In this document: positions 1-64,000 of the stretch, piece after piece
Layout: every line of letters starts with the position of its first letter
How positions within the stretch are numbered: position 1 is the stretch's first letter
Origin: Escherichia phage PECP20
Length of the DNA stretch: 64,000 nt
Reading direction: 5' to 3' (one strand)
Sequence record: OQ873415.1
The notes under the pieces: model-generated
Databases searched by the model: none
The model's input: the letters and a program-made list of their open reading frames with translations, nothing else
What the model was told of the DNA's origin: nothing
Position numbers and translations under genes: made by a program

Positions 1-133
1 AAACCACTTCAGTGTAGCATAAAAATTCAGTCCAGTTTTTCTGTACAACAACTAAATCAGGATTAAACAGAACATCTTCAAACTCATCGATGTTTGAATC
101 AGTAGTTACGTTTTTAATGATTTGACGTTTCAT
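1..133 (-). CDS. hypothetical protein, partial (N-terminal 44 codons; rest lies beyond window start)
   Basis: ATG at 133-131 preceded by GAGGAG; frame open to position 2; not in ORF track because truncated. Confidence 0.4.
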   Translation of the reverse strand, partial: MKRQIIKNVTTDSNIDEFEDVLFNPDLVVVQKNWTEFLCYTEVV

Positions 134-190
134 AATATTCTCCTCTTGTTTTGATAGGTCTATAGTATCATAGACCATAGTTGTTGTACA

Positions 191-715
191 TCATTTTAGC
201 AAAATAAAATCAACTTGTTCTGCCAATGAACGTCTAAACATTAATTGACAACTTCCGAGGATGAAATCAGGTGCTTCATAGACCGCGATGTAGTATCCTT
301 TAGCTTTCAAGAGTTCAACATCCACCTGGTCATCAAACCATGCATAAACCGCGTCAACGCTTTCAAATCCAAAATAGAACCCTTGAGCCCAATCTTCACT
401 CAATTCAAATGTGTACTCAATTCTATGGTATCTTAAGATATTTTGTTCAAGAAGTTTGTCTTCATTTACTGTAGGACGATTAGGGACATTATAGTTGTCG
501 CCGTGATGGTAGAAGTTACCTGAGATTATTCCATGTTTATCAAGGAACTCCCATGTTTCTTCAGAGTTGTCAGTGCCAGACCAACCGTAAGGTGAGCGTG
601 GTTCTTTATTCCAAGAGGTTTCCCAAATTCTGACGGCTTTACCGTCTTCGATAGCAATTCCTGGTAATGATTCACGTTGAGTACAAAAACTACGTTCTAC
701 GCGGTAAACTAACAT
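191..715 (-). CDS. hypothetical protein (174 aa)
   Basis: Long minus-strand ORF in gene-dense early region; no recognisable motif. Confidence 0.6.
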   Translation of the reverse strand: MLVYRVERSFCTQRESLPGIAIEDGKAVRIWETSWNKEPRSPYGWSGTDNSEETWEFLDKHGIISGNFYHHGDNYNVPNRPTVNEDKLLEQNILRYHRIEYTFELSEDWAQGFYFGFESVDAVYAWFDDQVDVELLKAKGYYIAVYEAPDFILGSCQLMFRRSLAEQVDFILLK

Positions 716-774
716 ATTATTCTCCTCTGGTTAATATGGTTATAATATCAAAACCAGAGGAGAAGTAAACAACT

Positions 775-1194
775 TTATGCGAAAGCAGCTGGGCTATATT
801 TTTTAATTTGGAATTCAGGAACTACCATGAACTGTCCAGCGAAAACGATGTTATAAAGCTTAACACCATCTTCTACCCAACGGTCGCTAATAAAACCAGC
901 AATTTGCTTAGTTTTCCATGGCGTTCCATCAGTTGCCGCAGCAATAGTGAATTCATGGTCTTTTTCAACAGAAACTGATCTGCATAGTCCCCATTTGAAC
1001 GCTTTTTCTTCCGGTTCAATGAATTGGCCTGAGACATAGCCAATGTTACCATCGGCGTCACGAACTTTAACTTCATTACGTCCAAAAACCGGATCGCTCA
1101 CAGAAAGAACTTCAACCAACTTCCCGGCAACTTTAGAGCGAGAAGCAACAGATACATATACGTAATCACCTGTAGAGAGATTTACAATATTCAT
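775..1194 (-). CDS. hypothetical protein, tandem paralog family member (139 aa)
   Basis: Shares C-terminal W-[VI]-EDG-x-x-L-[YL]-N-[IV]-V block with the two ORFs upstream; dexA.1/dexA.2 position. Confidence 0.65.
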   Translation of the reverse strand: MNIVNLSTGDYVYVSVASRSKVAGKLVEVLSVSDPVFGRNEVKVRDADGNIGYVSGQFIEPEEKAFKWGLCRSVSVEKDHEFTIAAATDGTPWKTKQIAGFISDRWVEDGVKLYNIVFAGQFMVVPEFQIKKYSPAAFA

Positions 1195-1203
1195 AATAAT
1201 TCC

Positions 1204-1689
1204 TTAAGCTTTACGAGGAGACACATAGCGAGTGATTTCAGATTCTTTAACAACTCGGAAGTCACCTAAGAATACGATATTGTATAACTTTTCACCATCT
1301 TCTACCCATTGGTCACTAATGAAGCCACACATAGTATCAGTTTTGCTTGGATAACCGTATTCATCGATGAAGTCAAATTCTTTATCAGTCTGGAATTCAA
1401 CACCTTTACACAAGGCCCATTTGAACTGTGCATTAGGCTCTGTGGATTCAACTTTTTCTCTTGAAGCAAAAGCACCACTCACAGGAGTTTCCAAGAACTT
1501 TGCACGAACATAAGCAAATTGGGTTTCCATTGACCCAAGACTAGGAATAATACGAACTTTTACCTCAGAATCTTCATCTTTAACACCTTCTTTAAGTTGA
1601 ATACTTACAACTTCGACCAATTTTCCTGCTGCTTTAGAACGAGATTTGTTAGATACGCGAACGATTTCACCAATAATACCAAGATTCAT
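1204..1689 (-). CDS. hypothetical protein, tandem paralog family member (161 aa)
   Basis: Same conserved C-terminal block (ISDQWVEDGEKLYNIVFLGDF). Confidence 0.65.
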   Translation of the reverse strand: MNLGIIGEIVRVSNKSRSKAAGKLVEVVSIQLKEGVKDEDSEVKVRIIPSLGSMETQFAYVRAKFLETPVSGAFASREKVESTEPNAQFKWALCKGVEFQTDKEFDFIDEYGYPSKTDTMCGFISDQWVEDGEKLYNIVFLGDFRVVKESEITRYVSPRKA

Positions 1690-1718
1690 AATTTTCTCTC
1701 TTTGTTTAAGTTGAATTC

Positions 1719-1748
1719 ATTATACTCCATCCGTCCTTGGATGTACAA
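1719..1748 (-). promoter_or_regulatory. early-type promoter (minus strand GTACAA-N-TATAAT) upstream of 1204..1689
   Basis: Plus-strand cattatactccatccgtccttggatgtacaa; same cassette as at 2277, 43855, 44875. Confidence 0.4.
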
Positions 1749-1750
1749 CA

Positions 1751-2245
1751 TTAATTAAGGATATTAACCACAGCACTACGTGGAACTACACTAAAATCAC
1801 CTGCATGAACAACGTTCAGAAGTTCAACACCGTCTTCAATCCACTGATCAGTCACCCATCCATTTACTGGACCAGCGAATGGGCGTCGAATTGAAACATA
1901 TTTACACAACAAATCGGTAGGCTCAATAGGCTTAATCAGAGTACCGTACATACAAGCGATATCCATATCAATACAGATATCTTTAACGGGTTCTACTTCT
2001 TCAATCAACAGTTCAAAGTCGGTGCTTGGAAGGGCGGTGGTAGAAATTGTACCATATGAATTTTTAATTTCTAAGAATAACCAAGGGCCTTCAACTTGTT
2101 TGATGAAGTTAACAATAGTGAAACTATTACCTTGAGTGGCACCTAAAATTTCGCAAAACTTTTCATAAGCTCGCACTGAAGCACTGTACCAGTTGATTTG
2201 TTTTTCGTCTTTCAGGATATAAGTAGCCGTAGTATTGATATTCAT
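1751..2245 (-). CDS. hypothetical protein, tandem paralog family member (164 aa)
   Basis: C-terminal VTDQWIEDGVELLNVVHAGDF matches paralog block. Confidence 0.65.
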   Translation of the reverse strand: MNINTTATYILKDEKQINWYSASVRAYEKFCEILGATQGNSFTIVNFIKQVEGPWLFLEIKNSYGTISTTALPSTDFELLIEEVEPVKDICIDMDIACMYGTLIKPIEPTDLLCKYVSIRRPFAGPVNGWVTDQWIEDGVELLNVVHAGDFSVVPRSAVVNILN

Positions 2246-2276
2246 AATGTTTTTCCTGTTTGGTTAAGATAGAAAG

Positions 2277-2306
2277 ATTATACTCCAACCATCCTTGGTT
2301 GTAAAC
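2277..2306 (-). promoter_or_regulatory. T4-type early promoter (GTTTAC-N18-TATAAT on minus strand)
   Basis: Plus-strand attatactccaaccatccttggttgtaaac between dexA stop and next gene start. Confidence 0.45.
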
Positions 2307-2311
2307 TGATT

Positions 2312-2989
2312 TTATCGCTGTTTTACACTTAACGGGTCAGGATTCTCAGGGACATCTTCAAGGCCAAGCGCATAACGCTGAGCATATTTTAACATCAAAA
2401 TATCTTTAGCACAATCATGAACACTATCATGGGCAACGAATCCTTTTAGCGTACCCATTGGTAACGGACACATACTTAATCCTCGCGTCAACGAGTAAGC
2501 TTCGATTGCCGTACGAATATCGCGTTGAGCCCAGAATTTAACCGGTTCTAATTTATCAGTATCAATATCTGGTTCAAGAACACCTTCATCACGATAGAGG
2601 TCACGAATCAAATCGACCAAGATTGGGAAGTCAAAACTCATACCACGGCACCACATTTGTGATTTCCATTGGTCAACTTTATTAGCTCGACAATAATCTA
2701 AAAAGATTTTAATGCCATCAAGCGTAGTGACATCGTCTTCAGATGGGGCCAAGTTTTTACGTGCTTCAGCCGATTGTTCTTTCCACCATTTCATGGTGGA
2801 TTTAGCGAAAACTCGCTTCCCTTTTTGAGAAGCTAAATTAAATTTAATTCGCTTACCTCGTTGAACAAGTTCTTCGAATGATTCAACAACTTCAGGGTCT
2901 GAATTATATGCAATAACCGCAAGGTCAATAACAGCCGCTTTTGATGTATTGCCGAATGTTTCAAAGTCTATAATAACATCAGTGCTCAT
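2312..2989 (-). CDS. dexA: exonuclease A (DnaQ-like DEDD 3'-5' exonuclease)
   Basis: 225 aa; N-terminal IIDFETFG exo I motif; immediately downstream of dda as in T4. Confidence 0.8.
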   Translation of the reverse strand: MSTDVIIDFETFGNTSKAAVIDLAVIAYNSDPEVVESFEELVQRGKRIKFNLASQKGKRVFAKSTMKWWKEQSAEARKNLAPSEDDVTTLDGIKIFLDYCRANKVDQWKSQMWCRGMSFDFPILVDLIRDLYRDEGVLEPDIDTDKLEPVKFWAQRDIRTAIEAYSLTRGLSMCPLPMGTLKGFVAHDSVHDCAKDILMLKYAQRYALGLEDVPENPDPLSVKQR

Positions 2990-2998
2990 AATTTTCTC

Positions 2999-4312
2999 TC
3001 AAATAAAATGGACGTCAAAACGACCACGAGTTGTGCCGACATACAATAGCTGTTTAGCTAATTCTGAATCGGCATAATGGATACACGGTGTATAAACAAA
3101 GGCCGTGTCAACAGACATACCCTGAGCCTTATGGAAGGTTGATACAGGTAGCGCCTTCACCTTAGTGAACATGCGTTTAGCATCCCAGAATTTACTCCAT
3201 GGAGCTTTACCACCTTTATTCCAGAATTTGTATGTTTCTGCGGTCTTAGCCAAAAACAAATTGAATTTATAAAGCTCTTCTTCGGAAGAAATAACCTTTA
3301 TATCCTCGCGGACGTATTCTTCATCATCCCCATATGTTTCTACTGTAAGATTCCAGTATCGTATCATATATTCGCCTGAAACACCACGTGCTTTAACGAA
3401 TGTAGACGTTTCTACAGCATCTCGAATACGAACGAATTGCCCGTTATTGAAAAGCATTTCGGTCATATTTTTGCCATCTAGCTTATACGTCTTGGTAAAC
3501 GGCTCTTGTAGAACAATGACTTCGTCTTTAATAAATGGCTTTTCTGTTTCAAGAAGTTTTCGGCGAATAATTGAATTTAACTTGTCCACCGACTTATTTG
3601 TGAATGCCATCATTCGATTTTCGAAAAGGTCTTCAGGAGTTTTAACGACATTAAAATAGTTCATCATATACGATTTAAGGTCTGTATATCCATGAACACC
3701 GTGCCCATCAACTACTTTATCATAAATCCATTTGCCATTACGAATATCAGTCGCAACATCAATAATTGGTGCATTGCTACGTTTAACTTCTGTAAGGTTG
3801 CATTGCACGAAGTCTTTGTGAGTGAAGAAAGGACTTAGATACGCAGTGGATTCGCCTGGGTCTACCGGACGAATCTGGCATCGGTCACCAATTCCAATTA
3901 CTGTGCACCATTTAGGGATACTAGCTAACATTATTTTAAACAGAGAACGGTCACACATTGATGCTTCATCAAATAACAGTACACGACACAAGGCTAAGTC
4001 GGGAACCTTTTTCTGTTCAAATAATACGTTTTCTTCGTATGTAGTTGGGTTGATTTTAAGAATGCTATGAATAGTCGATGCTTCTTGACCCGCAAGTTTG
4101 CTTAGAACCTTTTTAGCAGCATGTGTAGGGGCTGCTAAAATAATACCTGATTCTCCGGCAGAAATAAGGGCTTCAACGATGAATCTAGTAAGGGTTGTTT
4201 TACCTGTACCAGCAGGCCCGTTAATAGTTACGTGATGTTTCTTTTCTTTAATAGCTTTCATAACAACGTTGAAGGCGTTTTTCTGGCCTTCGGTCAAATC
4301 ATCAAATGTCAT
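2999..4312 (-). CDS. dda: Dda DNA helicase (SF1B)
   Basis: 437 aa; near-colinear with T4 Dda as recalled (MTFDDLTEGQKNAFN..., Walker A GPAGTGKTT). Confidence 0.95.
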   Translation of the reverse strand: MTFDDLTEGQKNAFNVVMKAIKEKKHHVTINGPAGTGKTTLTRFIVEALISAGESGIILAAPTHAAKKVLSKLAGQEASTIHSILKINPTTYEENVLFEQKKVPDLALCRVLLFDEASMCDRSLFKIMLASIPKWCTVIGIGDRCQIRPVDPGESTAYLSPFFTHKDFVQCNLTEVKRSNAPIIDVATDIRNGKWIYDKVVDGHGVHGYTDLKSYMMNYFNVVKTPEDLFENRMMAFTNKSVDKLNSIIRRKLLETEKPFIKDEVIVLQEPFTKTYKLDGKNMTEMLFNNGQFVRIRDAVETSTFVKARGVSGEYMIRYWNLTVETYGDDEEYVREDIKVISSEEELYKFNLFLAKTAETYKFWNKGGKAPWSKFWDAKRMFTKVKALPVSTFHKAQGMSVDTAFVYTPCIHYADSELAKQLLYVGTTRGRFDVHFI

Positions 4313-4620
4313 CGTAAAGTCCCTGCAATTGGAATACTAACAATACGGCCAGTATCTAGAATTCGTTGATACAATCTTTGCGTCTCCGCATCTAGTTTAA
4401 TGTGTTTCATTTCAAGCTTATTAAACCAGAACTTACGCGGAGTTTCGACCATTCTTAGAACTCCCATTTTTAAATCTGTTTTATACTGTGTTTTCAAAGT
4501 ATCGAAAACTTTATCTGCAATATCCTTTCTAAAAAATACTGCAGGACGATGTTCATCAAGTGGAACTGGGACAGTAAATCCTTCCATATCTCGATAAACT
4601 ATTGCATATACATAAACCAT
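4309..4620 (-). CDS. hypothetical protein (dda.1 position, 103 aa)
   Basis: ORF overlapping dda start by 4 nt. Confidence 0.6.
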   Translation of the reverse strand: MVYVYAIVYRDMEGFTVPVPLDEHRPAVFFRKDIADKVFDTLKTQYKTDLKMGVLRMVETPRKFWFNKLEMKHIKLDAETQRLYQRILDTGRIVSIPIAGTLR

Positions 4621-4622
4621 AA

Positions 4623-5369
4623 TTAACCTTTAATCAGTTGGAATAATGATGCGCTAAGTGGTAGGCCACGTTTCAATTTTAATTTACCAATGAAACCAAT
4701 CTTTTCAAAACGTTGCAGACCTTGGATAACTTTATCATATGTATCGAAAAGCGATTCAGCGTCAGTTAATTTAGTTTTAGTTTTCCAGTCAGAGCCTTTA
4801 AGAAGAACGTTGAGTTTAGTAAGTTCATGGCCTTCTGCTTGATGCGAGCCATTAATGCGTGCTTTCAAAGCAACAATTCTAAGTTTAGATTCGTTAGATA
4901 AAGGTTGATTTTTCATCATGTTCGTCATATGCTTAACACGATTTTCACGTTTTGCTCGGATTTTTAAAATAGTATCATAAACCTTTTTGATTTGGGCCCA
5001 TTTCTTCTCGTCGAGATTAAGTTTCTCTACTTTACGGGCAGAAGGATTAGCGATACGCCTTGCAATGGCATCACGTTTCTCGATAAGTTCTTCTAATGTT
5101 AAATCGGAACGAGCCGTGTTATATTTTTTCTTAACTGGGATAACATTACCTTTAATGTAGCCGATATCGTTATCAAAACGTTCTAAGGATAATTTCTCAC
5201 CTTCAACAGAGTTATTGAAAGATTCACCTGAGTAAGCGCAGACCTTTTGATCAAGAATGTTTTTAAGGTAATTAAAGTCTAAGTTAAAATCCTTAGAGCG
5301 TCTCTTCGCAGAAGCTCTGGTGTGGTCAAGACGACGATTGATTTTGTTAATTTTATTATTTGATAACAT
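4623..5369 (-). CDS. hypothetical basic protein in the srd position; N-terminal HNH-like motif
   Basis: 248 aa; between dda.1 and the mod genes as T4 srd is; contains CAYSG...ERFDNDIGYIKGNV resembling HNH endonuclease motifs. Confidence 0.5.
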   Translation of the reverse strand: MLSNNKINKINRRLDHTRASAKRRSKDFNLDFNYLKNILDQKVCAYSGESFNNSVEGEKLSLERFDNDIGYIKGNVIPVKKKYNTARSDLTLEELIEKRDAIARRIANPSARKVEKLNLDEKKWAQIKKVYDTILKIRAKRENRVKHMTNMMKNQPLSNESKLRIVALKARINGSHQAEGHELTKLNVLLKGSDWKTKTKLTDAESLFDTYDKVIQGLQRFEKIGFIGKLKLKRGLPLSASLFQLIKG

Positions 5370-5522
5370 AATATTTTCCTCTGTCTTACGGACGTTAAGG
5401 TCATTTAGCTGATAAGCTTATAATATCATGCCCTCAGGTAGTGTACACTCTTTTTTCGTAAAATGCTTTAATTTTTTATGTGTTATAATGGTTCTGAGTT
5501 CCATCCGGTTATTCCAATCCAG

Positions 5523-6131
5523 TCAGTAACCGACAATAGACAGATTCCAGATTGTATAATTTCCATCTTGAATAATAGAATCTACACGCAGTGTAGTCCC
5601 TATAGGGAGCATAAATTCACATTCGTCAGATATAAGTCTAGCATTAGACCGTCTTGTCGCTTCAGGGAAAGCTCCATTGAACTCACAAGATGGCGCAGCC
5701 AGAATCATGTTAAGCATATGTTCACGGAAGTTGAAAGCAAATGGTGCATCTTTGATGCAGAACATATTAAATGTTCCGTAAAAATTATACGAAGCAAAGT
5801 TACGTGCTACACCGAACACTGGACTAAAGCTCATTACTCTGTCAAATTTAATAATACTACCAATGCCTTTATCATCGAGTGTGGCCATAGTTTTCTTAGA
5901 GATTCCACGATACATTGTCTCAGGAACAGAAGACGTCCAATTTCTACGAACAATTGCACTTAAATCTTGTTGGATGCTATCAGGCTTGTTTTCCATACAC
6001 TGCCATAGTACACTTTGTTCAATGTCGCTGAATTGACTATCAATTTCGTACTGCAATTCATCTTGATATTCAGGGCATTGAGCACGACGAACCATTTCTT
6101 CAATTTCACACTCGTTATACGGCATAAACAT
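5523..6131 (-). CDS. modA: ADP-ribosyltransferase, ModA/ModB family
   Basis: 202 aa; R-S-E type motifs (YRG, SFS, ECEF); synteny; modA versus modB assignment is by position only. Confidence 0.6.
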   Translation of the reverse strand: MFMPYNECEIEEMVRRAQCPEYQDELQYEIDSQFSDIEQSVLWQCMENKPDSIQQDLSAIVRRNWTSSVPETMYRGISKKTMATLDDKGIGSIIKFDRVMSFSPVFGVARNFASYNFYGTFNMFCIKDAPFAFNFREHMLNMILAAPSCEFNGAFPEATRRSNARLISDECEFMLPIGTTLRVDSIIQDGNYTIWNLSIVGY

Positions 6132-6188
6132 TTAGGTTTCTCCTGTGGTTGATAAAGGTATAGTATCATCATCGGAAGAGTTTGTACA

Positions 6189-6770
6189 CTAAAAATTCAA
6201 CATTTTCAAATGAATGATTTTGTATAACCGAGATAAAGGGTCATATTCTAAGTCTTCAATTTCTACAATCTCAAATCTAGAGATACCTGAGACCATGTAT
6301 TCTTGTTCAGATTCAATCATATCTAGGACGTCAACACGTTTTTCTTCCATAACATGCTTAGGGTTCTTTCCGGCGAGTACAATGTTAACCATGTTTTGGT
6401 AGTAATCGAAAATGAACGGAGCATTCCTGAGACTAAGAATAGTGTACGTTTGATATTCCCAACTCCCAGAGAACTGTCTGGCCGTACCAAAGTCTGTTGT
6501 AAACGATGTTACTCGTCCAGGAGACCAATGGCATCCTACAGATAACAATGAAAGATGTTCTACTTCTTCTGGAGTTACACCACGGTAGAGTTCTACTGGT
6601 ACTGTAGAAGTCATATGCTTACGAACAAGACGGTCTAATTCATAGTGGAAATCTGGGTCTTCCTTATAATCAGTGCAAGCCCAGAGAATGTTTTGTTCTT
6701 GTTTAGTGAATTTATCATCAATTAGTGCTGCGAGATATTCGCGTTCTTGAAGTTCAGATTGACATGTCAT
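6189..6770 (-). CDS. modB: ADP-ribosyltransferase, ModA/ModB family
   Basis: 193 aa paralog of the previous ORF (YRG, TSFT, EQEY). Confidence 0.6.
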   Translation of the reverse strand: MTCQSELQEREYLAALIDDKFTKQEQNILWACTDYKEDPDFHYELDRLVRKHMTSTVPVELYRGVTPEEVEHLSLLSVGCHWSPGRVTSFTTDFGTARQFSGSWEYQTYTILSLRNAPFIFDYYQNMVNIVLAGKNPKHVMEEKRVDVLDMIESEQEYMVSGISRFEIVEIEDLEYDPLSRLYKIIHLKMLNF

Positions 6771-6986
6771 GATAGACCTCCATTTAAAGATAAGCCTATC
6801 ATAACACGAGAGGAGGGAATGTAAACTACTTTTTAAGCTTTCCTACTAAAGGTCCATCAGGGCCAGGTTGTTCTAACATGAATAACGATGCTTTAAAAAG
6901 CAATGTTAACCCTTTCACCATTCGATACCATGTCTCAAAGTCTTTTTCCTTGATTTCTAGTAAGAATTTCTCTTTAAATTTCTCTT

Positions 6987-7175
6987 TCATTTCCAAGGAC
7001 TCCATGGTGGAGGGTCGTCATAATAAGAGGCAAGGTCTTTCAGGGCTTCAACAGGTAAACTAAAGCCGTGTCGTTGTATAATACTATCTAGTTCATCAAC
7101 AAGTTCACTACGATGCACTTTAGGAGCCTTGACTTCAGGCTCATCAAACATACTCATAAGGTCCATCTTATTCAC
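6987..7175 (-). CDS. hypothetical protein (62 aa)
   Basis: Small acidic ORF overlapping next gene start by 8 nt. Confidence 0.4.
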   Translation of the reverse strand: MNKMDLMSMFDEPEVKAPKVHRSELVDELDSIIQRHGFSLPVEALKDLASYYDDPPPWSPWK

Positions 7176-7632
7176 CTAAATAAAAACTAGCAGGTTCAGA
7201 GAATGTTTCTAGTGCTACACCTTTTGTCTTAAAAAATTTCCAAATAGCTCGTTGCAAATGGATTAAATCTGCTAATGATGTAATAAAGTATTTTTTGGCA
7301 AAATACGTATGGTCTCGCTTTTCAAACAGGTCTAAACGCTTTTCAGGATTCACATAAACAGCATTTTCTGTAGATTCATAACCTAAGTCCTTTATGCCTT
7401 CTTCAAGACTAAACGGAGAATTTTTAGAATGAGTAATAGCTCCAACTCGCTCTACACGAATTTTGTAACCTTTAGGAATCTGCAATTTGCAGAATTCTTC
7501 TACGATATATTGCGGATTATTTAGACTTTTGTTAATGAGAATAGCTATTTCTAGTGGAGTCTTATCTTCTACTGGTATATGTTTAAATGACTTGGCTTCA
7601 AGCAAATACATTTTAAATAACATAGCATCCAT
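7168..7632 (-). CDS. hypothetical protein (154 aa)
   Basis: ORF in mrh region by synteny. Confidence 0.6.
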   Translation of the reverse strand: MDAMLFKMYLLEAKSFKHIPVEDKTPLEIAILINKSLNNPQYIVEEFCKLQIPKGYKIRVERVGAITHSKNSPFSLEEGIKDLGYESTENAVYVNPEKRLDLFEKRDHTYFAKKYFITSLADLIHLQRAIWKFFKTKGVALETFSEPASFYLGE

Positions 7633-7810
7633 TATAATTTCCTCGATGGTTCACCCATATAAAGTTTTACAATACGTTCGCCTTCATCTTCGACGAGCTT
7701 TTCTTCATGTTTCTGGAATTCTTTAGCCATATTCTCTTCAAGAACATCTAACCAATCTTCTGGTCCGACTCCATCATTCCAGCTTTTAAACCATTTTACT
7801 ATTCTGTTCA

Positions 7811-7999
7811 CTAATCACAACTCCCAGAGTCCGAACTACAATCGGAATAACTTGAACCAGAATCTCCAGACCAGGATGATACGTAAGAATGATTATAACT
7901 TGAAGAGTTTGAAGCAGACTTAGGACGAATAACTTCTTCCATCACGCCGTCACCAATATATTCCCAACTTTTTTCATGTGTATCAGGAATAGGCATCAT
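7811..7999 (-). CDS. hypothetical Ser-rich small protein (internal start of track ORF 7811..8122)
   Basis: Internal Met choice avoids overlap with 8013..8240; start not verified. Confidence 0.3.
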   Translation of the reverse strand: MMPIPDTHEKSWEYIGDGVMEEVIRPKSASNSSSYNHSYVSSWSGDSGSSYSDCSSDSGSCD

Positions 8000-8012
8000 A
8001 CCTTCGCCTGGT

Positions 8013-8240
8013 TTAACAACAAATAACTTCTTCAGCATCGTAAGCATTAATTGTTCCTCGAACAAAACGAACACCACCATCATCCCAACGGATTTCGGCA
8101 TTAAATTTGACGTCTTCACCATCCATCATGAATGAGTGTACGACTACGTCATCATAATATCCAAGACCGTATTTCAGCGAAACTTCTTGTGCAATCAAAG
8201 CGCCTAATGTGTTATTAGGTTTAATCCAACGATTTAACAT
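8013..8240 (-). CDS. hypothetical protein (75 aa)
   Basis: ORF; overlaps the 5' part of ORF-track entry 7811..8122 in another frame. Confidence 0.45.
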   Translation of the reverse strand: MLNRWIKPNNTLGALIAQEVSLKYGLGYYDDVVVHSFMMDGEDVKFNAEIRWDDGGVRFVRGTINAYDAEEVICC

Positions 8241-8312
8241 ATTGTTCTCCTCTTGAGTAAGTAAGAATATCTTAACATAGTTTTTAGTGGATGTAAACTC
8301 TAGAAACGAAAA

Positions 8313-8334
8313 AAGGAATCCCGAAGGATTCCTT
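8313..8334 (-). terminator. intrinsic terminator-like UUCG hairpin after soc
   Basis: Minus RNA AAGGAAUCC-UUCG-GGAUUCCUU followed by UUUUCGUUUC; 8 nt after soc stop. Confidence 0.5.
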
Positions 8335-8341
8335 AAATTAT

Positions 8342-8578
8342 TTAACCACTTACTGGTGTAGGGGTAAACATTGCAGCGTTCTTAGTACGCCAATCTGCTG
8401 CGTCAGTCACCACAGTAGTGTAAGCAGCTTTTTCAGACGGGAAAGTCTGATAATGAGAATCTGCAATCCGATGTTCGTTTGAATAAATCTCAAACGGAAC
8501 AGAAACTTCCATACCTTTAACTTCTTTGCCTTCACCAGCAGGATGCGTAAAGGTTTTGATGTTTACATAACCACCCAT
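8342..8578 (-). CDS. soc: small outer capsid protein Soc
   Basis: 78 aa; YVNIKTF...HYQTFPSEKAAY matches T4 Soc as recalled. Confidence 0.85.
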   Translation of the reverse strand: MGGYVNIKTFTHPAGEGKEVKGMEVSVPFEIYSNEHRIADSHYQTFPSEKAAYTTVVTDAADWRTKNAAMFTPTPVSG

Positions 8579-8609
8579 AATTAACTCCTTTGTTGTTTAA
8601 TTACAGGTG

Positions 8610-8617
8610 TATTTATA
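8610..8617 (-). promoter_or_regulatory. T4 late promoter core TATAAATA upstream of soc
   Basis: Plus-strand tatttata about 35 nt upstream of soc ATG. Confidence 0.5.
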
Positions 8618-8623
8618 ACTTAA

Positions 8624-9145
8624 TTAGTAACCATTATCCTGACGTTCAAAGTTGTGTTGGTTTTTCAAGTAGTAAAGTTTAAAGATTTCTTCAGCAGAAA
8701 GACCAAGACCTTGGAACATATTTAGAACGAAATGCAGAATATCAATCATTTCAAATTTAATTTCAAGCTGGTCTTCAGGAGACAGTTCATCGATACGACG
8801 ATTTCGATATTCAGCATGTTGTGCTTTCCATGGCTTCCATACACTGCTAGCGGCTTTTTCACCATTGCTCATACCACCAAGTGAAGTCAGCAGTTCACGG
8901 AATTCATCATCAATATAATCTTTCTGATTACGCAGCCAATCAACAACATCACCAGCAGTAGCCAATTCATCAGGATGTTTGTTATGTTCAGGCTTGTCAT
9001 TTGCCAGACGAACCTGTAAAGATTTCTGCATATCAAGCATTACCTGCAGTGGGTCTTTATCTTCGTGAATCAGAGCATTAAAATAAGCTTCTTCTGCTTT
9101 ATCAACACCAGAAATAAGTTGTGAACATTCATTAAAGTGCGCCAT
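8624..9145 (-). CDS. 56: dCTPase/dUTPase (gp56)
   Basis: Strong similarity to T4 gp56 as recalled; start set at MAHFNEC ATG (9145) rather than track start 9160. Confidence 0.9.
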   Translation of the reverse strand: MAHFNECSQLISGVDKAEEAYFNALIHEDKDPLQVMLDMQKSLQVRLANDKPEHNKHPDELATAGDVVDWLRNQKDYIDDEFRELLTSLGGMSNGEKAASSVWKPWKAQHAEYRNRRIDELSPEDQLEIKFEMIDILHFVLNMFQGLGLSAEEIFKLYYLKNQHNFERQDNGY

Positions 9146-9233
9146 TATTTTTCCTTTCAATTCAGTATAAGAGAGTTAATTCTAACATTAATTTTATAAA
9201 GCGTAATAAATAATAGGTAACTAAGGAGATATT

Positions 9234-9431
9234 ATGTTTAAACTTCCATCGTTAATCAACGCTATTAAAGGCAATAAAAAGAAAACTGCTATCGCCGCAA
9301 TAGTTGTAGGTGGCATTATTTCATGGAACTTCGGGATTGCACCATTGTTAGTTGCCCATGGTATTATAGTTCCTTCTGTTCCATTGGATACTGTAGTTGA
9401 TTTGGCCTTTGCTATTATAGGGCTTGTTTAA
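9234..9431 (+). CDS. small hydrophobic membrane protein (65 aa)
   Basis: Only convincing plus-strand ORF; AAGGAG 7 nt before ATG; Gly/Ile-rich predicted helices. Confidence 0.5.
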   Translation: MFKLPSLINAIKGNKKKTAIAAIVVGGIISWNFGIAPLLVAHGIIVPSVPLDTVVDLAFAIIGLV

Positions 9432-10450
9432 ATCTTCGAATAACGAGATAATCTCATTTTAGCATGCAACCCACTTGAAATATTCTGTTTCATATATTCT
9501 AAAATTTCTTGTGGTGTTGCATTTTCTTTCATTACCATATCATTCACATCCTTTGAACTCCATGGAGCTCGGTCCCAGAACATAACACGTTCGCCTGCAT
9601 CTACTAATCGCTTCATACGAGCTATAGTATCCGGATGCCTAGGTTCATTATCCATCACCCATACCCGACGTTCTTTAAATGGTACCACATCTAAATCTAT
9701 TGAACCGCCTGTAATAGCGATTGCATTGGGTATGAATAAACTATCAATAGGGCCTTCCATTACCCAGACGTCTCCTTCCTTAACACGTTCAACACCATAA
9801 ATTTTTGTTGCAGACTCAAACGCTTTAATAGTTATATATTTCTGAGGAGCATCTTTGCGAAGTGCACGTCCTTGAAATGACTCAGCCTTCCCGTCTTTAT
9901 TAAAAATAGGAATCACTAAACGCGGTTCTGGAATCTCTTTCTTATACGTGCCTGGTTGAATCTTGTTGACCAATTTAGGCCATTCTAATGTGAACCATAA
10001 TCTGTTCCACGATTCTTTAGGAATACACCGAGACTTAACATATTTCACAATAGGATGCTCTTCAGGCAACTTGTCCAGACGAGAACAAGACGGCAAAGAA
10101 TTTATAGTCTTTTTCTCCGGTTCTGGTTTATGTTCAGGAACCTTTTCAATCTTTGGTTCCATTCTAGCTTTTTCTTTACGAACTTCCATTAGATATTCAC
10201 GATAAAGCTCTTCGTCATACTCTTTTAAGTATCCGGAAATCGTATTATGATATTGACAGTTATAGCAATGCACATTACCTGGAGTACCGCCATAATACCA
10301 TCCGCGGGCTTTCATTGCATCTGTCTGAGAGTCGCCACAAACTGGACAACGAAACGTTAATTTAAATGTGCTTGAATTATTGATTTGTCTAAAACGAGGT
10401 AGGTGAGAAAACGCACGATAAGCAAATTCATTATCTATCCATTCAGCCAT
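9428..10450 (-). CDS. 61: DNA primase (gp61)
   Basis: 340 aa; zinc ribbon CPVCGDS...CYNC and TOPRIM region near-identical to T4 gp61 as recalled. Confidence 0.95.
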   Translation of the reverse strand: MAEWIDNEFAYRAFSHLPRFRQINNSSTFKLTFRCPVCGDSQTDAMKARGWYYGGTPGNVHCYNCQYHNTISGYLKEYDEELYREYLMEVRKEKARMEPKIEKVPEHKPEPEKKTINSLPSCSRLDKLPEEHPIVKYVKSRCIPKESWNRLWFTLEWPKLVNKIQPGTYKKEIPEPRLVIPIFNKDGKAESFQGRALRKDAPQKYITIKAFESATKIYGVERVKEGDVWVMEGPIDSLFIPNAIAITGGSIDLDVVPFKERRVWVMDNEPRHPDTIARMKRLVDAGERVMFWDRAPWSSKDVNDMVMKENATPQEILEYMKQNISSGLHAKMRLSRYSKI

Positions 10451-10489
10451 AGTATTCTCCAGAGGCCTTAAATTAATAAGGCCATCATA

Positions 10490-10984
10490 TCACAACTTAT
10501 TGATATTTACTTTAATTCGCTTTCTTTTCTTGGAAGGAATTTGTTCTGGACCTTTATTTACGACTGCACCTGTAGTTGTTCCTGATGCAATAGCTTGAGG
10601 GCTGCCACCTGAATCACCGGCCACCATATCCTCAAATAAAGGGAGTTCTTTAAATATTTCTTTCTGCTGTTCTTCCGTAATGTTATAGCGTGAAGCTACA
10701 GCACTCCAGGCAGACATCATTGAGGCCATTCCATTAAGACCTGGAACAGTACTCATCATTCGCTTCATTGAACGAACTGAAGCGTGAAAAGGTGTATAAG
10801 CCGCTTTCTCTTCGGGAGTAGAAGGACGTTTAAGAACACTTCCACGTTCGTCGATTATTTTGGCTTCGTACGCTTTCCATTCGGTAAAAGGTTTTTGCAT
10901 TAGTCGAATAAACTTATATGCGTAAACAGAATCTATTGCAGTGTTAATAATACCCATAGGTACCTCCTGAGTATATTTAATCAA
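10490..10984 (-). CDS. hypothetical protein (164 aa)
   Basis: ORF in the 61-to-41 accessory block. Confidence 0.6.
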   Translation of the reverse strand: MIKYTQEVPMGIINTAIDSVYAYKFIRLMQKPFTEWKAYEAKIIDERGSVLKRPSTPEEKAAYTPFHASVRSMKRMMSTVPGLNGMASMMSAWSAVASRYNITEEQQKEIFKELPLFEDMVAGDSGGSPQAIASGTTTGAVVNKGPEQIPSKKRKRIKVNINKL

Positions 10985-11174
10985 TCACAAAGATCGCTTT
11001 ATCACCGTTCGCATCTGTGACTTCATATGTAGTGTCTTCATAGTGTGGAATATTCCAAATTACACCATCATTAGCTTTTACGCTAATATGGTATTGGTGT
11101 TTTGAAACAACTTCATAATCTTCAAAACTTGTAAAAACACTAATTTTAGAACCAGTGCAAATTGCAGTAGTCAT
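10977..11174 (-). CDS. hypothetical protein (65 aa)
   Basis: ORF with 8-nt overlap to downstream gene. Confidence 0.5.
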   Translation of the reverse strand: MTTAICTGSKISVFTSFEDYEVVSKHQYHISVKANDGVIWNIPHYEDTTYEVTDANGDKAIFVID

Positions 11175-11175
11175 T

Positions 11176-11835
11176 TTAACCTCGATTCATAAATGCATTA
11201 AATATTTGGTCATCAACAGAAATTTCTAATTCGGCTTCAATTGCTTCAGCCTTTTCTTCAGGTGGTAATTCGTATCCACACACTACAATTTTTTCATCGA
11301 TATCAAAATATACAGAAGCAATACGATTAATGTTACTTTCAGTTAAGTCTAAATCAACATCAACATCTTTTTGACCTACACTTAAAGGATAACTAATACG
11401 GGTTATTTTATTATCTTTAACAAAGAGTCCACCAACATACTCTGTACTACGTTTGAAGTTTACACGTTTCCGAATTGAAAGATATGATACATCTTTACCG
11501 TGAGCTCGGCTCATAGGACATAATGAATAGCTAGAATAAGAGATGTCAAATCCTACACCTTCAATATGAGCCAACGTGTCATGAGTAAACCAATTATAAT
11601 CATATGCCAAATCCATTAAATTATAATATGTGAAAGGCACTGGATTAACATCATATGTTGTACCTTTAAAATCAGCCCAGGCAACGATTTCGTTATCTTT
11701 AACAATTACAAAAATTACACCAATATGGTATCCGTTATTATTTTCATTCGGCGTTATATTATAACATTGTGCATTAGGAAATTTACCATATTTAAATGGT
11801 GCGTTTTTGTGCATGTAATAAATCATATTATTCAC
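11176..11835 (-). CDS. hypothetical protein (219 aa)
   Basis: ORF; no motif recognised. Confidence 0.6.
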   Translation of the reverse strand: MNNMIYYMHKNAPFKYGKFPNAQCYNITPNENNNGYHIGVIFVIVKDNEIVAWADFKGTTYDVNPVPFTYYNLMDLAYDYNWFTHDTLAHIEGVGFDISYSSYSLCPMSRAHGKDVSYLSIRKRVNFKRSTEYVGGLFVKDNKITRISYPLSVGQKDVDVDLDLTESNINRIASVYFDIDEKIVVCGYELPPEEKAEAIEAELEISVDDQIFNAFMNRG

Positions 11836-12121
11836 CTGTGATTTCGGTTACGATATCTTTGTTATCGAAATTAGGGTCACAATACAAAACATAGTTGTAC
11901 TGCATGATACCGCCAGACTTAAGTTGTTCAACAACTTTATTAACCATATTAGGACGGTCTCGTTTAGTGATGTTCATGATATCAGAGAAGATTTGTTGTT
12001 CAACATCTTCTTGATTTGCAGTCATTGACCACTCACAGAGGTCTTTATCATAACCTGCTGTAACTGGAGCTGGTGCACATGATACTGCGAGTAAGATTGC
12101 TGCCAATGATAACTTTTTCAT
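11828..12121 (-). CDS. putative lipoprotein (97 aa)
   Basis: Signal peptide with lipobox LAVSC (MKKLSLAAILLAVSC). Confidence 0.6.
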   Translation of the reverse strand: MKKLSLAAILLAVSCAPAPVTAGYDKDLCEWSMTANQEDVEQQIFSDIMNITKRDRPNMVNKVVEQLKSGGIMQYNYVLYCDPNFDNKDIVTEITGE

Positions 12122-12150
12122 TTTAACTCCTTAGTTGATTTGATAGGACT

Positions 12151-12180
12151 ACTATACTATAGACCATCTATAATGTAAAC
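12151..12180 (-). promoter_or_regulatory. early-type promoter (GTTTAC-N18-TATAGT) upstream of lipoprotein gene
   Basis: Plus-strand actata...gtaaac; contains gataggact half-palindrome. Confidence 0.4.
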
Positions 12181-12184
12181 AAAT

Positions 12185-12433
12185 TTATTCTTTTTCGCGA
12201 ATAATAATTACTTGTTGAGGCTGCTGAGCAGATTTCTTTTCGGCAACGATAGACCAAATTAAAGTTCCAATCCAACCAATCATCGTCCAGTTAAAGAGTA
12301 AAGATACAAAGAAGATTGCTGTTGTGCTTTTTGTGCCACGAATAAGTGCGATTACCCAAGGCAACATGTAAATGATGATTGAACCAATACCTGCGATTAA
12401 AACTGCCACTGAACTAGCTACGAATAATTCCAT
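12185..12433 (-). CDS. small integral membrane protein (82 aa)
   Basis: Two to three hydrophobic helices. Confidence 0.6.
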   Translation of the reverse strand: MELFVASSVAVLIAGIGSIIIYMLPWVIALIRGTKSTTAIFFVSLLFNWTMIGWIGTLIWSIVAEKKSAQQPQQVIIIREKE

Positions 12434-12494
12434 GTTAATTTCCTCTTGATTTGTTATGTTTATAATATCTCGTTTTAACTTTGGCGTAAACCAA

Positions 12495-12863
12495 TTAATT
12501 AAATTTGTTTAAACGTTCAATACACTGGACGTAGTTATTCGCGATTTGTTTCTGGGAAGGCTCTTTGCCAGTTGTTTCAACATAGCGAATGAATGCGATT
12601 TCAGTAGCCTGTAAGCAATGTTCTTTAACGCGTTGTTCTTTTGACAATGCTACAGTATCAGAGTCACGATAACGTTGAGCATGGGCATCAGCTTGAATCA
12701 TTCGATTACCTACAGTAACCGGGTCTTCCACTTCGACTTTAGGTTGGTTGTACTGTTTAACATTCGGGTTATAAATCAATTGGCCAACATTATTAGGGAT
12801 AAAGCCATGAGCACCACATCCAGTTAATCCGAATACCATTGCTAAAGCTATTAATTTTTTCAT
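12495..12863 (-). CDS. putative lipoprotein (122 aa)
   Basis: Signal peptide with lipobox LTGC (MKKLIALAMVFGLTGC). Confidence 0.6.
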   Translation of the reverse strand: MKKLIALAMVFGLTGCGAHGFIPNNVGQLIYNPNVKQYNQPKVEVEDPVTVGNRMIQADAHAQRYRDSDTVALSKEQRVKEHCLQATEIAFIRYVETTGKEPSQKQIANNYVQCIERLNKFN

Positions 12864-12923
12864 TTCAATTTCCTCTGTAGTTGATAGAAAGATAGTAACA
12901 CAGTATGTGGTGCTTGTAAACAG

Positions 12924-13175
12924 CTATTTTAAACTTTTGCGAAATTTGCGTTTTTCTTGACGAATCTGTCGTTTAGTCGGACGTACAGCAAATTTAACGA
13001 AGTCCACTTTGCCGTGTGGAAACTTTTCAGATGCTTCACAGTCCATCATTAGTTCCCATCCTTCTAGAATAAGAGCTTTCCATTGTGTAGTTGATGCAAA
13101 TTCGTATGTTGATGGTTTAAACACAGTTGAATACATATTATCCTCTGAAATCAGCTTCAAAAACTTTCTCGTCAT
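12924..13175 (-). CDS. hypothetical basic protein with C-terminal VRPTKRQ motif (83 aa)
   Basis: ORF; C-terminus resembles the small ORF at 40935..41105. Confidence 0.45.
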   Translation of the reverse strand: MTRKFLKLISEDNMYSTVFKPSTYEFASTTQWKALILEGWELMMDCEASEKFPHGKVDFVKFAVRPTKRQIRQEKRKFRKSLK

Positions 13176-13350
13176 TAATAAATGCTTTAACTAATGCATT
13201 GTTCACTTCAGCAAGTTGTACCGTAACCCACTCGATTTCTTCGCGATCACCTGATAATATGATATCTTTAGTGAACATCTCGCCGCTTTTAAACCAGCCA
13301 ATAAAAGTAACTTTAGTTAATTTGCTCATATTTCCTCGCAAAATGCCCAT
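13138..13350 (-). CDS. hypothetical protein (70 aa)
   Basis: ORF; partial overlaps with both neighbours. Confidence 0.45.
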   Translation of the reverse strand: MGILRGNMSKLTKVTFIGWFKSGEMFTKDIILSGDREEIEWVTVQLAEVNNALVKAFINDEKVFEADFRG

Positions 13351-13643
13351 TCAGCATGATAAACTGTAGCACCTTTAGTATCATTCATTTGAACTACATC
13401 TACCGGAGAAATTACTCGATAGAGACGTGGTTCACCTCCATAAGAGCGTGCTGCTCGTCCTGCGTAAATCTTTGCTAAACCGATATCTTCAGTAAAGAAT
13501 ACACGATTCAAGTTTTTCTTACGTCCGGTTTCAGACAGAACTCCTGTTTCTTCAGGAGGACAAAGCATGTTTTCGATTTTAGCTGAACTACTTGAACCGT
13601 GATAAAAAATCTTAAATTCTGCTTTACAATCGATGGTTTTCAT
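13326..13643 (-). CDS. hypothetical protein with HGS motif (105 aa)
   Basis: ORF preceded by promoter cassette; FYHGSSSS motif. Confidence 0.55.
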   Translation of the reverse strand: MKTIDCKAEFKIFYHGSSSSAKIENMLCPPEETGVLSETGRKKNLNRVFFTEDIGLAKIYAGRAARSYGGEPRLYRVISPVDVVQMNDTKGATVYHAEWAFCEEI

Positions 13644-13669
13644 TTTGTTCTCCAGTAGTTGATAGGTCT

Positions 13670-13698
13670 ATAATAACACAACTACTGGAGAAGTAAAC
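13670..13698 (-). promoter_or_regulatory. T4-type early promoter (GTTTAC-N17-TATTAT)
   Basis: Plus-strand ataata (13670-13675) and gtaaac (13693-13698); spacer carries 5' arm of an SD-sequestering inverted repeat. Confidence 0.45.
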
Positions 13699-14073
13699 TT
13701 AAAAACGTAATTTAGATATATCTGCGTTGATTTCGTTTTGGTTTGCGTCGTATGCAATTAAACGAACCGCTTTAGATGGGTCATTCAATGCATAGAAATG
13801 ATGGAACATTGCTCGAACGATATCACCATTTACGAGTTCTACCTGGATAGGAGAACCTTTTTCGAGTTGGAAATGTTCATAAGCTTTGATGGTTCGCAGA
13901 TAATCAAGTTTTTGATTTCCAGCTCCAACTATTTGTACGATACGTTTGCCCATGTTTTCCATACGAGATACAATAGTTTTAGGAGCAAGAATAACGTAGG
14001 TTGCCAGTGGAGAAACTACTTCAACAGTTGTGTTTTCGGTGATTGCAGTAAAAATTGCTTGAGACATATTCAT
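13699..14073 (-). CDS. hypothetical protein (124 aa)
   Basis: ORF immediately downstream of gene 41. Confidence 0.6.
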   Translation of the reverse strand: MNMSQAIFTAITENTTVEVVSPLATYVILAPKTIVSRMENMGKRIVQIVGAGNQKLDYLRTIKAYEHFQLEKGSPIQVELVNGDIVRAMFHHFYALNDPSKAVRLIAYDANQNEINADISKLRF

Positions 14074-14139
14074 AATGTTTTCCTCTTGGTTGGTGTAAGT
14101 TCATCATATCATGCCTAGAGGAAGATGTAAACCCCGAAA

Positions 14140-14155
14140 GGAGACCGAAGTCTCC
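14140..14155 (-). terminator. UUCG-tetraloop hairpin just after gene 41
   Basis: Minus RNA GGAGAC-UUCG-GUCUCC then UUUCGGGG; followed by GTTTAC promoter-like hexamer. Confidence 0.4.
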
Positions 14156-14161
14156 TTTTTA

Positions 14162-15604
14162 TTAAAATTTTAACTCATTGGCTAAGCTATCTAGGTCAGC
14201 ACGTGTTGCTTTGGCTTTACCTACGCGTTCCGTACGATTCACCTCTGCCTGACGCATCTGAGCACCTGCGTTTTCATTTACCGTGTTAGGTGTGTTCATG
14301 CCTTCTTGCTCAATCTCAACCCATTTCTGATTGCCTTTACGTACACCCATCAAGAACTTGTTCCACTTATTCTTATCACCGTATCGTGATTTGATTTGTT
14401 TGATAAGTTGTTGTTCAGCTTGTGCAAGTTCTTCGGTTTCAATTACAGCCAACATGAAATCTGCCGTTGCTGGTAAACCTGCTGATTCTGCGATATCACT
14501 CATGTTCATGTCTGAAGCATCCCATGCTGCACGTCCTACTTGAGCTGCAGTCCATAGAACTGTTTCAGATTCTACTGCTAATGCACGAAGTTCTTCTGCG
14601 ATAGCTTTAACTAATGTGTAGCTATTTTCAGTGTAAACTCTGATACGACAAGACCCACAAATACCTAAGTAATCGACTATGATTACAGACGGCACAAAGT
14701 TCTTCTTGAGTTTCAATTCATTAAGCAATGCACGGAATGTATTAGCATTAGCTCCACCAGTAGGATACTGTTTGACTACTAAACGTCCTAATGTTGATTT
14801 TGAACGCCATTTTTCCATCTTGGCTTTATATTCAGCATAAGATACATTACCATCATCGATATCATCGAGTGATACGTCAAGCATGTTTGCATCTATACGC
14901 TTAGCACAAACTTCTTCAGCCATTTCCATGGAAATATAAAGAACATTATGTCCTGTTTGAAGATAATCTGCAGCAAGTGAACAAAGGCCTAAAGATTTAC
15001 CAACGTTAACACCAGCCATTAAAACGTTCAGTGTACCTGTTTCTGCACCGCCTTTGGTGATTTTATTCAAAATGTTTAATTTGAACGGGACCTTACGTGC
15101 TTTATTTAGATAAGAAAGCCAGCGTGCTTCATAGTCTTCCATCCAGTCATGACCAACATAACTATCAAACGAAATTGAAAGTGCTTGACGCATAATATCA
15201 GGAATAGCTCCTACGTCAGGCATTTTCTTGTTACGTTGTTCTGGAGGTAGTTCAGCATTAGACTGAATCTCAATGATTTTGGATGTAGCATTATACATCG
15301 CTTTTTGCTGGACATATTTCTCAGTTTCTTTAACCAACCATTCGTGGTCTTCAGGAGTATCAGCCAATTTTTCAATTAGGTCCGAAGTTCCTTTATATTC
15401 GGCTTCAGTTAAAGAACTGTTATCTAAAGCCACCTTTAATGCATTGATAGATGGCATTGCATTATATTCGTTAACGTGGCTCTTTATAATTTTAAAGACA
15501 TTTTTTGCCGGTCCACGCTCAAAATACTCAGAATCCATATAAGGCCAGACCTTAGAAAAATAAGCCTGGTCATATACTAGATGAGACAAAATAATTTCTA
15601 CCAC
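14162..15604 (-). CDS. 41: replicative DNA helicase (gp41, DnaB-like)
   Basis: 480 aa; MVEIILSHLVYDQAYFSKV and Walker motifs match T4 gp41 as recalled. Confidence 0.95.
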   Translation of the reverse strand: MVEIILSHLVYDQAYFSKVWPYMDSEYFERGPAKNVFKIIKSHVNEYNAMPSINALKVALDNSSLTEAEYKGTSDLIEKLADTPEDHEWLVKETEKYVQQKAMYNATSKIIEIQSNAELPPEQRNKKMPDVGAIPDIMRQALSISFDSYVGHDWMEDYEARWLSYLNKARKVPFKLNILNKITKGGAETGTLNVLMAGVNVGKSLGLCSLAADYLQTGHNVLYISMEMAEEVCAKRIDANMLDVSLDDIDDGNVSYAEYKAKMEKWRSKSTLGRLVVKQYPTGGANANTFRALLNELKLKKNFVPSVIIVDYLGICGSCRIRVYTENSYTLVKAIAEELRALAVESETVLWTAAQVGRAAWDASDMNMSDIAESAGLPATADFMLAVIETEELAQAEQQLIKQIKSRYGDKNKWNKFLMGVRKGNQKWVEIEQEGMNTPNTVNENAGAQMRQAEVNRTERVGKAKATRADLDSLANELKF

Positions 15605-15613
15605 GATAACTCC

Positions 15614-15955
15614 TTAAAAGAATTTAAATTTTTTCTTGGTCCGTTCATTAAAAGCTTGTTGTACTTGCATTGTAACACATTTTTCAACATGTGGTGCAAG
15701 TTCTGCTTTTCTGTCCTGGTCAAGAACTGCAAAGTCCATTACGATTTTACCATCAACCCAGTCTAGTTTTGTAATATAGACTATATGATGAGAACCATCT
15801 TCAAGTGTAATCAGAATCTCTTGAATGACATTTTCCATTGCTGAACGGATAATTTTAAGAGATTCATTAAACACTCGTTCTTTGCGAATGTCTTCCCCTT
15901 CCGAAGAAGGGGATTCATCAACGATTTCTAGATTTAAATCATCGAGATTATTCAT
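15614..15955 (-). CDS. hypothetical protein in the gene 40 position
   Basis: In-frame ATG (MNNLDD) at 15955 overlaps uvsX stop by 8 nt; track start 16075 would sit inside uvsX. Confidence 0.5.
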   Translation of the reverse strand: MNNLDDLNLEIVDESPSSEGEDIRKERVFNESLKIIRSAMENVIQEILITLEDGSHHIVYITKLDWVDGKIVMDFAVLDQDRKAELAPHVEKCVTMQVQQAFNERTKKKFKFF

Positions 15956-17120
15956 CGAAATCTTCCATTTCGTCAAGGTCGTTTTCAATATCTGCTGCAG
16001 ACGGAGCATCAGAAGCTTTAACCGGAACTTTAGTTGTTGCTTTGCAATTAATAAGGTCGTTAACAGCGTCATCAACTTCTTTAATAGAAGAGATAGCGCC
16101 TAGTTTATATTTAGTTTCAATTGCATCTCGGAAAGGTTTGTGTTTAAACAACGGTCCCCAGAATTCTACACAATCAGTAGCTTTAGCACGCCACGATTTC
16201 TCTTCACGAATCATTTCACCTGTTTCTTCGTCAAGGAATTCACGAGCATACCAACCAGCTTTAGGCTTAACAACAAATCCAATTTCAGTTGCCATTTCTA
16301 ACAAGCCACTGAATGGATCGATACCGCCGTCAAAATTAACCGTGATTGGGAAAGTAGATTTCTCTTTAACTGTACGAGATTTTTCTGCTTTCAACGTGAA
16401 GTCATAACCGGTCAATTCTGTACCTTCTTTAACCTGACGTTTAGAGATAAAGAATACAGTGTTAGCAGAGTAAAGAATACCTGTACCACCACCCATAATC
16501 TCTTTAGGATATAGTCCGCCGATTTCCATTGCTGTATGGTTGATTGCAACACACGGAATATCTTTAATAGTCAGATAAGGAGTCACAATACGGAACAGAG
16601 ATTTAAGTGCCTTAGCACGAGACATATCACCTACGACTTTCTCGTTCAATGCATCTTCGGTTTCTTTCTTAGATGCAGTATTACCGATTGAATCGATAAA
16701 GATAATAACTTTATCACCGCGTTCAATAGCGTCAAGCTGATTAGTCATATCAACTTTAAGTTGTTCTACAGATTGAATCGGAGTATGAACTACACGGTCT
16801 AAATCAACACCCATTGAACGAAAATAAGATTCTGAAGCACCGAATTCCGAGTCATAAAACAAACAGATTGCATCTTTATATTTCTTCATATACGCTGCAA
16901 CCATAGTCAGCCCAAACAATGTTTTAAAGTGTTTAGAAGGAGCAGCAAAAATAGTTAAGCCTGATTGCAATCCTGCATTCAGAGCACCACCTAGTGCGAT
17001 ATTCAACATCGGAATACGAGTAGGGACTTCATCACGATTATTAAACAGCTTAGACTTAGTCAAGTCTGCAGTCATTTTAGAAGTAGAAGCTTTAATCAGA
17101 CGAGATTTTAAATCAGACAT
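15948..17120 (-). CDS. uvsX: UvsX recombinase (RecA/Rad51 family)
   Basis: 390 aa; near-colinear with T4 UvsX as recalled. Confidence 0.95.
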   Translation of the reverse strand: MSDLKSRLIKASTSKMTADLTKSKLFNNRDEVPTRIPMLNIALGGALNAGLQSGLTIFAAPSKHFKTLFGLTMVAAYMKKYKDAICLFYDSEFGASESYFRSMGVDLDRVVHTPIQSVEQLKVDMTNQLDAIERGDKVIIFIDSIGNTASKKETEDALNEKVVGDMSRAKALKSLFRIVTPYLTIKDIPCVAINHTAMEIGGLYPKEIMGGGTGILYSANTVFFISKRQVKEGTELTGYDFTLKAEKSRTVKEKSTFPITVNFDGGIDPFSGLLEMATEIGFVVKPKAGWYAREFLDEETGEMIREEKSWRAKATDCVEFWGPLFKHKPFRDAIETKYKLGAISSIKEVDDAVNDLINCKATTKVPVKASDAPSAADIENDLDEMEDFDE

Positions 17121-17218
17121 TGTATTTTTCCATAGGCATCATTATATTTTACTCATGTTTAAAAGATAAGACGATTATATACTAAGGGTTATACAGCATT
17201 TAAAACTTTAAATGGCTC

Positions 17219-17767
17219 TTAACGAGCCCATTTGATGATTTCTGTAATCAAACCATTACGTTCGCTTGCATTAAATCCTATAATTTTGTTAGCACCATCA
17301 TGATTAAGTAATTGATACGTTTGGATTTTGTTATGAATTGCAAACTCTTCAAAATGTGAAATGACTGTATTAAAACCGAATGAAGACAAAGTAATAAGGT
17401 CGTCTTCAAAACTTTCAGTCATTTCATTACGTGTTAAAATAATTGTGAACACATCATGGTTTTGGCAAAGACGAACATAGTCCTGTTCATAAACATCAAG
17501 AACAGAGTCCGCATCTTGCCGAATACGTCCATAAACCCAGTTACTAATATATCCACGGTCTAACAGATAAATCTTAGTAGGGTCTAAATAATTCAACATC
17601 GTTTCGAAACAGCCAACTTCATTTCGAGACTTAACATCGAAACGTCCATCAACTGTTCGTTTAGGAAAATCAATCTTTACATATCTTTCACTAATTTCCA
17701 TTATGTCATTAATGAAAGTTGTTTTACCAGCATTATCTGGGCCGTCTACTAAAATAATTTTAGCCAT
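17219..17767 (-). CDS. thymidylate-kinase-like P-loop nucleotide kinase
   Basis: 182 aa; P-loop GPDNAGKTT; DRGY...Y lid-like motif; occupies part of the T4 beta-gt slot. Confidence 0.7.
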   Translation of the reverse strand: MAKIILVDGPDNAGKTTFINDIMEISERYVKIDFPKRTVDGRFDVKSRNEVGCFETMLNYLDPTKIYLLDRGYISNWVYGRIRQDADSVLDVYEQDYVRLCQNHDVFTIILTRNEMTESFEDDLITLSSFGFNTVISHFEEFAIHNKIQTYQLLNHDGANKIIGFNASERNGLITEIIKWAR

Positions 17768-17768
17768 T

Positions 17769-18668
17769 TTATTCCTCGATTACGACATCTTCGTATTTAG
17801 GTATATTATATGGTGAAGAAATTAAAGCATTAAAGTAGATGAACTCACCAAGACCTGGATGGAATACTTCTTCAGGATTTTCGAAATATTGAATCTTCGG
17901 GCGTCCTTTAAGAATTTGATAGTACTCAGTTTTAGTTGGTTTAAAAATTCGAATCAGCGCTTCTTCAGGATACTTATTTCTGTCGAAGCTATTATTTGGA
18001 TCGGTTATATAAAGCGGTTGACCTAATTGAATTGCACATTCAACCACTTGTTCAAAACGATAACATGGGTCACTAATTCGAAATGGATGAAAAATACCAT
18101 CTAGATGAATAGGAGCCAAATCACCTACAAGACGCTGCATGATGGAAGGACGTATAACTTTCTGAGTTACGATAATCTTATTACCATCTGCACCTGCGTT
18201 AACCAGCACTTCTTTTTGACGTTCATTCAACACGGTAGTTTGAAGTGAACGATTAACTGACAACATATCGGTTTTTAAGAATTCGTCAATATAAAAACGT
18301 TGTTTATTAGGGTCTGCAGTGATATTGAAATTGAATTCTACATCAAAAGCGCCGCCATAACCAGTGATATCTGTGATTAGAAAATCACAATCATAATAAT
18401 CAATTAATGAATCAACCACAAATTCATTTTCAGTCCAGAAATATTTACGAGTGTTATACGCGTTATCTTTATACCATAATGGAACAAACTTAAATTCTGG
18501 GAAAAGACGTTCGCATTCTTTAATATCAGATGCATTACGTGGATATGTAATCACATCACCCGGATTAGCACGGTGCAAATGAAGTTGGAAGTTGCCATCC
18601 TTAAGGATAGCATACTGTCCAGTTTCATAAGACCGCATACTCAAGATTGGTACGCGGAAAATAGCCAT
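17769..18668 (-). CDS. hypothetical protein (299 aa) in the beta-glucosyltransferase slot
   Basis: ORF between kinase and gene 42 homolog; no similarity to T4 beta-gt recognised. Confidence 0.6.
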   Translation of the reverse strand: MAIFRVPILSMRSYETGQYAILKDGNFQLHLHRANPGDVITYPRNASDIKECERLFPEFKFVPLWYKDNAYNTRKYFWTENEFVVDSLIDYYDCDFLITDITGYGGAFDVEFNFNITADPNKQRFYIDEFLKTDMLSVNRSLQTTVLNERQKEVLVNAGADGNKIIVTQKVIRPSIMQRLVGDLAPIHLDGIFHPFRISDPCYRFEQVVECAIQLGQPLYITDPNNSFDRNKYPEEALIRIFKPTKTEYYQILKGRPKIQYFENPEEVFHPGLGEFIYFNALISSPYNIPKYEDVVIEE

Positions 18669-19384
18669 TAGTCAAGGAATCCTTTAACATAATCAAAATC
18701 ACGTTCAAACACATGGGCGCTTACCATGGTATGAGTATAATCACCAACTTCTACACCGCATTCGTTAGCGATATAATGAAGTAATTTTCCTTGGAGATAA
18801 AAATCCAACTGCATAACAACAGCACAGTTCTGAGAACGCATATGACAGTGGGTATAAAGCTTACCATCACGAATATAATAAGTTACTGAGTCAGTACATG
18901 GATATTCAAGTGTTTCGTCCGAATCAAGCAAAGCCTGATCAGAACTTTCTAGAATTTGGAACACAACTCTTCGAGAGTTAGGTTTTTCTTTAAGTTCTTT
19001 TAGAAGAGTTGGTAATTGGGCCGCAATGCGAGGGCCATAGAAAGTGTTGAAGTTCGCCGGCAAAACATCTGATTTTGGTTTAGAAATAAATTTAGCGACA
19101 TTAGGATATGCCTTAAACGCTTCTTCTGCGTTGGTACCACCAGAAATCATAAACTTCCAGAAGTCTTCGGCATATTCATAAGAGATGCGGTTAATACGTG
19201 GGTCGGTCATTTTGAATGATGATGGAGTGTCAACAACTACTGTCATAGACCCAATTTCATTACAACGTCCAATACGAGAATCAGTTACGAATTCGGGGTT
19301 TTCTAAAATTTCACGATTGACTGCTTTAAATGCGGTTTGAAAATCTGCGGCTTTGATATATTTCATTGTGTTATGTTTTCCCAT
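18668..19384 (-). CDS. 42: dCMP hydroxymethylase-like (thymidylate synthase fold)
   Basis: 238 aa; thymidylate synthase-like core (PCTDSV...MRSQNCAVV); syntenic with T4 gene 42 but diverged. Confidence 0.7.
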   Translation of the reverse strand: MGKHNTMKYIKAADFQTAFKAVNREILENPEFVTDSRIGRCNEIGSMTVVVDTPSSFKMTDPRINRISYEYAEDFWKFMISGGTNAEEAFKAYPNVAKFISKPKSDVLPANFNTFYGPRIAAQLPTLLKELKEKPNSRRVVFQILESSDQALLDSDETLEYPCTDSVTYYIRDGKLYTHCHMRSQNCAVVMQLDFYLQGKLLHYIANECGVEVGDYTHTMVSAHVFERDFDYVKGFLD

Positions 19385-19426
19385 GTTTACCTCAATACAA
19401 TTTATTATATACTCAATTCATAAAGC

Positions 19427-19666
19427 TTATTTGAATTTCTTGACAATGTTGATATAACGTAAAGCTTCAGAATCTATACTTCCAAGAACACTATGAAGGA
19501 ATGCATCAGTGTAGTATTCCAATTGAACAGGTTCTTTAATCACTTTAGCCGCTTTGGTTTCAAACAGGCCCATAAGGGCCTTTTTAAGAATTTGTTCGTT
19601 AGTGTTCAGTTTCATAGTCAAAATCTCTTCGTTAAGTTTATAATTAAAACTTTTTCTAGAAATCAT
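19427..19666 (-). CDS. hypothetical protein (79 aa)
   Basis: ORF; 4-nt overlap with upstream gene. Confidence 0.5.
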   Translation of the reverse strand: MISRKSFNYKLNEEILTMKLNTNEQILKKALMGLFETKAAKVIKEPVQLEYYTDAFLHSVLGSIDSEALRYINIVKKFK

Positions 19667-20823
19667 TCCGGGTACCTCAAAGCGTCATCAGAGTTAGTTA
19701 TATCAATAATAGATATGGAGTTTTCTGCTAACCCGTTTTTAGATAATTGACGTTTATAATACCTTTCACAATATGTACACGTTGACCCACAGATTTCATT
19801 AGCACAATCAAAATCTGGATGTCTGAACCACCTTTTTTCTAAAAAGCCATCTAACAAAGAGGTTTCAATATTTACTGTATGTGAAAACTCAGTCTCATTT
19901 TCAAGAGTGAAAATAGTCTCTAAAGGCTTCCACAGTTCTAACAAATTACCTTCAAACTTTTCAGAAGCGTATGCTTCAAGAACTTTCAAAATGTAGTCTG
20001 TGCTACCTGTACGTCCTGAAACTTTGAATTGAGTGATACCAATATCATTATAAAGTTTCAAATCTTGAGGACGAACAAAACGAGTTCTCAACCAGTTAAA
20101 TGGGTCTGTATCACGAGCTTTAATACAGTGCTGCATAGGATATCCATTTAAGGATTTAGCATCATCAGCGGTAACATCAGTACTATGGAAAATATAGCAA
20201 GAGTCACGATAACTACAATGTGTTGTATACCCTTTACCAGCATTAGAACAGAACTCATTTACAAGAACTTCAAATATTATATTGTTCTTATTGCAAAACT
20301 CTGCTGCACGCTTCAGGAAAGAAACTGAACGGTTCTTATGAATTCCGCAACAGACCTTTTTGATGTTATATTGGTCATGTAAGTATTTGATTTGAGTTAC
20401 CGCATCGACATGTAGAATTGTTGAAACTTCAATCTCAATATCTTTATTGACTTCACGAACAATTTCCATAACAACAGGGTTAGCGATAGTAATACGCCAT
20501 ACGCCTATTGACCAAAGATACTGAACATAATCCTGAATAGCTTTCTTCTTCCACTCAACTAGTTCTCTTTTTGAACCAGGATTTATCGTGTTGAGTGTAT
20601 AGTTAAAGCAAATACCTAATTCGTTACAACGTTTAACGTAGTCTTCTAACATCTTTTTGTCAACGTCAGGAAGCCTAAAATCAGGTCTGGCTGCTACAAA
20701 AGCCATTTCTCTTGTAGAGCCATATACTTCGTTTATCAAGCTATTAGGATAGGTTTTATTGAGCTCTACGATTTTATCAAGAAGAGCTAAATCAAAATTC
20801 GTTCCGATTTTAAAAGTATTCAT
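19663..20823 (-). CDS. hypothetical Cys-rich protein, possible Fe-S enzyme
   Basis: 386 aa; C-terminal C-x4-C-x3-C-x-Y-C cluster plus scattered Cys; family not assigned. Confidence 0.7.
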   Translation of the reverse strand: MNTFKIGTNFDLALLDKIVELNKTYPNSLINEVYGSTREMAFVAARPDFRLPDVDKKMLEDYVKRCNELGICFNYTLNTINPGSKRELVEWKKKAIQDYVQYLWSIGVWRITIANPVVMEIVREVNKDIEIEVSTILHVDAVTQIKYLHDQYNIKKVCCGIHKNRSVSFLKRAAEFCNKNNIIFEVLVNEFCSNAGKGYTTHCSYRDSCYIFHSTDVTADDAKSLNGYPMQHCIKARDTDPFNWLRTRFVRPQDLKLYNDIGITQFKVSGRTGSTDYILKVLEAYASEKFEGNLLELWKPLETIFTLENETEFSHTVNIETSLLDGFLEKRWFRHPDFDCANEICGSTCTYCERYYKRQLSKNGLAENSISIIDITNSDDALRYPE

Positions 20824-20879
20824 TTTTTTGCATCTCGCGTTAATTGATGCGATGGTTTTTGCAGGTCTTACTTAAATTA

Positions 20880-21281
20880 TTATAGATTTGGTTTATATGA
20901 TTTAAATGTTTCGAATTCGCCTTTATTCATAAGAGCTTTGAATTCGTCAGGACGCATAGCTTTGTCGTCGATAATCCAATCATATACTGGTTTATGTGTT
21001 AGCAAATTATGGTACTTCAAACCAATGTTTTCCAAGTTCTGAATCAGACTTGGGAGAATGTCAATTGCTATACGACCAGGACCTACCGACTTCATACCAC
21101 GGGCAGTGTAAAGCGTTATGGTATGCCCTGCATCATACAGGGCATTAATGGCAGACACCATTTCGACGTCTGGTTTGAAGTTCACGTAATCACGATTGTT
21201 ATTCCACTCTGTTATACAATCATCGACATCAAAACAAAGATTAAGCATGTTTTCTACACGGTGCATTAGATTCGTTCCCAT
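20880..21281 (-). CDS. HAD-superfamily phosphatase (sugar-phosphate phosphatase-like)
   Basis: 133 aa; N-terminal FDVDDCIT (DxD nucleophile motif). Confidence 0.65.
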   Translation of the reverse strand: MGTNLMHRVENMLNLCFDVDDCITEWNNNRDYVNFKPDVEMVSAINALYDAGHTITLYTARGMKSVGPGRIAIDILPSLIQNLENIGLKYHNLLTHKPVYDWIIDDKAMRPDEFKALMNKGEFETFKSYKPNL

Positions 21282-22951
21282 TGATGAGTGATATCGCCGC
21301 CGATTGGACGATAGGAAACACCAGTTTCTTTATCAGTTAGTACCCATTTACCAGGATTTTTTGTAATCAGAGTAGCCGTTACAGGTTCTGCTACGTCATA
21401 ACTAATAGAGCCGTCTTGAAGTACACGGCCCATGTTACGTAATTGCTTAGTCAGAAGTTCCATACCTTTATAATATGCGGCAACCGCTTTAAGTGGATTA
21501 TTCTTGAAATAACCACCTAATGCAATCCAGATAATTGCTACTGCCAAATGATGATACTCGTTAAACGAACTCATCTTTCCATATTTGTAAACTAATGGAT
21601 TGATGTTAATAGTCAAATTACAAGTTGTTTCATCAATAGTAAACTGACCCCAGGTCGGATTAGCATTGAATTCATCATAACCTGAAACAGCATAAAGCAC
21701 TTTAGCTTCATCATACAATTTTGGCCCGTAAATCTTGGTTTCACCAAAATATCCACGAGGGTCGATAAACTTGACTTCGCCGTTATCGGTAATCATAGTA
21801 TTACTGAAGTTCGGGTCACCATGAATAACAGAGTACTGTCCCTGAGAACGGTTATGATAACGAATAAGATGTTCTAAAGCTTGTTTCAACATTGGCTTCA
21901 GACGTCCAATCTTAGTGTAGTTCACATGTGTGATTTTACCAAATGAATCAATCAATGGCTGAATGCTTTCACAACGATCAATAACTTTCGTATAGAACTC
22001 TTTAGTGAAATCACGGCGAACAGTTTCAGGACTTACAAAATAAGTGTCCGTGCTGAATTTCAGTGCATCTAAAATTGCATCAACAATTTGTGGACGAGCA
22101 AGACTTGATTTGGATTTAATATATTCAAATGCCGGCTTACCTTTAATACGTTCCATTTCAAAATTATTTTCATTTACCGAAACTAACTGAGGAACTGAAT
22201 CTGATTTCACTTTCAAATACCATGAAATCTCATCTTTTTGAAGAGCTCGACCTTGTTCGGTTAACGCGAATTTAGTTACAGTTTCTTCGCCAATTTCAAC
22301 TGCATTAAAACTACGATTCAGTTCACGAACTTCATGAGCCTTTTCAAGTTTAGGCATATCACCTAAATCAATTAGATTCATAAGCTCTGATTTATTGAAT
22401 GCACTGCCGTAAAGGAATTCTACGAAATCACGACCTTTGCAGTATTCGTGAATTTCCTCATCAGTAGAACCCATGTAGAATTCCCAGTCTTTGAACTGAT
22501 AAATTCCTACAACATTACCACCTGTTGAACCTACGTTAGTGATATTTTCACCATCGAAATTATATCGACATTCATCACCCTTAACATAGATTGCGTTAAC
22601 ATTCCAAGACCATGAACCAAAGTCAGGAATAATATCACACCAGTTAACAATTACGTTATGGCCATCTAAATCTTTGTATAATTTAGCAAGAGCATAAGCA
22701 GAACCATACGCTTCATCAACTGTACGAATAGTCACATTGAACCCTTCTTGCTCGCAATAAGCTCGAACAGTTTCAGCAAATTTTGAATGAACTACTACAA
22801 TAATTTCATCTGCGCCAAGGTCAGAATAAATTGTATACAAATTGCTCAGAATAGTGTCTTGTTTATAGTTAACAAGCACCTTAGGAATATGGTGAGTAAT
22901 TGGATATAAACGAGTTGCTAATCCAGCACCAAGAATAACAGCTTTTTTCAT
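21266..22951 (-). CDS. bifunctional sugar-1-phosphate nucleotidyltransferase / APH-type sugar kinase
   Basis: 561 aa; N-terminal MKKAVILGAGLATRLYP (RmlA-like); C-terminal HGDPNFSN...IDPRG (aminoglycoside/choline-kinase-like). Confidence 0.8.
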   Translation of the reverse strand: MKKAVILGAGLATRLYPITHHIPKVLVNYKQDTILSNLYTIYSDLGADEIIVVVHSKFAETVRAYCEQEGFNVTIRTVDEAYGSAYALAKLYKDLDGHNVIVNWCDIIPDFGSWSWNVNAIYVKGDECRYNFDGENITNVGSTGGNVVGIYQFKDWEFYMGSTDEEIHEYCKGRDFVEFLYGSAFNKSELMNLIDLGDMPKLEKAHEVRELNRSFNAVEIGEETVTKFALTEQGRALQKDEISWYLKVKSDSVPQLVSVNENNFEMERIKGKPAFEYIKSKSSLARPQIVDAILDALKFSTDTYFVSPETVRRDFTKEFYTKVIDRCESIQPLIDSFGKITHVNYTKIGRLKPMLKQALEHLIRYHNRSQGQYSVIHGDPNFSNTMITDNGEVKFIDPRGYFGETKIYGPKLYDEAKVLYAVSGYDEFNANPTWGQFTIDETTCNLTININPLVYKYGKMSSFNEYHHLAVAIIWIALGGYFKNNPLKAVAAYYKGMELLTKQLRNMGRVLQDGSISYDVAEPVTATLITKNPGKWVLTDKETGVSYRPIGGDITHQWERI

Positions 22952-22993
22952 GTTGAAGTCCTCATTGGTAAGTAGGTGTATTGTACACTATTC

Positions 22994-23136
22994 TAGTTAA
23001 AGCATTCATACTTTGCCTGTAGACCAATCATAATCCATCCAATTACAAGTGTTGGAATCATTACTGGAGCCGTTAAGCCCCAGTAGATAGTCATGGCAAG
23101 CATCAATAGTAAAAGTCCTATTGTTATTGCTTTCAT
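22994..23136 (-). CDS. small hydrophobic peptide (47 aa)
   Basis: ATGA overlap with stop of upstream SIS gene; hydrophobic; below ORF-track size cutoff. Confidence 0.35.
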
Positions 23137-23768
23137 TGTTCGCCTCGTAACATGGCACCTAGTGCACCACCAGGGTGGAACTTAAGGAAGTCATTAGAGG
23201 TAAATCCACGTTCAGACGAAAGGTTGATAGCAAACGTATCGATAAGCGCTAACAACAATGTAGTGGACATGGTCGGAGCCAGAGAATTCTCATCAACCTC
23301 TACCGCGATGCCTGTACAGAACGTATAATCAAAAAGAGCTTCGTATTCTTGCGGAATGTCAGGGTTACAATGTAACAGAATCTGTTTAACCTGAGGACGA
23401 ATCATACGAAGATGTTTAGCAACACCTATCATTTCTTCAGTCTTACCAGAACGACTGATGTGAACTAATACATCATTAGGTGCAATAAATCCTGCGTCGC
23501 CATGAGAATAATGCCCGGTGTTCAAATACATGCTAGGAATACCTAGTGAAGCAAAAGTCTCGGAAGCTTTAGTTGCGATATTAGCGTTCTTACCAACACC
23601 TGTAATAATTACTCGGCTTTCATAATTACTCAGTCCAGGGCGACGAAGAGTTTCAAGAATAGCATTATATCGGGCAGAGTTTTGACTAATTACTTTAGCC
23701 ATAGTGGCAAGAGATGAAGCTTGTTTTACGATTGCGTCAATAGCGATAGTGATTGGTGTAGTTTTCAT
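23133..23768 (-). CDS. SIS-domain sugar-phosphate isomerase (arabinose-5-phosphate isomerase-like, no CBS domains)
   Basis: 211 aa; ITGVGKNANIATK...HGDAG...ISRSGKT...HPGGALG closely resembles KdsD/GutQ SIS domain. Confidence 0.8.
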   Translation of the reverse strand: MKTTPITIAIDAIVKQASSLATMAKVISQNSARYNAILETLRRPGLSNYESRVIITGVGKNANIATKASETFASLGIPSMYLNTGHYSHGDAGFIAPNDVLVHISRSGKTEEMIGVAKHLRMIRPQVKQILLHCNPDIPQEYEALFDYTFCTGIAVEVDENSLAPTMSTTLLLALIDTFAINLSSERGFTSNDFLKFHPGGALGAMLRGEQ

Positions 23769-23808
23769 ATTTCTCTCATTTAATTAGTTTACCGTCCATG
23801 GCATTATA

Positions 23809-26520
23809 TCAAAAATCGAACATATCGAACAGAGATGCTTTCTTCTCGTAATCGAGTTTCGCTGCTGATGTGAATCCTTCAAGTGGTTTAATAAATGTCT
23901 TCTCAAGGAGAACAGTGTAGTCCATCCAATGAAGTACGTCGTCTTTAATTAAATCTGTGATTTCAGTACCAGAAGGCCATGCGATACATTTATCACCGAA
24001 CGGGTTTCCATCACGTAAAGGCAGAACGTATACCTTTTCGCCTTCTACAACTTGTGGAGCATCAATATTACCTTTGATAGCTCTGTTATATGTCAGAATT
24101 CCACGAATATGGAACGGGCATTTAGGACCAGGGAATCCACCAACGTCATATTTAGCAATGTTATTCGCAGAAGATACTGACGCGATGCTAATATAATTCA
24201 ATTGACGGAATTCTTTTTCAAACTCTTTAAAATATTCTTGTAATGATTCTTCACCTTCTTGAAGCATACGACGAATACATTCTTTAAGAGCTTTCTGTAC
24301 TGCTTTAGGGGTCGAAGATTTCTGTGTTTCGAGACCCATGATTTTGAGTTTAGGCTCAGCGTATCTGGTTCCTTCCATATCCCACACGTTTAATGCATAA
24401 CGTTTCTTACCAGTCCAGAATCCACCAATACCTTTAGAACCGAGTGGAGGACCAGCAATAGCTTCTCGGTCCATGAACATCAAATGTTGCTTATTATTCA
24501 TGTATTCACACATTTCACGGAAACCTCTATCAATAGCCGGTTCCATACGTTCACGAGCGAACTTATCTAAGAAGTCTACCCAATGGTTGGTATCACGGAA
24601 TTTAGATTCACCAACCTTATCAATAATTTTATCTGCAGATACGTAAATAGAGTCTGTATCACCATAAAGAACGAAAGCTTCACCTTCTGTACCACAAACT
24701 TCGTTCAGATATTCATTAACTTTACGTTCAATCCACTGTAAAGCCATTTGACCAAATGTTGTGATTGCAGTTGCATTACGCAAATCGTAATAACGGAACC
24801 AAACGTTACCAAGTGCACCATAAAGCGAGTTGATGAGCAATTTACGGTTAATTTGTGCAGTCATACCTGCAACTTCAGTACGTTGAGCTCTAAACAACAT
24901 TTCATTAAGAGATTTAGCAGACAACTTTTTAATCTTTTCTTTAATCTCATCGCTGAAGTCGAAACGATAATCAACATCTAATGGTTCGTCAACAGAAAGA
25001 TTAGGATTATGCAACGCCTCTTTAATTATTTCACCATTACGTTGAGCCGCAAGCATGTAACCTTTATGTTCTTTACGTTGATTAAAGACCTTAGTGATTT
25101 CAGTTGGAACTACACCATCACGGTCTTTATAATACATCATGCCATTAGGAGAACAACTGTACACATCTGAAGGACGTTCAGCGATTGCGTTAATATAATC
25201 ATGCAGTGGAGCTACTTTAAACGTTCCTGCTATTGTTTCCGGGCTAATATTCACTTGGCGAATAATACTTGGATACAGGGATGTAAGGTCGAAACTCATT
25301 ACATATTTGTATCGATTTGGAATAGGTTCCTTAACAAAAGCGCCAGGATAAGGTTGAACCGGGTGAGAACGACCTTGTGGAATCACCTTGTTCTGCTCTT
25401 TAAGGCTATTAAAAATAATAGCATCCCATGTTTTAATTGGGCTAAACACAGATTGAATCTGTATCTTAGCATAATAACCCATGTCCAAACTCAAGTTGAT
25501 GAACTGACGCTTAGCATCAATTTGCAATACACGATACACGTCGATAATGTTATAAGAAATATATCGTTGGTGATTGCTTTCACGAAGCTTAGAAATAGGG
25601 CCGTCATATTTCAGTTTACCAACGTTCAATTCAAATTCTGAAATGTAATCCAGAGAATACGACGGTTGATTGGTAAAAGAGAATTTTTTGTAAAGGTCAA
25701 TGTAATCAAGAACAGAGATACCGAACAATGTAATGATTTCACGAGAACCATACATGTTTTCGATAACTTTAACACGAGTTTTACGATGTGGTGATAAACG
25801 TTTTGCTGTGGATTCACCAAAAATATTCTTGATTCTGTTATACACATATGGAATATCAAATGACTCAACGTTCCATCCAGTCAAAATGACAGGAGTTTTC
25901 TGTTGCCAGAAGTTGAGATATTCCATCAACAATTCTTTTTCGTTATCGAACGGCATATAAATGATTTTATCGATAATTTCGGATGGAACTTCATCACCAC
26001 CTTGTTCTTGAAGCTTAGCAGCGATTTCAATAGACCATTCTTCTACATTACCATATGGAGAATTCAATAGATCAAATACGTAGAACCTGTCGTCAATTGA
26101 GTCATAATGAGTGATAGCATCAATCGGATGTTTTGCTTGTGACGGCTCAGGGAACCCATCCGGAGATGTTACTTCGATGTCGAAGTTAGCCACACGAATT
26201 TTTGTATGGTCGTATTTGATTTCATAGTTATAAGTGTCAGACAAATACGCCAATTTGAAATCGTCCATGCCAAGTGCTTCAAGTCCGATATCTTCCATGC
26301 GTTTAATCCATTGGGAGGCATCACGCATATTAGCGAACAACTTACGAGTACACGGCTTACCGTAGATATCGAAATATTTCGTAGCCTGACTTTCTGGACA
26401 ATGTGCAAACAACGATGGCTTATACTCTACTTCACGAGTACGTTCACGGCCATTAGAATCGATGTAACGTTCAAAAATTGAATCACCAATCTGTTCAACC
26501 GTTAAGTAAAATTCTTTCAT
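23809..26520 (-). CDS. 43: DNA polymerase (family B, gp43)
   Basis: 903 aa; exo motifs (FDIEV), polymerase motifs (DxxSLYPSII, YGDTDS); N-terminus matches RB69 gp43 as recalled. Confidence 0.98.
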   Translation of the reverse strand: MKEFYLTVEQIGDSIFERYIDSNGRERTREVEYKPSLFAHCPESQATKYFDIYGKPCTRKLFANMRDASQWIKRMEDIGLEALGMDDFKLAYLSDTYNYEIKYDHTKIRVANFDIEVTSPDGFPEPSQAKHPIDAITHYDSIDDRFYVFDLLNSPYGNVEEWSIEIAAKLQEQGGDEVPSEIIDKIIYMPFDNEKELLMEYLNFWQQKTPVILTGWNVESFDIPYVYNRIKNIFGESTAKRLSPHRKTRVKVIENMYGSREIITLFGISVLDYIDLYKKFSFTNQPSYSLDYISEFELNVGKLKYDGPISKLRESNHQRYISYNIIDVYRVLQIDAKRQFINLSLDMGYYAKIQIQSVFSPIKTWDAIIFNSLKEQNKVIPQGRSHPVQPYPGAFVKEPIPNRYKYVMSFDLTSLYPSIIRQVNISPETIAGTFKVAPLHDYINAIAERPSDVYSCSPNGMMYYKDRDGVVPTEITKVFNQRKEHKGYMLAAQRNGEIIKEALHNPNLSVDEPLDVDYRFDFSDEIKEKIKKLSAKSLNEMLFRAQRTEVAGMTAQINRKLLINSLYGALGNVWFRYYDLRNATAITTFGQMALQWIERKVNEYLNEVCGTEGEAFVLYGDTDSIYVSADKIIDKVGESKFRDTNHWVDFLDKFARERMEPAIDRGFREMCEYMNNKQHLMFMDREAIAGPPLGSKGIGGFWTGKKRYALNVWDMEGTRYAEPKLKIMGLETQKSSTPKAVQKALKECIRRMLQEGEESLQEYFKEFEKEFRQLNYISIASVSSANNIAKYDVGGFPGPKCPFHIRGILTYNRAIKGNIDAPQVVEGEKVYVLPLRDGNPFGDKCIAWPSGTEITDLIKDDVLHWMDYTVLLEKTFIKPLEGFTSAAKLDYEKKASLFDMFDF

Positions 26521-26548
26521 TTAATTTCCTTTAGACGAGTTATTGTCT
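26521..26548 (-). promoter_or_regulatory. gene 43 translational operator (hairpin with AAUAACUC loop plus SD)
   Basis: Minus RNA AGAC-AAUAACUC-GUCU-AAAGGAAAUUAA-AUG; loop matches the T4 gp43 operator loop as recalled. Confidence 0.55.
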
Positions 26549-26580
26549 TTTGTTTGTTGATGAACTTATTATACTCCAAA

Positions 26581-26600
26581 TGGGACCGAAGTCCCATTGC
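26581..26600 (-). other. stable UUCG-tetraloop RNA hairpin between regA and gene 43
   Basis: Minus RNA AAUGGGAC-UUCG-GUCCCAUU directly after regA stop; followed by TATAAT hexamer. Confidence 0.5.
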
Positions 26601-26601
26601 T

Positions 26602-26970
26602 TTAATTACCAATTGTATATTTTGCTTTCAAAGTCCAGTCATCTTTCTGTTTAAAAGAGATAACACGGAAGTTATTAGTCAGGCTAAATAGATCTTCACG
26701 AGCAGAGTCTTCAATAACAATTAACCCCCAGTCTTCAAGCAACTGGGCAATCGAATCACGTCGCTGATAGTCTTCACCGTCGATATCAACTTGTCGTCCG
26801 TCCATACGCAGCATTTCTTTAAAGTGGACGATGTAGTATTTACCTTGCTTTTGGAGGATATGACAGGACTGATAAAGAACTTTATCCTTGTTATTAGCGA
26901 TGCCCATACGGGTCAGAGTCTCTTTGACTTTCAGAAAATCTTCGGGGTTCTTCAATTTAATTTCGATCAT
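26602..26970 (-). CDS. regA: translational repressor RegA
   Basis: Near-identical to T4 RegA as recalled; start set at MIEIKL ATG (26970), 122 aa; track start 26979. Confidence 0.9.
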   Translation of the reverse strand: MIEIKLKNPEDFLKVKETLTRMGIANNKDKVLYQSCHILQKQGKYYIVHFKEMLRMDGRQVDIDGEDYQRRDSIAQLLEDWGLIVIEDSAREDLFSLTNNFRVISFKQKDDWTLKAKYTIGN

Positions 26971-26972
26971 TT

Positions 26973-27536
26973 TTACCATTCCAATGCTAATTTTTTAAAT
27001 TGTTTTTGTTCTTTCACATTTTTTGTAACTTCTTTGAGAAACTCATCAGTGACCATGGCCTTCAGTTCTTTAAGGACTATTGGCAGCTTGTTATTTTTTT
27101 CAAGGAGCCGTTTATACTCGGTGGCATCATTCATGTTGATTGTGTAATGTTTCATCAACAATTTGATAACTAGTAACTCTGAAGTGTCTTCGACTAGTTT
27201 AGCCCATTTAGAGAATCGACGACCACGCGGAATTGCCGCCATCATATAGTTGAAGTGCGCTTCATCACTTAATTCAGAACCGACTAAGTTCATCATGTAA
27301 ACAGCTGGCATACATTCCGGGAACTGGGATAATGAGTTCTCAACCATAAATTTTGAGTAGTCGACCTGAGCAATTGACATAGATTTCTTTTCATTAATAG
27401 CATTAACGATTTTAAAGAATTCATTCTCAGGTTTTTCTTTAAACATATCAGCACATTTTTGAATCGCATCAGCGTCATTAGACTTCCATGCAATTTGGTG
27501 CTCGTTAAGCTGGACGTCATCATCGAATAAGTTCAT
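26973..27536 (-). CDS. 62: clamp loader subunit gp62
   Basis: 187 aa; position and length as T4 gp62. Confidence 0.9.
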
Positions 27537-27537
27537 A

Positions 27538-28500
27538 TTATTTCCAAGTCAGTTCGCAGGTCAGTTGAAGAAGCATATACATAACATGTAATTCAATATT
27601 ACTTGCTAGTCCATGAAACTTATTATTTTCGCCTGCAATTTCGTAAAGCGAAATAATACTTTTACCAGGTGCAACTTGGTCATAACATTCTGAAACTAAT
27701 TTATCGATGAACCATGAATAATCTGCAGCATATTTTGGAGCTAATGCACGAAGTTGTTTGATATCTTTGTTCTTCATTGCTTCGATAACATCAGAGACTG
27801 TGCCACGATCATTGGTTACAATCGACAAAATACCCGCATCAAGAACACCTTTAGACGAGTACTGGTCTAATTGACCAATTGTACGACGAAAGTCTGGGAA
27901 GTTCTTTTTAACCAGAGCTGCAACAACTTTCATATCAGCGATTTCGATATTTTCGTTCTTACAGATTTCAACCATGCGATGAATCATTTTCTTCATCATT
28001 GAGATTTTATCTTCTTCAGTCGGACGACCGAATTCGATAACTCGACAACGGCTACGTAATGGTTCAATAATTCCATCAATATTGTTAGCAGTGATAATAA
28101 TAGAGCAGTTACTAGAGAATTCTTCCATAAACGTACGAAGGTGACGTTGTGATTCGGCAAGGCCACTACGGTCAAATTCATCAATAACAATAACTTTCGG
28201 CTTGCCTTCCATTGAGACTGAACGAGCGAATGCAGTTAACGGACCACGCACAAAATCAATTTTACAATCAGAACCGTTGACGAACATCATTTCAGCGTTG
28301 ATATCGTTACATAATGCTTTTGCTACGGTTGTTTTACCGGTACCAGGAGATGGAGAGTGTAAAATAATATGAGGAAGTTTTCCTTTAGTAACCAAAGACT
28401 TGAATGTTTCATGGTCGTAGGCAGGCAGAATACATTCGTCAATGGATGAAGGACGATATTTCTGTTCTAGAATGTGTTCTTTGGAATTGATAGTAATCAT
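27538..28500 (-). CDS. 44: clamp loader ATPase gp44 (AAA+)
   Basis: 320 aa; Walker [11 protein letters not shown]; near-colinear with T4 gp44. Confidence 0.95.
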
Positions 28501-28575
28501 GTAATTTTCCTCATTATCATTAATCTGGAGGATTTCTCCTCCATAATCGTACTACATTAAACGTAAAGCTTTGTC

Positions 28576-29262
28576 TTAGAAGTCGTGAGTAGAATCGGCT
28601 TCCATTGCAATAACATAACTTACTTGAGAGCTTTCAAACTTGGCTGCAACTTTATCACCAGCTCCCCACAACATTACTTTATAGTTACCTGGCTGGATTT
28701 TCATATTAGCCATATTGATTACGAAGTTAAAGTTGTTAGAACCGTCATAATCGGTAAGAGTCAAAGAATACTTAGGACGAGTTAGTCCAGAATCTTCAAC
28801 TTTATTGTAACCATTGATAACAATTTTACCATCTTTATTTGTAATAGCAATTGTATCAATCTGGAGACCACGTGAAACTCGAAGCAATTGTTGAAGGTCT
28901 TCAGCTTTAATTTCAGTAATCACAGAAGCCACCGGGAATTGAATTGGCTTATTAGGAAAAACAATAGTGCTCTTGTCGGCAGCAGGCCAATAAACTGTGG
29001 AACGTGTATCTGCAATTTTAATATTGCCATCGGTGTGCATTGAAATTTCAGCATCATCAGACACTAGACTCAAAATGCTTAAGAAGCTATTCAAATCATA
29101 AAGTGCTACGTCAAAATCAATTTCATCAGAGATATTTGCTTCCGCATAAGTGGTGCCATTAACTGCACGGGTCATAATAAATTTACCTTGACTCAGCAGA
29201 ATACCGGAGTTAATAGAGGCAAAGTTTTTCAGAATAGCGATAGTATCTTTAGACAGTTTCAT
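28576..29262 (-). CDS. 45: sliding clamp gp45
   Basis: Start set at MKLSKD ATG (29262), 228 aa, matching T4 gp45; track start 29277. Confidence 0.95.
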   Translation of the reverse strand: MKLSKDTIAILKNFASINSGILLSQGKFIMTRAVNGTTYAEANISDEIDFDVALYDLNSFLSILSLVSDDAEISMHTDGNIKIADTRSTVYWPAADKSTIVFPNKPIQFPVASVITEIKAEDLQQLLRVSRGLQIDTIAITNKDGKIVINGYNKVEDSGLTRPKYSLTLTDYDGSNNFNFVINMANMKIQPGNYKVMLWGAGDKVAAKFESSQVSYVIAMEADSTHDF

Positions 29263-29304
29263 TTTATTTCCTTTCAAGACAATTCAAAGTTTATAACAAA
29301 TTTA

Positions 29305-29721
29305 TTATGCAGCAACCATCTGCTTTTTAATAGCTTCAGGCAGTGATTCAATATATTCTGGAATTTTAGAAGCAACAATTTCGCCGGCTGCAATTAATTG
29401 TTCGTCGGCATCAACACAGTAGAAATCTTCCAGACGCTCAGAACCGTCTTTATCAAGAACGATTTTTCCACCTGCTTCAATAGAATCTTTATAGTGCTTA
29501 CGCATCAGATGAATCCACATATCAGATACATCGTTATCAATAAAACCATAAATCATAAAACGAGTTTCTTGTGGCAAAGATTGAAGCTTTTTAGCACTTG
29601 CGTCATCACAATGCAGGACCCATGCTTTACGAACACGATTATGGTTATGCGGGTTAGCGTCAGTACGGATAGAAGTAACTTTCAGATCAGCAGCAGTGAA
29701 ACCTTTAGCAGTAGTAAACAT
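29305..29721 (-). CDS. rpbA: RNA polymerase-binding protein RpbA-like
   Basis: 138 aa ORF between 45 and 46 as T4 rpbA; assignment by synteny. Confidence 0.5.
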   Translation of the reverse strand: MFTTAKGFTAADLKVTSIRTDANPHNHNRVRKAWVLHCDDASAKKLQSLPQETRFMIYGFIDNDVSDMWIHLMRKHYKDSIEAGGKIVLDKDGSERLEDFYCVDADEQLIAAGEIVASKIPEYIESLPEAIKKQMVAA

Positions 29722-29733
29722 ATTATTTCTCTC

Positions 29734-29922
29734 TTATTCGTAGAAGTCAGTAACTGTCCATGCGGAATTGCGATTAGACATTATTTTATTATACTCATCT
29801 TTAAAAGCAGATTTGAGCATTTGTTCAGTAACAATATGTTCTTCACCTGAAAACGTATTGGTCAAAACATATTTTTTAATTTCAGGGACAACGAGAAGAT
29901 GTTGTCCGGTTGAATACTCCAT
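29734..29922 (-). CDS. hypothetical protein (45.2 position)
   Basis: Start set at second in-frame ATG (29922), which has GGAG 8 nt upstream; track start 29934. Confidence 0.45.
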   Translation of the reverse strand: MEYSTGQHLLVVPEIKKYVLTNTFSGEEHIVTEQMLKSAFKDEYNKIMSNRNSAWTVTDFYE

Positions 29923-29949
29923 GTTGTTCTCCATTTAATTTGATGTGGT

Positions 29950-29974
29950 CATTATAACCACATCGTGTTAAAGC
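29950..29974 (-). promoter_or_regulatory. candidate MotA-dependent middle promoter (CGCTTTA box, 12-nt spacer, TATAAT)
   Basis: TATAAT lies inside an 8-bp-arm palindrome gatgtggt...accacatc. Confidence 0.35.
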
Positions 29975-29976
29975 GT

Positions 29977-31665
29977 TTATGAAACAGTCATCACAGTAAA
30001 TCGTCCAACTTTGCTCATTTGAAGATGTTGTCCATAAGCTTGTGGGTCATGGTCTCTGTGACTAATTATAAACACGTTTGCATCGGTTAGAGAGTTAAGA
30101 ATTGTTGAAATAGCTTTAATACCTTCAGAATCAGTCGCGGAATCCATGACTTCGTCCATAATTAATGTATTGATTCTAACACCAGAGACTTTTTCAGCAA
30201 TATCTCGCCATGTAAACAACAATGCGATATCGATACGTGCCTTTTCACCTTGACTAAATGAAGCATAACTGAACTCTTCACGGCCACGTGATTTTATAGA
30301 TTCATTGAATTCTTCATCAATAGAAAACACGTAATCGGCTTCCATGATTTTAAGATAATGGTTAATCTGCTTGTTGAACAGAGGCACATATTTTTTAATG
30401 ATAGCACCTTTAATACCAGAATCTTTTAACATATCTGTGATAATACCACGATGGTATTTTTCAAGAACGATATCTGATTTTGTTTTAATGATTTTATCAA
30501 GTTCTTTTTGAAGCAAAGCTATCTCATCGGCATGGTCGATAAATTCTGCCGAGGCTTGCTCTATTGCAGCTTTAACTTTCTTAGCTTTATCAATAGTGGC
30601 AATCATTGCTTGTTTCTTGGTACGAATATCAGATGCAAGGTCCTGCTTAGTCTTAACATTAGCTCTATATTCGTCCACTAGGACACTCAGATTATCTCTG
30701 TGACAGGTAAGTTGCTCGAATGAGTGATTACATTCATGAAGCTTATCGGTAATCTTAGAGACAATAGGATCACCCTGGTGCAACTGTGATGCACAAGTAG
30801 GACATGTACCGCCATCATGATACATCTTAATAACTTTGTTATATGAGTCAATTTTAGATTTAATCAAGAATGCTTCTTGTCCTATCTTGTTGAATGCCTC
30901 AGTAGGGTCTTCGTCAAGAACGATATTAAGTAGACGCTCATTGGCTTCTTCAATTTCTGCTTTTAATGAACGAGCTTCTTTGGCTAGGTCGTCATACATA
31001 TTCTGTAGACGTGCTACATTATCGCCAGATAATTTCTTTTGGCGTTCGATATTCTCGTTATAAATCTTAATTTGTTGGATAACACCATCTTTCTTGGCAT
31101 CGAGAACTTGTCCCTGGGAATTAAGTTCTCGAACTTGAGACTTATTGATTTTATCCATTTCAGCGAGTGTTCCAACTTCTAATAAGTCTTCAACAAGCTT
31201 TCTGCGAGCAGGGGTGCTAAGAGCCATGAAAGGGGTATACCCTGCCGTCCCAAGCACAACGATCTGTTTAAAAGACGCGTATGACATTCCGATGCTACGT
31301 TCAAATTCTTCTTGGAAGTCACGACTGCTGGCAGATTCATCAAGACGAACACCGCCAACGGAGATTTCGAAAATATTGGGCTTTTGGCCACGTTTAATGA
31401 AGTATTTTTTATCATCAAATTCCATCCAAAGCTCAACTAAGAGCTCTTTCTTGTTCGTGCTATTAATGATTTGTCCTTTCTTAACATCACGAAATGGTTT
31501 ACCGAAAAGTCCGAAAGTAATGGCTTCTAACATCGTAGATTTACCACCGCCATTTTTACCAGTGATTAATGTCTTTTGGACTTTATCTAATTGGATATCA
31601 ATAGGATTCCCACCTACCGACATGATGTTTTGATAACGAACACGATTTAATTTAAATGATTTCAT
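29977..31665 (-). CDS. 46: recombination nuclease subunit gp46 (SbcC/Rad50-like ATPase)
   Basis: 562 aa; N-terminal Walker A GKNGGGKST; near-colinear with T4 gp46. Confidence 0.9.
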   Translation of the reverse strand: MKSFKLNRVRYQNIMSVGGNPIDIQLDKVQKTLITGKNGGGKSTMLEAITFGLFGKPFRDVKKGQIINSTNKKELLVELWMEFDDKKYFIKRGQKPNIFEISVGGVRLDESASSRDFQEEFERSIGMSYASFKQIVVLGTAGYTPFMALSTPARRKLVEDLLEVGTLAEMDKINKSQVRELNSQGQVLDAKKDGVIQQIKIYNENIERQKKLSGDNVARLQNMYDDLAKEARSLKAEIEEANERLLNIVLDEDPTEAFNKIGQEAFLIKSKIDSYNKVIKMYHDGGTCPTCASQLHQGDPIVSKITDKLHECNHSFEQLTCHRDNLSVLVDEYRANVKTKQDLASDIRTKKQAMIATIDKAKKVKAAIEQASAEFIDHADEIALLQKELDKIIKTKSDIVLEKYHRGIITDMLKDSGIKGAIIKKYVPLFNKQINHYLKIMEADYVFSIDEEFNESIKSRGREEFSYASFSQGEKARIDIALLFTWRDIAEKVSGVRINTLIMDEVMDSATDSEGIKAISTILNSLTDANVFIISHRDHDPQAYGQHLQMSKVGRFTVMTVS

Positions 31666-31916
31666 ATGTATTCTCTTCGAATGAAGTCCTCTACATATTT
31701 TAACATGTCATTTCTATCAGCAAAATATTCATCTAGTTCTGCATACATAACAACACCTGGTGCGTACTCACAGGTAACATACATTGTTCCAAAGAAACGA
31801 GGAGTTGATTCCTCGTAATTCTCAGTCCATTCAACGATACCAATATAACCGTCGCCAATACTAAATTCGTGACGATGGATTTCATAGTCAGTCTTCGTCA
31901 TTATACGCATCCTCAA
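31662..31916 (-). CDS. hypothetical protein (46.1 position)
   Basis: 84 aa ORF, 4-nt overlap with gene 46. Confidence 0.55.
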   Translation of the reverse strand: MRMRIMTKTDYEIHRHEFSIGDGYIGIVEWTENYEESTPRFFGTMYVTCEYAPGVVMYAELDEYFADRNDMLKYVEDFIRREYI

Positions 31917-32145
31917 TACACGCTTCAGCCATTTTAAGAATAGAGCCAGGAGTATCGTTGTCCATTATATTAAAGCTAAATTCAATAGCCCAGTCGGTGC
32001 AGACATGAACTGCTTTAACTTCATTGCCTTCAACGCGTAATGGCTCAATCCAATACTTGATAGTGTTCTCGAATCCATCATCATCTTTAACGTCTATTTC
32101 AACTTCAAGCCCGAGCCCAGCATTATTAAATTCATCTAAAGTCAT
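31888..32145 (-). CDS. hypothetical protein (46.2 position)
   Basis: 85 aa acidic ORF. Confidence 0.55.
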   Translation of the reverse strand: MTLDEFNNAGLGLEVEIDVKDDDGFENTIKYWIEPLRVEGNEVKAVHVCTDWAIEFSFNIMDNDTPGSILKMAEACIEDAYNDED

Positions 32146-33161
32146 TGTGTTGCCTCAATATAAAGTTCGTTGGAATATTTGACCAGCGCTTCTCTGTCTT
32201 CGTCTGAGATATCTGGAATCGCGTCAATATATTCTTTAATGATATCTTGAAGTGATTTAATCTCGATTTCCTGGTCGTCATCAGATTCAACACTGTTATC
32301 AACTTTAGAAACCATACGAAGAGAGTGAACTACTTTTTCAAGTTCAGATTCAAACTTAGTCAACTCTGAATCAATTTCTGATACTATAACACGTACGGCT
32401 AGATTAGTATAATCAGAATAATTGATTTTGCCTTTAAATGGATAAGTGATTCGTCGATGCCATGTTGTTTCATTAGGAATAAATTCCATACGTTCAACAT
32501 CAGTGTCAAATACCCAGAATCCACGTGGGTCGTTCTCGTCACCTGCAGTAAGGGTCCATGGTGTCCCAATATATTTGACGTTAGCAGCTTCAGAGATTGT
32601 GTGGAAGTGGCCGGACCAGACTTGTTTATAGGTCTTTAAGAAATCAGGTTCAAGCCCATGGGACTTCATTCCTTTATAGAAATAAAAGCCGTTCAGTTCC
32701 CAGTGACCAACACAATACGCAGCAGAAGAAGTCTTGATGTGCTCTAAGATTTCACCTGTATTTTCTTCACACATCCATGGAACGATATCAATCAGACATC
32801 CGTCAAAATCTACAGTAGTTGGATGCTCGTAAATAGTAAAGTTTTCAAATTGAGTTAACAATTCAGAAACAGTGTTAGGTGTTATTGTATTCTTAAACGC
32901 CATGTCATGGTTTCCTATCGTGACATGAACGTGAATGCCTGCTTTAGAAATCATATCAACGATTTCACGATTGAATTCCATTGTACGATGTGTTATTGCT
33001 TTACGGACGTCAAACCAATCACCGTACTGAATCCAAGTTTTAATCCCGTGTTTCTTAGAGTATTCAATTGCTTGTCGAATACCATCACGTTGAATATCTT
33101 GAACCCATGGGTCGTCTTGTTTGACTCCGATATGGAAGTCGCCTAAGTGCAAAATTTTCAT
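32142..33161 (-). CDS. 47: recombination nuclease subunit gp47 (SbcD/Mre11-like phosphoesterase)
   Basis: 339 aa; MKILHLGDFHIG calcineurin-like motifs. Confidence 0.9.
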   Translation of the reverse strand: MKILHLGDFHIGVKQDDPWVQDIQRDGIRQAIEYSKKHGIKTWIQYGDWFDVRKAITHRTMEFNREIVDMISKAGIHVHVTIGNHDMAFKNTITPNTVSELLTQFENFTIYEHPTTVDFDGCLIDIVPWMCEENTGEILEHIKTSSAAYCVGHWELNGFYFYKGMKSHGLEPDFLKTYKQVWSGHFHTISEAANVKYIGTPWTLTAGDENDPRGFWVFDTDVERMEFIPNETTWHRRITYPFKGKINYSDYTNLAVRVIVSEIDSELTKFESELEKVVHSLRMVSKVDNSVESDDDQEIEIKSLQDIIKEYIDAIPDISDEDREALVKYSNELYIEATQ

Positions 33162-33212
33162 ATTATTTCCTCATTAGTTAATTCATTCTATCATCCGTTT
33201 ATAAAGCAAAAA

Positions 33213-33232
33213 AGGAACTCCGAAGAGTTCCT
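33213..33232 (-). terminator. intrinsic terminator-like UUCG hairpin upstream of gene 47
   Basis: Minus RNA AGGAACUC-UUCG-GAGUUCCU followed by UUUUUUGCUUUAU. Confidence 0.5.
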
Positions 33233-33401
33233 ATCCACATAGTACACCGTACAGAGGCTCATTTGAACTTTTAAATCGAATGGGCTTGTACGTAATAGTT
33301 CCTTCGGCTTTAGCTTTATCATAAGACTCTTTAAAACGTCTCATTCTTTCTGCTTTGCCTTTACGGATTTTATCGAAATTTTCAGAAGTCGGGATGTTCG
33401 T
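33231..33401 (-). CDS. small hypothetical protein (about 57 aa)
   Basis: Hand-translated ORF (MTNIPTSENFDKIRKG...) ending at the hairpin; below track cutoff; coordinates approximate. Confidence 0.3.
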   Translation of the reverse strand, partial: TNIPTSENFDKIRKGKAERMRRFKESYDKAKAEGTITYKPIRFKSSNEPLYGVLCG

Positions 33402-33443
33402 CATGCATAAGCACCTCTCAGAAAATACCTAAATCGATTTCTC

Positions 33444-33665
33444 TCATCGTTTCCACCATTTCTTAACTTGAAATGAATCGACCCACACGAGTTGTTTTGG
33501 GTCTGCCTTTACAATAGGCGGACAAATTTCTGTAATAGAACCGTCGTGATATTCCTTTTCAGAAATTTTAACGCAAAGAGGACCACCCAATTTAACGGTG
33601 AACCCTGCGTTCAGCTTCAGACGTTTAAACTTTGTTTGAACTAGCGCCATTAATGATGTCCTCAA
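33444..33665 (-). CDS. hypothetical protein (73 aa)
   Basis: ORF; start uncertain. Confidence 0.45.
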   Translation of the reverse strand: MRTSLMALVQTKFKRLKLNAGFTVKLGGPLCVKISEKEYHDGSITEICPPIVKADPKQLVWVDSFQVKKWWKR

Positions 33666-33948
33666 TAGCCTGACGAGTAGTAACCCACTGGATTTTAATT
33701 AACTTGTCATTATACGGTTGTCGTAGAATATCCCGAGATTTCTTAATAGCATATTCGTAAGCTTCGAAGTTGTTTTGAATTGCTGCTTCTTGAGCATGTG
33801 CATAAAGACGGTTTAGTTCAAAACGATTCTTTTTAAGAATCTTTTCGGATTTTTTACGTGCTTCAGCTTCATTTTTCTTTTGGATTTCTTGTAGCATTTT
33901 AGCTACTGCATCTTCTGCTTCTTTATTTTCAATAATCTCGGTAGTCAT
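33625..33948 (-). CDS. hypothetical protein (107 aa)
   Basis: ORF; charged, helical-looking. Confidence 0.55.
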   Translation of the reverse strand: MTTEIIENKEAEDAVAKMLQEIQKKNEAEARKKSEKILKKNRFELNRLYAHAQEAAIQNNFEAYEYAIKKSRDILRQPYNDKLIKIQWVTTRQAIEDIINGASSNKV

Positions 33949-33949
33949 A

Positions 33950-34165
33950 TTATCTCATTAAATTAAAATAAAAACGTCCATCCTCTTCAATACAGAACTC
34001 GTACTCAACTGGAGTCCCATTTATCGAAAATGACACGTCATGTGGGTTCAAAGGGTCGATGTCAAAATTAATTTTAAATTCACGACCCAACAGTTTTACC
34101 AAATAAGGGATTGCTTCGTCAAAAGGTTCTTCTAAGTAGTTAGAGATGTCAATTGTCATCCTCAT
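33950..34165 (-). CDS. hypothetical protein
   Basis: Internal ATG start chosen to limit overlap with gene 55 3' end. Confidence 0.45.
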
Positions 34166-34706
34166 ATAAAAAATCCAAACTAGGCGAATCGCTAACAACT
34201 TCCTTCTTTTCAGCCCCAGGAGCTTTATAAGCGGATTCTTCATAATGCGTCATTTTATCGTAGATGTCTTGAATAAACGTTTCATCTACCAACGCTACCA
34301 TATCATCGTCATGACTGTCGTAGACATTATGAACGAAGTAACTATATTTCTTTGCAACTTCCTTACGTTCTTTTTTGATACGTTGGACAAAAGCATTAAA
34401 ACAAGCTCGAGTTATGTATGCATGTGGGTTATTGTACTTAGTTTCGTCGAAATTATGAAGTCCCTTAATAGAGGCTTCAATCCCATCTGCAATCATCTCC
34501 TGCTTCCAAGACTGGGTATATCCTGAAAAGTTGAAACGTTTGGACAGGCCTTCGGCGATAAGCATAATTGCTAAACCGATGGTATCATTCTGACGAATAA
34601 TTTTGTTTGGGTCTTTATTATTTAAGAGCTCCTTTTTCCACTCGATTATAGCAGCGAGAAGCTCTTTATTATTCACATAGTTATTTTTAGGTTTTTGTTC
34701 AGTCAT
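34149..34706 (-). CDS. 55: late-transcription sigma factor gp55
   Basis: Near-identical to T4 gp55 as recalled ([11 protein letters not shown]...); ATG at 34706 gives 185 aa; track start 34724 is a TTG. Confidence 0.95.
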
Positions 34707-34778
34707 AAGTACCTCTTGGCTCAATTCATAGGTCTATTATATCATAATATTTAGAGACCTATCTTAAAGCACGAGATA

Positions 34779-35048
34779 CTATCGGAGCAAACAATAAGCC
34801 TGAAACACTTTTTCCATTAAACGTTTGAACTCATGGATATCGATATAAAGCTCAGTAAGACCGGCATTATAAAGAAAATCTAAAAAGTTCTCATGTGTTT
34901 CGTTATAGTCGCCTTCGTTTAATTGAGATACATGAGTTTCCCAAAAACCGACACCTTTAACAAATGGAAAATACGTAACTTTCATAAAGTTGTCGACGTA
35001 AAATTCGCCCAGCTTTTCTTCAGTTATACTGATTCGAGTTAATTTCAT
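34779..35048 (-). CDS. hypothetical protein (89 aa)
   Basis: ORF in small-gene chain. Confidence 0.5.
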   Translation of the reverse strand: MKLTRISITEEKLGEFYVDNFMKVTYFPFVKGVGFWETHVSQLNEGDYNETHENFLDFLYNAGLTELYIDIHEFKRLMEKVFQAYCLLR

Positions 35049-35272
35049 TCTAGTTCCTTTGCTGCAAATAAGGCAGCATCCAATGAATCAAATTGGTCAA
35101 CGAAATCAATATTCAACGCATCGTCAACCGTAGCATATAGCCACCATTGTTTGAATTCGTATTCTAGAATAAATCCAGGACCTTCGATCTGAGGAAGACC
35201 TAGACTATTTGTACCAACTTCGTAACCAGCTAGACGCAGGTCATTAATCAAAGTTTCTGTTAATACGCTCAT
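35045..35272 (-). CDS. hypothetical protein (75 aa)
   Basis: ORF; 4-nt overlap coupling. Confidence 0.5.
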   Translation of the reverse strand: MSVLTETLINDLRLAGYEVGTNSLGLPQIEGPGFILEYEFKQWWLYATVDDALNIDFVDQFDSLDAALFAAKELE

Positions 35273-35649
35273 TTTACCGCCTTAACAATTTTAAGGTCAA
35301 CGAATTTTTTCTTACGTTGATTTTTCATACGACGGATAGTCTTTTCAGAGATTTCATGTTTCTGATAAGCTTTAGATTCAACACCAAATGCAGCAACGTC
35401 AAATTCAGAAAGAATATATTGTACTAGAATTTCACGAATAGAATTACGTCCAATTTTCTGGTCGTGTTTTTGCATGATTTCATAAAGACGGAATTCCCAC
35501 GCGTCAAGAACTTGAGGAGTAACAATATTGCCGGATTCCAGAAGAGCAACAACTTTATCGAAAGCGAAAGAATTAACTACGTTTTTGATTTTAGTAGACA
35601 TATTATTTTCCTCGGTTATTTTATTATCCAACGAGAGAATTATACTCAT
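35269..35649 (-). CDS. hypothetical protein (126 aa)
   Basis: ORF; 4-nt overlap coupling. Confidence 0.55.
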   Translation of the reverse strand: MSIILSLDNKITEENNMSTKIKNVVNSFAFDKVVALLESGNIVTPQVLDAWEFRLYEIMQKHDQKIGRNSIREILVQYILSEFDVAAFGVESKAYQKHEISEKTIRRMKNQRKKKFVDLKIVKAVK

Positions 35650-35667
35650 CTCTCAAGAGTTTGTATA

Positions 35668-35907
35668 TTATTTTTTAAGCATGAAAAGTAAGTAATTTGT
35701 ATCACGTGGAGTAATATCAACACCCATATCAAAGATGCCTTTATAGATTGGGTATTTGTTTTCGGTTGTATCGAAGCTGAAACTATTTCCATCACAACTA
35801 ACAGTAATAGCATCTGTTAAAATGTCATACTCAATCCTAACAATTGAATTCCCAATTTTAACGTCGAGGTGTTTTTTGAATTTGATAAAATCTAATTCTT
35901 GGGCCAT
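35668..35907 (-). CDS. hypothetical protein (79 aa)
   Basis: ORF. Confidence 0.5.
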   Translation of the reverse strand: MAQELDFIKFKKHLDVKIGNSIVRIEYDILTDAITVSCDGNSFSFDTTENKYPIYKGIFDMGVDITPRDTNYLLFMLKK

Positions 35908-35970
35908 GATATTTTCCTCATTTTAAGACGATAGAAAGATAATAACATGTCTTCCTATCGTTGTACATTA

Positions 35971-36171
35971 TTAACCGAACTTTTTAGCGCCTTTCCAGCC
36001 TTCGTACATAGCTGCACAAGTCAATAGTACAGCGTGCTGGCATTCTTTGTATTTGTAAATCCAGAACCAGCGTAAGAAGTCTTCATCCTCAACGCCGTTG
36101 AGTTTCATATTGGCAAAGAATTCGGCACGTTCTTCACGAAGCTTTTGCGATAACATAGATTCAGGATTCAT
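35971..36171 (-). CDS. hypothetical protein
   Basis: ATG at 36171 forms ATGA overlap with upstream stop. Confidence 0.45.
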   Translation of the reverse strand: MNPESMLSQKLREERAEFFANMKLNGVEDEDFLRWFWIYKYKECQHAVLLTCAAMYEGWKGAKKFG

Positions 36172-36302
36172 TTTGTATTCCACGCCCCATTTTCATCGAT
36201 GAACTTAATCCAGTCATTTACAGACCATTTAGTTGTATCACCCTTTGGATTAACATTTAAAGTATATAATCCTTGCTTAAAAAGCATTCGTTTAATATTC
36301 AT
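36168..36302 (-). CDS. small hypothetical protein (44 aa)
   Basis: ATG at 36302 with GAGG upstream, directly after upstream stop; track ORF 36168..36395 would overlap upstream gene. Confidence 0.35.
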   Translation of the reverse strand: MNIKRMLFKQGLYTLNVNPKGDTTKWSVNDWIKFIDENGAWNTK

Positions 36303-36309
36303 AATTTCC

Positions 36310-36603
36310 TCAACTGTAACGATAACATTCGTTAGCTTTACGTTTGGCTTCAGTATGAGAAGTATTATAATCATACTCTTCTTTACTGTAAACATCTTTT
36401 TTCAACTTACGAACCTCTTTGCGGAGTTGTCGATTCATTTCATTCTTGACTTCAGAATCAACACCTTTCATACGTTTCCATTTATCTGAGCGGAAGATGT
36501 TTTCAACCATGTCTTTGTGGCTAACACCGTCAGGAGCTTTACGCTTACCAAAATAGTCGTAATCGCGAACTTTCAAATCTTTACGACGATATGTTTTACC
36601 CAT
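36310..36603 (-). CDS. hypothetical basic protein (97 aa)
   Basis: ATG at 36603 avoids overlap with 36611..36859; Lys/Arg-rich. Confidence 0.5.
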   Translation of the reverse strand: MGKTYRRKDLKVRDYDYFGKRKAPDGVSHKDMVENIFRSDKWKRMKGVDSEVKNEMNRQLRKEVRKLKKDVYSKEEYDYNTSHTEAKRKANECYRYS

Positions 36604-36610
36604 AAGTACC

Positions 36611-36859
36611 TCAGAGGTTGATTGATACAATGCGTTTGATAAAATTCACTTCACTTACTGAAAGGTCTTTAAGACCGATTGATTCTAAACGCTGAGTAAG
36701 CGTCAACATTGGGATATAGTCCCATTGAGTTTTAGACATTTGATAAGTACGAACGCCATTAGCAATTTCAACATGCAAATCTGAAATGGTAACGAATACC
36801 GGTCGCTCATCATTAACTTTAAGGGTTAGAACAACTTTCTTTGAATCTAAACTAATCAT
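36611..36859 (-). CDS. hypothetical protein (82 aa)
   Basis: ORF. Confidence 0.5.
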   Translation of the reverse strand: MISLDSKKVVLTLKVNDERPVFVTISDLHVEIANGVRTYQMSKTQWDYIPMLTLTQRLESIGLKDLSVSEVNFIKRIVSINL

Positions 36860-37134
36860 AGTTTAATTTCCTTCGCAATTGAACAGAAGATACTACGGTC
36901 ACAAAGCATTTCACCAATTTCTGGATATTTGATTGAACGGTACCAAACATCCAGGCTTGAAACTCTGGTTATCTGTACTGCATTACCGTTGACAGAATAG
37001 TACTGGTCAACCTTAATTTCTTTATCTTCAATTGTCATTTTGTTTTCCTCTATAGCAGATGGTTTAATCTTAACACATCTATCGAGGATGTAAACTGTTT
37101 TATGAAAAATATTTTTGATTTGAGAGGGGCGCAA
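36856..37134 (-). CDS. hypothetical protein (92 aa)
   Basis: ORF; 4-nt overlap. Confidence 0.5.
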   Translation of the reverse strand: MRPSQIKNIFHKTVYILDRCVKIKPSAIEENKMTIEDKEIKVDQYYSVNGNAVQITRVSSLDVWYRSIKYPEIGEMLCDRSIFCSIAKEIKL

Positions 37135-37187
37135 GGAGATAGTGAAGTGAAGATTCCAATGGATTATATTAGAAATAGGATAAAGAA

Positions 37188-37206
37188 GACCAGGCGCCGC
37201 CTGGTC
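37188..37206 (-). terminator. GC-rich hairpin terminator after glutaredoxin-like gene
   Basis: gaccagg-cgccg-cctggtc stem-loop overlapping the stop codon, followed on minus RNA by UUCUUUAUCC. Confidence 0.5.
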
Positions 37207-37528
37207 AATCTTCTATGATATCAGAGTCATATCCTAATGAAATCAAGGACTTTTTAAACTCTGCAATATTCTTTTGTTTCTTATCATTTAAAAATATGAC
37301 AGGATAACGAATATTAAGTGAAGTGAATCCTGCACGTTTAGCAAGAGATACGATTAAAGGACGGTCGTATTCAATCTTACCATTATTAGTGAGGACTTTA
37401 TAAAATGTATAAGGAACATTGAGCTCCTTTAAAAGTTTTGTAACAGTATAACATCCTGGACAACGTCCAACTTCTTCAGGGATGCCATAAATTTCAATCT
37501 TGTTCTTTAAGTTCGAGTTTTGTTCCAC
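37205..37528 (-). CDS. nrdH: glutaredoxin/thioredoxin-fold redoxin (CPGC active site)
   Basis: IYGIPEEVGRCPGC redoxin motif; no in-frame ATG after upstream stop, so start proposed at GTG 37528 with AAGGAA upstream; start uncertain. Confidence 0.55.
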   Translation of the reverse strand: MEQNSNLKNKIEIYGIPEEVGRCPGCYTVTKLLKELNVPYTFYKVLTNNGKIEYDRPLIVSLAKRAGFTSLNIRYPVIFLNDKKQKNIAEFKKSLISLGYDSDIIED

Positions 37529-37811
37529 GAGAAATAATTCCTTGATAAGCCCAATAAGGAGGATTAACAGAATCATCACCAGAGTTTTCTTCAGGAAAAT
37601 AAACCTGGATAACAAATCCAGATGCATCAAATGTAAAATAAACTGTAGGCAGTTCACCTAACAATTCGACACGAGCATTAATTTCTTCGAGATCTCGTTC
37701 GCGTCCAGCCCAAAAACTAGGATTTAGATTACATTCGTAAAAATAATAGTCATTACCGAACATATCAAACCCATTCCAACTCTCTACCACGTACCGCTCA
37801 AAACTAATCAT
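37494..37811 (-). CDS. hypothetical protein (105 aa)
   Basis: ORF with ATG start. Confidence 0.6.
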   Translation of the reverse strand: MISFERYVVESWNGFDMFGNDYYFYECNLNPSFWAGRERDLEEINARVELLGELPTVYFTFDASGFVIQVYFPEENSGDDSVNPPYWAYQGIISRGTKLELKEQD

Positions 37812-37813
37812 AA

Positions 37814-38029
37814 TTAAGCCTTTTTATCAAGAACAGCATTCAGCTTGTTAGTAATTTTATCCAGACGCTCATTGAACTCACTAGAAGATAAGCCCTTTTC
37901 TGGAGAAATTAAACTAATCACGAAAAATACACCAGTAAAAGGAATAAGAAAAATAGCTCCAACTGCCATAAACAAAAAGAACGTTACAGTTGTAAGAAAA
38001 TCAGCTAAACCTTTACGAAATTTATACAT
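37814..38029 (-). CDS. small membrane protein (71 aa)
   Basis: Two hydrophobic helices. Confidence 0.55.
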   Translation of the reverse strand: MYKFRKGLADFLTTVTFFLFMAVGAIFLIPFTGVFFVISLISPEKGLSSSEFNERLDKITNKLNAVLDKKA

Positions 38030-38140
38030 ATTTACCCCTAATTAATTAACCAAGCATTGATAAGCAAACCATATTGCGAATAAAATTCTGGACCAAAATG
38101 AAAAATCATATCATTTATAGTATCCATAATGTAATTCAAT

Positions 38141-38611
38141 TTAATCATGTTTCCACACCCCATCGGTATTTGACCAAAGTCGCTGATTATCTGATCCTCG
38201 CCACAGCTTTTTGGTCGGAAGATTTTTCTCATACTTCCCATCAATAATAACATCAACATATTTAAGCATTTCTAGCTGTTTAATATCTTCAAACTTATAT
38301 CCTGTCCACAACCAAATGCTTTTATTGGGATAAAGATTTTTAATAGTTTGAACTACAGAGTGAATAACATCTCGGTTATCAGGATAGAGAGGGTCTCCTC
38401 CGGTTATAGTCAATCCTTCTATATAATCATTATTCAAACATTCAATTAATTGTTCTAGTGTTTCACCAGTGAATGGAATACCATTTCTAGCATTCCATGT
38501 TGATTTATTATAACACCCTTCGCATTTATGCAAACAACCTGTAACGAAAAGAACGACCCTGCAACCAGGGCCATTAACAAAATCGCAAGGATAAAATCTA
38601 TCATAATTCAT
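38141..38611 (-). CDS. nrdG: anaerobic ribonucleotide reductase activating protein (radical SAM)
   Basis: 156 aa; CLHKCEGC radical SAM motif; directly downstream of nrdD. Confidence 0.9.
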   Translation of the reverse strand: MNYDRFYPCDFVNGPGCRVVLFVTGCLHKCEGCYNKSTWNARNGIPFTGETLEQLIECLNNDYIEGLTITGGDPLYPDNRDVIHSVVQTIKNLYPNKSIWLWTGYKFEDIKQLEMLKYVDVIIDGKYEKNLPTKKLWRGSDNQRLWSNTDGVWKHD

Positions 38612-40425
38612 TGGTGTTTAACCCTATGCATGATTTCTTTATTTTTACCGAGATTAAATCCGCGTTCGTTCGGATTTCCCAAATAACCGCATGTCCTTCT
38701 TATAGTGTTCATCTTTTTAGGATCAGTTTCTCCACAAACTGAACAAACAAATCCGTTTTCAGTAGGAGTCATTTCATGAGTACTTCCACACGTAAAACAT
38801 TTATCTACTGGCATATTAACACCAAAATAATCTAAATGTTGTGCAGCATAATCCCACACGGCCTCAAGACCTTTTAGGTTATTTTTCATATCAGGAAGTT
38901 CAACATAAGAAATGTGACCACCTGTCGCAATGAAATGATATGGCGCTTCACGAGAAATCTTTTCAAACGGAGTAATATTTTCTTCTACTGAAACGTGGAA
39001 ACTATTAGTGTACCAGCCTTTATCGGTAACATCTTTTACGCTTCCATATTTTTCTGTATCAAGTTTACAGAAACGATAACACAAGTTTTCAGCAGGAGTA
39101 GAATATAAACTAAAAGCAAATCCAGTTCTTTCGGTCCACTGTTTAAGATGAGCATTCATTTTAGTTAAAATTTCTTGCCCAATATCACGACCGACAAGAA
39201 TATTCAATTCGTGAATACCAATGTATCCCAAAGACACTGAACTTCTACCGTTTTTAAATAACTCAATTATATCGTCGTCAGGTTTAAGACGAACCCCAAA
39301 TGCACCTTCTTGGTAAAGAATAGGAGCAACAGTCGCTTTAACTCCTTTTAAGGAACTAATTCTACACATCAAGGCTTCAAAGCACAGATCCATTCGTTCA
39401 TTAAATAACTCAACAAATTTCTGTTCATTGAACTGTGTTCCAATATAAGAATCTAACGCGATGCGAGGAAGATTCAGTGTTACAACACCGAGATTATTAC
39501 GTCCATCAAGAATTTCATTACCAGTCGAATCTTTCCATACACTCAAGAAACTACGGCAACCCATTGGAGAAACTGGAACTGAAGAACCAGTAATAGCTTT
39601 ATTATTCTTAACCGAAATAATGTCAGGATACATTCTTTTGCTTGCACATTCTAACGCAAGTTGTTTAATATCATAGTTCGGATCATCTTTATAAAGATTA
39701 ACACCTTCTTCAACAAACATAACAAGTTTAGGAAAAATAGGAGTTATTCCATCACGACCAAGACCTTTAATCCGATTTTTCAGAATTGCTTTCTGAATCA
39801 TTCGTTCGGTCCAATCAGTTCCAGTACCAAATGTAATTGTTACAAAAGGCGTTTGCCCGTTTGAACTAAAAAGAGTATTTACCTCATACTCATAAGCTTG
39901 AAATGCGTCATATACATCTTTTTCTGTTTTAGATTGAGCATAATTCAGAATGTCTGGTATTTGCCATTTTTCTGCATCTTCAACATGTTTAGCGTATGTA
40001 CGTTTAACATAAGGAGAAAGAACTTTATCGACATTCGCAAATGTAGTTCCGCCGTACTGATGTGAAGCAACTTGTGCAGTAATTTGTGCCATAATTGCAG
40101 TAGCAACACCAATCGATTTAGGCGTTTCAATTTGAGCATTGCCCAATTTAAATCCGTTCTCAAGCATCCCCTTTAAATCGACTAAACAGCAATTGGTAAA
40201 CGGAAGAGCAGGAGAATAATCAATATCATGCATGTGGATAATTCCACTTTCATGCGCATTCATAATAAAAGACGGGACCATATTTTTGGCAATGTGCTTA
40301 GACACAATACCAGCCATAAGGTCCCGTTGAGTTGGAAAAACACGAGAATCTTTATTAGCATTCTCGTTCAAAAGATCTTTATTAGTTTTATAAATTAATC
40401 CTTCAATTTCTTTTTCAATTTTCAT
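38608..40425 (-). CDS. nrdD: anaerobic ribonucleoside-triphosphate reductase (glycyl radical enzyme)
   Basis: 605 aa; C-terminal glycyl radical motif RRTCGYLG and Zn-ribbon cysteines. Confidence 0.95.
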   Translation of the reverse strand: MKIEKEIEGLIYKTNKDLLNENANKDSRVFPTQRDLMAGIVSKHIAKNMVPSFIMNAHESGIIHMHDIDYSPALPFTNCCLVDLKGMLENGFKLGNAQIETPKSIGVATAIMAQITAQVASHQYGGTTFANVDKVLSPYVKRTYAKHVEDAEKWQIPDILNYAQSKTEKDVYDAFQAYEYEVNTLFSSNGQTPFVTITFGTGTDWTERMIQKAILKNRIKGLGRDGITPIFPKLVMFVEEGVNLYKDDPNYDIKQLALECASKRMYPDIISVKNNKAITGSSVPVSPMGCRSFLSVWKDSTGNEILDGRNNLGVVTLNLPRIALDSYIGTQFNEQKFVELFNERMDLCFEALMCRISSLKGVKATVAPILYQEGAFGVRLKPDDDIIELFKNGRSSVSLGYIGIHELNILVGRDIGQEILTKMNAHLKQWTERTGFAFSLYSTPAENLCYRFCKLDTEKYGSVKDVTDKGWYTNSFHVSVEENITPFEKISREAPYHFIATGGHISYVELPDMKNNLKGLEAVWDYAAQHLDYFGVNMPVDKCFTCGSTHEMTPTENGFVCSVCGETDPKKMNTIRRTCGYLGNPNERGFNLGKNKEIMHRVKHQ

Positions 40426-40895
40426 TTTAAACTCTTTCTAAGCTGCTTTTTGAATGAAGCTATTAATTGTGTTTTAGTATCAGATTCATTATATTCAAAT
40501 CCTCTTTGAAGCATCTCAGTCATCATTTCCTCTTTACCTAGTCTTGAGAACTCTTTAGTTTTGTCTGGAACAAAATTAGGATGGATATTATTATCAGAAT
40601 AATCTTGTTTCAAATAAGCAAGAAGAGCTTCAAGCCATTCGAGGTAGTCGACATCACGACCTTTAAGACCAGAACGGTTGAACTTATGCTTCATTTGGCC
40701 TTCTGCTGCGTTGCACAGATTACAGAGTAATCCACGAACTCTACCGGCTTTTGGCCCGTTTAACTCGTGGTCGTGGTCAAGATGGTTACCTTGAACATCA
40801 GGGTCTAATTCACGGTGGCAAATAGGACACTTACCGTTCTGTGCATCATAAAATTTTTGTTTTTCTTCTTTATATTTTGCGCCTGATAATAACAT
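40422..40895 (-). CDS. 49: endonuclease VII (Holliday junction resolvase, gp49)
   Basis: 157 aa; near-identical to T4 gp49 as recalled (GKCPICHREL...HELNGPKAG). Confidence 0.95.
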   Translation of the reverse strand: MLLSGAKYKEEKQKFYDAQNGKCPICHRELDPDVQGNHLDHDHELNGPKAGRVRGLLCNLCNAAEGQMKHKFNRSGLKGRDVDYLEWLEALLAYLKQDYSDNNIHPNFVPDKTKEFSRLGKEEMMTEMLQRGFEYNESDTKTQLIASFKKQLRKSLK

Positions 40896-40934
40896 GATAA
40901 ACCCTTACCTTAAATAGATAAGGGTATTTATAAT

Positions 40935-41105
40935 TTAGTAAATGTTATAAAAGTTACGATGAGAACGTTTAGCTTTGCGAAGCTGACGTTTAGTAGGACG
41001 AACTGTAAATGGTTGTCCAGAGAAAAAATTCGGATCGGTTTTAATAAGCAAATACCAATCACGCTTGCCATTTTTTAATAAACGGTACAATAATTTAACT
41101 TGCAT
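40935..41105 (-). CDS. small basic protein with C-terminal VRPTKRQ motif (56 aa)
   Basis: Hand-translated ORF MQVKLLYRLLKNGKRDWY...FTVRPTKRQLRKAKR; paralogous C-terminus to 12924..13175. Confidence 0.35.
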   Translation of the reverse strand: MQVKLLYRLLKNGKRDWYLLIKTDPNFFSGQPFTVRPTKRQLRKAKRSHRNFYNIY

Positions 41106-41233
41106 AATAATCTCTTCCCATTTCCATATCGATTAATTCATTTATTGAAGGTTCATCATAACATGGTTCTTCGTCGTTGTAAACTGTTTCGACGTCTGGC
41201 TCGACAGTCTCCCATCGAGCAGAATACCACGGT

Positions 41234-41590
41234 TTAACCCCGGAGTTTATTGAGCTCTTCATAATCAATCCAGGATTCTAGCCCTGACGGCAGGTCACAT
41301 TCAATGTTCCACAGAAGCTCTTCAATGGCTTGCAGGCGATTATATTCTTCAACGGTAATGGTAACCATTGGTGCAACCGGTTCTGCCTTTTTAACCATCA
41401 TGTCATTCATCAGGACATACAAGTCATCACGAACGACGGTGTCGTTCCAACCCCATGATTTGGCTTCATACGCTAATGATGAAGGGAGCACATTTAAAAC
41501 TTCAATAATAGATGGAGATTCAGGACCAAGCTCTGATACACAAACTTCGTATGCATCTTGGAAATCTTTAAGATTTAATGAATATGTCAT
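41234..41590 (-). CDS. hypothetical protein (118 aa)
   Basis: ORF. Confidence 0.6.
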   Translation of the reverse strand: MTYSLNLKDFQDAYEVCVSELGPESPSIIEVLNVLPSSLAYEAKSWGWNDTVVRDDLYVLMNDMMVKKAEPVAPMVTITVEEYNRLQAIEELLWNIECDLPSGLESWIDYEELNKLRG

Positions 41591-41608
41591 TTAAAATATT
41601 CTCGCAGT

Positions 41609-41905
41609 TTATTGTTCTACCCAGGCATAGGAAACTTCGAAATCAGGACCACCGTATTCCCAGTGATATTCACCAACAGGAATCCAGTCACCGTGCTCGT
41701 TTTCTTCATAGTCCTCAGCCTCAAGGCCAACGAATCGCCATTGGACACCGATGATTCGATTACCCATCATTACTCTAAATTCACCCCATGGATTATCGAT
41801 AGCATATTGGATATCGTTCTTAGCACGAGAACACATTTCTTGATATAACAAAGCTTCTAATTTACCCTGGTCATAAGAGCCCGGGAAAGTTAAATCAATA
41901 CTCAT
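41609..41905 (-). CDS. hypothetical protein (98 aa)
   Basis: ORF; Trp/Tyr-rich. Confidence 0.6.
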   Translation of the reverse strand: MSIDLTFPGSYDQGKLEALLYQEMCSRAKNDIQYAIDNPWGEFRVMMGNRIIGVQWRFVGLEAEDYEENEHGDWIPVGEYHWEYGGPDFEVSYAWVEQ

Positions 41906-42165
41906 TTAAAATATTCTCGCAGTTGGTCAAATCCACCAATATGACTTCCATCAGGAGCAAACACTTGAGGCATAGTCAATCCGACTTGTGATTCACGTCC
42001 AAGCTTAACCAGAAGCTCAGCAATTTTCTCATCATCAAAAACACCTTTTTCTGGCATAACATTAATGAATTCGAATGGCTGTTTCTTAACAGTCAGCAAT
42101 CGTTTCGCATTATCACAATAAATGCATTTATGAATAGTAGAGTCATACCCGTACACTTTAAACAT
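41902..42165 (-). CDS. nrdC: thioredoxin/glutaredoxin NrdC
   Basis: MFKVYGYDS...HKCIYCDNAK near-identical to T4 NrdC as recalled; start at ATG 42165. Confidence 0.9.
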   Translation of the reverse strand: MFKVYGYDSTIHKCIYCDNAKRLLTVKKQPFEFINVMPEKGVFDDEKIAELLVKLGRESQVGLTMPQVFAPDGSHIGGFDQLREYFK

Positions 42166-42571
42166 TATTTTTCCTTTCATCGATTAAATATGCAATGCCA
42201 AATACAATACATGTAATAAAACCTGTGATACAGATAGAAACCAACAACACTGTACCAAAGAACCAAATCAAGTTATCTTTAGTAGTTTGTTTGATATCCA
42301 TCTCACGAATTTCTATAGCTATCGTATCACCTTTATTCAGAAGCGTATAAAACGACGGTGATACACGCCTGTCAAAAACTCGTCCTTGCTCATCTTTATA
42401 GACTGCAATAAATTCTAATTTAGAATATTTTCCTGTAGATTGGCCTGAGATTAATTCCACTACCTCCACAGGAATTACTTTAGTTTCCATGTAAGTATTC
42501 TGGCTGTTCCAAATGAATGGAATAATGGCAAAAACTAAAGCTGCGATAAAACAACGAAGGCTATATCTCAT
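42158..42571 (-). CDS. membrane protein (137 aa)
   Basis: N- and C-terminal hydrophobic helices. Confidence 0.6.
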   Translation of the reverse strand: MRYSLRCFIAALVFAIIPFIWNSQNTYMETKVIPVEVVELISGQSTGKYSKLEFIAVYKDEQGRVFDRRVSPSFYTLLNKGDTIAIEIREMDIKQTTKDNLIWFFGTVLLVSICITGFITCIVFGIAYLIDERKNNV

Positions 42572-42876
42572 TATAATGTTCTCTCAAATTTGTGGAAGCA
42601 TTTACGGCATTTCAATTTCAAGTTATCAGTGGTCCAGTTAACCAGTTGGACTTGGATAGTTCCACATTCCGGGCATGGATGTTTTGCTGCTGATTTGGCA
42701 GCATTTTCACGTCGTTCAACCATTTTCATTATTTCGTTCCATGCTGGAGGAACGAACTCTTCTTCACCGTGGATTTTATCTCGCTGAACAAATTCAATCT
42801 TTGAACTATCGTCAATAAACTTAACCAAGCCATGATTAGTGCTCATATCAATATCCTCTAAAAGACGTAGTTTCAT
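42571..42876 (-). CDS. zinc-ribbon protein (101 aa)
   Basis: CPECG...CRKC pair. Confidence 0.6.
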   Translation of the reverse strand: MKLRLLEDIDMSTNHGLVKFIDDSSKIEFVQRDKIHGEEEFVPPAWNEIMKMVERRENAAKSAAKHPCPECGTIQVQLVNWTTDNLKLKCRKCFHKFERTL

Positions 42877-43826
42877 TATAACACCTCAATGGCATTTCGT
42901 AAACCGTCCGCTTTCGCATTCAGAGTTTTTAACGATTTAGTCTGTTCTTTAATCTGGGCTTCGACTTCTTTCAGACGAGATTTGAGATATTCACGTTCTT
43001 CGCTCAAGTTGTCAACTTTTTCTACTTTAGGTTCTTTAATAGTCTTAAGTTTATACTCGTTAGGGTTCTTCAGCTTAATTCGGGTGCGAGAACTGTATAA
43101 CATTGAACCGTTATCTTCGGATTCGTCGAACGTTTCAACAACATCCATAGTCTCTAACAATGTAATAAGTTTATAAGACAATGAACGAACGGTTTTATTA
43201 TGCTTATTAATTTCTTCAGCTTTCATGGTACCGAGATTACGTGAGTAGTAATAAGGAACCTGGATATCAATTGATAATGATGCGTTACCATTACCGGTCG
43301 GTTTGAATACTGCAGTAACCCAATCTTTAACATGAACTTTATTTGTACGACAATCACCGCCCGTGAATAATTTACGAGAATGTTTAAAAAGCATATTCAC
43401 TTGGTTATTGAATTCACAAGCAAATTTATCAGCGAATTTAGTTTCAGGAATGGTAGATAACCAATCAGCCAAATGAGTCTTTTTAACATCATTAACAATA
43501 GTGAATTCAACCAAATCAGTTTTAGATGTCACAGATTTAATAAAGCTCGGTTTCATAAAGTTTTTAATGTTATCGCGAGCTACAGTAGAAGATAATAAAC
43601 GAGAACGTTTGAACCATTGAAGCAGTGTCCCTAATGAATGAGAATACGCATTCTGAGTATCTTTACAGATATGATTTTCTTGACCTGTGTATGTACCAAA
43701 ATCGCGAAGAATACCACTTACTACATCTCGGTGTGGAACATCAAATCCTAGTGCACCAACAGCGCGCTGGGCACGAACGTTAGCGATAAGACCGGCAAAG
43801 TATTCAATGTAATGTGAACGTGTCAT
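42876..43826 (-). CDS. hypothetical protein with C-terminal coiled coil (316 aa)
   Basis: ORF with own promoter cassette; C-terminal heptad-like region. Confidence 0.7.
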   Translation of the reverse strand: MTRSHYIEYFAGLIANVRAQRAVGALGFDVPHRDVVSGILRDFGTYTGQENHICKDTQNAYSHSLGTLLQWFKRSRLLSSTVARDNIKNFMKPSFIKSVTSKTDLVEFTIVNDVKKTHLADWLSTIPETKFADKFACEFNNQVNMLFKHSRKLFTGGDCRTNKVHVKDWVTAVFKPTGNGNASLSIDIQVPYYYSRNLGTMKAEEINKHNKTVRSLSYKLITLLETMDVVETFDESEDNGSMLYSSRTRIKLKNPNEYKLKTIKEPKVEKVDNLSEEREYLKSRLKEVEAQIKEQTKSLKTLNAKADGLRNAIEVL

Positions 43827-43854
43827 AATATTTTCCTCTCGTTAAGATAGATTT

Positions 43855-43884
43855 ATTATACTCCAACCATCCTTGGTTGTAAAC
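43855..43884 (-). promoter_or_regulatory. T4-type early promoter (GTTTAC-N18-TATAAT)
   Basis: Plus-strand attatactccaaccatccttggttgtaaac, identical to the cassette at 2277..2306. Confidence 0.45.
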
Positions 43885-43888
43885 CGTT

Positions 43889-44848
43889 TTATGATTTTAA
43901 TGCATTCATTGCATTAAAAAGTTTAGAGTACTGCAACTGGAGATTCGTTACAACACTTTGAGCATCACGAAGCTTAGCTTGTGCTTTGTCAAGTTCAACG
44001 GACAGTTGGTCTGCAGTAGCCTTGATTTGGTTGTAATGATAATCTTCGGCCGGAAGAAGGTCATTAGAAACATTTAGTTTTACTGCCGACAGTTTGCACA
44101 CATTTGGCAAACCTTTAAACATACCGGGTTGTGTCGGAGAATATGCGCTTAGAACCTCTGCATTACCGACTGGTGTTGCTGTGATATTGCCTTCGAACGT
44201 TGCATTTTCCTTTTTAAGATTTTGATAGTATTCAGAGTCTTTGTGCCACCATGGCGCAGGAACCTTTTTACCAATAGATACACGAGCCTGGATAGCGATA
44301 TGGCCCTTATTCTTGATAGGGTCGATAATATTAAGCTCACGAGAATAAATTGCTTTAATCTGGTGGATATTATCACCTAAAACTTCTAACGCTTGGTGGA
44401 ATACACGAGCAACGTTATCGTTCTTAGGTTTATACGTGAGAGTGAACTCGTTCTCGCTGATAACCATGATTTCCAACTTATCGTAAGTATATTTCAAATG
44501 TTTCATGTTAATTGCTTGAGGACGAATACGAGAAGCAATGGCCATCAGATTGTTAAGGTTATTCCGGAACTGCTTAGCGAAATATTGTCCTTCACCGCCA
44601 ATACAAAAATTACGAAGTTTCTGTTTGGCTAATAAACGGCTGAACTCACCATTTTTAATGAACTCTTTAACGGGCGTGTTAGTAACACATTCAAATTGAG
44701 TAAACATACGAGAAGTAATCCCATAATACGAACAGACTTCCTCAATCTCTTCAGGAGTTTTTACAGGCATACGGATAGGATTAGGTCCTGGAGTATATGC
44801 GTTCGAGGTAAATTCTTTGATAAGTTCTCTACGTGTAATAAAAGCCAT
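43889..44848 (-). CDS. hypothetical protein with C-terminal coiled coil (319 aa)
   Basis: ORF with own promoter cassette. Confidence 0.7.
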   Translation of the reverse strand: MAFITRRELIKEFTSNAYTPGPNPIRMPVKTPEEIEEVCSYYGITSRMFTQFECVTNTPVKEFIKNGEFSRLLAKQKLRNFCIGGEGQYFAKQFRNNLNNLMAIASRIRPQAINMKHLKYTYDKLEIMVISENEFTLTYKPKNDNVARVFHQALEVLGDNIHQIKAIYSRELNIIDPIKNKGHIAIQARVSIGKKVPAPWWHKDSEYYQNLKKENATFEGNITATPVGNAEVLSAYSPTQPGMFKGLPNVCKLSAVKLNVSNDLLPAEDYHYNQIKATADQLSVELDKAQAKLRDAQSVVTNLQLQYSKLFNAMNALKS

Positions 44849-44874
44849 TTTATATTCCTCATGTTGAAAAATTT

Positions 44875-44904
44875 ATTATACTCCAACCATCCTTGGTTGT
44901 ACAT
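44875..44904 (-). promoter_or_regulatory. early-type promoter (GTACAA variant of the same cassette)
   Basis: Plus-strand attatactccaaccatccttggttgtacat. Confidence 0.4.
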
Positions 44905-45899
44905 CATTCCTTAAGAAGTTTTACTACTTGAATAAGATTAGCTCGTTCTGTTTTATTTTTACCATTTAAGCCTGCTAATCGTGAGATTTCATCGTCAGTC
45001 TGTTGAATAGTTACATTAAGTTCGTTAATCAAAGCTTCAAAGTATTTGATTTGCTCAGCATGTTTTGATTCAAATTTCTGAACCGGAATAACGTCTTGGT
45101 TCAGTTCATCAATAAGGTCTTTAAGAGCATCTTCTTGGTTGATATCGTATTCAACTTCTTTTATTTCTTCAACGAACTCGTTTTTATATCTAACATCTTT
45201 TAGTCCTGGTGCCGGTCCTGAAATCTCTTCTTTAAGAGTACAAACATACCCAATACGGTATTGGATACCGTCTCGCTTGATATCAACTTCGTCGATAAAT
45301 CCGCAATGTTTAAGACCAGAGCCGATTAGGTCAAAATATCCTTGACGTCGTCCTTCAAACGTTACACGAACTACTAAGACAGTTTTGCCAGCGACCTTTT
45401 GAAGCTCACATTTATAAAAGTTCGTTGAACCTGAATAACGTGGATGAGTTTTAAAGTTCATCTGACGATCTAGGCCCATTTGTAAACGTGCTGTTACGGC
45501 CATAAAACGTGTTTGGTTCTCGTTAAGATGAGCAACAATCCATTTCAAAGGCATTTTACCCTGTTCACGACCGAACAAATCAGTACATCCTAGATTACGC
45601 AGGATGTTGTTAGAGTTAATCATCGACAGAACGTTAAGTTTATTCAGCGCGCTGAAGATTCCATCAGCCATTGATTTTCCATAACCTTTACACGCTTTAA
45701 TAAGTGCTCGCGGCAGATTAGTATAGATTTCAGACGGCATATGAAAATCAAATTTACTAGTCAGTAATTGATGAACTTGGATAGCAATTTGCTCGTAATT
45801 AAGTGCTCTGCGATCATTATGGTCTTTAAACCACACTTTAATCTGTGAAGCACATAAACCGTTAATTTCATGTTTTACCGCATCAGATGTAATGCTCAT
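44904..45899 (-). CDS. hypothetical protein with C-terminal coiled coil (331 aa)
   Basis: ORF. Confidence 0.7.
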   Translation of the reverse strand: MSITSDAVKHEINGLCASQIKVWFKDHNDRRALNYEQIAIQVHQLLTSKFDFHMPSEIYTNLPRALIKACKGYGKSMADGIFSALNKLNVLSMINSNNILRNLGCTDLFGREQGKMPLKWIVAHLNENQTRFMAVTARLQMGLDRQMNFKTHPRYSGSTNFYKCELQKVAGKTVLVVRVTFEGRRQGYFDLIGSGLKHCGFIDEVDIKRDGIQYRIGYVCTLKEEISGPAPGLKDVRYKNEFVEEIKEVEYDINQEDALKDLIDELNQDVIPVQKFESKHAEQIKYFEALINELNVTIQQTDDEISRLAGLNGKNKTERANLIQVVKLLKE

Positions 45900-45961
45900 A
45901 ACTATTTCCTCAGATTGAATTGGAACTCAAAACCATTATAACCCGTCCTTGGGTAAAGCGT

Positions 45962-46489
45962 TTATGCGTGAACCGTCTTTAAACGTTCTTCAAATTTCCG
46001 AAGAGTACTAATACGTTCTGCTTTCTGTTTTGTATAGTTTGCAATACGTTCTGAAGTGAGAGCGTATCGTTCGTTTACTGTTTCTTTCATGAAGTCAGGG
46101 ATTTCACGAGAAGCTTTAATTTCATCAAACTTGTCGAGTACTGCCTGGTCTTCAGCGATTAAATTTTCATACATCTCGATATCTTTCTTGATAAACTCGA
46201 TATCTTCCTGGGTTACTTTGGATAAACGAGACGCTTTATCCTTTTTGTACTGCTCGTTAGTTTCACGAGACCAGAATAATGTACGTTTTTTGTTAGTGTT
46301 TTTGTAGACTTCCACAATTCCAACTGAATCGATGATAACAATCCAATTCCAGCGAGATTTGAAAATCTGACCTCCGTCCACGGTAATCTCGTTATCATAA
46401 GCAACGTCATTAAAGAACTTGCTTTGTGCTTCAGATTTAAATTTACCGTCGTTATAATTTACCAGGTTGAAAATATCTTTAGCGTTCAT
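45962..46489 (-). CDS. hypothetical protein (175 aa)
   Basis: ORF preceded by promoter cassette. Confidence 0.65.
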   Translation of the reverse strand: MNAKDIFNLVNYNDGKFKSEAQSKFFNDVAYDNEITVDGGQIFKSRWNWIVIIDSVGIVEVYKNTNKKRTLFWSRETNEQYKKDKASRLSKVTQEDIEFIKKDIEMYENLIAEDQAVLDKFDEIKASREIPDFMKETVNERYALTSERIANYTKQKAERISTLRKFEERLKTVHA

Positions 46490-46516
46490 GTTTTACCTCC
46501 AGTAGTTGATAGGTCT

Positions 46517-46545
46517 ATAATAACATAACCATAGACCTTGTAAAC
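46517..46545 (-). promoter_or_regulatory. T4-type early promoter (GTTTAC-N17-TATTAT)
   Basis: Plus-strand ataata (46517-46522) and gtaaac (46540-46545); followed by GGAGG. Confidence 0.45.
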
Positions 46546-46547
46546 AA

Positions 46548-46835
46548 CTAAAAGAAACTTTTTTCAGTATTTTTTCCACTGAACCAAACAGACTTCGGGA
46601 TTTTTTGTAATTTTTCAGACTTAAGTTTCTCTTCCTGTTCTTTCTTATATACTCCCTTGTCGTACTGGAGCATCTCTAGGGCATTCTTTTGCAAACGATC
46701 TAAGGTAATTAAGGCTTTAGTTTTTCCTTTCAAGGAAGAGTCCTGGCGAACTTCCTCGCTATATTGCATCGTAGAACTAACCATACGATGTGCATACAGT
46801 TCGACTGCGGCTTTGATTTTTTGCATAAAATCCAT
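46548..46835 (-). CDS. hypothetical protein (95 aa)
   Basis: ORF. Confidence 0.55.
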   Translation of the reverse strand: MDFMQKIKAAVELYAHRMVSSTMQYSEEVRQDSSLKGKTKALITLDRLQKNALEMLQYDKGVYKKEQEEKLKSEKLQKIPKSVWFSGKNTEKSFF

Positions 46836-46973
46836 AACATATCCTCTTTGATTTGTACATCATTATTTTTAAATATTTCTATGCCCTCAGTAGGTTCCTG
46901 GTGTCCTTCTTTGAGGTAAGCCATATGGTTATTAATCTTTGTGGCTTTTGTTACCTCAGGACTTCCTGTAAGC

Positions 46974-47975
46974 TTATTTCAGTAAAGTTACTTCAGAGAT
47001 TTCCTCCCAACCATCTTTATCGGTTGAAATAAAATCTGCTACATAAAGAGCCGTACGTAATGATACATTGCGAAGACGAGATACATTAGCCTTCATCCAG
47101 GACAATGCTTTATACGTTTCAGCATCAGTCAAGCCACGTTTCTGCATCATATCAGTAGATAATATTACATCTTCAACTCGAACCATAATCTCTTCATTAG
47201 AGTGTACTCCAAGGTCGAGATACACTGAACGAGATACTAAAGCTTGAAGGTGTGGAGCAAGTTTCGAACCCCGTTCTAACTCTTTATCGATATCAACGTT
47301 TGTAATGAAAACGATAGTACCTTCAAACTCAAATTCTTTATCAATACCCTTATCCTCGAGATAAGATGACGCAGTGCTCCAACAAACTTTGCGTTTATCT
47401 CCGGTATCTAATGCTGCTTTAAGAAGGTTCAGGATGTCCATATCTGAGAATACGTCAACGTCATCGATTAAGAGAACGCTGTCTTCATCACGGTTGAGCC
47501 AAAGTTGTTCGTAAAGGCCAATACCGGAGATTTTACCATTAATGCTTTTGTATTTGATGAAACCATTATCATTAGCATTATTAAGTGCTTTATCCAGAGA
47601 ATACGTCTTACCAATACCAGCTGCACCTGAAATAATGAGTGAACGAATTTTGCCATCAATAATGCCATTCGTCATCATGTTCATTACTTTAAAGCGTTTG
47701 TTGATACGAGTTTTCATATCTTCAGTGCTTTCAACAACTGCAACTGGTGACGTCTCAACTCCTTCCATTACGATGTCTGATTTGAAGACCCATACTCCAC
47801 GTTCAGAACCATCAATCATAACGAAAATTTTACCATCACCTAAGTGGGAACATTCAGGATTAAGCTTTGCCGGGAACCATGTCTTTGTGGCAACATAAGA
47901 ACCAGAGATTTCGTTATTACGATAGATACCTTTTTTGATTTGAACGTTGAACATTTTATTCTCCAATTTACTCAT
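46974..47975 (-). CDS. P-loop ATPase (AAA-like) with N-terminal domain
   Basis: 333 aa; Walker A GAAGIGKTY and Walker B LLIDDVD. Confidence 0.75.
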   Translation of the reverse strand: MSKLENKMFNVQIKKGIYRNNEISGSYVATKTWFPAKLNPECSHLGDGKIFVMIDGSERGVWVFKSDIVMEGVETSPVAVVESTEDMKTRINKRFKVMNMMTNGIIDGKIRSLIISGAAGIGKTYSLDKALNNANDNGFIKYKSINGKISGIGLYEQLWLNRDEDSVLLIDDVDVFSDMDILNLLKAALDTGDKRKVCWSTASSYLEDKGIDKEFEFEGTIVFITNVDIDKELERGSKLAPHLQALVSRSVYLDLGVHSNEEIMVRVEDVILSTDMMQKRGLTDAETYKALSWMKANVSRLRNVSLRTALYVADFISTDKDGWEEISEVTLLK

Positions 47976-48051
47976 TTCGTTTCGATAGGTCTATAGTATC
48001 ATATCCTAAAAGCATGTACACTACTTTTTAAAAATATTTTGACCCCCTAAA

Positions 48052-48067
48052 GGGACCCGAAGGTCCC
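48052..48067 (-). terminator. UUCG-tetraloop hairpin downstream of 48145..48333
   Basis: Minus RNA GGGACC-UUCG-GGUCCC with flanking G/C and U tracts. Confidence 0.45.
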
Positions 48068-48144
48068 CACATTTACTTATCGCACTTAGCAACATAATTA
48101 GGCATATCACAGAATACGGAGCGTGTAACTACTCGACCCTTTGA

Positions 48145-48333
48145 CTATGCTTCAGTTGCTTGTCCGGCAGTGCTATTAATATAGCTCGATTTGATATTCT
48201 CAATACCCTGAGAATGTGATGCATTTACCGAACCGTTGGAAGGCCCAGAAGACTGGTTACCACCAGCTCCTGTGGTAGCACCAACAGAGAATGCCATCAT
48301 TACTGCGAATAAACCAATTGCTAATTTTTTCAT
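48145..48333 (-). CDS. small secreted protein (62 aa)
   Basis: Signal-peptide-like N-terminus followed by Gly/Ser/Asn-rich region. Confidence 0.55.
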   Translation of the reverse strand: MKKLAIGLFAVMMAFSVGATTGAGGNQSSGPSNGSVNASHSQGIENIKSSYINSTAGQATEA

Positions 48334-48364
48334 ATTTACCTCAAGTTAAGGGTTATTTATCTAC

Positions 48365-49354
48365 TTATTTATAGTAAGAATTATGATTTTCGAGATAGAC
48401 TTGCTCAAGGAAATCATCCCAGAAACTCATATCTACTTTTTGTTGCATACCATTCTTGGCAGCTTGTTCTGACGCATGTTCAACTTGGTCAACGATATCT
48501 TCTAGGAATTCTTGTACAGTTTTAAACGTATGTTTACCAAGCTTAACATCGAGAATAAATGGAGCATCCTGAAGTGGGTAAACCAGGTCGCCGGTTTTGT
48601 AAATTTCCAATAATTGAAGTCCACCACGACATGCATGACTCAATGCTTTCCAGTCAATACCTTCGTTAGCTTCTGCTTTACGAGCACGTTCACCATAGTT
48701 CTCTTCCAGTTTAACCAGGATAGCATTGAACTCTTTATTGGTTAACGTGTCTTGGAATTTACGGTCTAACAGACTATAGAATGTTTGCTTACCTGTTTTC
48801 TCGTTTTCGGTTTCAACCCATGAAGCAAATTCACCTACAGGTAGAACATTCTTCATATGTGATAAACGAATTACTGCACCATTATCAAAGTATTGTCCCC
48901 ATTCATTAGAACGTTTAAGGGCTTGACGAAGAACAGCCAGTCGAGAACCCTTGACACCGTATTTAGAAGCTTGCTTACGGACGTACCCTAAATAAGATTT
49001 CATGTTAGTGGTATAGAAACGAGACCTGTTATCTTGAATATACTTCCATACATCAGGCAAATCAGATTTAACTACTAGACTTGGTGGAGTATGAAGCATA
49101 TCTAATGCGACGGTTTCACCATCTGCAGCTAGTTTAAAGAAATATTTGAGACTATATAACTCATGGTCTACGTCGTCTTTTGTGTTCTTAGAAGATGTGT
49201 TATTCGTGTTCTTGCTCATATGTTCTTTAACGTTACCGGTCAAAATATCACGAGCATGAGGGACATAAATTTCTTTAAAATCGACGTCAGATTCAGGAGT
49301 AGACGTTCCATAAAGGTGGCTACCAAAGTAGCTTTTCATAATTGTTTTCATCAT
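48365..49354 (-). CDS. nucleotidyltransferase-fold protein (Pol-beta superfamily signature)
   Basis: 329 aa; N-terminal FGSHLYGTSTPESDVDF fits the G[GS]-x9-13-D-x-[DE] minimal NTase motif. Confidence 0.7.
   Translation of the reverse strand: MMKTIMKSYFGSHLYGTSTPESDVDFKEIYVPHARDILTGNVKEHMSKNTNNTSSKNTKDDVDHELYSLKYFFKLAADGETVALDMLHTPPSLVVKSDLPDVWKYIQDNRSRFYTTNMKSYLGYVRKQASKYGVKGSRLAVLRQALKRSNEWGQYFDNGAVIRLSHMKNVLPVGEFASWVETENEKTGKQTFYSLLDRKFQDTLTNKEFNAILVKLEENYGERARKAEANEGIDWKALSHACRGGLQLLEIYKTGDLVYPLQDAPFILDVKLGKHTFKTVQEFLEDIVDQVEHASEQAAKNGMQQKVDMSFWDDFLEQVYLENHNSYYK
48366..48373 (-). promoter_or_regulatory. T4 late promoter core TATAAATA upstream of 48145..48333
   Basis: Plus-strand tatttata about 35 nt upstream of the ATG. 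Confidence 0.45.
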
Positions 49355-49824
49355 TTAGCCTTATATTCAAGAGTAGGACAGACTTTTTCTTTACGAGCTT
49401 TAAGGTATTCACCTATTAATGATTTCTTACGTTCAATAGGCTCAAGTCCATTTTTAATTCGTTCTTGGTTTTGCGCAATGAGCTCAATTTCTTTATAATA
49501 TTTTCTGTCGTTATATTTGTCTAACAACCAAGACGGACCAATTACCAACCCGGTAGCAATAAAAGCCATGACTGCTACAATTAAAATGCCTACACCAATT
49601 GAGGCTGGAACTAATGTCCATAGACTGCTAAAAACAAAGAATTTAGTTAAAATTTCCTGGCCAATGATTGTGACTGCTGCTAAAATCGCAAATCCAATAA
49701 TTGAAACAGCCAATACCGGGATTAACGTTTTCCAAAAATAAGCACACAACGTTTTCGGACGATTCCATGTACTATTGAACGCGGCATAAATTTTAAAGTG
49801 CCAAGAGTTTTCATTGATAATCAT
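49351..49824 (-). CDS. integral membrane protein (157 aa)
   Basis: Three to four predicted TM helices. Confidence 0.65.
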   Translation of the reverse strand: MIINENSWHFKIYAAFNSTWNRPKTLCAYFWKTLIPVLAVSIIGFAILAAVTIIGQEILTKFFVFSSLWTLVPASIGVGILIVAVMAFIATGLVIGPSWLLDKYNDRKYYKEIELIAQNQERIKNGLEPIERKKSLIGEYLKARKEKVCPTLEYKAK

Positions 49825-49833
49825 AATAATTCC

Positions 49834-50364
49834 TTATTTCAAAGTTGGGATAATAGAATCGAGATAAGCTTTAAGAGCAACTGCTTCATCTTTGTCTAAT
49901 GTAACGATATGTTGACGAAGGTCATCAATTTGACGAATAACTACAACATCGCCATCTTCATAAGAAGGATTAACGCCTAGGACCGTTGTATAGTCAGGGC
50001 GGTCCTGATTTGTAATAAAAGCATTACGGCATTTAGCCCATTGAAGTTTGGCCTTTTTGGCTATTTCAGATTCCATTAATTCTTTCACCTTAGTGACGAA
50101 TGTTTTCCAATTATTGATAGAAAGGCATTCATCTTCTGTTTCGATATTAACCCCACTATAAAGACCGTGATAAAAACGAACTTGAAGGTCTTCATCGATG
50201 TTAATTACAGATGCATGGCCCGGCGGATTGAGTTTCAAAATCTTGTCCAGTTCCATAGGAAGAATAGTAACAGAATCATCTTCTTGTGTCAGAACGTAAG
50301 CATAACCACGTTTTTCGATACATAAATCACCAAACAACTCGGTTGTTTCAATTACAATTTTCAT
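49834..50364 (-). CDS. hypothetical protein (176 aa)
   Basis: ATG at 50364 (MKIVIET) with GGTGAATAAT upstream; track start 50376 is non-ATG. Confidence 0.65.
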   Translation of the reverse strand: MKIVIETTELFGDLCIEKRGYAYVLTQEDDSVTILPMELDKILKLNPPGHASVINIDEDLQVRFYHGLYSGVNIETEDECLSINNWKTFVTKVKELMESEIAKKAKLQWAKCRNAFITNQDRPDYTTVLGVNPSYEDGDVVVIRQIDDLRQHIVTLDKDEAVALKAYLDSIIPTLK

Positions 50365-50365
50365 A

Positions 50366-50545
50366 TTATTCACCAATTAAAGTTTCAACAAAATTCACCA
50401 AAGCATTCTGGCACGCATCAACCTGATTTTCATAAAAGTCTCCGTTATCATTTACCGCGTGATAAGCTACATCATTCAAATCTGAATCGGCTTCACGTAG
50501 GTCACGGATAAGGTCCATCAATTTATTAGCTTGTTCACGGGTCAT
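50366..50545 (-). CDS. small acidic protein (59 aa)
   Basis: Hand-translated ORF MTREQANKLMDLIRDL...; below track cutoff. Confidence 0.4.
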   Translation of the reverse strand: MTREQANKLMDLIRDLREADSDLNDVAYHAVNDNGDFYENQVDACQNALVNFVETLIGE

Positions 50546-50681
50546 TTTACCATACTCGTTTCAATAAGATTCACTATGCCGTTTACCATGTTATAAGTAA
50601 ACATCGGATAATTGTATTGTACTACAACATAAGCGATAAGCAAAAGTTTCATTTTGTTCTCCGTTCGTTTTGGTAGGACTA

Positions 50682-50710
50682 CTATAACATAGTCCTACCA
50701 AGATGTAAAC
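50682..50710 (-). promoter_or_regulatory. early-type promoter with -10 inside a 9-bp-arm palindrome
   Basis: GTTTAC-N17-TTATAG; plus-strand ggtaggact-N10-agtcctacc. Confidence 0.35.
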
Positions 50711-50943
50711 TACCGATTGTGTTTTAAATGTTGATAAAGTTCTTCAACTTGTTTAGGGTCCAAAACAATTAGGTCATTTTCTTGACGAAGATAAATCCAT
50801 CCCTTATCCCCAGGGCCATTTTTACAAAACATCACCACCATATCATCATCTTCAGCGCTTTCAGGCAAAAGTTCAAGTACACCGTCTTCAGATTTTCCAG
50901 TATAATCGTAAAGCATAATGTCCTCACATAATCTCGTTAACAT
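50710..50943 (-). CDS. hypothetical protein (77 aa)
   Basis: ORF. Confidence 0.5.
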   Translation of the reverse strand: MLTRLCEDIMLYDYTGKSEDGVLELLPESAEDDDMVVMFCKNGPGDKGWIYLRQENDLIVLDPKQVEELYQHLKHNR

Positions 50944-51103
50944 ACATTTGCAATTCGGTGTGGGCGTCGGCCATCTTTTTCATAGCTCTGTTAATGTCGA
51001 TGTCTCCATCTTCGCAACCATGAGCATTTTCCCAATCAGATACCGCATTAGCGTACTCTTCAATCAAAAACATCAACTTAGAAATCTTTTCTTTACGTGT
51101 CAT
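50924..51103 (-). CDS. hypothetical protein (59 aa)
   Basis: ATG at 51103 with GAGGAG upstream and promoter cassette at 51130-51159; track ORF extends to 51172. Confidence 0.45.
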   Translation of the reverse strand: MTRKEKISKLMFLIEEYANAVSDWENAHGCEDGDIDINRAMKKMADAHTELQMYVNEIM

Positions 51104-51129
51104 AACGTTCTCCTCTAGTAAGTAAGGAC

Positions 51130-51159
51130 TACTATAACACATCTCAAGGAGAAGTAAAC
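51130..51159 (-). promoter_or_regulatory. early-type promoter (GTTTAC cassette variant)
   Basis: Plus-strand aaggactactataacac...gtaaac. Confidence 0.35.
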
Positions 51160-51204
51160 TGTTAAATACCAAAAAGCCCCAACCATAAGGAAGGGGCTAG
51201 TAAA

Positions 51205-51507
51205 TTAGATAGATGTAGGCTCTAATTTTATTTTCATGAACTCAGCAAATTGTCTGGCAGTTTTTATGCCTTGTTCATGACATTCAAATGCATCATCACA
51301 GGGGCTATTTTTGTAATGCTTTGCCATATACTTATAGAATTTTTCAGAATTCTCGACATTTTGAATTTCAAACAAAGTATATACGTTTTTAATCCCTGAT
51401 TCCATAAAGTTATCAAAATATGGGTCAATATGTGCAGTACCAACGATAGGAGTTGTTGCTGCAAAAAACCCCAGCATCGCCATGACAGCTATCGCTCTTA
51501 AGGCCAT
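51205..51507 (-). CDS. secreted/periplasmic protein (100 aa)
   Basis: N-terminal signal-peptide-like segment MALRAIAVMAMLGFFAATTPIVGTA. Confidence 0.55.
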   Translation of the reverse strand: MALRAIAVMAMLGFFAATTPIVGTAHIDPYFDNFMESGIKNVYTLFEIQNVENSEKFYKYMAKHYKNSPCDDAFECHEQGIKTARQFAEFMKIKLEPTSI

Positions 51508-51519
51508 ATAGGCCTCCTG

Positions 51520-51732
51520 TTAATTTTGGCCAGTATTTATTTTTCGCCTTTGGACGGCCTTAACATCTGTGAGGTATTTTTCCAGCTTGCGCTTGCGTGT
51601 ATAATCAGCTTTAGAACCAGTTTGACGGATATCCTCGTTTAAATGAGAAATAGAATGTCCTAATTCTCTTCGGATTTCATCCAATTGGGTTACAGTAAGA
51701 TTACGAAGTTGTCTTTCGTTTAATTGCTGCAT
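51520..51732 (-). CDS. hypothetical protein (70 aa)
   Basis: ORF; charged. Confidence 0.5.
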
Positions 51733-51759
51733 ATATACCTCTTGGTTAGATATTAGTAT

Positions 51760-52341
51760 TTATAACAACCCTGTCAAATCATTCCAATGCTTCCGGCATA
51801 ATGACACATATCTATCGGTATCACCAATTTCAATTTGACTGCCATCTGTAATTGGAAGTCCGTCTTCCGTGACTCTAGCTACCATTGTGGCCTTTTTACC
51901 ACAATGACAGACACCTTTAAGTTCAACAAGCTTATCGGCAATAGCCATTAATGCTTGAGAACCTTCAAATAGATTACCTTTAAAATCTGTTCGTAGTCCA
52001 TATGCCATTACCGGCACATTGTATACGTCAACAATACGACTAAGTTGATACACCTTTTCAGTAGTTAAGAACTGAGCTTCGTCAACAAATACGCAGTGAA
52101 TATCCTTTTGTGCTGCAGCCCATTTATAGAATTCAAAGATATCCATGTCTTTTGTAATTATATTGGCATCCTGACGAATACCAATACGAGAGACTATTTC
52201 ACCTTTTGAATCACGAGTATCAATAGCCGGTTTAAGAACTAATACACCCATGCCACGTTCTTTATAGTTATGTGCGGCAGTAAGTAATGAAGCAGACTTA
52301 CCAGCGTTCATAGCGGCATAGGTAAAAATTAAACTAGCCAT
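51760..52341 (-). CDS. tk: thymidine kinase
   Basis: 193 aa; P-loop AAMNAGKS and Zn-ribbon CHCGKKA...C; matches T4 tk length. Confidence 0.92.
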   Translation of the reverse strand: MASLIFTYAAMNAGKSASLLTAAHNYKERGMGVLVLKPAIDTRDSKGEIVSRIGIRQDANIITKDMDIFEFYKWAAAQKDIHCVFVDEAQFLTTEKVYQLSRIVDVYNVPVMAYGLRTDFKGNLFEGSQALMAIADKLVELKGVCHCGKKATMVARVTEDGLPITDGSQIEIGDTDRYVSLCRKHWNDLTGLL

Positions 52342-52350
52342 AAGAGTCCC

Positions 52351-52533
52351 TTATAGTGAATTCACGTAGTCAATGAGTTCTTGTTCTTTCCTGTCAAATG
52401 ATTCCATCAATGCTTGATATTCTTCGTCTGTTAAAGGAGCATATTCATCGTACGCATTAGTGGCTGCTTGCTCATCCAATAGGTCATGGATAAGTTCGAA
52501 CAGTTTAGTTTTCTCTTCTTTAGTCAATTTCAT
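52351..52533 (-). CDS. hypothetical acidic protein (60 aa)
   Basis: ORF. Confidence 0.5.
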   Translation of the reverse strand: MKLTKEEKTKLFELIHDLLDEQAATNAYDEYAPLTDEEYQALMESFDRKEQELIDYVNSL

Positions 52534-52757
52534 TTAGGTTCACCTTCTTTAACGAAATCTGGGTAAGGGTAAAATCCTGAGTAAAACCCTTCACCTTTAT
52601 GATTGCTACAACCTTTGTTCGAACAGTAACACCAATAATCAAAATCACAAGCCATTTCGTCATTGCATAAAGCAAAAACTACAGGCCATTCGCATTTTTC
52701 GCATTTAGCACCTGTAAGAATTTTTGTTTGACTCATAACCATTTGACCTGCATGCAA
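52530..52757 (-). CDS. Cys-rich small protein (75 aa)
   Basis: Multiple Cys (CEKCEWP...CYCSNKGC), possible zinc binding. Confidence 0.5.
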   Translation of the reverse strand: MHAGQMVMSQTKILTGAKCEKCEWPVVFALCNDEMACDFDYWCYCSNKGCSNHKGEGFYSGFYPYPDFVKEGEPK

Positions 52758-52960
52758 TATTCTTCGACATGCTTTTTACGACATTTCTTATCAATAAAGG
52801 TATATTCCATAAAGCGTCCATGATAACGACGTTCAACATCGTGAGGGGTGTTAATAGGACACTTAGTCTGGCGAATTTCTTCCCATTCACGAATAATAAC
52901 TGCTTTATTCTTTGGGTCATACGGGTGAGGATAATGCACATTCATAACAATGGTTCCCAA
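52733..52960 (-). CDS. hypothetical protein (75 aa)
   Basis: Preferred over overlapping 52705..52941 frame on composition and coupling with neighbours. Confidence 0.45.
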   Translation of the reverse strand: MGTIVMNVHYPHPYDPKNKAVIIREWEEIRQTKCPINTPHDVERRYHGRFMEYTFIDKKCRKKHVEEYCMQVKWL

Positions 52961-53409
52961 TCAACAATCACAATTTCTAGTTTAGTGGAATACGTATCTA
53001 AAATCTCTTCGATGACATCCCAGTTTCCACCACCAATACCTGCACCAATTCTTGGCATATAAATTACAGGCTTTGTTATCTTATTTTTTCCGAATTCATT
53101 TAATTCTATTATACAATTCATTAAAGCAGAGTACTCAAAATTAGGTCCCGGCTCAAACTGTGTATAAAGATTAAAGCAATAAGCTTTATGGGTCTTAAAA
53201 TATTTTTCATAAACCGAATAAGTCCCGAGTTTAGACTCGTCTCCGAATTCGGTTTGAAGTTTATCGGCTTCTAAAATTTTTGGATAAGCCTTTGCCAATT
53301 GACCTGCTACACCGGCACCCATTGTATGAAAACAATTGCACCCATGAGCAATATTATTACCTTTAGAAAACAGGGCGACAATATCGCCCTTGATATAGTT
53401 TTTAATCAC
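52942..53409 (-). CDS. macro-domain-like protein (ADP-ribose binding/processing fold)
   Basis: 155 aa; N-terminal GDIVALFSKGNNIAHGCNCFHTMGAGVAGQL and C-terminal PRIGAGIGGG resemble macro-domain Gly-rich loops. Confidence 0.6.
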   Translation of the reverse strand: MIKNYIKGDIVALFSKGNNIAHGCNCFHTMGAGVAGQLAKAYPKILEADKLQTEFGDESKLGTYSVYEKYFKTHKAYCFNLYTQFEPGPNFEYSALMNCIIELNEFGKNKITKPVIYMPRIGAGIGGGNWDVIEEILDTYSTKLEIVIVDWEPLL

Positions 53410-53749
53410 TTGCTACAAGTCCTCTAGTATAAGAGTCAACTAGACGGTCCACCATAGAATTGCATGCTGCCTTATCTTTAGGTTCCGCCACCGAGCATTC
53501 TAATATTTGCCATTTTTTATAGTATCTTTTAATTAAGGTAGACGCCTTGAACCTACTAGACGCCCCATCTTTTTCTCCGTCTTTATACGCATATAACAAT
53601 TTTTGTGAAAAATCTACTTTACACTCTTGACTTTTACCACAATAATCAGACGCCGTTCTGTTTGTATACTCCGTTACATCAGTATATGTAGTATTAGCAA
53701 GAGCGTTAAATGAAACCAAGCCAACTATTAAAGCTAACATTTTGGTCAT
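53402..53749 (-). CDS. secreted protein (115 aa)
   Basis: Signal peptide MTKMLALIVGLVSFNALA. Confidence 0.6.
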   Translation of the reverse strand: MTKMLALIVGLVSFNALANTTYTDVTEYTNRTASDYCGKSQECKVDFSQKLLYAYKDGEKDGASSRFKASTLIKRYYKKWQILECSVAEPKDKAACNSMVDRLVDSYTRGLVASD

Positions 53750-54288
53750 TCTTTTATTTCCAGTAGTTTATTTGATTTAAGGTAATTAGCCTTTTCTAGG
53801 ACTTCAGAAGCATATTTACTTCCAGCACTTGTCTTCCACCCCGCATTATATGAGGATATAGCTTTTCTTATATCCCCGTTATGTATATTTAACCAATAAG
53901 AAAATTCGATATAAGCCCATCTGGCCGAATTAGACCGCTTAGATAGCATTTTCTTAATTTGGGCATCAGACATATTATAACCAAGCTGGTTAATTCTTGC
54001 CCTCATTGTTGGTAGATAGTTTTGGAACATTCCATACGCATGGTGACCTTTCTTATCTTTAAGATTAATACCGGCAGATGATTCTTGCCATAGTATTGCG
54101 GCCATTATGTATCCAAGTCCTTTCTTATGCATATTTTCATGCGTTTTAAATTTTCCGTCCTTAGAAAACTGTTCCCCAAACTGATAAGCATAATTCAAGT
54201 TATCGAGTTGGACATTACTAAAAGTATGCTCGGAGCTATGTGCTGATAACGAAAGAGCAAATAGACCAGCGAGTAGTGCTTTTCTCAT
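53746..54288 (-). CDS. secreted lysozyme-like / lytic transglycosylase-like protein
   Basis: Signal peptide; AAILWQESS motif typical of the lytic transglycosylase catalytic region. Confidence 0.6.
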   Translation of the reverse strand: MRKALLAGLFALSLSAHSSEHTFSNVQLDNLNYAYQFGEQFSKDGKFKTHENMHKKGLGYIMAAILWQESSAGINLKDKKGHHAYGMFQNYLPTMRARINQLGYNMSDAQIKKMLSKRSNSARWAYIEFSYWLNIHNGDIRKAISSYNAGWKTSAGSKYASEVLEKANYLKSNKLLEIKE

Positions 54289-54296
54289 GTTTACCT

Positions 54297-54755
54297 CTAG
54301 ATTTTAATCACTGCTTTAGAAGCTTTTCCTGGTAGTCGTTTACTGTTAATAATAGCCATTCTACATTGAAGAGTCTTCATTTTGAATGTTGGATTTTCGC
54401 GACAGACTGTAAGTCCTAACCAAAGATTTCCATCAGTTATTTCTAAACGGCCTGGGCGATATTCGACACCTTCGACAAAATCTTCATCAACATCTGGACG
54501 TGCCGGCATTGATAAAAATTCTGCAACTTCTTTAACATGATTTTTTACTTTATGAAATAATTCAAAAACGTAATTCTCATCTATTTCTCTCTGGATGGCG
54601 CGATCTAAGAGATGTTGAGAATACTTGATATGAAAGCCTGGTAGTCCAAAAGACTTTGCAGCATCTTTTATACCGGCATTTATTTTGCGGAACTCCGTTT
54701 CAAAGATTCGACGGAGTTTATTACGGCGGATAAAAACTTCCGAATTGATAGTCAT
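54297..54755 (-). CDS. regB: endoribonuclease RegB
   Basis: 152 aa; near-identical to T4 RegB as recalled (MTINSEVFIRRNKLRR...). Confidence 0.92.
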   Translation of the reverse strand: MTINSEVFIRRNKLRRIFETEFRKINAGIKDAAKSFGLPGFHIKYSQHLLDRAIQREIDENYVFELFHKVKNHVKEVAEFLSMPARPDVDEDFVEGVEYRPGRLEITDGNLWLGLTVCRENPTFKMKTLQCRMAIINSKRLPGKASKAVIKI

Positions 54756-54766
54756 TTTGATTTCTC

Positions 54767-54812
54767 CTCTAGTTGACAGGTCTATAGTAACACAACTAGA
54801 GGAGAAGTAAAC
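54767..54812 (-). promoter_or_regulatory. regB upstream region: early-type promoter plus SD-sequestering inverted repeat
   Basis: GTTTAC-N17-TACTAT; arms CCUCUAGUUG / CAACUAGAGG pair the GAGG of the SD; 5' arm lies in the promoter spacer. Confidence 0.45.
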
Positions 54813-55111
54813 TACTCTTTGAAAGGAATTAACTTTTTAACTGCTTTAGATACTTCGTCACGAACCTGATGGAAGTTCTTGAGCTGTTCAAGGCGTTGTT
54901 CGTAATACGCAATCTCATCTTCTTCAAGACAATCGTCAGCGTCTTCTTTCAGATATGCCTTGTACTCATTAAAGAGGGCCCATAGGCGGTTCTCAAAGTC
55001 ATCAAGGCTTTGAATTTTCTTGTGCTTCGGAACAAGGCCAAAAGGATTGCTTTCAGTTATGCGTCTAGATGCTTCATAATGAGTTCCAAAGCCTGATAGG
55101 ATTTGAGCCAT
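54812..55111 (-). CDS. hypothetical protein (99 aa)
   Basis: ORF. Confidence 0.55.
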
Positions 55112-55377
55112 TAGTATTTTTCCTCAGGTCGAAATACTGCACGACAGGCCCACATGCTGGCTTCTTTTAGATGTTGCTTAGCATACTTAAGAGCCTGTAC
55201 TGCATCCATATCTTCTTTGGTTTGTTGCTCTGTTTCATTTTCTTTCAAGATATATGCTTCTTCAATCAGAGCATCAAACAACAATCCAAGACGGACTTCT
55301 GCATCTTTAATAGCGTTCACTTTACCGATTTTATCGTCGGTATGTGGCTTGTAGCCTTTAATATCTTCAATCGACAT
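55111..55377 (-). CDS. hypothetical protein (88 aa)
   Basis: ATG at 55377 (MSIEDIKG) forms ATGA overlap with upstream stop; track ORF extends to 55545. Confidence 0.5.
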
Positions 55378-55591
55378 AAGGAATTTCCTCATCGGTGGCA
55401 AGGTCATATTCGACCAATTGGATAGGCTCATTAATACCATATCCACGTACAGTGATATCAGTTGCCGGATAGTTTCCAGTAATATCACCCATTCTAAATG
55501 CTTCAATGAATGATTGCTCGCCTGAGCAACTAAACCAGGCGGCAAAACATTTTAAAACATCTTCAGACCCTTCTATAATCAATTTAGCCAT
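55367..55591 (-). CDS. hypothetical acidic protein (74 aa)
   Basis: ORF. Confidence 0.5.
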   Translation of the reverse strand: MAKLIIEGSEDVLKCFAAWFSCSGEQSFIEAFRMGDITGNYPATDITVRGYGINEPIQLVEYDLATDEEIPYVD

Positions 55592-55953
55592 TATAGACTC
55601 TCAGTAAAGGTACGAGCGATAACGTCACGCTGCTGTTCCGGAGTCAGAGAGTTAAAGCGAACTGCATAACCGGATACACGGATGGTCAGCTGCGGATATT
55701 TTTCCGGATGCTTAACTGCATCTTCCAGAGTTTCACGACGCAGAACATTAACGTTCAGGTGTTGACCACCTTCAATTTTAACTTTAGGTTGATGTTCAAT
55801 TTCAATTTCGCGGGCATGTAAACCGTAGAAAATTTCCGGGTCTACAATAGCGTCTTCTTTAAAAGTCTTAGAGACAATAATCCGGGCTTGAGTACCGTCT
55901 TCAAAATAAATAGTGCCTTTGTGTGTGCCTTCAAGAATTTGATATGCTTTCAT
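55591..55953 (-). CDS. autonomous glycyl radical cofactor (GrcA/YfiD-like)
   Basis: 120 aa; C-terminal ~60 aa ([60 protein letters not shown]) match E. coli GrcA as recalled, including the RVSGY glycyl radical loop. Confidence 0.9.
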
Positions 55954-55959
55954 ATAACC

Positions 55960-56268
55960 TCAATTAGAAAATAAATTTATCCAAGTTTTTTCTTTAATCA
56001 AAAATGGGTCGGAATTAAACGCCATTAAACTTTGAGTGATTAATCCCTTAAATGGCCCATCAATAAATTCCATTTTGAAATGCGGAATACTAGTCATCAA
56101 CCGTGCATTAGGAGCAGTACAAAGAACCTGCTGCCCTGCGAACGGACCTTTAGTCAAACGGTATCGTTTAGGTTTAAAATGGTAAATCTCGTAATTTTCT
56201 ACAAGAGCCCTTTTATTGCATACTGGGCTGTTATAACAATACTCAAAAACTTCAATAGTGGTCATCAT
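55960..56268 (-). CDS. hypothetical protein (102 aa)
   Basis: ORF. Confidence 0.55.
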   Translation of the reverse strand: MMTTIEVFEYCYNSPVCNKRALVENYEIYHFKPKRYRLTKGPFAGQQVLCTAPNARLMTSIPHFKMEFIDGPFKGLITQSLMAFNSDPFLIKEKTWINLFSN

Positions 56269-56804
56269 TGCATTCCAATCACAAAAAATTGAGGACGAGC
56301 ATTACCGCCGATGCAATATTTGCTTTTGCAACAGTGTTGGACTGTTTTAATATGTACATTGTAAATCTTATCCATATCAGGAGCTTTAATAGGCTCGTCA
56401 ATTATATACAGAATACGAGAAAGCGTTAATCCACGGAATTTAGAACCTTCATTGCCAATAAAACTACGAACAGAATCAGTAAATAAACGGAATCGAATAT
56501 CGTCGCTAGAATAACGAGAAAATTCTTTTTTAATGTTGCCAGCAGAAATTTTAGAATAAGCTGAAGTATTAGAAAGAACAATAACTGTTCCACCATCATA
56601 CAGCCAATTAACAGCAAAATTAGTTACTGCGGTCGATTTACCTGATTGTCGGCCGCCGTCTAAACGAAGTGTACAGTACTGCTTGAGTACGTCTTCAAAC
56701 GGTGGGATATAACCGTTCTTACAAATTTCTTCTACTCTAGCATCAGAATGGTGTGTAAAAGCATTCATCAGGGATAGATAAGGTCCAGTTAAAAATGTTC
56801 TCAT
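56265..56804 (-). CDS. P-loop NTPase (179 aa)
   Basis: Walker A GGRQSGKST and Walker B YIIDEP. Confidence 0.65.
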   Translation of the reverse strand: MRTFLTGPYLSLMNAFTHHSDARVEEICKNGYIPPFEDVLKQYCTLRLDGGRQSGKSTAVTNFAVNWLYDGGTVIVLSNTSAYSKISAGNIKKEFSRYSSDDIRFRLFTDSVRSFIGNEGSKFRGLTLSRILYIIDEPIKAPDMDKIYNVHIKTVQHCCKSKYCIGGNARPQFFVIGMQ

Positions 56805-56976
56805 TTAGTTTCTCTTAAGGTTGGGGCCATTCCATGGCACATGTTAGGTCCTTCGACTCGCTATGTAAACCCATTACCGCATTGCGCTCGACCTTATTAC
56901 AGGTTGGAAAAGGTACATCACTCAGAGGACTCGACGTTCATGAGGAGAGGTTGCGTTTCCCTTTATTAGGCAAGAA

Positions 56977-57306
56977 TTATACTCTAGGCTTTTGAGCTTG
57001 TTTGGTATTGGATTCCCATGTGGCTTTGGTAATTTTGTTAGCGGCATAACCAAAGGCATTAGATAGAACACCTTTAGAGTTGAATACATCCAATCCAATA
57101 AGTACACCGGCTGTGTTAAATTTAGGAGCAAAGTACGCATTAGTTTTAGAAAGAGCTTTTTTCAATTCAGGGTCTTGAACCAAGTCATCAAAAACGCCTT
57201 TACTATTTACTTTATATGTTACTTTGGGATTTTTACTTTCTTCGATAGCAGCTTTCTGTTCCGCAGATAATGTAACTTCAGTGATAAACTCTTGATATGT
57301 TTTCAT
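56977..57306 (-). CDS. capsid internal protein with capsid targeting sequence
   Basis: ATG at 57306 gives N-terminus MKTYQEFITE, the T4 internal-protein targeting consensus; Lys/Ala-rich body. Confidence 0.7.
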   Translation of the reverse strand: MKTYQEFITEVTLSAEQKAAIEESKNPKVTYKVNSKGVFDDLVQDPELKKALSKTNAYFAPKFNTAGVLIGLDVFNSKGVLSNAFGYAANKITKATWESNTKQAQKPRV

Positions 57307-57313
57307 TTTTTCC

Positions 57314-57727
57314 TTAGTAAATTGATTTACCATAGTATTTGTACCAAGTCGGACGTTGAGCAATTTTTTCATCTAAGCGTGCTTGACTTATCGCAATGGA
57401 CACTTCGGACGGGACATAATTATTACGAAATTCGGCAGGAATGTCGGAAATATCCTGGACTGTCGTGTCCTTGATTTTGAAACCACGTTTCAAACATTCA
57501 GCGATTAGCTCGATTTGTCGTAAACGTAAAAATTCAAGTTTGTCGTAAAAGAATGTTACGTGACCTGTGCCTAAGATAAATGTTGGAGAGATTTTAAAAT
57601 CCTTTACACGTTTACCGTTTTGAACATGTTTACGGACTGCACCAAATACGCGTGGTAATTCACGATACTCAGCCATAAGATGTTGGTCGGACAGTTCAGA
57701 AACAAGTGTTAAATTGATACGAGTCAT
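57314..57727 (-). CDS. denV: endonuclease V (pyrimidine dimer DNA glycosylase)
   Basis: Near-identical to T4 DenV as recalled ([12 protein letters not shown]...); start at ATG 57727. Confidence 0.95.
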
Positions 57728-57785
57728 AATTTCCTCCAAGTAGTTGATGAATGTATAGTATCAAAACCCTTGGAGGAAGTAAACA

Positions 57786-58067
57786 CTATTTTTCTGAAGC
57801 GCCTGAAATATATTTTTCAAGACGTTGTTTCATCAGCGAGCCGTTCTTAGCGATTTCTTCTGGTTTATCGCACATACGCAACAAGGCTTCAAGCTTAGCG
57901 ATATCGCTGGTACGTTCAAATTTGCGAGTATCTATCTTACTAGCAAGTTCAGAAATACGTGCTAATAGACTTTCAGCTTCAACCAAAGCTGCACCTAGCT
58001 TAGTTGCAAATGTGTCAGTAGCTTCGTTAAGAATAGATTCTGATAAAAATTCACTATATGTTTTCAT
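57786..58067 (-). CDS. capsid internal protein with capsid targeting sequence
   Basis: ATG at 58067 gives [10 protein letters not shown]; ATGA overlap with lysozyme stop. Confidence 0.7.
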
Positions 58068-58552
58068 ATATACGCTTTCCAAGTTCCTGTTTTAAATGTT
58101 GAGATTACGCGTTTCGCGCGATTAGGTGTCTGACGATACCATTTAGATTGAGCTAGATTTACTGCCGCTTCATCCCAACGTTTCTGTTTAAGCATACGAA
58201 GAGAATTAGTAAAACCGGCGACTCCTGCTACACCCATTTGGAAGACCATATTGACCAATGCACACCGACGAACTGCATCTAAAGAATCATATACCGGTTT
58301 AAGTTTAGCATTACCCAAGATTCCGCGAACGGCTTTATCGACGTCTTCATTAAATAGCTTTTCAGCCTCATCAAGGGTAATTGTACCGTTGCATTTACGA
58401 CCGATCATTCTGTCAAGTTCAGCTTTAGCTACGGCTAAAGACTGGTTCTTTGTTACCAAGTGGCCTATGCCAATCGTCCAAAAGCCTTCAGTGTCTTTGT
58501 ATAAAGTCAGTCTAAGACCTTCGTCATTACGAAGCATTTCAAATATATTCAT
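58064..58552 (-). CDS. e: lysozyme (endolysin, T4 e type)
   Basis: [32 protein letters not shown] matches T4 lysozyme as recalled; start at ATG 58552. Confidence 0.95.
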
Positions 58553-58556
58553 AATA

Positions 58557-58576
58557 CCTCCCACGTTTATAGGAGG
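58557..58576 (-). promoter_or_regulatory. SD-sequestering hairpin upstream of lysozyme gene
   Basis: Minus RNA CCUCC-UAUAAACGU-GGGAGG, where GGGAGG is the SD 5 nt before ATG; TAATAAATA just upstream. Confidence 0.5.
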
Positions 58577-58586
58577 TATTTATTAC

Positions 58587-59045
58587 TTATAGGATGGTAG
58601 TGAGCACCTTATATAATGATTTGCCCATTACATATTCCCATTGAGAAGGTTTAATTAAAGCGAATGCATCAAATTCAGGAATCTGTCGTCCGTCTGGGAA
58701 TGTATGATAGGAATTACAAACACTGTTTCTGAATTGCTCGTGCTCTACAGGGATGGTATATAGGAACAGATGAATATTCTTATTATCTGAGTAATGATGT
58801 TCACCTAGGTCTTTCAGGAAGACAGGGTCATATTGTGTAAACCCAGTTTCTTCTTCGCATTCACGAATAGCGGCTTCAATAGGAGATTCGCCAGGTTCGA
58901 CATGGTCTTTAGGAATATCCCACCGATGAGCTAAAGAACCTTTAGGACGAGAACCAGTTACACGACCCATGAATAACTCTTTATCTTTTGTCATGAAGAT
59001 AATACCGGCTGATAGTTCTTTCACTTTATTTTTCTTACTCATCAT
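58587..59045 (-). CDS. nudE: Nudix hydrolase
   Basis: 152 aa; Nudix box GESPIEAAIRECEEETGF; position downstream of e as T4 nudE. Confidence 0.8.
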   Translation of the reverse strand: MMSKKNKVKELSAGIIFMTKDKELFMGRVTGSRPKGSLAHRWDIPKDHVEPGESPIEAAIRECEEETGFTQYDPVFLKDLGEHHYSDNKNIHLFLYTIPVEHEQFRNSVCNSYHTFPDGRQIPEFDAFALIKPSQWEYVMGKSLYKVLTTIL

Positions 59046-59286
59046 ATCGGTCCCATGATTTGGCCATCAATTCGGACATAAATTCTTCAATGCGCGTTTC
59101 TTTAGATGGACTTTCACTATTAGAGACCGCAAGTTTGTAATCTGCAATAGGACAGAACATATCAAGGTCCATATTAAGATCGTCTTTGATTTTTTCTTCT
59201 GACACATCTTTATCATACGTGTACAGATAACTATCGCATGATTCTGATTTAATGTAAATTGCTATACTCATCTCAAATTCCTGCAT
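59035..59286 (-). CDS. hypothetical acidic protein (83 aa)
   Basis: ORF. Confidence 0.5.
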   Translation of the reverse strand: MQEFEMSIAIYIKSESCDSYLYTYDKDVSEEKIKDDLNMDLDMFCPIADYKLAVSNSESPSKETRIEEFMSELMAKSWDRYDE

Positions 59287-59759
59287 TCGGTAATAAAACG
59301 TTCAACTTCGTTATTCTTGGCCTTTATCTTGTCTTTACGTTCCTGTAAACTACTTTTAACAAGATTAATAATGATGGCGGCGGTACCGCCGCCAATGATG
59401 CCACCAACAACACTTACGATACTAGATGCTAATAAGATAGCAATAATATCAACAAAACCGAAAGAACTCACCTTAGTACTGAAAAACCATACCGACGGTA
59501 CAAATATAATCCATCCTGTTATCCATTGGCACTTATTGAAAAACTTTTCAAGCTCAGCTTGAGTTGTTCGTATTACTTCATCGATAGGTTGATATCCATT
59601 AATGTATCTGTTCACGATAATACCTGCTGGCTGGTCGATTTTAAATTCTTGGCAAATACGTTTCACTAAGTAGGATGGACATCCTGTCCAATCCACTGAA
59701 TAGTACGAAATACCTTCGTTGCCATCGTCTATATTAGACCAATATGTTTTGTTAATCAT
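59268..59759 (-). CDS. membrane protein with C-terminal ERFITECR motif (163 aa)
   Basis: Central TM helices; C-terminal motif shared with 60447..60752 and 63113..63472. Confidence 0.6.
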   Translation of the reverse strand: MINKTYWSNIDDGNEGISYYSVDWTGCPSYLVKRICQEFKIDQPAGIIVNRYINGYQPIDEVIRTTQAELEKFFNKCQWITGWIIFVPSVWFFSTKVSSFGFVDIIAILLASSIVSVVGGIIGGGTAAIIINLVKSSLQERKDKIKAKNNEVERFITECRNLR

Positions 59760-60445
59760 TACCAGCCTTCCATAGGGAATTCCAGATAAACTTGAGCATT
59801 GACACGAATTTCATTGGTAATCTTTTTAACTCGGTCTGTATTACGAGATACACGTCCGAACCAACGCCATCCATTACTAATTGCACGAGAACCAGTGTGC
59901 CATGTTTGCCAATCAAACTGAAGAAGAGTACGGTCCGGAGCTTCCCATTTCTCTAGTTCACCTTTTTCAATTTTTTCGAGGACTTCTTTGTGCCACTGGC
60001 GATAGATAAGTTCGCCATCAGGAATCTGACTGAACTCTGCAGTTCCTGTTGCAAAATGAGTAGGACACACATCAGCGTTAACAAGACCAAGAATATGTTC
60101 AGACAAATAGCGAGGATTGTCATAGTCAGGTTGTCCTGCAGTAATAAAATGTTGACCAACCGGAATATCCGGGCGTGGTACGTCATCATGGTGATAACCA
60201 GGAATAGCAGGATACCAACCAGGCATCAGCATATGGACTCGTGAATCAAATACTACATCTGAGTCTTTCCAATCGTCAGGGAGATTTTGGATAAAGCTAC
60301 GAGTAATTGGACCGCCGTTATCAAAAGCAAAATTCAAATCGCAATTAAAGAACATAGGCTCGTTTTTAATCTGGTCATTTTTAATCGCATGAGCAAAACC
60401 ACCTACTGCACGAGCTTGACTATTAAACACTTTAGAACTATTCAT
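59759..60445 (-). CDS. hypothetical protein (228 aa)
   Basis: ORF; His/Asp/Trp-rich; no family assigned. Confidence 0.65.
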   Translation of the reverse strand: MNSSKVFNSQARAVGGFAHAIKNDQIKNEPMFFNCDLNFAFDNGGPITRSFIQNLPDDWKDSDVVFDSRVHMLMPGWYPAIPGYHHDDVPRPDIPVGQHFITAGQPDYDNPRYLSEHILGLVNADVCPTHFATGTAEFSQIPDGELIYRQWHKEVLEKIEKGELEKWEAPDRTLLQFDWQTWHTGSRAISNGWRWFGRVSRNTDRVKKITNEIRVNAQVYLEFPMEGW

Positions 60446-60446
60446 A

Positions 60447-60752
60447 TTATTTTCCTCGACATTCTTTAATGAAATTTTCTAGATTGGTAGATTCAATAGC
60501 TTTTTTACGAGCTTCTGCGTGTTCTTCTTCAGACAATTTACATTTATAATTGACCCAGACGTTATGGTCGAAACTAGTCGTGGCATATAATAACAATGCT
60601 CCAACGAATAGCAAAAACGGCGATAAGAATACAAAACCAGGAACACCATCCATACTGTAAGCCTTTTGTAATACTGCAACAGAAAGAGCTGCGTAAAAAA
60701 GTGATACAAATATTGTTAAAAGACCAATTCGGTTGGTTTCGCCTAATTTCAT
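60447..60752 (-). CDS. membrane protein with C-terminal ENFIKECR motif (101 aa)
   Basis: Two TM helices; C-terminus LENFIKECRGK. Confidence 0.6.
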   Translation of the reverse strand: MKLGETNRIGLLTIFVSLFYAALSVAVLQKAYSMDGVPGFVFLSPFLLFVGALLLYATTSFDHNVWVNYKCKLSEEEHAEARKKAIESTNLENFIKECRGK

Positions 60753-60810
60753 AATATTCTCCTCATGTTTTAATAGGACTACTATAACATAGTCCTATCA
60801 GTTTGTACAC

Positions 60811-61029
60811 TTATTTTGACATTTCTTCGATGTCACGACGATACCCATCACGAACTTCACGAAGAGCTTCAAGGCCACACATAGGCTCGATACCAGTAAT
60901 GTGAACTTGATTAATCTGATACTCTACATCTTCTAACTGAGCGAAAACATAACGACGTTCTGCTGCACAACCAGGTTTAGCTTTACCGAAACGTTTATTC
61001 AAAGTAGTCATTTTTATATCTCCATTCAC
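60811..61029 (-). CDS. hypothetical protein (72 aa)
   Basis: ORF. Confidence 0.5.
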   Translation of the reverse strand: MNGDIKMTTLNKRFGKAKPGCAAERRYVFAQLEDVEYQINQVHITGIEPMCGLEALREVRDGYRRDIEEMSK

Positions 61030-61091
61030 TCATTTGTTTTGATAGGTCTATAGTATCAACAACTACAGACCTTGTAAACTGTTTTGTGAAA

Positions 61092-62048
61092 TTATTTGAA
61101 AGGTTTTACCATATGAAAGTTTTGTTTGAAACGCTTGACGTAATCGTCGTGTCCTAAGCTTTGGTACATACTTACTACTTTGTTATAATTTTCCCAAGCG
61201 AACTCACGGAACCATCCTGATGTGATTGATGTACAGACCTTTTCAAGGGCCATCATAAAACTATCACGTGGATGGATTTCAAAGTTATTAGGAATCTGAG
61301 AACGTTCTAACGCTAGTACACATGATTCTTCGTATACGCCGGCCAATTTGACCATTTCTGGTAATGATTCGAACTTCTCGCGTGAGGTCATGACTTCAGA
61401 ACCATCTTTCATATAAAATGTATACGCTGGACGGTCTGTTAGTGCAATGGCTTCATGAATAGTATCATGGTCATATGTATAGATGTCATCTTTAAAGAAC
61501 GCACTTTTAGAAGTGTCAAGAACTGGGTGAGCATAATTCAAGGTTTCTTTCTGGCGTTTCAGCATAATTTCAGTAAGTTCATCGTTCAGTGTAACACCTT
61601 TACCACGAAGATACTGAATATGGTTCATAGTCTTTAAAAAGAATGGATTATTTTTCTTGAAACGATGAGACATCTTAATTGCAAGACATATCTCAGGAGT
61701 TGCCCAGTAAAACCCGTTCAAACGGTCTTTAGTCAAATTTTTCTTGGCGTATTTTAAAAGGTCATAAGAAGACGTGAAATCTTCAGGAGTGAGTTCACCG
61801 ACTAGTTCGCGAACGTTAGTGATAGCCGGAACGATGTATGCTTCAAAATGAGTTTCGCGTCCATTATGGAAGCATTTGAAAACTTGGACATCAGGGTTAT
61901 CTTGGTGAACATATACACCCATCATTTGATTTTTGAATGCATTCCAAGAACCTTGGTCCGCAATAAAGTCCCAATCACTATTTTTAATAGCGCTAGAATC
62001 AATAAGACCGTGATAGTGAAGTGCACGAGAACCAATAACTAACATCAT
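61092..62048 (-). CDS. hypothetical protein, possible nucleotidyltransferase-like N-terminus (318 aa)
   Basis: N-terminal VIGSRALHYHG...SDWDF loosely resembles GS...D-x-D nucleotidyltransferase signature; weak. Confidence 0.65.
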   Translation of the reverse strand: MMLVIGSRALHYHGLIDSSAIKNSDWDFIADQGSWNAFKNQMMGVYVHQDNPDVQVFKCFHNGRETHFEAYIVPAITNVRELVGELTPEDFTSSYDLLKYAKKNLTKDRLNGFYWATPEICLAIKMSHRFKKNNPFFLKTMNHIQYLRGKGVTLNDELTEIMLKRQKETLNYAHPVLDTSKSAFFKDDIYTYDHDTIHEAIALTDRPAYTFYMKDGSEVMTSREKFESLPEMVKLAGVYEESCVLALERSQIPNNFEIHPRDSFMMALEKVCTSITSGWFREFAWENYNKVVSMYQSLGHDDYVKRFKQNFHMVKPFK

Positions 62049-62076
62049 AATATTTTCCTCGGATTAATTCATTAAC

Positions 62077-62328
62077 TTAAATTTCACGACATGCGATATT
62101 ATATTCATCCCAGAGGTCATCATGTGAAGCCTCTACCAATGGAACGATTGTACCGTTTATGTCTTCATTATAAGGGCAAATTGTACAGTGCGCATCTTCG
62201 AATCGGATGCCTTTGTGTTCAGATTTTTTATAACGCATATCGAATATCTTTGCAAACTTTTCACGAGTAATGGTTTTACCAACCACTTTGGTTCCGATAC
62301 TTTCGTAATAAATCATTGTGGACTCCAT
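62077..62328 (-). CDS. Cys/His-containing small protein (83 aa)
   Basis: ORF preceded by promoter cassette at 62334-62374. Confidence 0.55.
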   Translation of the reverse strand: MESTMIYYESIGTKVVGKTITREKFAKIFDMRYKKSEHKGIRFEDAHCTICPYNEDINGTIVPLVEASHDDLWDEYNIACREI

Positions 62329-62378
62329 TTGTTTTGATAGGACTACTATAACATAGCCCTATCTTGTTGTAAACTGTT

Positions 62379-62576
62379 TTAGCAAGAATAACTAGATGAT
62401 ACCCAGCCTTGAACAGTGATACTATTGTGGGATAATGAGATCGCGTCCTGGAGATTCAGACCTGCGTTATCTTCAATCCATAATGTAACTTCTTCGCGTT
62501 CTTCTGCTGCAATTTGGAACAGGTTTTCCAGAGCAGCTACTGCCGTACGTACAGCACAATCTAATTCACGAGACAT
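62379..62576 (-). CDS. small protein ending W-x-SSS-x-x-C (65 aa)
   Basis: C-terminus GWVSSSYSC; tandem paralog family. Confidence 0.5.
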   Translation of the reverse strand: MSRELDCAVRTAVAALENLFQIAAEEREEVTLWIEDNAGLNLQDAISLSHNSITVQGWVSSSYSC

Positions 62577-62585
62577 ATTGTTTCC

Positions 62586-62813
62586 TTAGCAAGACATAGA
62601 GGAAGAGAACCAGAAACCTTTGCCTTCCGGAATTCCATAATCGTTACGGATCCAGCCATATTCATCATATTCTGAACTGGTCGCCGGAATATATCGGTTA
62701 AGTCCTTCAGCATACACATGAAAATACTCGCCGGTTTTATCAGCTAATTGTTGGCCTTCACAGATTAGTGCTCGAATTTGGTCTTCAATTTCTTTAACGG
62801 TTTTAGTGGTCAT
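62586..62813 (-). CDS. small protein ending W-x-SSS-x-x-C (75 aa)
   Basis: C-terminus FWFSSSMSC. Confidence 0.5.
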   Translation of the reverse strand: MTTKTVKEIEDQIRALICEGQQLADKTGEYFHVYAEGLNRYIPATSSEYDEYGWIRNDYGIPEGKGFWFSSSMSC

Positions 62814-62822
62814 TTTATTTCC

Positions 62823-63116
62823 TTAACATATTTGAGAAGAGGAGATCCATACACCGGAAGTAACGATACCATTTTCGTCAACTTCACCGCCATAGTTTTC
62901 AATTTCATCGCGCATCCAGCGACTACATTCATAACCAACAGGATAGTAAGTACGACCTGAACCATATTCACCTACATCAAATGAAACACCATACTTATCT
63001 GCGATAATAGTAGCTTCATTCTCGATATGGTCTTGAGCACGAAGAAGTTTGCTGATTGCTTCTTCTGCAGATTTAGCGTCATTGTATTCAGGGATTACGA
63101 TTTCAATTTTACTCAT
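62823..63116 (-). CDS. small protein ending W-x-SSS-x-x-C (97 aa)
   Basis: C-terminus VWISSSQIC. Confidence 0.5.
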   Translation of the reverse strand: MSKIEIVIPEYNDAKSAEEAISKLLRAQDHIENEATIIADKYGVSFDVGEYGSGRTYYPVGYECSRWMRDEIENYGGEVDENGIVTSGVWISSSQIC

Positions 63117-63472
63117 TTTCTACATTCCTTAATAAAGTTTTCGATTGTTTCATTTTCACGTTTAGCTAGGAGTTCATTATAACTAATCATTTGAGAAGCG
63201 TAAACCTTTTTATTTTTCTTGTTGTGGTTTATAAAATCGTAGTAAAAATAGACTACAGTACAAAATGATGCGATGGATGCAAAGGCTTGGGTATACCGTA
63301 AGTCCTGCCATTGGTCTGTGAATCCACCAGTGTTCCCTATAAATCCTAACACAACGCCGTCAATAAGAAATCCAACTAATCCAAAGGCAAATCCCATGCC
63401 AATACTCATAATAAAAATTAGAATGTTCTCACCAAGAGAAGGCCATACGGTTAAGAGTTGAGGCTTTTGCAT
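63113..63472 (-). CDS. membrane protein with C-terminal ENFIKECR motif (119 aa)
   Basis: TM helices; C-terminus IENFIKECRK. Confidence 0.6.
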   Translation of the reverse strand: MQKPQLLTVWPSLGENILIFIMSIGMGFAFGLVGFLIDGVVLGFIGNTGGFTDQWQDLRYTQAFASIASFCTVVYFYYDFINHNKKNKKVYASQMISYNELLAKRENETIENFIKECRK

Positions 63473-63825
63473 CTTATTTCCTTAACGAATTCCATAGCTT
63501 CTTCATATTCATACTTTTTAACAGCTTCATCATACTGAGCTTGGGCTTTTGCGCACTGAACTTTCCATTCTCTTAATCGGGCTCTGTGATGACGGCCTTG
63601 GTGCCAATATCCTACCCAATTAATAGGCATTAATAAAAACGGTACAATAAGTGGTGCGACGAACATTAATGAAAATGCTGCATCAGACGATATAACTTCA
63701 CTAGAATCTAAAACAGCTCCTATAATCATAAAGATTAAAAATGCTAAAGCTAAAATAGGACCAAATAATACTTCATACGGGATTAATTTACGTTTGTATT
63801 CGTAGGCCCAGGGCTTACTTGGCAT
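63451..63825 (-). CDS. membrane protein (124 aa)
   Basis: ATG at 63825 (MPSKPWAY) chosen; overlaps the stop of the partial gene upstream; track start 63876. Confidence 0.5.
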   Translation of the reverse strand: MPSKPWAYEYKRKLIPYEVLFGPILALAFLIFMIIGAVLDSSEVISSDAAFSLMFVAPLIVPFLLMPINWVGYWHQGRHHRARLREWKVQCAKAQAQYDEAVKKYEYEEAMEFVKEIRCKSLNS

Positions 63826-64000
63826 GTATAGGGTTGGCTTTGACATATTCTCTACATTCCATAATAAATTGCTCAAGGATTAAATTGTTAGTGAAATTAG
63901 GACTAACAACCATAGTTTCATAAAGCGCATCAATAGCACTTAAAGCATCAACTCTTTTAAGCAAAGGCTTGCCTTCATACATAGTTTCAGAATCGATGAT
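63815..64000 (-). CDS. hypothetical protein, partial (C-terminal 61 codons; N-terminus beyond window end), FIMECR motif
   Basis: Open frame from window edge to TAA at 63817-63815; C-terminus ...EQFIMECREYVKANPIHAK resembles the ENFIKECR family. Confidence 0.4.
   Translation of the reverse strand: MIDSETMYEGKPLLKRVDALSAIDALYETMVVSPNFTNNLILEQFIMECREYVKANPIHAK

Follow-up and report, generated by a model that had tools for sequence, protein, structure and literature searches.

The only studied member of the protein family considered here is encoded by T4 nrdC.5, which is reported to restore infection of cells carrying Dsr1, a SIR2 defence of E. coli ECOR17, and to do so by itself when supplied on a plasmid (Srikant et al., 2022, PMC9391042). 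Two neighbours in T4 also counter host defences: Gp49.2 inhibits OLD (PMC13096335) and NrdC.1 inhibits Septu (bioRxiv 10.1101/2025.11.20.689424). A further phage protein, DSAD1, inhibits the SIR2 defence DSR2 (PMC11087589, PMC10973363). A second body of work describes the PeSL (promoter-early stem-loop) cassettes of T4-type phages and how they contribute to shuffling (Arbiol et al., 2010, PMC2839356; Comeau et al., 2014, PMC4122927). These cassettes flank unrelated ORFans, and their promoter activity, terminator/attenuator activity and inter-copy recombination (mini-circles) were established experimentally in RB49/phi1 only (PMC2839356, PMC4122927). In the literature on nrdC.3, nrdC.4, nrdC.6 and DUF7235 we found no statement on function or family level.

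The window analyzed here, a stretch of 64,000 nucleotides from Escherichia phage PECP20 (OQ873415.1), comes from an RB69-type (Mosigvirus-like) relative of T4. Three consecutive ORFs of 316, 319 and 331 aa, singled out by the initial annotation, are present as claimed, all on the minus strand (w316, w319 and w331; Table 1). w316 is 56% identical to T4 NrdC.3 across its full length (316 aa, E 3e-118), is weakly similar to T4 NrdC.4 (E 5e-5) and matches PHROG 1435 (E 6e-102), and all of its close homologues carry PF26897 in precomputed Pfam assignments. Both this full-length similarity and its slot directly upstream of nrdC.2, whose homologue starts at the w316 stop codon, place w316 in the NrdC.3 family. 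w319 matches the DUF7235 model over its full length and well above the gathering score (400 bits vs. a cut-off of 30; E 9.6e-120; residues 15-318 aligned to model positions 1-307), which makes it a member of the DUF7235/NrdC.5 family; T4 NrdC.5 matches the same model (E 5e-126), and the two proteins align directly with an E-value of 1e-11. For w331, assignment to the NrdC.6 family follows from its similarity to T4 NrdC.6 (29% identity over 269 aa, E 4e-18) and its position directly downstream of nrdC.8; it also matches PHROG 2257 (E 1e-126), and its homologues carry PF26899 in precomputed Pfam assignments. The identity between T4 and PECP20 is 25-56% for these three genes vs. 78-83% for their neighbours. 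Searches for more distant relatives returned little: word-indexed searches with the three proteins found close relatives only, NCBIfam gave no match, a sequence search of the PDB with T4 NrdC.5 and three family profiles found no relative, and the w319 subfamily profile, run with HMMER exhaustively against 1.84 billion representatives, produced nothing significant database-wide beyond its own cluster. Even T4 NrdC.5 was missed at database-wide E-values when w319 was compared with the phage collection by tblastn.

Table 1. Positions in the window of the genes, cassettes, promoter-like sites and helical segments discussed in the text.
Feature	Position	Strand	Description	Basis
w316	42876..43826	minus	316-aa early gene, T4 NrdC.3 homologue (subfamily NrdC.3/NrdC.4)	ORF and similarity
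w319	43889..44848	minus	319-aa early gene, Pfam DUF7235 (NrdC.5 family)	ORF and Pfam match
w331	44904..45899	minus	331-aa gene, T4 NrdC.6 homologue	ORF and similarity
PeSL-type cassette of w316	43855..43884	minus	-35 TTTACA (43883-43878); spacer hairpin CAACCA-AGGA-TGGTTG (43879-43864); -10 TATAAT (43860-43855)	exact 30-mer; predicted hairpin; 11/12 promoter matches, 17-nt spacer
PeSL-type cassette of w319	44875..44904	minus	-35 TGTACA instead of TTTACA (44903-44898); hairpin as at w316; -10 TATAAT (44880-44875)	2 mismatches to 30-mer; predicted hairpin; 10/12 promoter matches, 17-nt spacer
Third exact cassette copy	2277..2306	minus	upstream of 164-aa ORF (1751-2245), 41 kb away	
Degenerate cassette relic upstream of w331	45935..45960	minus	TTTACC (45957-45952); 11-nt spacer with CCAAGGACGG (ACCC-AAGGAC-GGGT); TATAAT (45940-45935)	shares CCAAGGAYGG core
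Early-promoter-like site	46517..46544	minus	upstream of NrdC.8 homologue (ORF 45962-46489)	TTTACA-16-TATTAT, extended TG, 10/12 matches
Promoter-like site of NrdC.2 homologue (42571-42876)	42875..42903	minus		TTTACG-17-TATAAT, extended TG, 10/12 matches
Coiled-coil-type helix of w316	42882..43004	minus	residues ~275-315	heptad score and AlphaFold helix 275-315
Coiled-coil-type helix of w319	43895..44053	minus	residues ~266-318	heptad score and AlphaFold helix 266-318
Heptad-patterned segment of w331	44910..45059	minus	residues ~281-330	heptad score; aligns with terminal helix of other subfamilies

The three genes had been described as possible very divergent paralogs or, alternatively, unrelated genes recruited into the same promoter cassette. 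BLASTP among the three window proteins found no similar pair. We relied on profile comparisons across 37 related phage loci, using a local set of 1757 ORFs and reversed decoys. When seeded with the w316 or w331 family from which the C-terminal 65 residues had been removed, iterative HMM searches converged on the same ~70 proteins, and the full-length w319 family reached this same set at an inclusion threshold of 1e-5; the truncated w319 seed gave no extension beyond NrdC.5. None of these searches recruited NrdC.8, NrdC.10, NrdC.11 or the neighbouring family of 256-284 aa, and no reversed decoy scored below E 0.01. Profile-profile comparison with hhalign gave links by way of the intermediate subfamilies K9/K14 and K5: NrdC.3/4 to K9/K14 (96.7%), K9/K14 to K5 (96.9%) and K5 to NrdC.6 (94.2%). 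The link of K5 to NrdC.5 (94.6%) dropped to 6% without the coiled coil, and NrdC.3/4 aligned with NrdC.5 at 79.7% without it. Unrelated neighbour families, serving as negative controls, scored at most 1.1%, so that profile homology independent of the coiled coil is found against clean controls, by way of transitive links. Because the direct comparisons of NrdC.6 with NrdC.3/4 and with NrdC.5 both scored about 1% and BLASTP detected no similarity, the homology rests on these transitive links and on the iterated profile, both of which can drift. In the superfamily alignment, motifs are shared in the same order across the subfamilies; the positions that are conserved hold T, A, L and P, and no polar or catalytic column is conserved. 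Profile searches, hhalign links, collinear motifs and the joint inheritance of cassette and N-terminus described below all support the first of the two descriptions, and it is strongly supported at the sequence level that NrdC.3, NrdC.4, NrdC.5 and NrdC.6 form one superfamily with the genes that other enterobacterial T4-like phages carry in single copy. The superfamily is confined to T4-like phages of Enterobacterales. Databases keep NrdC.3, NrdC.5 and NrdC.6 as unrelated families, whereas here they are joined; if they are one family, the separate Pfam and PHROGs families could be merged into one clan. These are ordinary genes, and what is new is one family relationship that had earlier gone unrecognized.

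The claim that the same promoter block precedes each gene holds for w316, where the 30-mer is exact, and for w319, where two positions differ, and fails for w331, upstream of which no match to the 30-mer was found at up to 3 mismatches and only a degenerate relic remains. The T4/PST early promoter form TTTACW-N17-TAYWAT fits w316 (TTTACA-17-TATAAT) and very nearly w319 (TGTACA-17-TATAAT), the -35 side of whose cassette adjoins the w331 stop codon; it does not fit w331. The relic was not reported by the promoter scan and is probably not a working promoter, since its 11-nt spacer is too short for a promoter of the sigma-70 type. As w331 lacks an intact promoter, we ascribe its transcript to the early-promoter-like site upstream of the NrdC.8 homologue, the likely source on sequence grounds. 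The promoter-like site of the NrdC.2 homologue sits inside the last w316 codons (G-L-R-N-A-I-E-V-L). No copy of the cassette 30-mer is expected by chance, and the exact copy located 41 kb away shows the cassette to be a repeat dispersed in the genome and not specific to the three genes. The short form seen upstream of w331 also occurs in T4 and JS98-type phages, upstream of nrdC.7 or the NrdC.6 homologue.

With its 6-bp stem (CAACCA/TGGTTG) and AGGA loop inside the spacer, the cassette has the stem-loop that characterizes PeSL elements, and as judged from its sequence it is of this known type, a T4 early promoter with a spacer hairpin. The predicted folding energy of the hairpin was no better than that of shuffled sequence, and we take the hairpin to be real because it is conserved with compensatory changes, not because of its folding energy. 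Across lineages, three compensatory stem variants were found (AACCA/TGGTT, ATCCA/TGGAT and CCACA/TGTGG), each followed by a gene starting with M-T-R, such that cassette and M-T-R N-terminus co-occur in three phage lineages. Perfect stem-AGGA-stem sites with a TATAAT numbered 15 on the gene strand and 0 on the other strand, vs. ~0.1 in shuffles.

Heptad-like C-termini rich in Lys, Glu, Leu and Gln had been noted for all three proteins, and our scoring bears this out. In the last 50 residues, K, E, L and Q together make up a fraction of 0.50 in w316, 0.38 in w319 and 0.44 in w331, compared with 0.24-0.28 in the rest of each protein. A crude home-made heptad score, distinct from COILS or MARCOIL, was compared with that of 200 shuffles: z was 4.2 for w316 residues 279-306 and 3.9 for w319 residues 273-300 (0/200 shuffles as good in both cases), and 2.6 for w331 residues 281-308 (1/200). 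AlphaFold2 monomer models, built with 29 sequences for w316 and a merged 41-sequence alignment for w319, had low overall confidence (mean pLDDT 55 and 44). The terminal helix is among the few confidently modelled parts of w316 (mean pLDDT of 10-residue blocks 56-84) and is the sole one of w319 (pLDDT 72-85 over residues 281-319). In w316 and w319 the heptad periodicity lies within a long uninterrupted predicted helix, and we assign a terminal heptad-patterned helix of ~45 residues to all three proteins. The end of this helix (L..A[ILM]..L) is the most conserved pattern among the paralogs.

Secondary-structure elements follow one another in the same order in the low-confidence w316 and w319 models, a likeness that does not extend to a confident superposition and is only suggestive as a comparison of predicted folds. 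A common layout is strongly supported: the N-terminal domain is helical and leads into a long helix, after which come a small alpha/beta unit, a variable linker and the terminal helix. In w319 this linker is hypervariable and covers residues ~217-265. Foldseek searches of both models against BFVD and the PDB returned own-family matches and noise only, which we attribute to the low confidence of the models. The next-best BFVD match of both was a 329-aa protein of Salmonella phage Melville, and it was weak (E 1.4e-2 for w316 and 3.5e-3 for w319). Two other candidate relatives were set aside: NrdC.8 (175 aa, with a coiled-coil end), which appeared in one Foldseek match (BFVD rank 3) and is ruled out by hhalign at no more than 1.1%, and the neighbouring 256-284-aa family of single-copy phages, for which hhalign gave less than 1%.

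The number of family members per phage lineage ranges from 0 to 4. Most T4-like genera have a single copy, while T4-, RB69- and JS98-type phages have 3-4, keeping different subsets (C6-C5-C3 in PECP20, C6-C5-C4 in the JS98 type and all four in T4); in some lineages whole copies were lost or split. Estimates of dN/dS were 0.16-0.22 for w316, 0.12-0.16 for w319 and 0.12-0.15 for w331, compared with 0.01-0.10 for nrdD, nrdC.11 and nrdC.8. It is strongly supported that the three genes are real and under purifying selection that is weaker than on neighbouring genes. Mosigvirus orthologues number more than 130. At the level of whole genes there is no arms-race signal, dN/dS being well below 1. Expansion of the family from a single copy to 3-4 is strongly supported. 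It would most likely have come about by duplicating a unit of promoter plus gene, with the duplicates then diverging rapidly and the repeated cassettes providing homology for gain, loss and reshuffling of copies. The variation in copy number and the near-identical cassette copies inside the PECP20 genome may be indirect signs of cassette recombination. If this route is true, it shows T-even gene diversification to proceed by tandem promoter-plus-gene duplication and subsequent fast divergence.

Taken together, we regard the three genes as tandem, very divergent paralogs of one fast-evolving superfamily that probably encode early oligomeric immune antagonists. We infer an anti-defence role because T4 NrdC.5 counters Dsr1 and because its neighbours Gp49.2 and NrdC.1 are themselves anti-defence proteins. 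The proteins would be made in the first minutes of infection, w316 and w319 from their own sigma-70-type T4 early promoters and w331 on the upstream NrdC.8 transcript. They would oligomerize through the terminal helix and act as non-enzymatic binders that neutralize host anti-phage proteins, each paralog being adapted to a target, or to a variant of a target, of its own. If any of the three inhibits Dsr1-type SIR2 NADase defence, w319 is the best candidate, although at only 25% identity the anti-Dsr1 activity is not simply transferable. A more speculative extension, which we consider possible though less likely than not, is that NrdC.3-6 are a lineage-expanded family of oligomeric antagonists with paralogs for individual defence proteins (e.g., Dsr1/SIR2 variants) and new copies that arise and are shuffled by recombination at the hairpin-bearing cassettes; if true, the array would be the phage equivalent of an immune-gene family that diversifies. 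In hundreds of T4-like genomes, phage-therapy candidates included, the three ORFs carry the label "hypothetical protein" or the erroneous label "thioredoxin". If they form one family with the anti-Dsr1 NrdC.5, 3-4 dark-matter genes per genome become testable candidates for host range and anti-defence.

Alternatively, the genes may be divergent paralogs that serve as early accessory factors of host takeover or housekeeping, acting on host transcription, the nucleoid or metabolism and dispensable in laboratory strains. The reported phenotype concerns one member in one phage only, the dN/dS values of 0.12-0.22 are those of ordinary purifying selection, and the region also carries nucleotide-metabolism genes (nrdC, nrdD and the AAA/nucleotidyltransferase pair NrdC.10/NrdC.11). 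However, the activity of the sole member that was tested is directed specifically at a defence gene, two or more genes nearby are also anti-defence genes, and variable copy number, lost or split copies and extreme divergence are typical of host-range genes rather than of core takeover functions; we therefore judge this alternative unlikely, while giving it some weight. Far less probable is a single hetero-oligomeric complex in which the three proteins, assembled through their similar C-terminal helices, would be subunits and not independent effectors. Such an arrangement would agree with the conservation of the helix end and with the adjacency and presumably joint expression of the genes, but most genera have a single copy and others keep differing subsets, so that one protein must be able to work alone, as T4 nrdC.5 does against Dsr1 when expressed from a plasmid (PMC9391042). 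Least probable of all, by a small step, is that three unrelated genes were each captured behind a mobile cassette and the profile links are artefacts of composition or coiled coil, as the lack of pairwise BLASTP similarity, the three separate families in PHROGs and Pfam, the unrelated ORFans next to known PeSL cassettes (PMC2839356, PMC4122927) and the same cassette before the unrelated 164-aa ORF might suggest, given that the links persist without the coiled coil, NrdC.8 has a coiled coil yet scores no more than 1.1%, the motif order is the same in all subfamilies and the cassette and M-T-R N-terminus are inherited together across lineages; recruitment of unrelated genes is thus not supported for these three.

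Divergent paralogy with a probable anti-defence role can be set against the described systems as follows. w319 resembles T4 NrdC.5 in matching the same Pfam model over its full length, in its syntenic slot, in being an early gene and in its C-terminal heptad helix, and differs from it in being only 25% identical. The PECP20 locus has the gene order and strand of the T4 nrdC-mobD interval with its uncharacterized early ORFs NrdC.3, NrdC.4 and NrdC.6; unlike T4, it has neither an NrdC.4-type copy nor an NrdC.1 homologue, and its homologue of NrdC.7 is found on the opposite side of the array. Like known PeSL elements, the PECP20 cassettes are repeated in a hyperplastic region and precede non-essential ORFs. 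They differ from PeSL elements in general as a sequence-defined subtype in which the AGGA loop is constant, the inner stem reads CCA/TGG and the outer stem covaries, and whose copies are more alike within one genome than orthologous copies are between genomes. The resemblance between DSAD1 and NrdC.5 is a functional analogy only, in that both phage proteins block a sirtuin NADase associated with defence (DSR2 and Dsr1, respectively), whereas the phages (Bacillus phages in the case of DSAD1) and the targets are different.

Across the 3-kb region under study, identity was 99.8% to Escherichia phage CCU7 and 95-99% to many phages of the RB69 type (Mosigvirus-like). The surrounding genes are T4-typical (nrdD, endonuclease VII, and the NrdC thioredoxin with its flanking ORFs), and every gene considered here lies on the minus strand. 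The ORFs of 316, 319 and 331 aa (hereafter w316, w319 and w331) were present as the initial annotation had described them. They are homologues of T4 NrdC.3 (w316, 56% identity), NrdC.5 (w319, 25% identity, E 1e-11) and NrdC.6 (w331, 29% identity, E 4e-18), and Pfam DUF7235 was matched by both w319 and T4 NrdC.5 (each ~1e-120). Public records label the three proteins "hypothetical protein" or, misleadingly, "thioredoxin". The region is rearranged relative to T4. Homologues of NrdC.1 and NrdC.4 are absent, and that of NrdC.7 (137 aa), probably a membrane protein, is found downstream of nrdC.2, whereas the T4 copy is between nrdC.8 and nrdC.6. The homologues of NrdC.10 (an AAA/STAND-like NTPase that matches the P-loop weakly) and NrdC.11 (an RlaP-type nucleotidyltransferase, PF10127) are a pair with high conservation (~78% identity with T4), in contrast to the fast-evolving genes that they adjoin.

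Coordinates of features in the window
Feature	Position	Strand	Description
w316	42876-43826	minus	ORF, 316 aa
w319	43889-44848	minus	ORF, 319 aa
w331	44904-45899	minus	ORF, 331 aa
w319 linker	~44054-44200		residues ~217-265
30-mer cassette	43855-43884		exact, upstream of w316
30-mer cassette	44875-44904		two mismatches, upstream of w319
30-mer cassette	2277-2306		third exact copy, 41 kb off
Promoter-like site	46544-46517		upstream of NrdC.8 homologue
Promoter-like site	42875-42903		nrdC.2 homologue
NrdC.7 homologue	42158-42571		137 aa
NrdC.10/NrdC.11 homologues	46974-47975, 48365-49354		conserved pair
Tandem pair	1204-1689	minus	ORF, 161 aa
Tandem pair	1751-2245	minus	ORF, 164 aa
CCAAGGAYGG hairpin cores	1731-1740, 2289-2298	minus	one before each ORF of the tandem pair

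Two readings of the three proteins had been proposed: unrelated genes recruited into one promoter cassette, or very divergent paralogs. Pairwise BLASTP found no similarity in any pair, PHROGs assigns the proteins to three separate families of unknown function, and the precomputed Pfam labels of their close homologues carry three different accessions. There were nevertheless hints of kinship: w316 matched T4 NrdC.4 (E 5e-5), and T4 NrdC.3 and NrdC.4 are alignable across 271 residues. We performed iterative HMM searches, including reversed decoys, on 1757 ORFs extracted from 37 IMG/VR loci anchored on the conserved neighbour NrdC.10. Seeds from the w331 or w316 family recovered the same ~71 proteins, also when the last 65 residues were omitted, and full-length w319 arrived at this set at a strict threshold. 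It comprised every NrdC.3-, NrdC.4-, NrdC.5- and NrdC.6-type protein in the collection, together with 290-390-aa proteins occupying the same slot in other T4-like phages. The searches never recruited NrdC.8, NrdC.10, NrdC.11 or an adjacent 256-284-aa family, and no reversed decoy fell below E 0.01.

Comparison of subfamily alignments with hhalign linked NrdC.3/4 to the intermediate subfamily K9/K14 (96.7%), K9/K14 to a second intermediate, K5 (96.9%), and K5 to both NrdC.6 (94.2%) and NrdC.5 (94.6%); NrdC.3/4 and NrdC.5 gave 79.7% with the coiled coil removed. Four unrelated neighbour families, including the coiled-coil protein NrdC.8, gave at most 1.1% against every group. Motifs were collinear among subfamilies: N-terminal (K)TR..I..F; a helix with F.K.(S/G)..(L)S....A...L.NF; a long helix with F..(F/L)(N/R).N...(I/L)(L/M)...(A/S)(R/K)L..G(D); and a proline followed by a terminal helix ending L..A(I/L/M)..L. 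The AlphaFold models were poor (mean pLDDT 55 for w316 and 44 for w319); the order of elements was shared by the two low-confidence models (five N-terminal helices, long helix, three strands, helix, more strands, linker, terminal helix), as was the next-best BFVD match, a 329-aa protein of Salmonella phage Melville. Supported by the HMM convergence, the hhalign chain and the collinear motifs, w316, w319 and w331 are very probably highly divergent paralogs, through links that are transitive and, for NrdC.5, partly dependent on the C-terminal region.

The superfamily has grown from a single copy to 3-4 in T-even lineages. T4-type phages carry four copies, JS98-type phages three (NrdC.6-, NrdC.5- and NrdC.4-type, in that order) and the present phage also three (NrdC.6-, NrdC.5- and NrdC.3-type); relatives infecting Enterobacter, Klebsiella, Kosakonia, Serratia, Erwinia, Citrobacter and Salmonella carry one, and in a few loci the gene is split or missing. 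The paralogs of this phage share 25-56% identity with those of T4, against 78-83% for neighbouring genes. Since their dN/dS among close relatives is 0.12-0.22, the paralogs are functional genes under purifying selection, several-fold weaker than that on nrdD (0.01-0.02) or nrdC.11 (0.01-0.05). In single-copy phages the superfamily member is usually preceded by the conserved 256-284-aa ORF family (loci L011-L019, L021, L026, L028-L032, L034, L035 and L039; e.g., L012:12723-13577), which is unrelated to the superfamily (hhalign <1%).

The T4 reference nrdC.6 (L001, NC_000866, 10040-10130, minus) encodes 275 aa, vs. 295 aa in T4-like relatives (L022-L025); it is frameshifted near its 3' end, and the lost coiled-coil end (…DDEIFRLSGLSSKAKSEREKLIKIVDLLKS) is intact in another frame just downstream, the cause being a mutation of the laboratory strain or a sequencing error. 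Database protein P0033 (299 aa; three contigs, longest 167 kb) is a natural fusion of NrdC.5-type residues 146-272 (94% identity with T4) and NrdC.3-type residues ~141-end, joined at FNKVN/FNNQVN microhomology; it is a deletion product that lacks the end of nrdC.5, the start of nrdC.3 and the entire nrdC.4 between them. P0034 (191 aa, 2.7-kb ENA contig) is alpha/beta-hydrolase-like with its last ~40 residues 82% identical to w316 263-301, and is probably a chimeric metagenome assembly.

The heptad-like, Lys/Glu/Leu/Gln-rich C-termini described initially were borne out. By a simple score of a/d positions, all or nearly all of 200 shuffles per protein fell below the real sequence (z = 4.2, 3.9 and 2.6 for w316, w319 and w331, respectively), K+E+L+Q were enriched in all three tails, and AlphaFold2 placed a single long terminal helix in both w316 and w319, the only confidently modelled segment of the latter. 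The w319 linker preceding this helix is hypervariable, with indels, among otherwise 83-96% identical orthologues; it could serve as a disordered spacer or determine specificity.

The early gene nrdC.5 of T4 is non-essential; phage that have lost it fail to grow on E. coli ECOR17, deletion of the SIR2-domain defence gene dsr1 from this host removes the block, and plasmid-expressed nrdC.5 restores infection of dsr1-carrying cells (PMC9391042). Anti-defence factors against OLD (Gp49.2; PMC13096335) and Septu (NrdC.1; bioRxiv 10.1101/2025.11.20.689424) are encoded a few kilobases away in T4/T6. Our literature search found nothing on NrdC.3, NrdC.4 or NrdC.6, nor any stated kinship with NrdC.5, and PDB sequence searches found no solved structure for any relative. 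No polar residue is conserved throughout the superfamily alignment, which points to binding or scaffolding rather than catalysis. The best-supported mechanism would be early production, coiled-coil oligomerisation and non-enzymatic antagonism of host immunity proteins; from homology and context we assign the class to this role tentatively, and w319 as a candidate inhibitor of Dsr1 itself more tentatively still.

The initial observation was largely correct, and its reading as divergent paralogs is supported. The three genes are unremarkable accessory ORFs of T4-like phages that have been sequenced many times, and the regulatory cassette ahead of them is of a known type. The modest novelty is that they and T4 NrdC.4 form one superfamily that includes the anti-Dsr1 protein, and that it expanded in T-even phages.

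The claim that each gene lies behind the same cassette held for w316 and, with two mismatches, for w319; upstream of w331 there is a degenerate relative only, with 11 nt rather than 17 between the -35-like and -10 elements. With this spacing, and as the promoter scan did not pick up the relative, w331 probably relies for its transcription on the promoter-like site that lies upstream of the NrdC.8 homologue, the preceding gene. No 30-mer copies are expected by chance. Read along the coding strand, the cassette is GTTTAC-AACCAAGGATGGTTGGAG-TATAAT, a T4-type early promoter (TTTACA, 17 nt, TATAAT; 11/12 matches) whose spacer holds the hairpin CAACCA-AGGA-TGGTTG. The core CCAAGGAYGG occurs at five sites in the window, all minus-strand and intergenic (0.11 expected by chance). 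Across the window and fetched loci, 15 gene-strand sites combined a perfect 5-bp stem and an AGGA loop with a subsequent -10 box, vs. none on the opposite strand and ~0.1 in shuffles. Stem variants were compensatory (AACCA/TGGTT here, ATCCA/TGGAT in the JS98 type, CCACA/TGTGG in T4). As the cassette precedes a paralog with an M-T-R start in each of these lineages, cassette and gene were inherited, and presumably also duplicated, as one unit. The nrdC.2 promoter-like site (TTTACG-17-TATAAT, extended TG) sits in the final nine codons of w316 (G-L-R-N-A-I-E-V-L), its TATAAT containing the w316 stop codon and the nrdC.2 ATG overlapping; this double use may explain the strong conservation of these residues in the NrdC.3 family.

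The combination of early promoter and stem-loop agrees with published promoter-early stem-loop (PeSL) cassettes (PMC2839356, PMC4122927). The two ORFs of a second, small tandem pair, which lies downstream of a dexA-like exonuclease, have a C-terminal motif in common (44% identity across 36 residues, E 3e-10) and repeat this arrangement: a duplicated gene, with the PeSL hairpin ahead of each ORF. Cassette copies within this genome, including the 41-kb-distant one, are near-identical, whereas orthologous copies elsewhere differ; this would fit exchange between cassettes, through recombination or gene conversion, of the kind proposed for PeSLs.

Follow-up and report, generated by a model that had tools for sequence, protein, structure and literature searches.

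What does the 329-codon reading frame at positions 48365-49354 of Escherichia phage PECP20 DNA encode, and what might its product do? A preliminary description of this DNA (record OQ873415.1, of which a stretch of 64,000 nucleotides, hereafter the window, was analyzed) had placed a 329-aa ORF at these positions without giving its strand, which is minus. It had recognized in the protein the pattern G[GS]-x(9-13)-D-x-[DE] of Pol-beta-superfamily nucleotidyltransferases (NTases), named CD-NTases, CCA-adding enzymes, and antibiotic nucleotidyltransferases as candidate classes, and suggested signaling, tRNA repair, or anti-defence as functions. The ORF list of the window bears out the frame, which runs from ATG to stop. 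Two in-frame ATG codons stand back to back at its start (ATGATG), and the second, at 49351, is the annotated start of many database homologues and would yield a 328-aa version; the protein begins with MMKTIMKSYFGSHLYGTSTPESDVDF. The features of the locus are compiled in Table 1. A promoter and terminator scan around the gene was uninformative, with fewer promoter-like sites than in shuffled sequences.

Table 1. Coordinates of the nucleotidyltransferase gene, its predicted functional parts, and the upstream neighbor in the window.
Feature	Position	Strand	Basis
CDS, predicted NrdC.11-type (long-form RlaP) nucleotidyltransferase, 329 aa	48365..49354	-	ORF list, PF10127, PHROG 388
N-terminal Pol-beta NTase core, residues 1-95, strand-helix-strand	49070..49354	-	Pfam, hhalign, DSSP
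Motif FGSHLYGTSTPESDVDF, residues 10-26	49277..49327	-	G11, S12, D23, D25 invariant
D63, predicted third catalytic carboxylate, in DDVDHE (residues 60-65)	49166..49168	-	Conservation and hhalign
D85 (ALDMLH), conserved acidic residue	49100..49102	-	Aligned to invariant Glu of short RlaP (EWL)
Middle region, residues 96-215	48710..49069	-	Model secondary structure, conservation map
C-terminal helical domain, residues 216-329	48368..48709	-	Conservation, signature DWKALSHACR
Subfamily signature DWKALSHACR, residues 234-243	48626-48655	-	K236 and R243 invariant; H240 at least 90% conserved
157-aa membrane protein (PHROG 944), upstream neighbor	49351..49824	-	TGA overlaps NTase start (ATGATG)

We examined whether the motif is more than a chance match. 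Residues 11-25 consist of G11-S12, ten further residues, and D23-x-D25 (GS-x10-D-x-D), and therefore fit the pattern. The same regular expression was found in 5 of the 84 ORFs in the window with 100 aa or more and in 8.9% of composition-preserving shuffles of the protein, indicating that the pattern alone is weak and says no more than chance. Profile matches and conservation, rather than the regular expression, indicate that the motif is real. Pfam PF10127 (RlaP, ‘RNA repair pathway DNA polymerase beta family’) matched residues 4-137 with an E-value of 5.7e-13 and 49.6 bits (gathering cut-off, 23), the match covering only positions 20-144 of the 249 in the model, and PHROG 388 (‘nucleotidyltransferase’) matched over the full length with an E-value of 2.3e-126. 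An alignment of 102 diverse relatives with 35-52% identity, of which 101 also matched PF10127, showed that G11, S12, D23, and D25 are invariant and that D61, D63, and D85 are conserved in at least 90%. Thus, the motif and the superfamily assignment of the preliminary description stood; the family, however, is RlaP, and membership in any of the three classes that it had named was unsupported.

The further catalytic acidic residue on which that description had made its proposal depend was found in D63, which lies in the strand next after the DxD strand. When the protein family was aligned with short RlaP by hhalign (residues 5-93; probability 94.8%, E-value 5.5e-8, 26% identity over 82 columns), D63 was paired with the invariant D72 of short RlaP and D85 with an invariant Glu. 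As judged from these alignments, the predicted catalytic triad of D23, D25, and D63 is intact and conserved. An AlphaFold2 (AF2) model with a pLDDT of 94.1 and a pTM of 0.83 confidently predicted a two-domain fold. DSSP assigned strands to residues 2-9, 23-30, 44-48, and 61-67 and a helix to residues 11-14 of the model (A1 numbering, which is the 329-aa numbering minus 1), and the C-terminal part of the model was all-helical. In the middle region, a long helix carrying the invariant tyrosine of the alignment, Y132 (QASKYG), is followed by a three-stranded beta-meander of low conservation. PDB sequence searches with the protein and with the 102-sequence profile, in copies in which the PfRlaP crystal structure did not turn up, gave no relevant match, PADLOC gave no match for the protein, and a BFVD fold search returned only uncharacterized viral ‘nucleotidyltransferases’.

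The window DNA is 99.5% identical in nucleotides to Enterobacteria phage ATK47 (Mosigvirus, RB69-like), whose counterpart gene, likewise 99.5% identical, is annotated as ‘nucleotidyltransferase, similar to RB69 nrdC.11’. T4 NrdC.11 (NP_049709) shows 79% amino acid identity to the PECP20 protein over the full length and is labeled ‘nucleotidyltransferase’ in NC_000866, and the two genes occupy the same locus, the nrdC-tk accessory region, and are both followed by nrdC.10. By sequence, the PECP20 gene is thus an orthologue of the long-annotated T4 nrdC.11 and was already known: a COG3541 nucleotidyltransferase match of nrdC.11 orthologues was reported in 2006 (PMC1524935), and public databases contain identical proteins. 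With its family described as PF10127 RlaP, it is therefore not a new find; the annotation is correct and ordinary, the gene being present in about 1,570 sequenced phages and already carrying the label nucleotidyltransferase. In many records, the gene is wrongly labeled ‘thioredoxin’.

By tblastn, 1,567 phage records, mainly of Straboviridae, were found to encode the protein, and an exhaustive search with E-values up to 1e-3 yielded 3,243 clusters at 50% identity. Split or partial copies of the gene are present in some phages. Laboratory T4 survives deletion of nrdC.11-mobD.3 (PMC9825161), which fits an accessory role and does not indicate a phenotype. The broad phage distribution, the tolerance of this deletion, and the split or partial copies together indicate that the gene is a widespread accessory gene.

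Next, the relation of the protein to canonical RlaP was considered. The protein belongs to a longer subfamily that is paralogous to canonical RlaP and is typified by T4 NrdC.11. The family owes its name to the occurrence of its genes alongside RNA ligase and RNA-repair genes. A sequence similarity network in a December 2025 preprint placed T4 NrdC.11 in cluster 5 and canonical RlaP in cluster 1a (doi 10.64898/2025.12.29.696909). Profile alignment of the C-terminal halves of the long and short forms was not significant (E-value 0.057, probability 1%); within this non-significant alignment, both forms show the motifs Y...K-x3-[HY]-A-x-R in collinear order, DWKALSHACR of the long form facing K-x3-Y-A-x-R of the short one. 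T4-like phages carry the long form only, whereas the short form occurs mostly in jumbo phages (86 phage records versus 1567 for the long form), and none of those 86 records is from a T4-like phage.

Relatives of the long form were also found in cells. The pattern DWKAxSHAxR retrieved 156 full-length relatives with 33-52% identity from cellular genomes, with Desulfobacterales, Nitrospirota, Alphaproteobacteria, and archaea among their sources. Since some of these relatives lie on megabase-sized contigs, the long type is not specific to phages. For 80 cellular loci, ORFs were called and the neighbors were clustered and typed with Pfam. A short RlaP (PF10127 over the full length, E-value 3e-51) was present in 17 loci, directly downstream and on the same strand in 16 of them. 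RtcB was found in 8 of the 80 loci, Pnkp (kinase-metallophosphatase-RNA ligase) in 7, Hen1 in 5, Ro60/TROVE in 4, and a genuine T4-type PNKP in 2. Sixteen loci from more than 10 lineages had one or more genes for a ligase, an end-healing enzyme, Hen1, or Ro within 6 kb, and either a repair gene (RtcB, Pnkp, Hen1, Ro, or PNKP) or short RlaP was nearby at 28; by a rough estimate, chance would yield fewer than 1 such locus in 80. A Nitrosospira locus has the gene order Ro-RtcB-[long form]-short RlaP-Hen1...Pnkp. The subfamily is thus linked genomically with RNA ligase and RNA-repair genes in cells. Because the two forms frequently stand in tandem in bacterial genomes, we argue that the roles of the long and short forms differ.

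The surroundings of the gene in phages are mixed. In the window, it is situated in the hyperplastic nrdC-tk accessory region, with a y05I-like protein and the 157-aa membrane protein encoded upstream and a 62-aa secreted protein and the nrdC.10 P-loop NTPase downstream. No RNA-repair gene was found among its neighbors in the window with Pfam or PHROG, and the window has no tRNA genes. In ATK47, the closest complete genome, pseT (polynucleotide kinase/phosphatase) and an RNA ligase gene are located elsewhere in the genome. Obligatory partnership with nrdC.10, y05I, the 62-aa secreted protein, or the membrane protein was rejected, as homologues of none of them occur beside the 80 cellular relatives. 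A repair-gene neighborhood was observed in one phage contig: on an 8.5-kb viral contig (L181), genes for an Rnl1-type ligase, PHROG 944, ThyX, a metallophosphatase, an AAA_33 kinase, and long RlaP lie on one strand. The roseophages MD18 and vB_RpoS-V10 encode a homologue (28% identity; PF10127 E-value 1.8e-12) within arrays of 22-25 tRNA genes. In five uncultivated viral contigs, the gene adjoins primase-helicase or DNA polymerase genes.

The upstream protein of 157 aa belongs to PHROG 944 (E-value 3e-53), with hydrophobic segments across residues 25-102, and is translationally coupled to the NTase in PECP20, to which it is possibly also tied functionally. The PHROG 944 family was present in 1,210 phage records and stands upstream of the NTase in T4-like phages. 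Elsewhere its company varies. In Pakpunavirus-like genomes, genes for an Rnl1-type ligase and a P-loop kinase follow it immediately; in contig L108, the gene for a stand-alone HAD phosphatase of the Pnkp type lies downstream of it; and in L181, it is placed between the ligase and the kinase/NTase. Its downstream neighbor is a dNMP kinase-like gene in ICP1 and a NAPRTase gene in contig L121, and about a dozen loci have no typed partner. Because its gene contexts vary, we regard PHROG 944 as a common member of accessory or counter-defence gene clusters, possibly with a specific tie to RNA repair.

The biochemistry of canonical RlaP provides the closest guide to activity. The preprint describes two Pseudomonas RlaPs, whose genes are located between rtcB and rtcA, and shows that the enzyme puts one or two NMPs (or dNMPs) on an RNA 3'-OH, DNA and protein not being substrates (doi 10.64898/2025.12.29.696909). 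Mn2+ and the 5' half of nicked tRNA are preferred; NTP specificity is low, and full-length tRNAs and rRNAs are labeled too (doi 10.64898/2025.12.29.696909). When RlaP acted before ligation on a tRNA lacking one anticodon-loop nucleotide, aminoacylation was partially recovered, and RlaP was proposed as an antidote to ‘smart’ ribotoxins such as RloC, its 3'-OH product suiting 5'-phosphate ligases of the T4 type better than RtcB (doi 10.64898/2025.12.29.696909). The same work lists T4 NrdC.11 as a member of the RlaP family of ‘unknown function’ (doi 10.64898/2025.12.29.696909). The Aravind group had earlier predicted that phage RlaPs replace nucleotides lost to RloC-type nucleases and noted that the distribution of RlaP in jumbo phages parallels that of RNA ligases (PMC7824862).

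By analogy with this paralogue, we propose that the PECP20 protein acts as a template-independent RNA 3'-nucleotidyltransferase between the end-healing and sealing steps of phage tRNA repair, a reading to which we assign a probability of roughly 0.55. In this scheme, a host anticodon nuclease would cleave tRNA, the RloC type also taking out a nucleotide. PseT, the phage polynucleotide kinase/phosphatase, would leave the broken ends with 3'-OH and 5'-phosphate groups. The NTase, through D23, D25, and D63 and a divalent metal, would then extend the 5' fragment at its 3'-OH by one or two NMPs, and the phage 5'-phosphate RNA ligase would close the break, so that some tRNA would become functional again. 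The reading draws on the family assignment and conserved catalytic residues, the predicted fold, the repair-gene neighborhoods of the subfamily in cells and on contig L181, the roseophage tRNA arrays, and the pseT and RNA ligase genes of ATK47. We take the RNA 3'-OH acceptor over from the characterized paralogue; that tRNA is the target, that the enzyme cooperates with PseT and the ligase, and that it serves counter-defence is likewise inferred. Several observations count against this reading: the characterized enzyme is a paralogue with only the NTase core in common, its C-terminal half not aligning significantly and both forms often standing in tandem in bacteria, the window neighbors include no repair gene and none of them recurs beside the cellular relatives, 52 of the 80 cellular loci have no repair partner, and the five viral contigs mentioned above have replication-gene neighbors. 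Among the functions proposed in the preliminary description, the evidence favors tRNA repair and anti-defence, while signaling received no support. A broader proposal, that the long NrdC.11-type enzyme, which bacteria retain in tandem with the short form, is non-redundant with a specificity of its own and that it forms a membrane-associated RNA-repair or counter-defence module with PHROG 944 in phages, is speculative and we regard it as unlikely; it draws on the translational coupling in PECP20 and on the ligase, kinase, and phosphatase neighbors of PHROG 944 in unrelated phages.

Other activities were weighed against tRNA repair. Tailing or maintenance of RNA 3' ends apart from the anticodon loop, whether 3'-CCA repair or completion, phage tRNA maturation, or tailing that alters the stability of host or phage RNAs, would draw on the same RlaP chemistry, with its low NTP specificity and its labeling of full-length tRNAs and rRNAs. 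The roseophage homologues in tRNA arrays suit maturation as well as repair, and at many loci no ligase is nearby. However, no similarity to CCA-adding enzymes was found with Pfam or Foldseek, no tRNA gene accompanies the gene in the window, and the partners, where present, are ligases, end-healing enzymes, Hen1, and Ro, which argues for break repair and not for maturation; we consider tailing to be rather unlikely. The CCA-adding/poly(A) polymerase class as such was rejected, since neither Pfam nor NCBIfam gave a match and neither the PolyA_pol head domain nor the tRNA-binding body and tail domains of the class were found; Foldseek returned from this class only non-canonical PAP/TUTase structures with E-values of at least 0.08 and probabilities of at most 0.08. 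It also seems improbable that the enzyme makes short (deoxy)nucleotide chains in the manner of HalB, maybe protein-primed, either in the service of replication or to act as decoy or antidote where a nucleotide-gated defence like Hailong is at work. In that case, the membrane protein encoded by the overlapping upstream gene would mirror the HalA-HalB gene pair, an equally improbable correspondence. A fold similarity to HalB (PDB 9dbh) was present, with 16% identity and no sequence-profile relation, and the invariant Y132 would be a candidate for the priming tyrosine. Nevertheless, no sequence-level relation to HalB and no PADLOC match were detected, the membrane protein has no sequence relatives in the PDB, HalA included, and no PHROG 944 homologue stands beside the NTase at any of the 80 cellular loci. 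Moreover, PHROG 944 adjoins ligase, kinase, phosphatase, NAPRTase, and dNMP kinase genes in other phages, and canonical RlaP does not extend DNA. A Hailong-like gene pair was rejected on the lack of a HalA relation and the promiscuous contexts of PHROG 944.

The fold searches raised a further alternative, nucleotidylylation of a small molecule or protein by analogy with aminoglycoside/lincosamide NTases or MntA-type antitoxins, by which a host toxin or metabolite would be inactivated. ANT(4') kanamycin NTases, LinB, and an MNT antitoxin are among the best Foldseek matches (probability up to 1.0), and NCBIfam, which otherwise gave nothing usable, returned a weak MntA match over the motif. An MntA-type MNT antitoxin (type VII TA) was rejected, however, as this match reached 13.1 bits against a cut-off of 60 and no HEPN gene is adjacent; antibiotic nucleotidyltransferases (ANT(4'), Lnu/LinB) were rejected because neither a family profile nor a close fold match was obtained. 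We hold nucleotidylylation to be highly improbable. Least credible is a CD-NTase-like cyclic-nucleotide synthase for signaling or for subverting CBASS-type immunity, to which only the generic Pol-beta motif and the size of the protein point; CD-NTases (CBASS cyclases/cGAS-like) are effectively excluded, a profile or fold match combined with an effector operon being absent.

RNA repair was discovered in T4, and NrdC.11 would be a putative third repair enzyme of that phage. Excision by RloC-type nucleases is a host counter-move proposed to defeat the Pnkp/Rnl1 repair pathway. If NrdC.11 restores the nucleotides that RloC excises, this would explain how T4-like phages answer that counter-move.

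Finally, we compared the protein with known systems. Enzymes of the ANT(4') (1kny/6p01), LinB (3jyy), and NTase-like 3c18 type are of the same structural class, in which a Pol-beta NTase domain is followed by a helical domain; they differ in sequence and fold detail (8-12% identity, TM 0.25-0.31, no family-profile match), and ANT(4') and LinB act on small molecules and have genomic contexts unrelated to that of the PECP20 gene. HalB of Hailong is reported to be a 217-aa protein that starts oligo-dA synthesis from a tyrosine of its own and has the HalA channel as its partner; unlike in Hailong, no HalA-like (DNA-gated channel) partner was found at the PECP20 gene. Canonical RlaP is exemplified by the Pseudomonas fluorescens and Pseudomonas aeruginosa enzymes. 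The long form and this short form share PF10127, a catalytic core with three aligned carboxylates, and a two-domain layout of NTase and helical domain; in the PfRlaP crystal structure, the C-terminal helical domain forms the substrate cleft, and the terminal helix packs back on the NTase domain. The NrdC.11 type is 328 aa long versus about 255 aa for short RlaP, that is, ~75 residues longer, and motif alignment indicates that ~75-85 residues of the middle region have no counterpart in short RlaP, with approximate boundaries; this stretch is probably an insertion. The closest system is T4 itself, where the homing endonuclease gene mobD lies beside nrdC.11 in place of the PHROG 944 membrane protein gene of PECP20; apart from this adjoining gene, the PECP20 enzyme does not differ in substance from T4 and RB69 NrdC.11.

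The small membrane protein of PHROG 944, whose gene is coupled to that of the NrdC.11-type nucleotidyltransferase (NTase), was analyzed together with its neighbours in other phages. A YLKAKKxKxCP motif was conserved at its C-terminus. In unrelated phages, other RNA-repair enzymes were observed directly downstream of PHROG 944. The gene was located directly upstream of an Rnl1-type ligase and a P-loop kinase in Pakpunavirus-like genomes, and a stand-alone Pnkp-type HAD phosphatase directly followed it at the L108 locus. At L181, a ligase was found on one side of PHROG 944 and the kinase/NTase on the other. A dNMP kinase-like gene in ICP1 and an NAPRTase at L121 were also located downstream of PHROG 944. 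In the Pakpunavirus-like phages, two further genes came after the cluster of PHROG 944, ligase and kinase, one for a phosphoribosyltransferase and one resembling a nicotinate/nicotinamide phosphoribosyltransferase; therefore, RNA-repair and NAD-salvage genes are adjacent in these phages.

Features near the NTase in the window and at related loci (L-numbers, coordinates internal to each)
Feature	Location	Strand	Remark
NrdC.10-like P-loop NTPase, 333 aa	window 46974-47975	-	PHROG 1250
62-aa protein between NTase and nrdC.10	window 48145-48333	-	PHROG 2243
PHROG 944 small membrane protein	window 49351-49824	-	coupled to NTase
Macro-domain protein, 155 aa, tk.4 type	window 52942-53409	-	Pfam PF01661, E 1.9e-6
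PHROG 944 loci, other phages	L089 3001-4764; L108 4001-4906; L181 991-6311; L088 2923-4055		
PHROG 944, ligase/kinase and phosphoribosyltransferase genes	L089 3001-6405; also L114, L117-L119		Pakpunavirus-like phages
NTase homologue	L002 7001-7990		Phaeobacter phage MD18; inside tRNA gene array
YAcAr/SLOG-family protein	L002 12321-12695		MD18 tRNA array; Pfam E 6e-19
NTase homologue	L004 7001-8014		Ruegeria phage vB_RpoS-V10; inside tRNA gene array
Primase-helicase and PolB-like gene after NTase	L184, L192, L194		
NTase split in two CDSs	L090 3815-4249 + 4271-4846		Acinetobacter phage fHyAci03
Long NTase and short RlaP tandems	L011, L028, L032, L044, L055, L058, L072, L075, L078 and others, ~6900-7800 in each		cellular

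On the other side of the NTase, the NrdC.10-like gene was a conserved downstream neighbour in T4-like phages, including Acinetobacter phages, and was not found beside the cellular relatives of the NTase. Its product showed weak AAA_22, AAA_16 and STAND matches, each under its own cut-off. The N-terminus of the intervening 62-aa protein resembles a signal peptide, and its tail is rich in Gly, Ser and Asn. The Macro-domain gene lies a few kb from the NTase, and its product is a candidate ADP-ribose-processing accessory enzyme.

The tRNA arrays enclosing the MD18 and vB_RpoS-V10 homologues contained 22-25 tRNA genes, and that of MD18 also carried several untyped CDSs. In five uncultivated viral contigs (L184, L192, L194, L196 and L198), DNA replication genes, not RNA-repair genes, were located beside the homologue. 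The N-terminal 144 aa of the split fHyAci03 NTase still matched PF10127, and in RB49-like phages (RB49 match H59) only 67% of the NTase was covered, in two pieces; these split and partial copies suggest decay in some lineages.

Many GenBank and UniProt entries label the NTase protein as "thioredoxin". This protein bears no similarity to thioredoxin, and the label apparently spread from the gene name nrdC.11. In the ATK47 record, the note "nrdC.11" is also attached to the membrane protein adjoining the NTase.

Among the 80 cellular loci with full-length NTase relatives, 16 encoded a canonical short RlaP immediately downstream of the long NrdC.11-type NTase and on the same strand, an arrangement absent from the main text of the RlaP preprint. 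The short proteins are ~255-290 aa, and the one representative tested matched PF10127 over its full length. The long NTase and the short RlaP form a tandem pair of paralogous NTases.

Follow-up and report, generated by a model that had tools for sequence, protein, structure and literature searches.

The site at positions 50672-50699 lies in a 64,000-nt stretch of DNA from Escherichia phage PECP20 (sequence record OQ873415.1), referred to in its entirety as the window, whose minus-strand genes include tk, rI, vs, regB and denV. The segment 48000-54000 shares 98.6% identity with the Mosigvirus Escherichia phage LH01, whereas its identity to T4 is just 70-80%. Judging from its sequence, the window represents the early region of an RB69-like T-even phage (Mosigvirus). 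Because the window genes are on the minus strand, the plus-strand motifs listed in a first-pass annotation of this DNA are the reverse complements of minus-strand signals.

The flagged site itself is a perfect 10-bp palindrome, GGTAGGACTA-N8-TAGTCCTACC. It had been written as ataggact-N10-agtcctat, and the symmetry is indeed perfect, but the outer bases differ from those of the quoted ataggact. The palindrome overlaps the predicted early promoter of the mobD.2 ortholog (50681-50710, minus strand), which reads GTTTAC-N18-TATAGT and consists of a -35 element (50705-50710), an 18-nt spacer with TGT at its end, and a -10 element (50681-50686). Promoters are named below by the first base of their -35 element, this one being the 50710 promoter. 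The record of phage Lutter annotates the exact orthologous 30 bp as a "promoter". Downstream of the -10 element come 18 nt, a Shine-Dalgarno (SD) sequence GGAG (50659-50662), 6 nt, and the ATG (50650-50652) of a 36-aa ORF (50542-50652), all on the minus strand.

Early-promoter cassettes of the window

The pattern GTTTAC-N17/18-TAYWRT has 17 exact matches in the window, against an expectation of 0.32, and all 17 are on the minus strand. This bears out the earlier observation of more than a dozen sites with shared hexamers and a 17-18-nt spacer. The enrichment in the window is limited to the GTTTAC-specific pattern and does not extend to the generic sigma-70 pattern, as a scan of the window for TTGACA/TATAAT returned 67 sites versus 59 expected. 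The cassettes are about 60 bp long and have a fixed order, in which the stop codon of the upstream gene is followed by GTTTAC, 17-18 nt, TAnnnT, about 16 nt, GGAG or GAGG, about 7 nt, and ATG. In 19 of 23 window cassettes, 26-29 nt separate the end of the -10 element from the ATG, and TGn precedes the -10 element in 16 of the 23, the 50710 promoter among them. The A+T fraction at -58 to -38, upstream of the window cassettes, ranges from 0.45 to 0.95. The same-orientation genes directly 3' of the promoters are orthologs of the T4 early genes mobD.2, regB, denV, nrdC.8, dexA and others.

The T4 early promoter is described as GTTTAC-N17-TGnTAtAAT plus an UP element (Hinton 2010, PMC2988021), and 57 early promoters have been predicted in RB69 (Nolan et al. 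2006, PMC1524935). The T4 records NC_000866 and AF158101 were checked for annotated promoters and contain none, and Rfam gave no match at gathering score anywhere in the window. Modules known as promoter-early stem-loops (PeSLs) have been defined in RB49 and phi1, with stem-loops mostly between the -35 and -10 elements or overlapping the -10 element (Arbiol et al. 2010, PMC2839356), and have been extended to PST/T4 with the consensus TTTACW-N17-TAYWAT and stems of the form AGNA-loop-TCNT (Comeau et al. 2014, PMC4122927). The AGGA..TCCT arms found here fit that stem pattern. To judge from their organization, the repeated sites are T4-type early (sigma-70, UP/-35/TGn/-10) promoters arranged as PeSL cassettes. 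The designation "early-promoter cassette" in the first-pass annotation is thereby upheld, since the sites fit the T4-type consensus, precede orthologs of T4 early genes and include the promoter annotated in Lutter. All of the repeats that it named exist, but some of the coordinates and outer bases were quoted incorrectly.

Hairpins around the -10 element

Folding of 26 window cassettes gave three recurring arrangements, designated classes A, B and C. Class B is a hairpin of 10-13 bp that surrounds the -10 element and leaves the SD unpaired, and is exemplified by the 50710, 60810 and 62374 promoters (TAGGACTA family) and by the 46545 and 61079 promoters and the element at 157-176 (GGTCTAT family). 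At the flagged site, the class B hairpin has 13 bp (50670-50701, minus strand; TTGGTAGGACTAT, loop GTTATA, GTAGTCCTACCAA). The first four bases of the -10 element are held in its loop, the predicted transcription start (the A of CCTACC) is within its 3' arm, and its predicted folding energy is -21.3 kcal/mol, with a z-score of -5.1. The 60810 promoter (-35 GTGTAC, 60805-60810; -10 TATAGT, 60781-60786) folds into a 12-bp class B hairpin at 60771-60800 (whole element 60771-60810, minus strand), and the exact sequence ATAGGACT-N10-AGTCCTAT occurs in the window solely here, at 60773-60798. A third copy does exist, as had been noted, but it is located at 62338-62361 rather than 62334 and contains a single mismatch, read as a G.U pair in the minus-strand RNA. 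The corresponding promoter (62336-62374, minus strand; -35 62369-62374, -10 62345-62350) folds into an 11-bp class B hairpin (62336-62363) with this one sense-strand G.U. The folding z-scores of the three copies are -5.1, -4.0 and -3.8, respectively. The ORF after the 62374 promoter has two candidate ATGs in 62314-62328; the first overlaps the GGAG (ATGGAG), and the second, 6 nt past the SD, is probably the real start.

The sub-family ggtctat...atagacc is present just as originally listed, in an N6 form at 157-176 and an N12 form at 46512-46537. The N6 form belongs to a cassette at 131-191 (minus strand) with -35 ATGTAC (186-191), -10 TACTAT (162-167), an SD, and an ATG at 131-133. The N12 form belongs to the promoter of the nrdC.8 ortholog (46511-46545, minus strand), where z-score folding gives a class B hairpin, GGTCTAT..ATAGACC, at 46511-46538; at this promoter, the nrdC.8 orthologs of T4 and Dhakavirus have an SD-masking hairpin instead. 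A further class B hairpin, GGTCT(A/G)T / ATAGACC (61044-61072), was found by folding at the 61079 promoter (61044-61079, minus strand).

In class A, the spacer just 3' of GTTTAC pairs with the leader, including the SD. Examples are the 54812 (regB), 57784 (denV), 13698, 770, 14132 and 37095 promoters, with energies of -14 to -22 kcal/mol. In the regB cassette (54753-54812, minus strand; ATG 54753-54755), TTCTCCTCTAGTTG in the spacer (54793-54806) pairs with CAACTAGAGGAGAA (54762-54775), which contains the SD, and in the denV cassette (57725-57784, minus strand) TTCCTCCAAG (57769-57778) pairs with CTTGGAGGAA (57731-57740, SD). The cassette at 13641-13698 (minus strand) has a perfect 14-bp repeat, TTCTCCAGTAGTTG / CAACTACTGGAGAA, across the -10 element with the SD included, and that of the dexA ortholog (713-770, minus strand) has 13 bp, TTCTCCTCTGGTT / AACCAGAGGAGAA. 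The promoters at 46517-46545 and 13670-13698 have a common -10 element and leader (TATTATAGACCTATCAACTACTGGAG) and unlike spacers; this leader folds in two ways, as one spacer pairs with ATAGACC (class B) and the other with CAACTACTGGAGAA (class A). Just upstream of the 14132 promoter, positions 14140-14155 (minus strand) read GGAGAC-TTCG-GTCTCC followed by TTTC, a classical tetraloop terminator. It corresponds to the PeSL type with the stem-loop upstream of the promoter, unlike the -10-spanning hairpins, and a similar element is located at 48041-48057.

Class C is a small hairpin within the spacer with an AGGA loop (2306, 43884, 44904 and 1748 promoters). It is represented by the promoter block GTTTACAACCAAGGATGGTTGGAGTATAAT at 2277-2306 (minus strand), with the spacer hairpin AACCA-AGGA-TGGTT. 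Of the four positions given earlier for this near-identical 30-mer, the sequence is exact at 2277-2306 and 43855-43884, but carries two mismatches at 44875-44904 and is a variant at 1719-1748. The AGGA loop, which is SD-like and located inside the promoter spacer, is constant, and the stem covaries, with CCACA/TGTGG in T4, AACCA/TGGTT in Mosigvirus and ATCCA/TGGAT in Dhakavirus. Spacer hairpins of this type also occur in other phages, at T4 50973 and 2458 and at positions 6291 and 7181 of the sequences L008 and L009, respectively.

The palindromes around the -10 element are not a product of chance. The chance expectation in the window is 0.00-0.17 per palindrome pattern. Duplexes between the spacer and leader of the same promoter have a mean of -10.5 kcal/mol, compared with -7.4 kcal/mol for pairs taken between promoters, and none of 20000 permutations reaches the observed value. 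Among 93 non-redundant cassettes from five genera, the region from spacer to ATG folds with a mean of -11.6 kcal/mol, whereas random segments average -7.7 kcal/mol (p=1e-8). In 32 of 59 cassettes, the centre of the strongest helix is 0 to +9 from the -10 start, with minor positions among the 59 within the spacer and about 48 nt upstream; approximately one-third of cassettes are without a notable hairpin. In T4, class B hairpins are found at ipI, mobD.2 and the promoter downstream of gene 41 (T4 20612), and class A hairpins at regB, denV, nrdC.8 and dexA.

A scan of IMG/VR for relatives of mobD.1 yielded only three loci, and orthologs were therefore taken from the phage collection. The orthologous mobD.2 promoter was gathered from 17 phages, which represent nine distinct sequences, and examination of these orthologs showed that the palindromes are present. 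Hairpins of T4-type mobD.2 promoters keep this register with 15 bp but have another stem sequence, AGTTGACAAGATTAT / GTAATCTTGTCAACT as compared with TTGGTAGGACTAT / GTAGTCCTACCAA. Over the nine sequences, 96.3% of cells in the 15-pair helix are paired, and both partners are altered in 5 of the 15 pairs. The observed covariation score was matched by none of 500 shuffles, with slid-partner controls pairing at 23-67%; the independent covariation events are few, because the nine sequences are essentially two lineages. Two A-to-G substitutions and one C-to-T substitution inside lineages retain pairing only as sense-strand G.U, and phages ST0 and DCP548 have one C.A mismatch in the stem.

At 50672-50699, the antisense RNA folds no worse than the sense RNA (-23.2 vs -21.3 kcal/mol), and the strand argument thus rests on the variants and on the other copies. 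Among 14 class B hairpins, the sense RNA is more stable than the antisense RNA in 11, by 2.8-11.4 kcal/mol, equally stable in two (the flagged copy included) and less stable in one, with ranges of -15.5 to -21.7 kcal/mol for sense and -7.6 to -20.9 kcal/mol for antisense. Over all cassettes, the difference between sense and antisense folding is marginal above background (p=0.049), and G.T outnumbers A.C within helices by 21 to 12, a count in which helix extension added spurious outer A.C positions. Pairing on the sense strand speaks for an RNA structure rather than for a cruciform in DNA or a symmetric site bound by protein. Of the functions originally suggested for the palindromes, an RNA hairpin in read-through transcripts is supported by the compensatory changes, the sense-only G.U pairs and the predicted start inside the hairpin.

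Read-through RNA and predicted Shine-Dalgarno masking

The early-promoter logo of RB69 is C-rich at -3 to -1 (Nolan et al. 2006, PMC1524935). On this basis, the transcription start is placed at the A of CCTA(T/C)C, 7 nt past the -10 element, which would put it inside or just before the 3' arm. The -10 element lies in or beside the loop, and the promoter, one of the early class, is thus contained within the hairpin. With a start at this position, RNA from the cassette's own promoter would lack the 5' arm, and the hairpin would form only in read-through RNA. The palindromes would arise because the spacer is kept complementary to the leader, with the fixed -10 element inside or adjoining the loop. 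Selection would then act on an RNA hairpin of the sense strand, which would distinguish read-through RNA from promoter-proximal RNA. We consider it probable that the sites are PeSL early-promoter cassettes of an RB69-like phage in which a sense RNA hairpin, foldable only in read-through RNA, has been selected. A ribosome terminating on the upstream gene would presumably reach just the first few pairs of the hairpin, because the upstream stop codon is 0-10 nt before the -35 element.

The effect on translation signals was estimated as the energy needed to open the stretch from SD to AUG in own-promoter RNA and in read-through RNA. The mean opening energy is 2.3 kcal/mol in the former and 6.6 kcal/mol in the latter. 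A rise in opening cost of 5 kcal/mol or more is seen in 32% of the 91 cassettes, compared with 9% of 274 control sites, which are SDs without a promoter (p=7e-10). At the dexA ortholog (713-770), the extra cost in read-through RNA is 17 kcal/mol. Pairing of the SD in the long transcript is predicted for class A cassettes such as those of regB, denV, 13698 and 770; in the flagged 50672-50699 copy and its two sister TAGGACTA copies, the SD is outside the helix and therefore unpaired.

For regB and denV, a masked SD is predicted in each of the genera sampled. From IMG/VR, a scan with RegB gave 42 contigs, with RegB identities of 55-97% and 34 distinct upstream regions, all of which are promoter-like. 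Masking of at least 5 kcal/mol is found in 31 of the 34 (median 11.3), and the distal stem sequences are unrelated. Among the regB orthologs, duplexes between a spacer and its own leader have a mean of -16.1 kcal/mol, versus -10.2 kcal/mol for mismatched pairs, and the own leader is the best partner of the spacer in 18 of 29 cases. The upstream regions L034-L037 and L060-L061 have an outer SD-masking helix (TTTCTCC..GGAGA) nested over an inner class B helix (AGGGCTAT..ATAGCCCT), and L056 and L062 have the class B helix alone, with the SD unmasked. In the T4 literature, RegB production is reported to require tight control, and RNA structure is reported to shield GGAG from RegB; both are consistent with SD masking at regB.

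For the class A genes, approximately one-third of cassettes, the read-through RNA would be translationally silent and its GGAG shielded from RegB, and translation would occur solely from the gene's own short-lived early transcript. T-even early promoters could, more broadly, be built inside RNA hairpins so that the start of the transcript decides its translatability, a general rule of "promoter-autonomous translation" that we advance tentatively and give somewhat less than an even chance. Systematic SD masking by hairpins that straddle early promoters may be new. Neither the papers on PeSLs nor the T4 reviews of 2010 describe it.

In class B (the TAGGACTA and GGTCTAT families), where the SD is free, the hairpin would most likely act as an RNA boundary element between cistrons, either as an attenuator or as a barrier against 3' decay of the upstream message. 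The PeSL authors took the stem-loops as terminators or attenuators, and the word "translation" occurs zero times in their paper (Arbiol et al. 2010, PMC2839356). The hairpins would then halt RNA polymerase arriving from upstream, which would explain the need for sequence upstream of the start site and fits class B, with its SD left free; moreover, one RB49 PeSL stem-loop cut lacZ expression as strongly as rrnB T1 (Arbiol 2010, PMC2839356). However, no -10-spanning hairpin has a U run, as AAAAC or the SD-to-AUG stretch comes next, and none was flagged by a terminator scan of the window. True hairpin-plus-T-run elements are separate and lie upstream of some promoters, e.g., at 14140-14155, and a terminator with its 3' arm downstream of the -10 element could not keep the promoter free of occlusion. 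The terminator reading was downgraded for want of a T run after the hairpins, and we regard it as rather unlikely. We give about as little credence to a purely inferential role for class B as a 3'-end decay barrier, in which the hairpin would shield the upstream message after RegB cuts the downstream GGAG; it is consistent with hairpins that end 9-11 nt before GGAG and an A-rich stretch, a context that RegB cleaves, and with a sense-strand stability confined to the narrow range of -15.5 to -21.7 kcal/mol.

Two further readings place the function in DNA. The palindromes overlap the -10 element with exact symmetry, as in classical operators, a nearly identical 24-bp palindrome is common to three promoters, and the shut-off of early promoters is unexplained in the T4 literature. 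A dimeric DNA-binding regulator had been proposed, for which a factor shutting off early promoters would be one candidate. The stems, however, differ among promoters and orthologs with the pairing kept: a single genome contains three or more unrelated stem families and the orthologs add many others, and the mobD.2 orthologs differ at 5 of 15 positions in both arms. In addition, variants that pair only by G.U break the DNA symmetry yet persist, and the class A "half-site" is simply the SD. These observations make an operator highly improbable. Palindromes devoid of RNA function, i.e., DNA-level by-products or promoters of recombination acting as a cruciform or a single-stranded DNA hairpin, would account for the coincidence of cassette junctions with promoters and for the near-identity of paralogous copies, which suggests gene conversion. 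But the crossovers are in the -35 hexamer or in the -10 element and leader and not specifically in the palindrome arms, homologous exchange needs no dyad symmetry, and neither strand-specific wobbles nor the targeting of the SD at regB and denV across genera would be expected. We judge this explanation distinctly unlikely.

Cassette exchange and comparison with known systems

Cassette boundaries were compared between the window and the close relative phage CCU7. Three junctions are inside promoters, in the -35 or -10 element. The window has an extra 262-bp gene cassette (60811-61072, minus strand; 72-aa ORF 60811-61029) that is not in CCU7 and is flanked by the -35 elements of the 61079 and 60810 promoters. 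The lone promoter of CCU7 at this place is a chimera, with the upstream part and -35 element of the 61079 promoter and the spacer, -10 element and leader of the 60810 promoter. Conversely, the window promoter at 47993-48021 (minus strand; GTGTAC..TACTAT) is chimeric in the comparison with CCU7, its upstream half matching one CCU7 promoter and its -10 element and leader another, and CCU7 has an extra 72-aa ORF between the two. At the 63205 promoter, homology between the window and CCU7 breaks exactly at the -35 element. The earlier suggestion of recombination hotspots that shuffle cassettes thus stands for the whole cassette but not for the palindrome itself as the recombining element. Indel junctions inside promoters support cassette shuffling as in the published PeSL mechanism, and the conserved cassettes would act independently as crossover points at which flanking genes are gained, lost or exchanged.

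At the mobD.2 locus, homology between T4-type phages and Mosigvirus ends at the first base of the -35 element (50705-50710; query position 211, in many matches), and the edge of the mobD.2 cassette doubles as a boundary between genera. The region 62379-63116 (minus strand) contains tandem ORFs of 65, 75 and 97 aa that end in W-x-SSS-x-x-C (..GWVSSSYSC, ..FWFSSSMSC and ..VWISSSQIC). The three resemble paralogs, and the window and CCU7 diverge here (62594-62815 replaced).

These observations add the RB69-like phages to the lineages with PeSL cassettes and provide clean examples of gain and loss at promoter junctions. Selection appears to act on the stem-loops as sense-strand RNA structures lying across the predicted start, and they would hide the ribosome-binding site of many genes in read-through RNA. 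Such an arrangement, if true, would account for the expression of tandem, densely packed early genes independently of their neighbours and for the ability of shuffled cassettes to work wherever they are inserted. It would add a third layer to the control of RegB, besides promoter shut-off and self-cleavage, and might bear on the puzzle of immediate-early versus delayed-early expression and on how early protein synthesis is shut off so rapidly. No earlier account of dyad symmetry in T4 early promoters came up in a literature search that did not extend to Miller 2003 and Piesiniene 2004. Neither the reviews of T4 transcription and post-transcription nor the RB69 genome paper reports it at early promoters; "additional regions of consensus" are mentioned, with no dyad symmetry or hairpins (Hinton 2010, PMC2988021; Nolan 2006, PMC1524935).

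In T4, the genes e, soc, 49 and I-TevI have a late promoter inside an SD-sequestering hairpin (Uzan and Miller 2010, PMC3014915). Class A resembles these genes in that the long transcript sequesters the SD and the short transcript, which lacks the 5' arm, is translated. Here, by contrast, the internal promoter is an early sigma-70 promoter rather than a late one, expression would be confined to the earliest minutes instead of being delayed, and the arrangement is widespread, not a feature of four genes only; the SD, furthermore, lies outside the flagged class B hairpins. The hairpins share with intrinsic (Rho-independent) terminators a stable, G+C-containing intergenic RNA hairpin, but not the 3' U tract. 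Lambdoid "morons" are insertions composed of promoter, gene and terminator. The cassettes are likewise self-contained expression units gained and lost among related phages, with the difference that a single repeated promoter module, common to the cassettes, supplies the homology for exchange.

With the T4 early promoters, the sites have in common the -35 element, spacer, TGn, -10 element and A-rich upstream region, with orthologs of T4 early genes downstream. The closest correspondence is to the PeSLs, which likewise combine an AT-rich region, a strong sigma-70-type early promoter, a stem-loop, an SD and an ATG in a short repeated intergenic module, place the stem-loop between the -35 and -10 elements or over the -10 element, and are associated with indels bounded by modules with crossovers inside. 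PeSLs have been described in RB49/phi1, PST/T4 and nt-1/KVP40, and not in RB69-like phages, and the hairpins differ from the published reading in that they lack U runs, straddle the predicted start and mask the SD in about one-third of cases. The flagged feature is largely already described and ordinary for T-even phages, and is an RB69-like member of the PeSL group.

Follow-up and report, generated by a model that had tools for sequence, protein, structure and literature searches.

Phage T4 carries a gene, tk.4, that genetic evidence ties to resistance against the host defense system DarTG2. HIDEN-SEQ transposon mapping of T4 returned tk.4 as the single significant hit under DarTG2, insertions in tk.4 were depleted specifically when DarTG2 was present, and a clean deletion of tk.4 rendered T4 sensitive to DarTG2 (preprint, 10.1101/2025.11.20.689424). 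The authors of that preprint renamed Tk.4 AdfM (anti-DarT factor Macrodomain) and reported its structural similarity to DarG of M. tuberculosis; of enzymatic removal of ADP-ribose from DNA, they write only that it "seems likely" (10.1101/2025.11.20.689424). [quoted passage not shown]

The name AdfM has also been coined, in a Cell Reports paper, for gp104 of phage PhiKZ, which in vitro clears DNA of the ADP-ribose that DarT2 has attached (PMC13309987). Human TARG1 (OARD1) also strips ADP-ribose from thymine and uracil. SCO6735 of Streptomyces coelicolor and BT1257 are ALC1/TARG1-like macrodomains of the Gln type, and both cleave ADP-ribose linked to thymidine. SCO6735 loses this activity with the substitution Q85A and nearly all of it with N27S; the mechanism proposed for this enzyme is water-mediated and backbone-assisted, with the Gln positioning the distal ribose and, in a model, contacting its ring oxygen (PMC9411070). 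Mutation of the conserved Asn lowers activity in DarG, PhiKZ AdfM, and SCO6735 (PMC9411070, PMC13309987). A different substrate has been described for Adpp of Vibrio phage Gary: the purified protein converts ADPR-1''-phosphate to ADPR, a product that lets NARP1 rebuild NAD+ and thereby overcome the RES-domain defense aRES (2026 preprint, 10.64898/2026.01.28.702374).

Here, we analyzed a stretch of 64,000 nucleotides from Escherichia phage PECP20 (OQ873415.1), which we refer to as the window. By sequence comparison and by analogy with T4, we consider it likely that one gene in the window, an ortholog of T4 tk.4, encodes a stand-alone ALC1/TARG1-like macrodomain that serves as an "orphan antitoxin" against host DarTG2. 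The kind of gene is not new, as T4 tk.4/adfM has been described before and its relatives are already annotated. What we add is a predicted Gln-type active site, the collision of two proteins under the name AdfM, and the recognition of Adpp as a second characterized relative.

Macrodomain identity and relation to T4 tk.4

The gene and its immediate surroundings consist of the following features:

52942..53409, minus strand: macrodomain gene, ortholog of T4 tk.4/adfM (155 aa, GTG start, TGA stop)
53402..53749, minus strand: vs (valyl-tRNA synthetase modifier), upstream neighbor (PHROG 1256, E = 6.5e-35)
52733..52945, minus strand: tk.3 ortholog, downstream neighbor (PHROG 2008, match from ORF residue 6)
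53420..53424, minus strand: GAGGA, Shine-Dalgarno-like, read directly from the sequence, within the end of vs

An earlier note on this DNA had called the product macro-domain-like, and sequence, profile, and fold all agree with that call (Pfam, PDB matches, AlphaFold2, Foldseek). Both of the Gly-rich motifs that it quoted are present, AHGCNCFHTMGAGVAGQLAKA at residues 21-41 and MPRIGAGIGGGNW at residues 118-130. The Pfam Macro profile PF01661 matches the protein with 28.3 bits, above its gathering cutoff of 22 bits (E = 1.9e-6), over profile positions 2-117 of 118 (116/118). When the protein was compared by phmmer to PDB sequences, the matches with meaningful scores were macrodomains only: BT1257 (6.5e-11), Poa1p (1e-8), SCO6735 (7e-5), and DarG and TARG1 (each ~1e-3). 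A profile of 57 homologs yielded lower E values against the same five PDB proteins, namely 1e-17 for BT1257, 2e-16 for TARG1, 5e-15 for SCO6735, 2e-13 for DarG, and 5e-13 for Poa1p. Taken together, these matches go well beyond what chance would give.

Fold prediction, which the earlier note had proposed as a check, also recovered the macro fold. Given an alignment of 57 homologs as input, AlphaFold2 produced a model with a pLDDT of 95.1 and a pTM of 0.90, and the model together with its Foldseek matches displays the three-layer alpha/beta/alpha arrangement of macrodomains. The top ranks of the Foldseek search against the PDB were taken by TARG1, Poa1p, DarG, BT1257, and SCO6735, with E values of 4e-10 to 7e-7 and TM-scores of at most 0.80; the macrodomain matches had a Foldseek probability of 1.00. 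Among the best 50 of 139 PDB matches (E <= 0.001), all were macrodomains except five engineered serine-hydrolase designs, and viral and MacroD-type macrodomains ranked lower than the five proteins named above. Judged by its sequence and its predicted fold, the ORF at 52942-53409 is a genuine macrodomain. Because the profile and Foldseek rankings put TARG1, BT1257, SCO6735, DarG, and Poa1p first, we assign it to the ALC1/TARG1-like class.

The window comes from a T4-like Tequatrovirus. Around the gene, the sequence shows 99.7% identity to Escherichia phage CAU_ECP01 and 95-99% to ~150 other Tequatrovirus genomes, and the macro protein equals CAU_ECP01 XLQ29054.1 ("phosphatase") except for the reading of the GTG start. 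The complete genome of CAU_ECP01 has a single macro gene. More widely, the phage macro family is very common, with homologs detected by tblastn in 2,799 of 50,697 phage records; annotations among relatives include "phosphatase," "macro domain protein," "ADP-ribose binding module," and "hypothetical protein."

Compared to T4 Tk.4, the macro protein is 84% identical over 155/155 residues (tblastn and alignment), and the residues of the catalytic site are the same. In the T4 record, Tk.4 is annotated between vs and Tk.3. The neighbors in the window, assigned by PHROG family, are vs, Tk.3, Tk.2, Tk.1, and thymidine kinase in the T4 order, such that the string vs-tk.4-tk.3-tk.2-tk.1-tk is common to both phages, as is a 4-nt stop/start overlap with tk.3. 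We conclude from sequence and gene order that the window gene is the ortholog of T4 tk.4 (adfM). The two copies differ at their starts, where T4 has an ATG and a 4-nt ATGA overlap with vs whereas the window gene has a GTG and an 8-nt overlap. They also differ by 25 substitutions (16% of residues), including G127 of the window protein in the second Gly-rich loop, which is K in T4.

The 8-nt overlap between the vs stop and the start of the macro gene lies at 53402-53409 (GTGATTAA), and at the other end the TGA stop of the macro gene overlaps the ATG of tk.3 (52945-52943) as ATGA. The gene is thus part of a tightly packed string, and because it overlaps both the vs stop and the tk.3 ATG, the string is probably translationally coupled. 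The end of the GAGGA sequence is 10 nt upstream of the GTG start, and this sequence is also kept in T4.

At 53372-53390 on the minus strand, within codons 7-15 of the macro gene, there is a hairpin that resembles a terminator (AGGGCGATATTGTCGCCCT, then GTTTTCT). It has eight pairs, five of them G-C, and the stem-loop is identical in T4. Local identity to T4 is ~90% and the scanned region held seven terminator-like sites where 4.1 were expected, so the hairpin may be due to chance or may reflect the conserved KGDIVAL peptide. In the same scan for promoters and terminators, which covered 51.5-57.5 kb, we detected 17 promoter-like sites compared to 20 expected; a tRNA scan of the window found none. 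We also considered a paralog array among the similar-sized ORFs at 42.8-49.4 kb and ruled it out, as these ORFs gave no mutual BLASTP matches.

Active site and comparison with characterized macrodomains

Three elements of the protein bear on its activity:

53302..53346, minus strand: predicted first ADP-ribose-binding loop, codons 22-36 (HGCNCFHTMGAGVAG), with H22, N25, and G31-x-G33
53158..53160, minus strand: codon for Gln84 at the catalytic-Lys position, aligned with TARG1 K84, DarG K80, and SCO6735 Gln85
53020..53055, minus strand: predicted second Gly-rich phosphate-binding loop, codons 119-130 (PRIGAGIGGGNW), aligned to TARG1 PRIGCGLDRLQW

The two Gly-rich loops that characterize macrodomains, MGAGVAG (30-36) and IGAGIGGG (121-128), are predicted to line the site for the ADP-ribose diphosphate. 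We counted conservation over 121 family members within a 124-sequence alignment. In the first loop, G33 is present in 121/121 sequences, C26 in 120/121, N25 in 119/121, and H22 in 118/121. Gln84 is invariant (121/121). In the second loop, P119, I121, G122, and G124 are each found in 119/121, and the other two sequences are gapped there. D49, N80, and Y82 are likewise invariant among the 121 phage homologs.

In the hmmsearch alignment, the family motif N-L-Y-T-Q lies opposite Y-L-I-T-K of TARG1, which pairs Gln84 with TARG1 Lys84, and IGAGIGGG lies opposite IGCGLDRL, which pairs Gly126 with TARG1 Asp125. TARG1 has the best Foldseek E value (4e-10) and a profile E value of 2e-16, but its Lys84/Asp125 dyad is therefore Gln84/Gly126 in the window protein. 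When the family was compared by hhalign to a small alignment of the DarG family (98.6% probability), Thr83-Gln84 fell opposite Thr-Lys in the FPTK motif of DarG, and Asn25 opposite DarG Asn22; N25 also aligns with N23 of PhiKZ AdfM and N27 of SCO6735. In the 124-sequence alignment, BT1257 and SCO6735 have their Gln in the same column as Gln84. The SCO6735 sequence was reconstructed from a PDB alignment, and its numbering reproduces the Val25, Asn27, and Gln85 of the published work (PMC9411070). A MAFFT alignment with DarG, TARG1, and PhiKZ placed the catalytic strand one column off, with Thr83 opposite the Lys; we rejected this register because the profile-sequence, profile-profile, and 124-sequence alignments all equate Gln84 with the Lys.

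With Q84 and N25 aligned to Q85 and N27 of SCO6735, we infer that the macro protein is a Gln-type enzyme like SCO6735 rather than a Lys-type enzyme like DarG. An active site built on Asn25 and Gln84 with no Lys is unlike that of the DarG antitoxin it supposedly mimics and matches that of SCO6735. The likeness to SCO6735 and BT1257 extends to the H-x-C-N motif, the RIGxGxxGGxW loop, and the fold. However, the window protein is only 22-28% identical to these two proteins, and its C26, D49, and Y82 are not shared with them. The extended, lysine-bearing mobile loop that follows the Gln is also absent from the window protein, in which the loop is six residues shorter (a 6-residue gap compared to BT1257), QFEPGPNF contains no Lys, and there is no equivalent of SCO6735 Lys89/Lys94. 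This loop has been proposed to help SCO6735 bind DNA (PMC9411070), and its absence is a point against a role as a DNA glycohydrolase. At the three unshared positions, BT1257 and SCO6735 have Asp (Cys26), Tyr (Asp49), and Ile (Tyr82); Adpp retains all three phage residues, and Poa1p appears to retain Cys26 and Asp49.

A relationship to DarG is supported by the PADLOC DarG profile, which matches the window protein (E = 9e-9), and by the hhalign comparison. The match to the DarG model NF048014 of NCBIfam scores 31.9 bits against a cutoff of 250 and covers only model positions 4-146 of 338, the window protein being 155 aa long. The catalytic lysine of DarG (Lys80, FPTK motif) is replaced by Gln84, the C-terminal DarT-binding domain of DarG is absent, and the adjacent genes are vs and tk.3 rather than a darT toxin gene. 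To judge from these features, the protein is no DarG, although it would work like an orphan antitoxin. It shares the fold, the class, the conserved Asn, and presumably the substrate (the DarT2 product) with DarG of T. aquaticus and M. tuberculosis and with PhiKZ gp104. In contrast, identity to these proteins is ~20%, and both DarG and PhiKZ gp104 keep the FPTK catalytic Lys where the window protein has Gln.

We translated the PhiKZ gp104 sequence from the paper that describes it (PMC13309987). With M. tuberculosis DarG, PhiKZ AdfM gives a match of E = 9e-25, and its FPTK lysine is retained, whereas its BLAST match to the window protein spans 23 residues only, and we therefore rejected a transfer of annotation from PhiKZ AdfM by similarity. 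This difference in similarity indicates that the AdfM proteins of T4 and PhiKZ belong, by sequence, to separate lineages of macrodomains and came to act against one defense by convergence. The use of one name for two unrelated macrodomain lineages will confuse annotation transfer.

The earlier note had also suggested that the protein could counter host DNA ADP-ribosylation by systems such as DarTG and had proposed infection of DarTG hosts with a deletion mutant. This infection has in effect been performed for T4, with a positive result (10.1101/2025.11.20.689424). The suggestion is thereby supported experimentally, by both screen and deletion, for the T4 ortholog; the window copy, being 84% identical, would by analogy act as T4 Tk.4 does. 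A real counter-defense gene was thus recognizable from the raw sequence, as the note holds up both in calling a macrodomain and in pointing to DarTG.

The mechanism that we propose starts from DarT2, which attaches ADP-ribose to thymidines of single-stranded phage DNA and thereby blocks replication. The phage macro protein would most likely use its two Gly-rich loops to bind the ADP-ribose and then, again most likely, hydrolyze the bond between ribose and thymine, making the DNA clean again. The protein has no catalytic lysine; Asn25 and Gln84 would probably place the distal ribose so that a water-mediated reaction could follow, of the kind proposed for SCO6735, and the chemistry of the window protein would be of the Gln type.

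Protection could also come mainly from binding and blocking DarT2, with no catalysis involved. Such a block is conceivable because the catalytically dead variants SCO6735 Q85A, DarG K80A, and TARG1 K84A are all still inhibitors of DarT in vitro, acting through interaction (PMC9411070). However, the window protein lacks the domain with which DarG binds DarT, and the conservation of N25 (119/121) and Q84 (121/121) in a family that extends down to ~40% identity argues for catalysis. We regard a purely noncatalytic block as very unlikely and favor enzymatic removal of ADP-ribose from DNA as the means by which the protein would protect the phage.

Adpp and the phosphatase label

The protein matches PHROG 335 (E = 4.7e-67), and both PHROG and GenBank label this family "phosphatase." One homolog is found in Vibrio phage Athena (NC_055851.1), where it lies, within the segment 105552-108558, between a Prs-like gene (Adps) and a Nampt-like gene (Namat), an arrangement that is the NARP1-AP operon. 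The Athena protein is 38% identical to the window protein (E = 1e-24) and 98.1% identical to Adpp of Vibrio phage Gary. The signature of H22, C-N-C, D49, N80, Y82, Q84, and the Gly loops is common to the Athena and window proteins. By sequence, Adpp is accordingly the closest biochemically characterized relative of the window protein, and because this relative converts ADPR-1''-phosphate, there may be some substance to the old label "phosphatase." That the closest characterized relative is an ADPR-1''-phosphate phosphatase with the same H/N/D/Q signature is a further counterpoint to a role for the window protein as a DNA glycohydrolase.

These relationships raise the question of whether the main activity of the window protein is that of an ADPR-1''-phosphate phosphatase, as in Poa1p and Adpp, which would clear ADPR-1P arising from aRES NADase defenses or from RNA repair. 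The identity of 38% to the Athena copy of a proven Adpp, the common signature residues, and the family label all point in this direction. Yeast Poa1p is also among the best matches in both sequence and fold, and it gave the best query-normalized TM-score (0.80), although it has Ser at the Gln position. Adpp differs as well, with a loop after the Gln that is seven residues longer and a Gly in place of Thr83.

Gene content and genetics weigh against this activity as the main function. Adpp is useful only when it feeds Adps and Namat, and a tblastn search for these NARP1 genes (Adps-like, Namat-like) in the window and the whole CAU_ECP01 genome found neither, the best E value being 1.4. The window gene lies outside any Adps-macro-Namat operon, and the sole known phenotype of its T4 ortholog is the one under DarTG2 (10.1101/2025.11.20.689424). 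We consider a main role as an ADPR-1''-phosphate phosphatase unlikely. Because the NARP1 partners Adps and Namat are absent, we place the Adpp reaction among the possible side activities of the window protein and prefer the removal of DarT2-made ADP-ribose as its main function. Of the earlier note's idea that NAD-derived molecules might be the target, this leaves the part that concerns the 38% identical relative Adpp and its ADPR-1''-phosphate substrate; for the window gene, the required NARP1 enzymes are missing from both the window and CAU_ECP01.

The PHROG 335 family now has two different experimentally assigned counter-defense roles, those of T4 AdfM and of Adpp. We tentatively suggest, as a possibility that we would not yet bet on, that the Tk.4/Adpp family is a single Gln-type C1''-hydrolase scaffold that acts on ADPR-1''-phosphate as well as on DNA with thymidine-linked ADP-ribose. 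If this were true, one 155-aa protein would blunt two unrelated defenses, DarTG2 and RES-type NADases, and the reports on T4 AdfM and Vibrio phage Adpp (2025-26) would describe the same chemistry, one that dispenses with the lysine that DarG and TARG1 use for catalysis.

Phage ADP-ribosyltransferases and ADP-ribose-derived signals

The earlier note had stated that this phage encodes ADP-ribosyltransferases. We confirmed this, as two ORFs of the ModA/ModB family in the window match PHROG 832, "RNA polymerase ADP-ribosylase":

5523..6131, minus strand: ModA/ModB-family ADP-ribosyltransferase, 202 aa (PHROG 832, E = 3.7e-38; CAU_ECP01 "ribosyltransferase")
6189..6770, minus strand: second ModA/ModB-family ADP-ribosyltransferase, 193 aa (PHROG 832, E = 1.1e-36; CAU_ECP01 "ModB ADP-ribosylase")

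The genome of CAU_ECP01, the closest complete relative, also encodes Alt. Given these enzymes, the macro protein might erase or tune the ADP-ribosylation (or RNAylation) that the phage itself carries out with Alt, ModA, and ModB. The note's proposal that it reverses phage-made ADP-ribosylation drew on the co-occurrence of the ModA/ModB-type genes, and we found no support for it beyond that co-occurrence. A distance of 47 kb separates the macro gene from the mod genes, with which it shares no organization. Alt and ModA/ModB modify arginine, and cleavage of this linkage is not known for TARG1-class macrodomains. In addition, the depletion of T4 tk.4 insertions is specific to DarTG2 (10.1101/2025.11.20.689424). 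A role in erasing the phage's own marks is, in our view, highly improbable.

We give similarly little credence to a role in destroying or sequestering ADP-ribose-derived immune signals, for example, the gcADPR or His-ADPR of Thoeris. The macro fold binds ADP-ribose, and the targeting of soluble immune signals has been proposed for phage macro domains generally (PMC9503650), but the characterized members of this family act on ADP-ribosylated DNA (by genetics) or on ADPR-1P. In the paper on CmdTAC (Nature 2024), we searched for a connection with the macrodomain; the only mentions were in its reference list. The action on DarT2-modified DNA thus stands as the reading that we prefer for the window gene. 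At the other end of the window, a Srd-like gene at 4623-5369 adjoins the two ModA/ModB-family genes.
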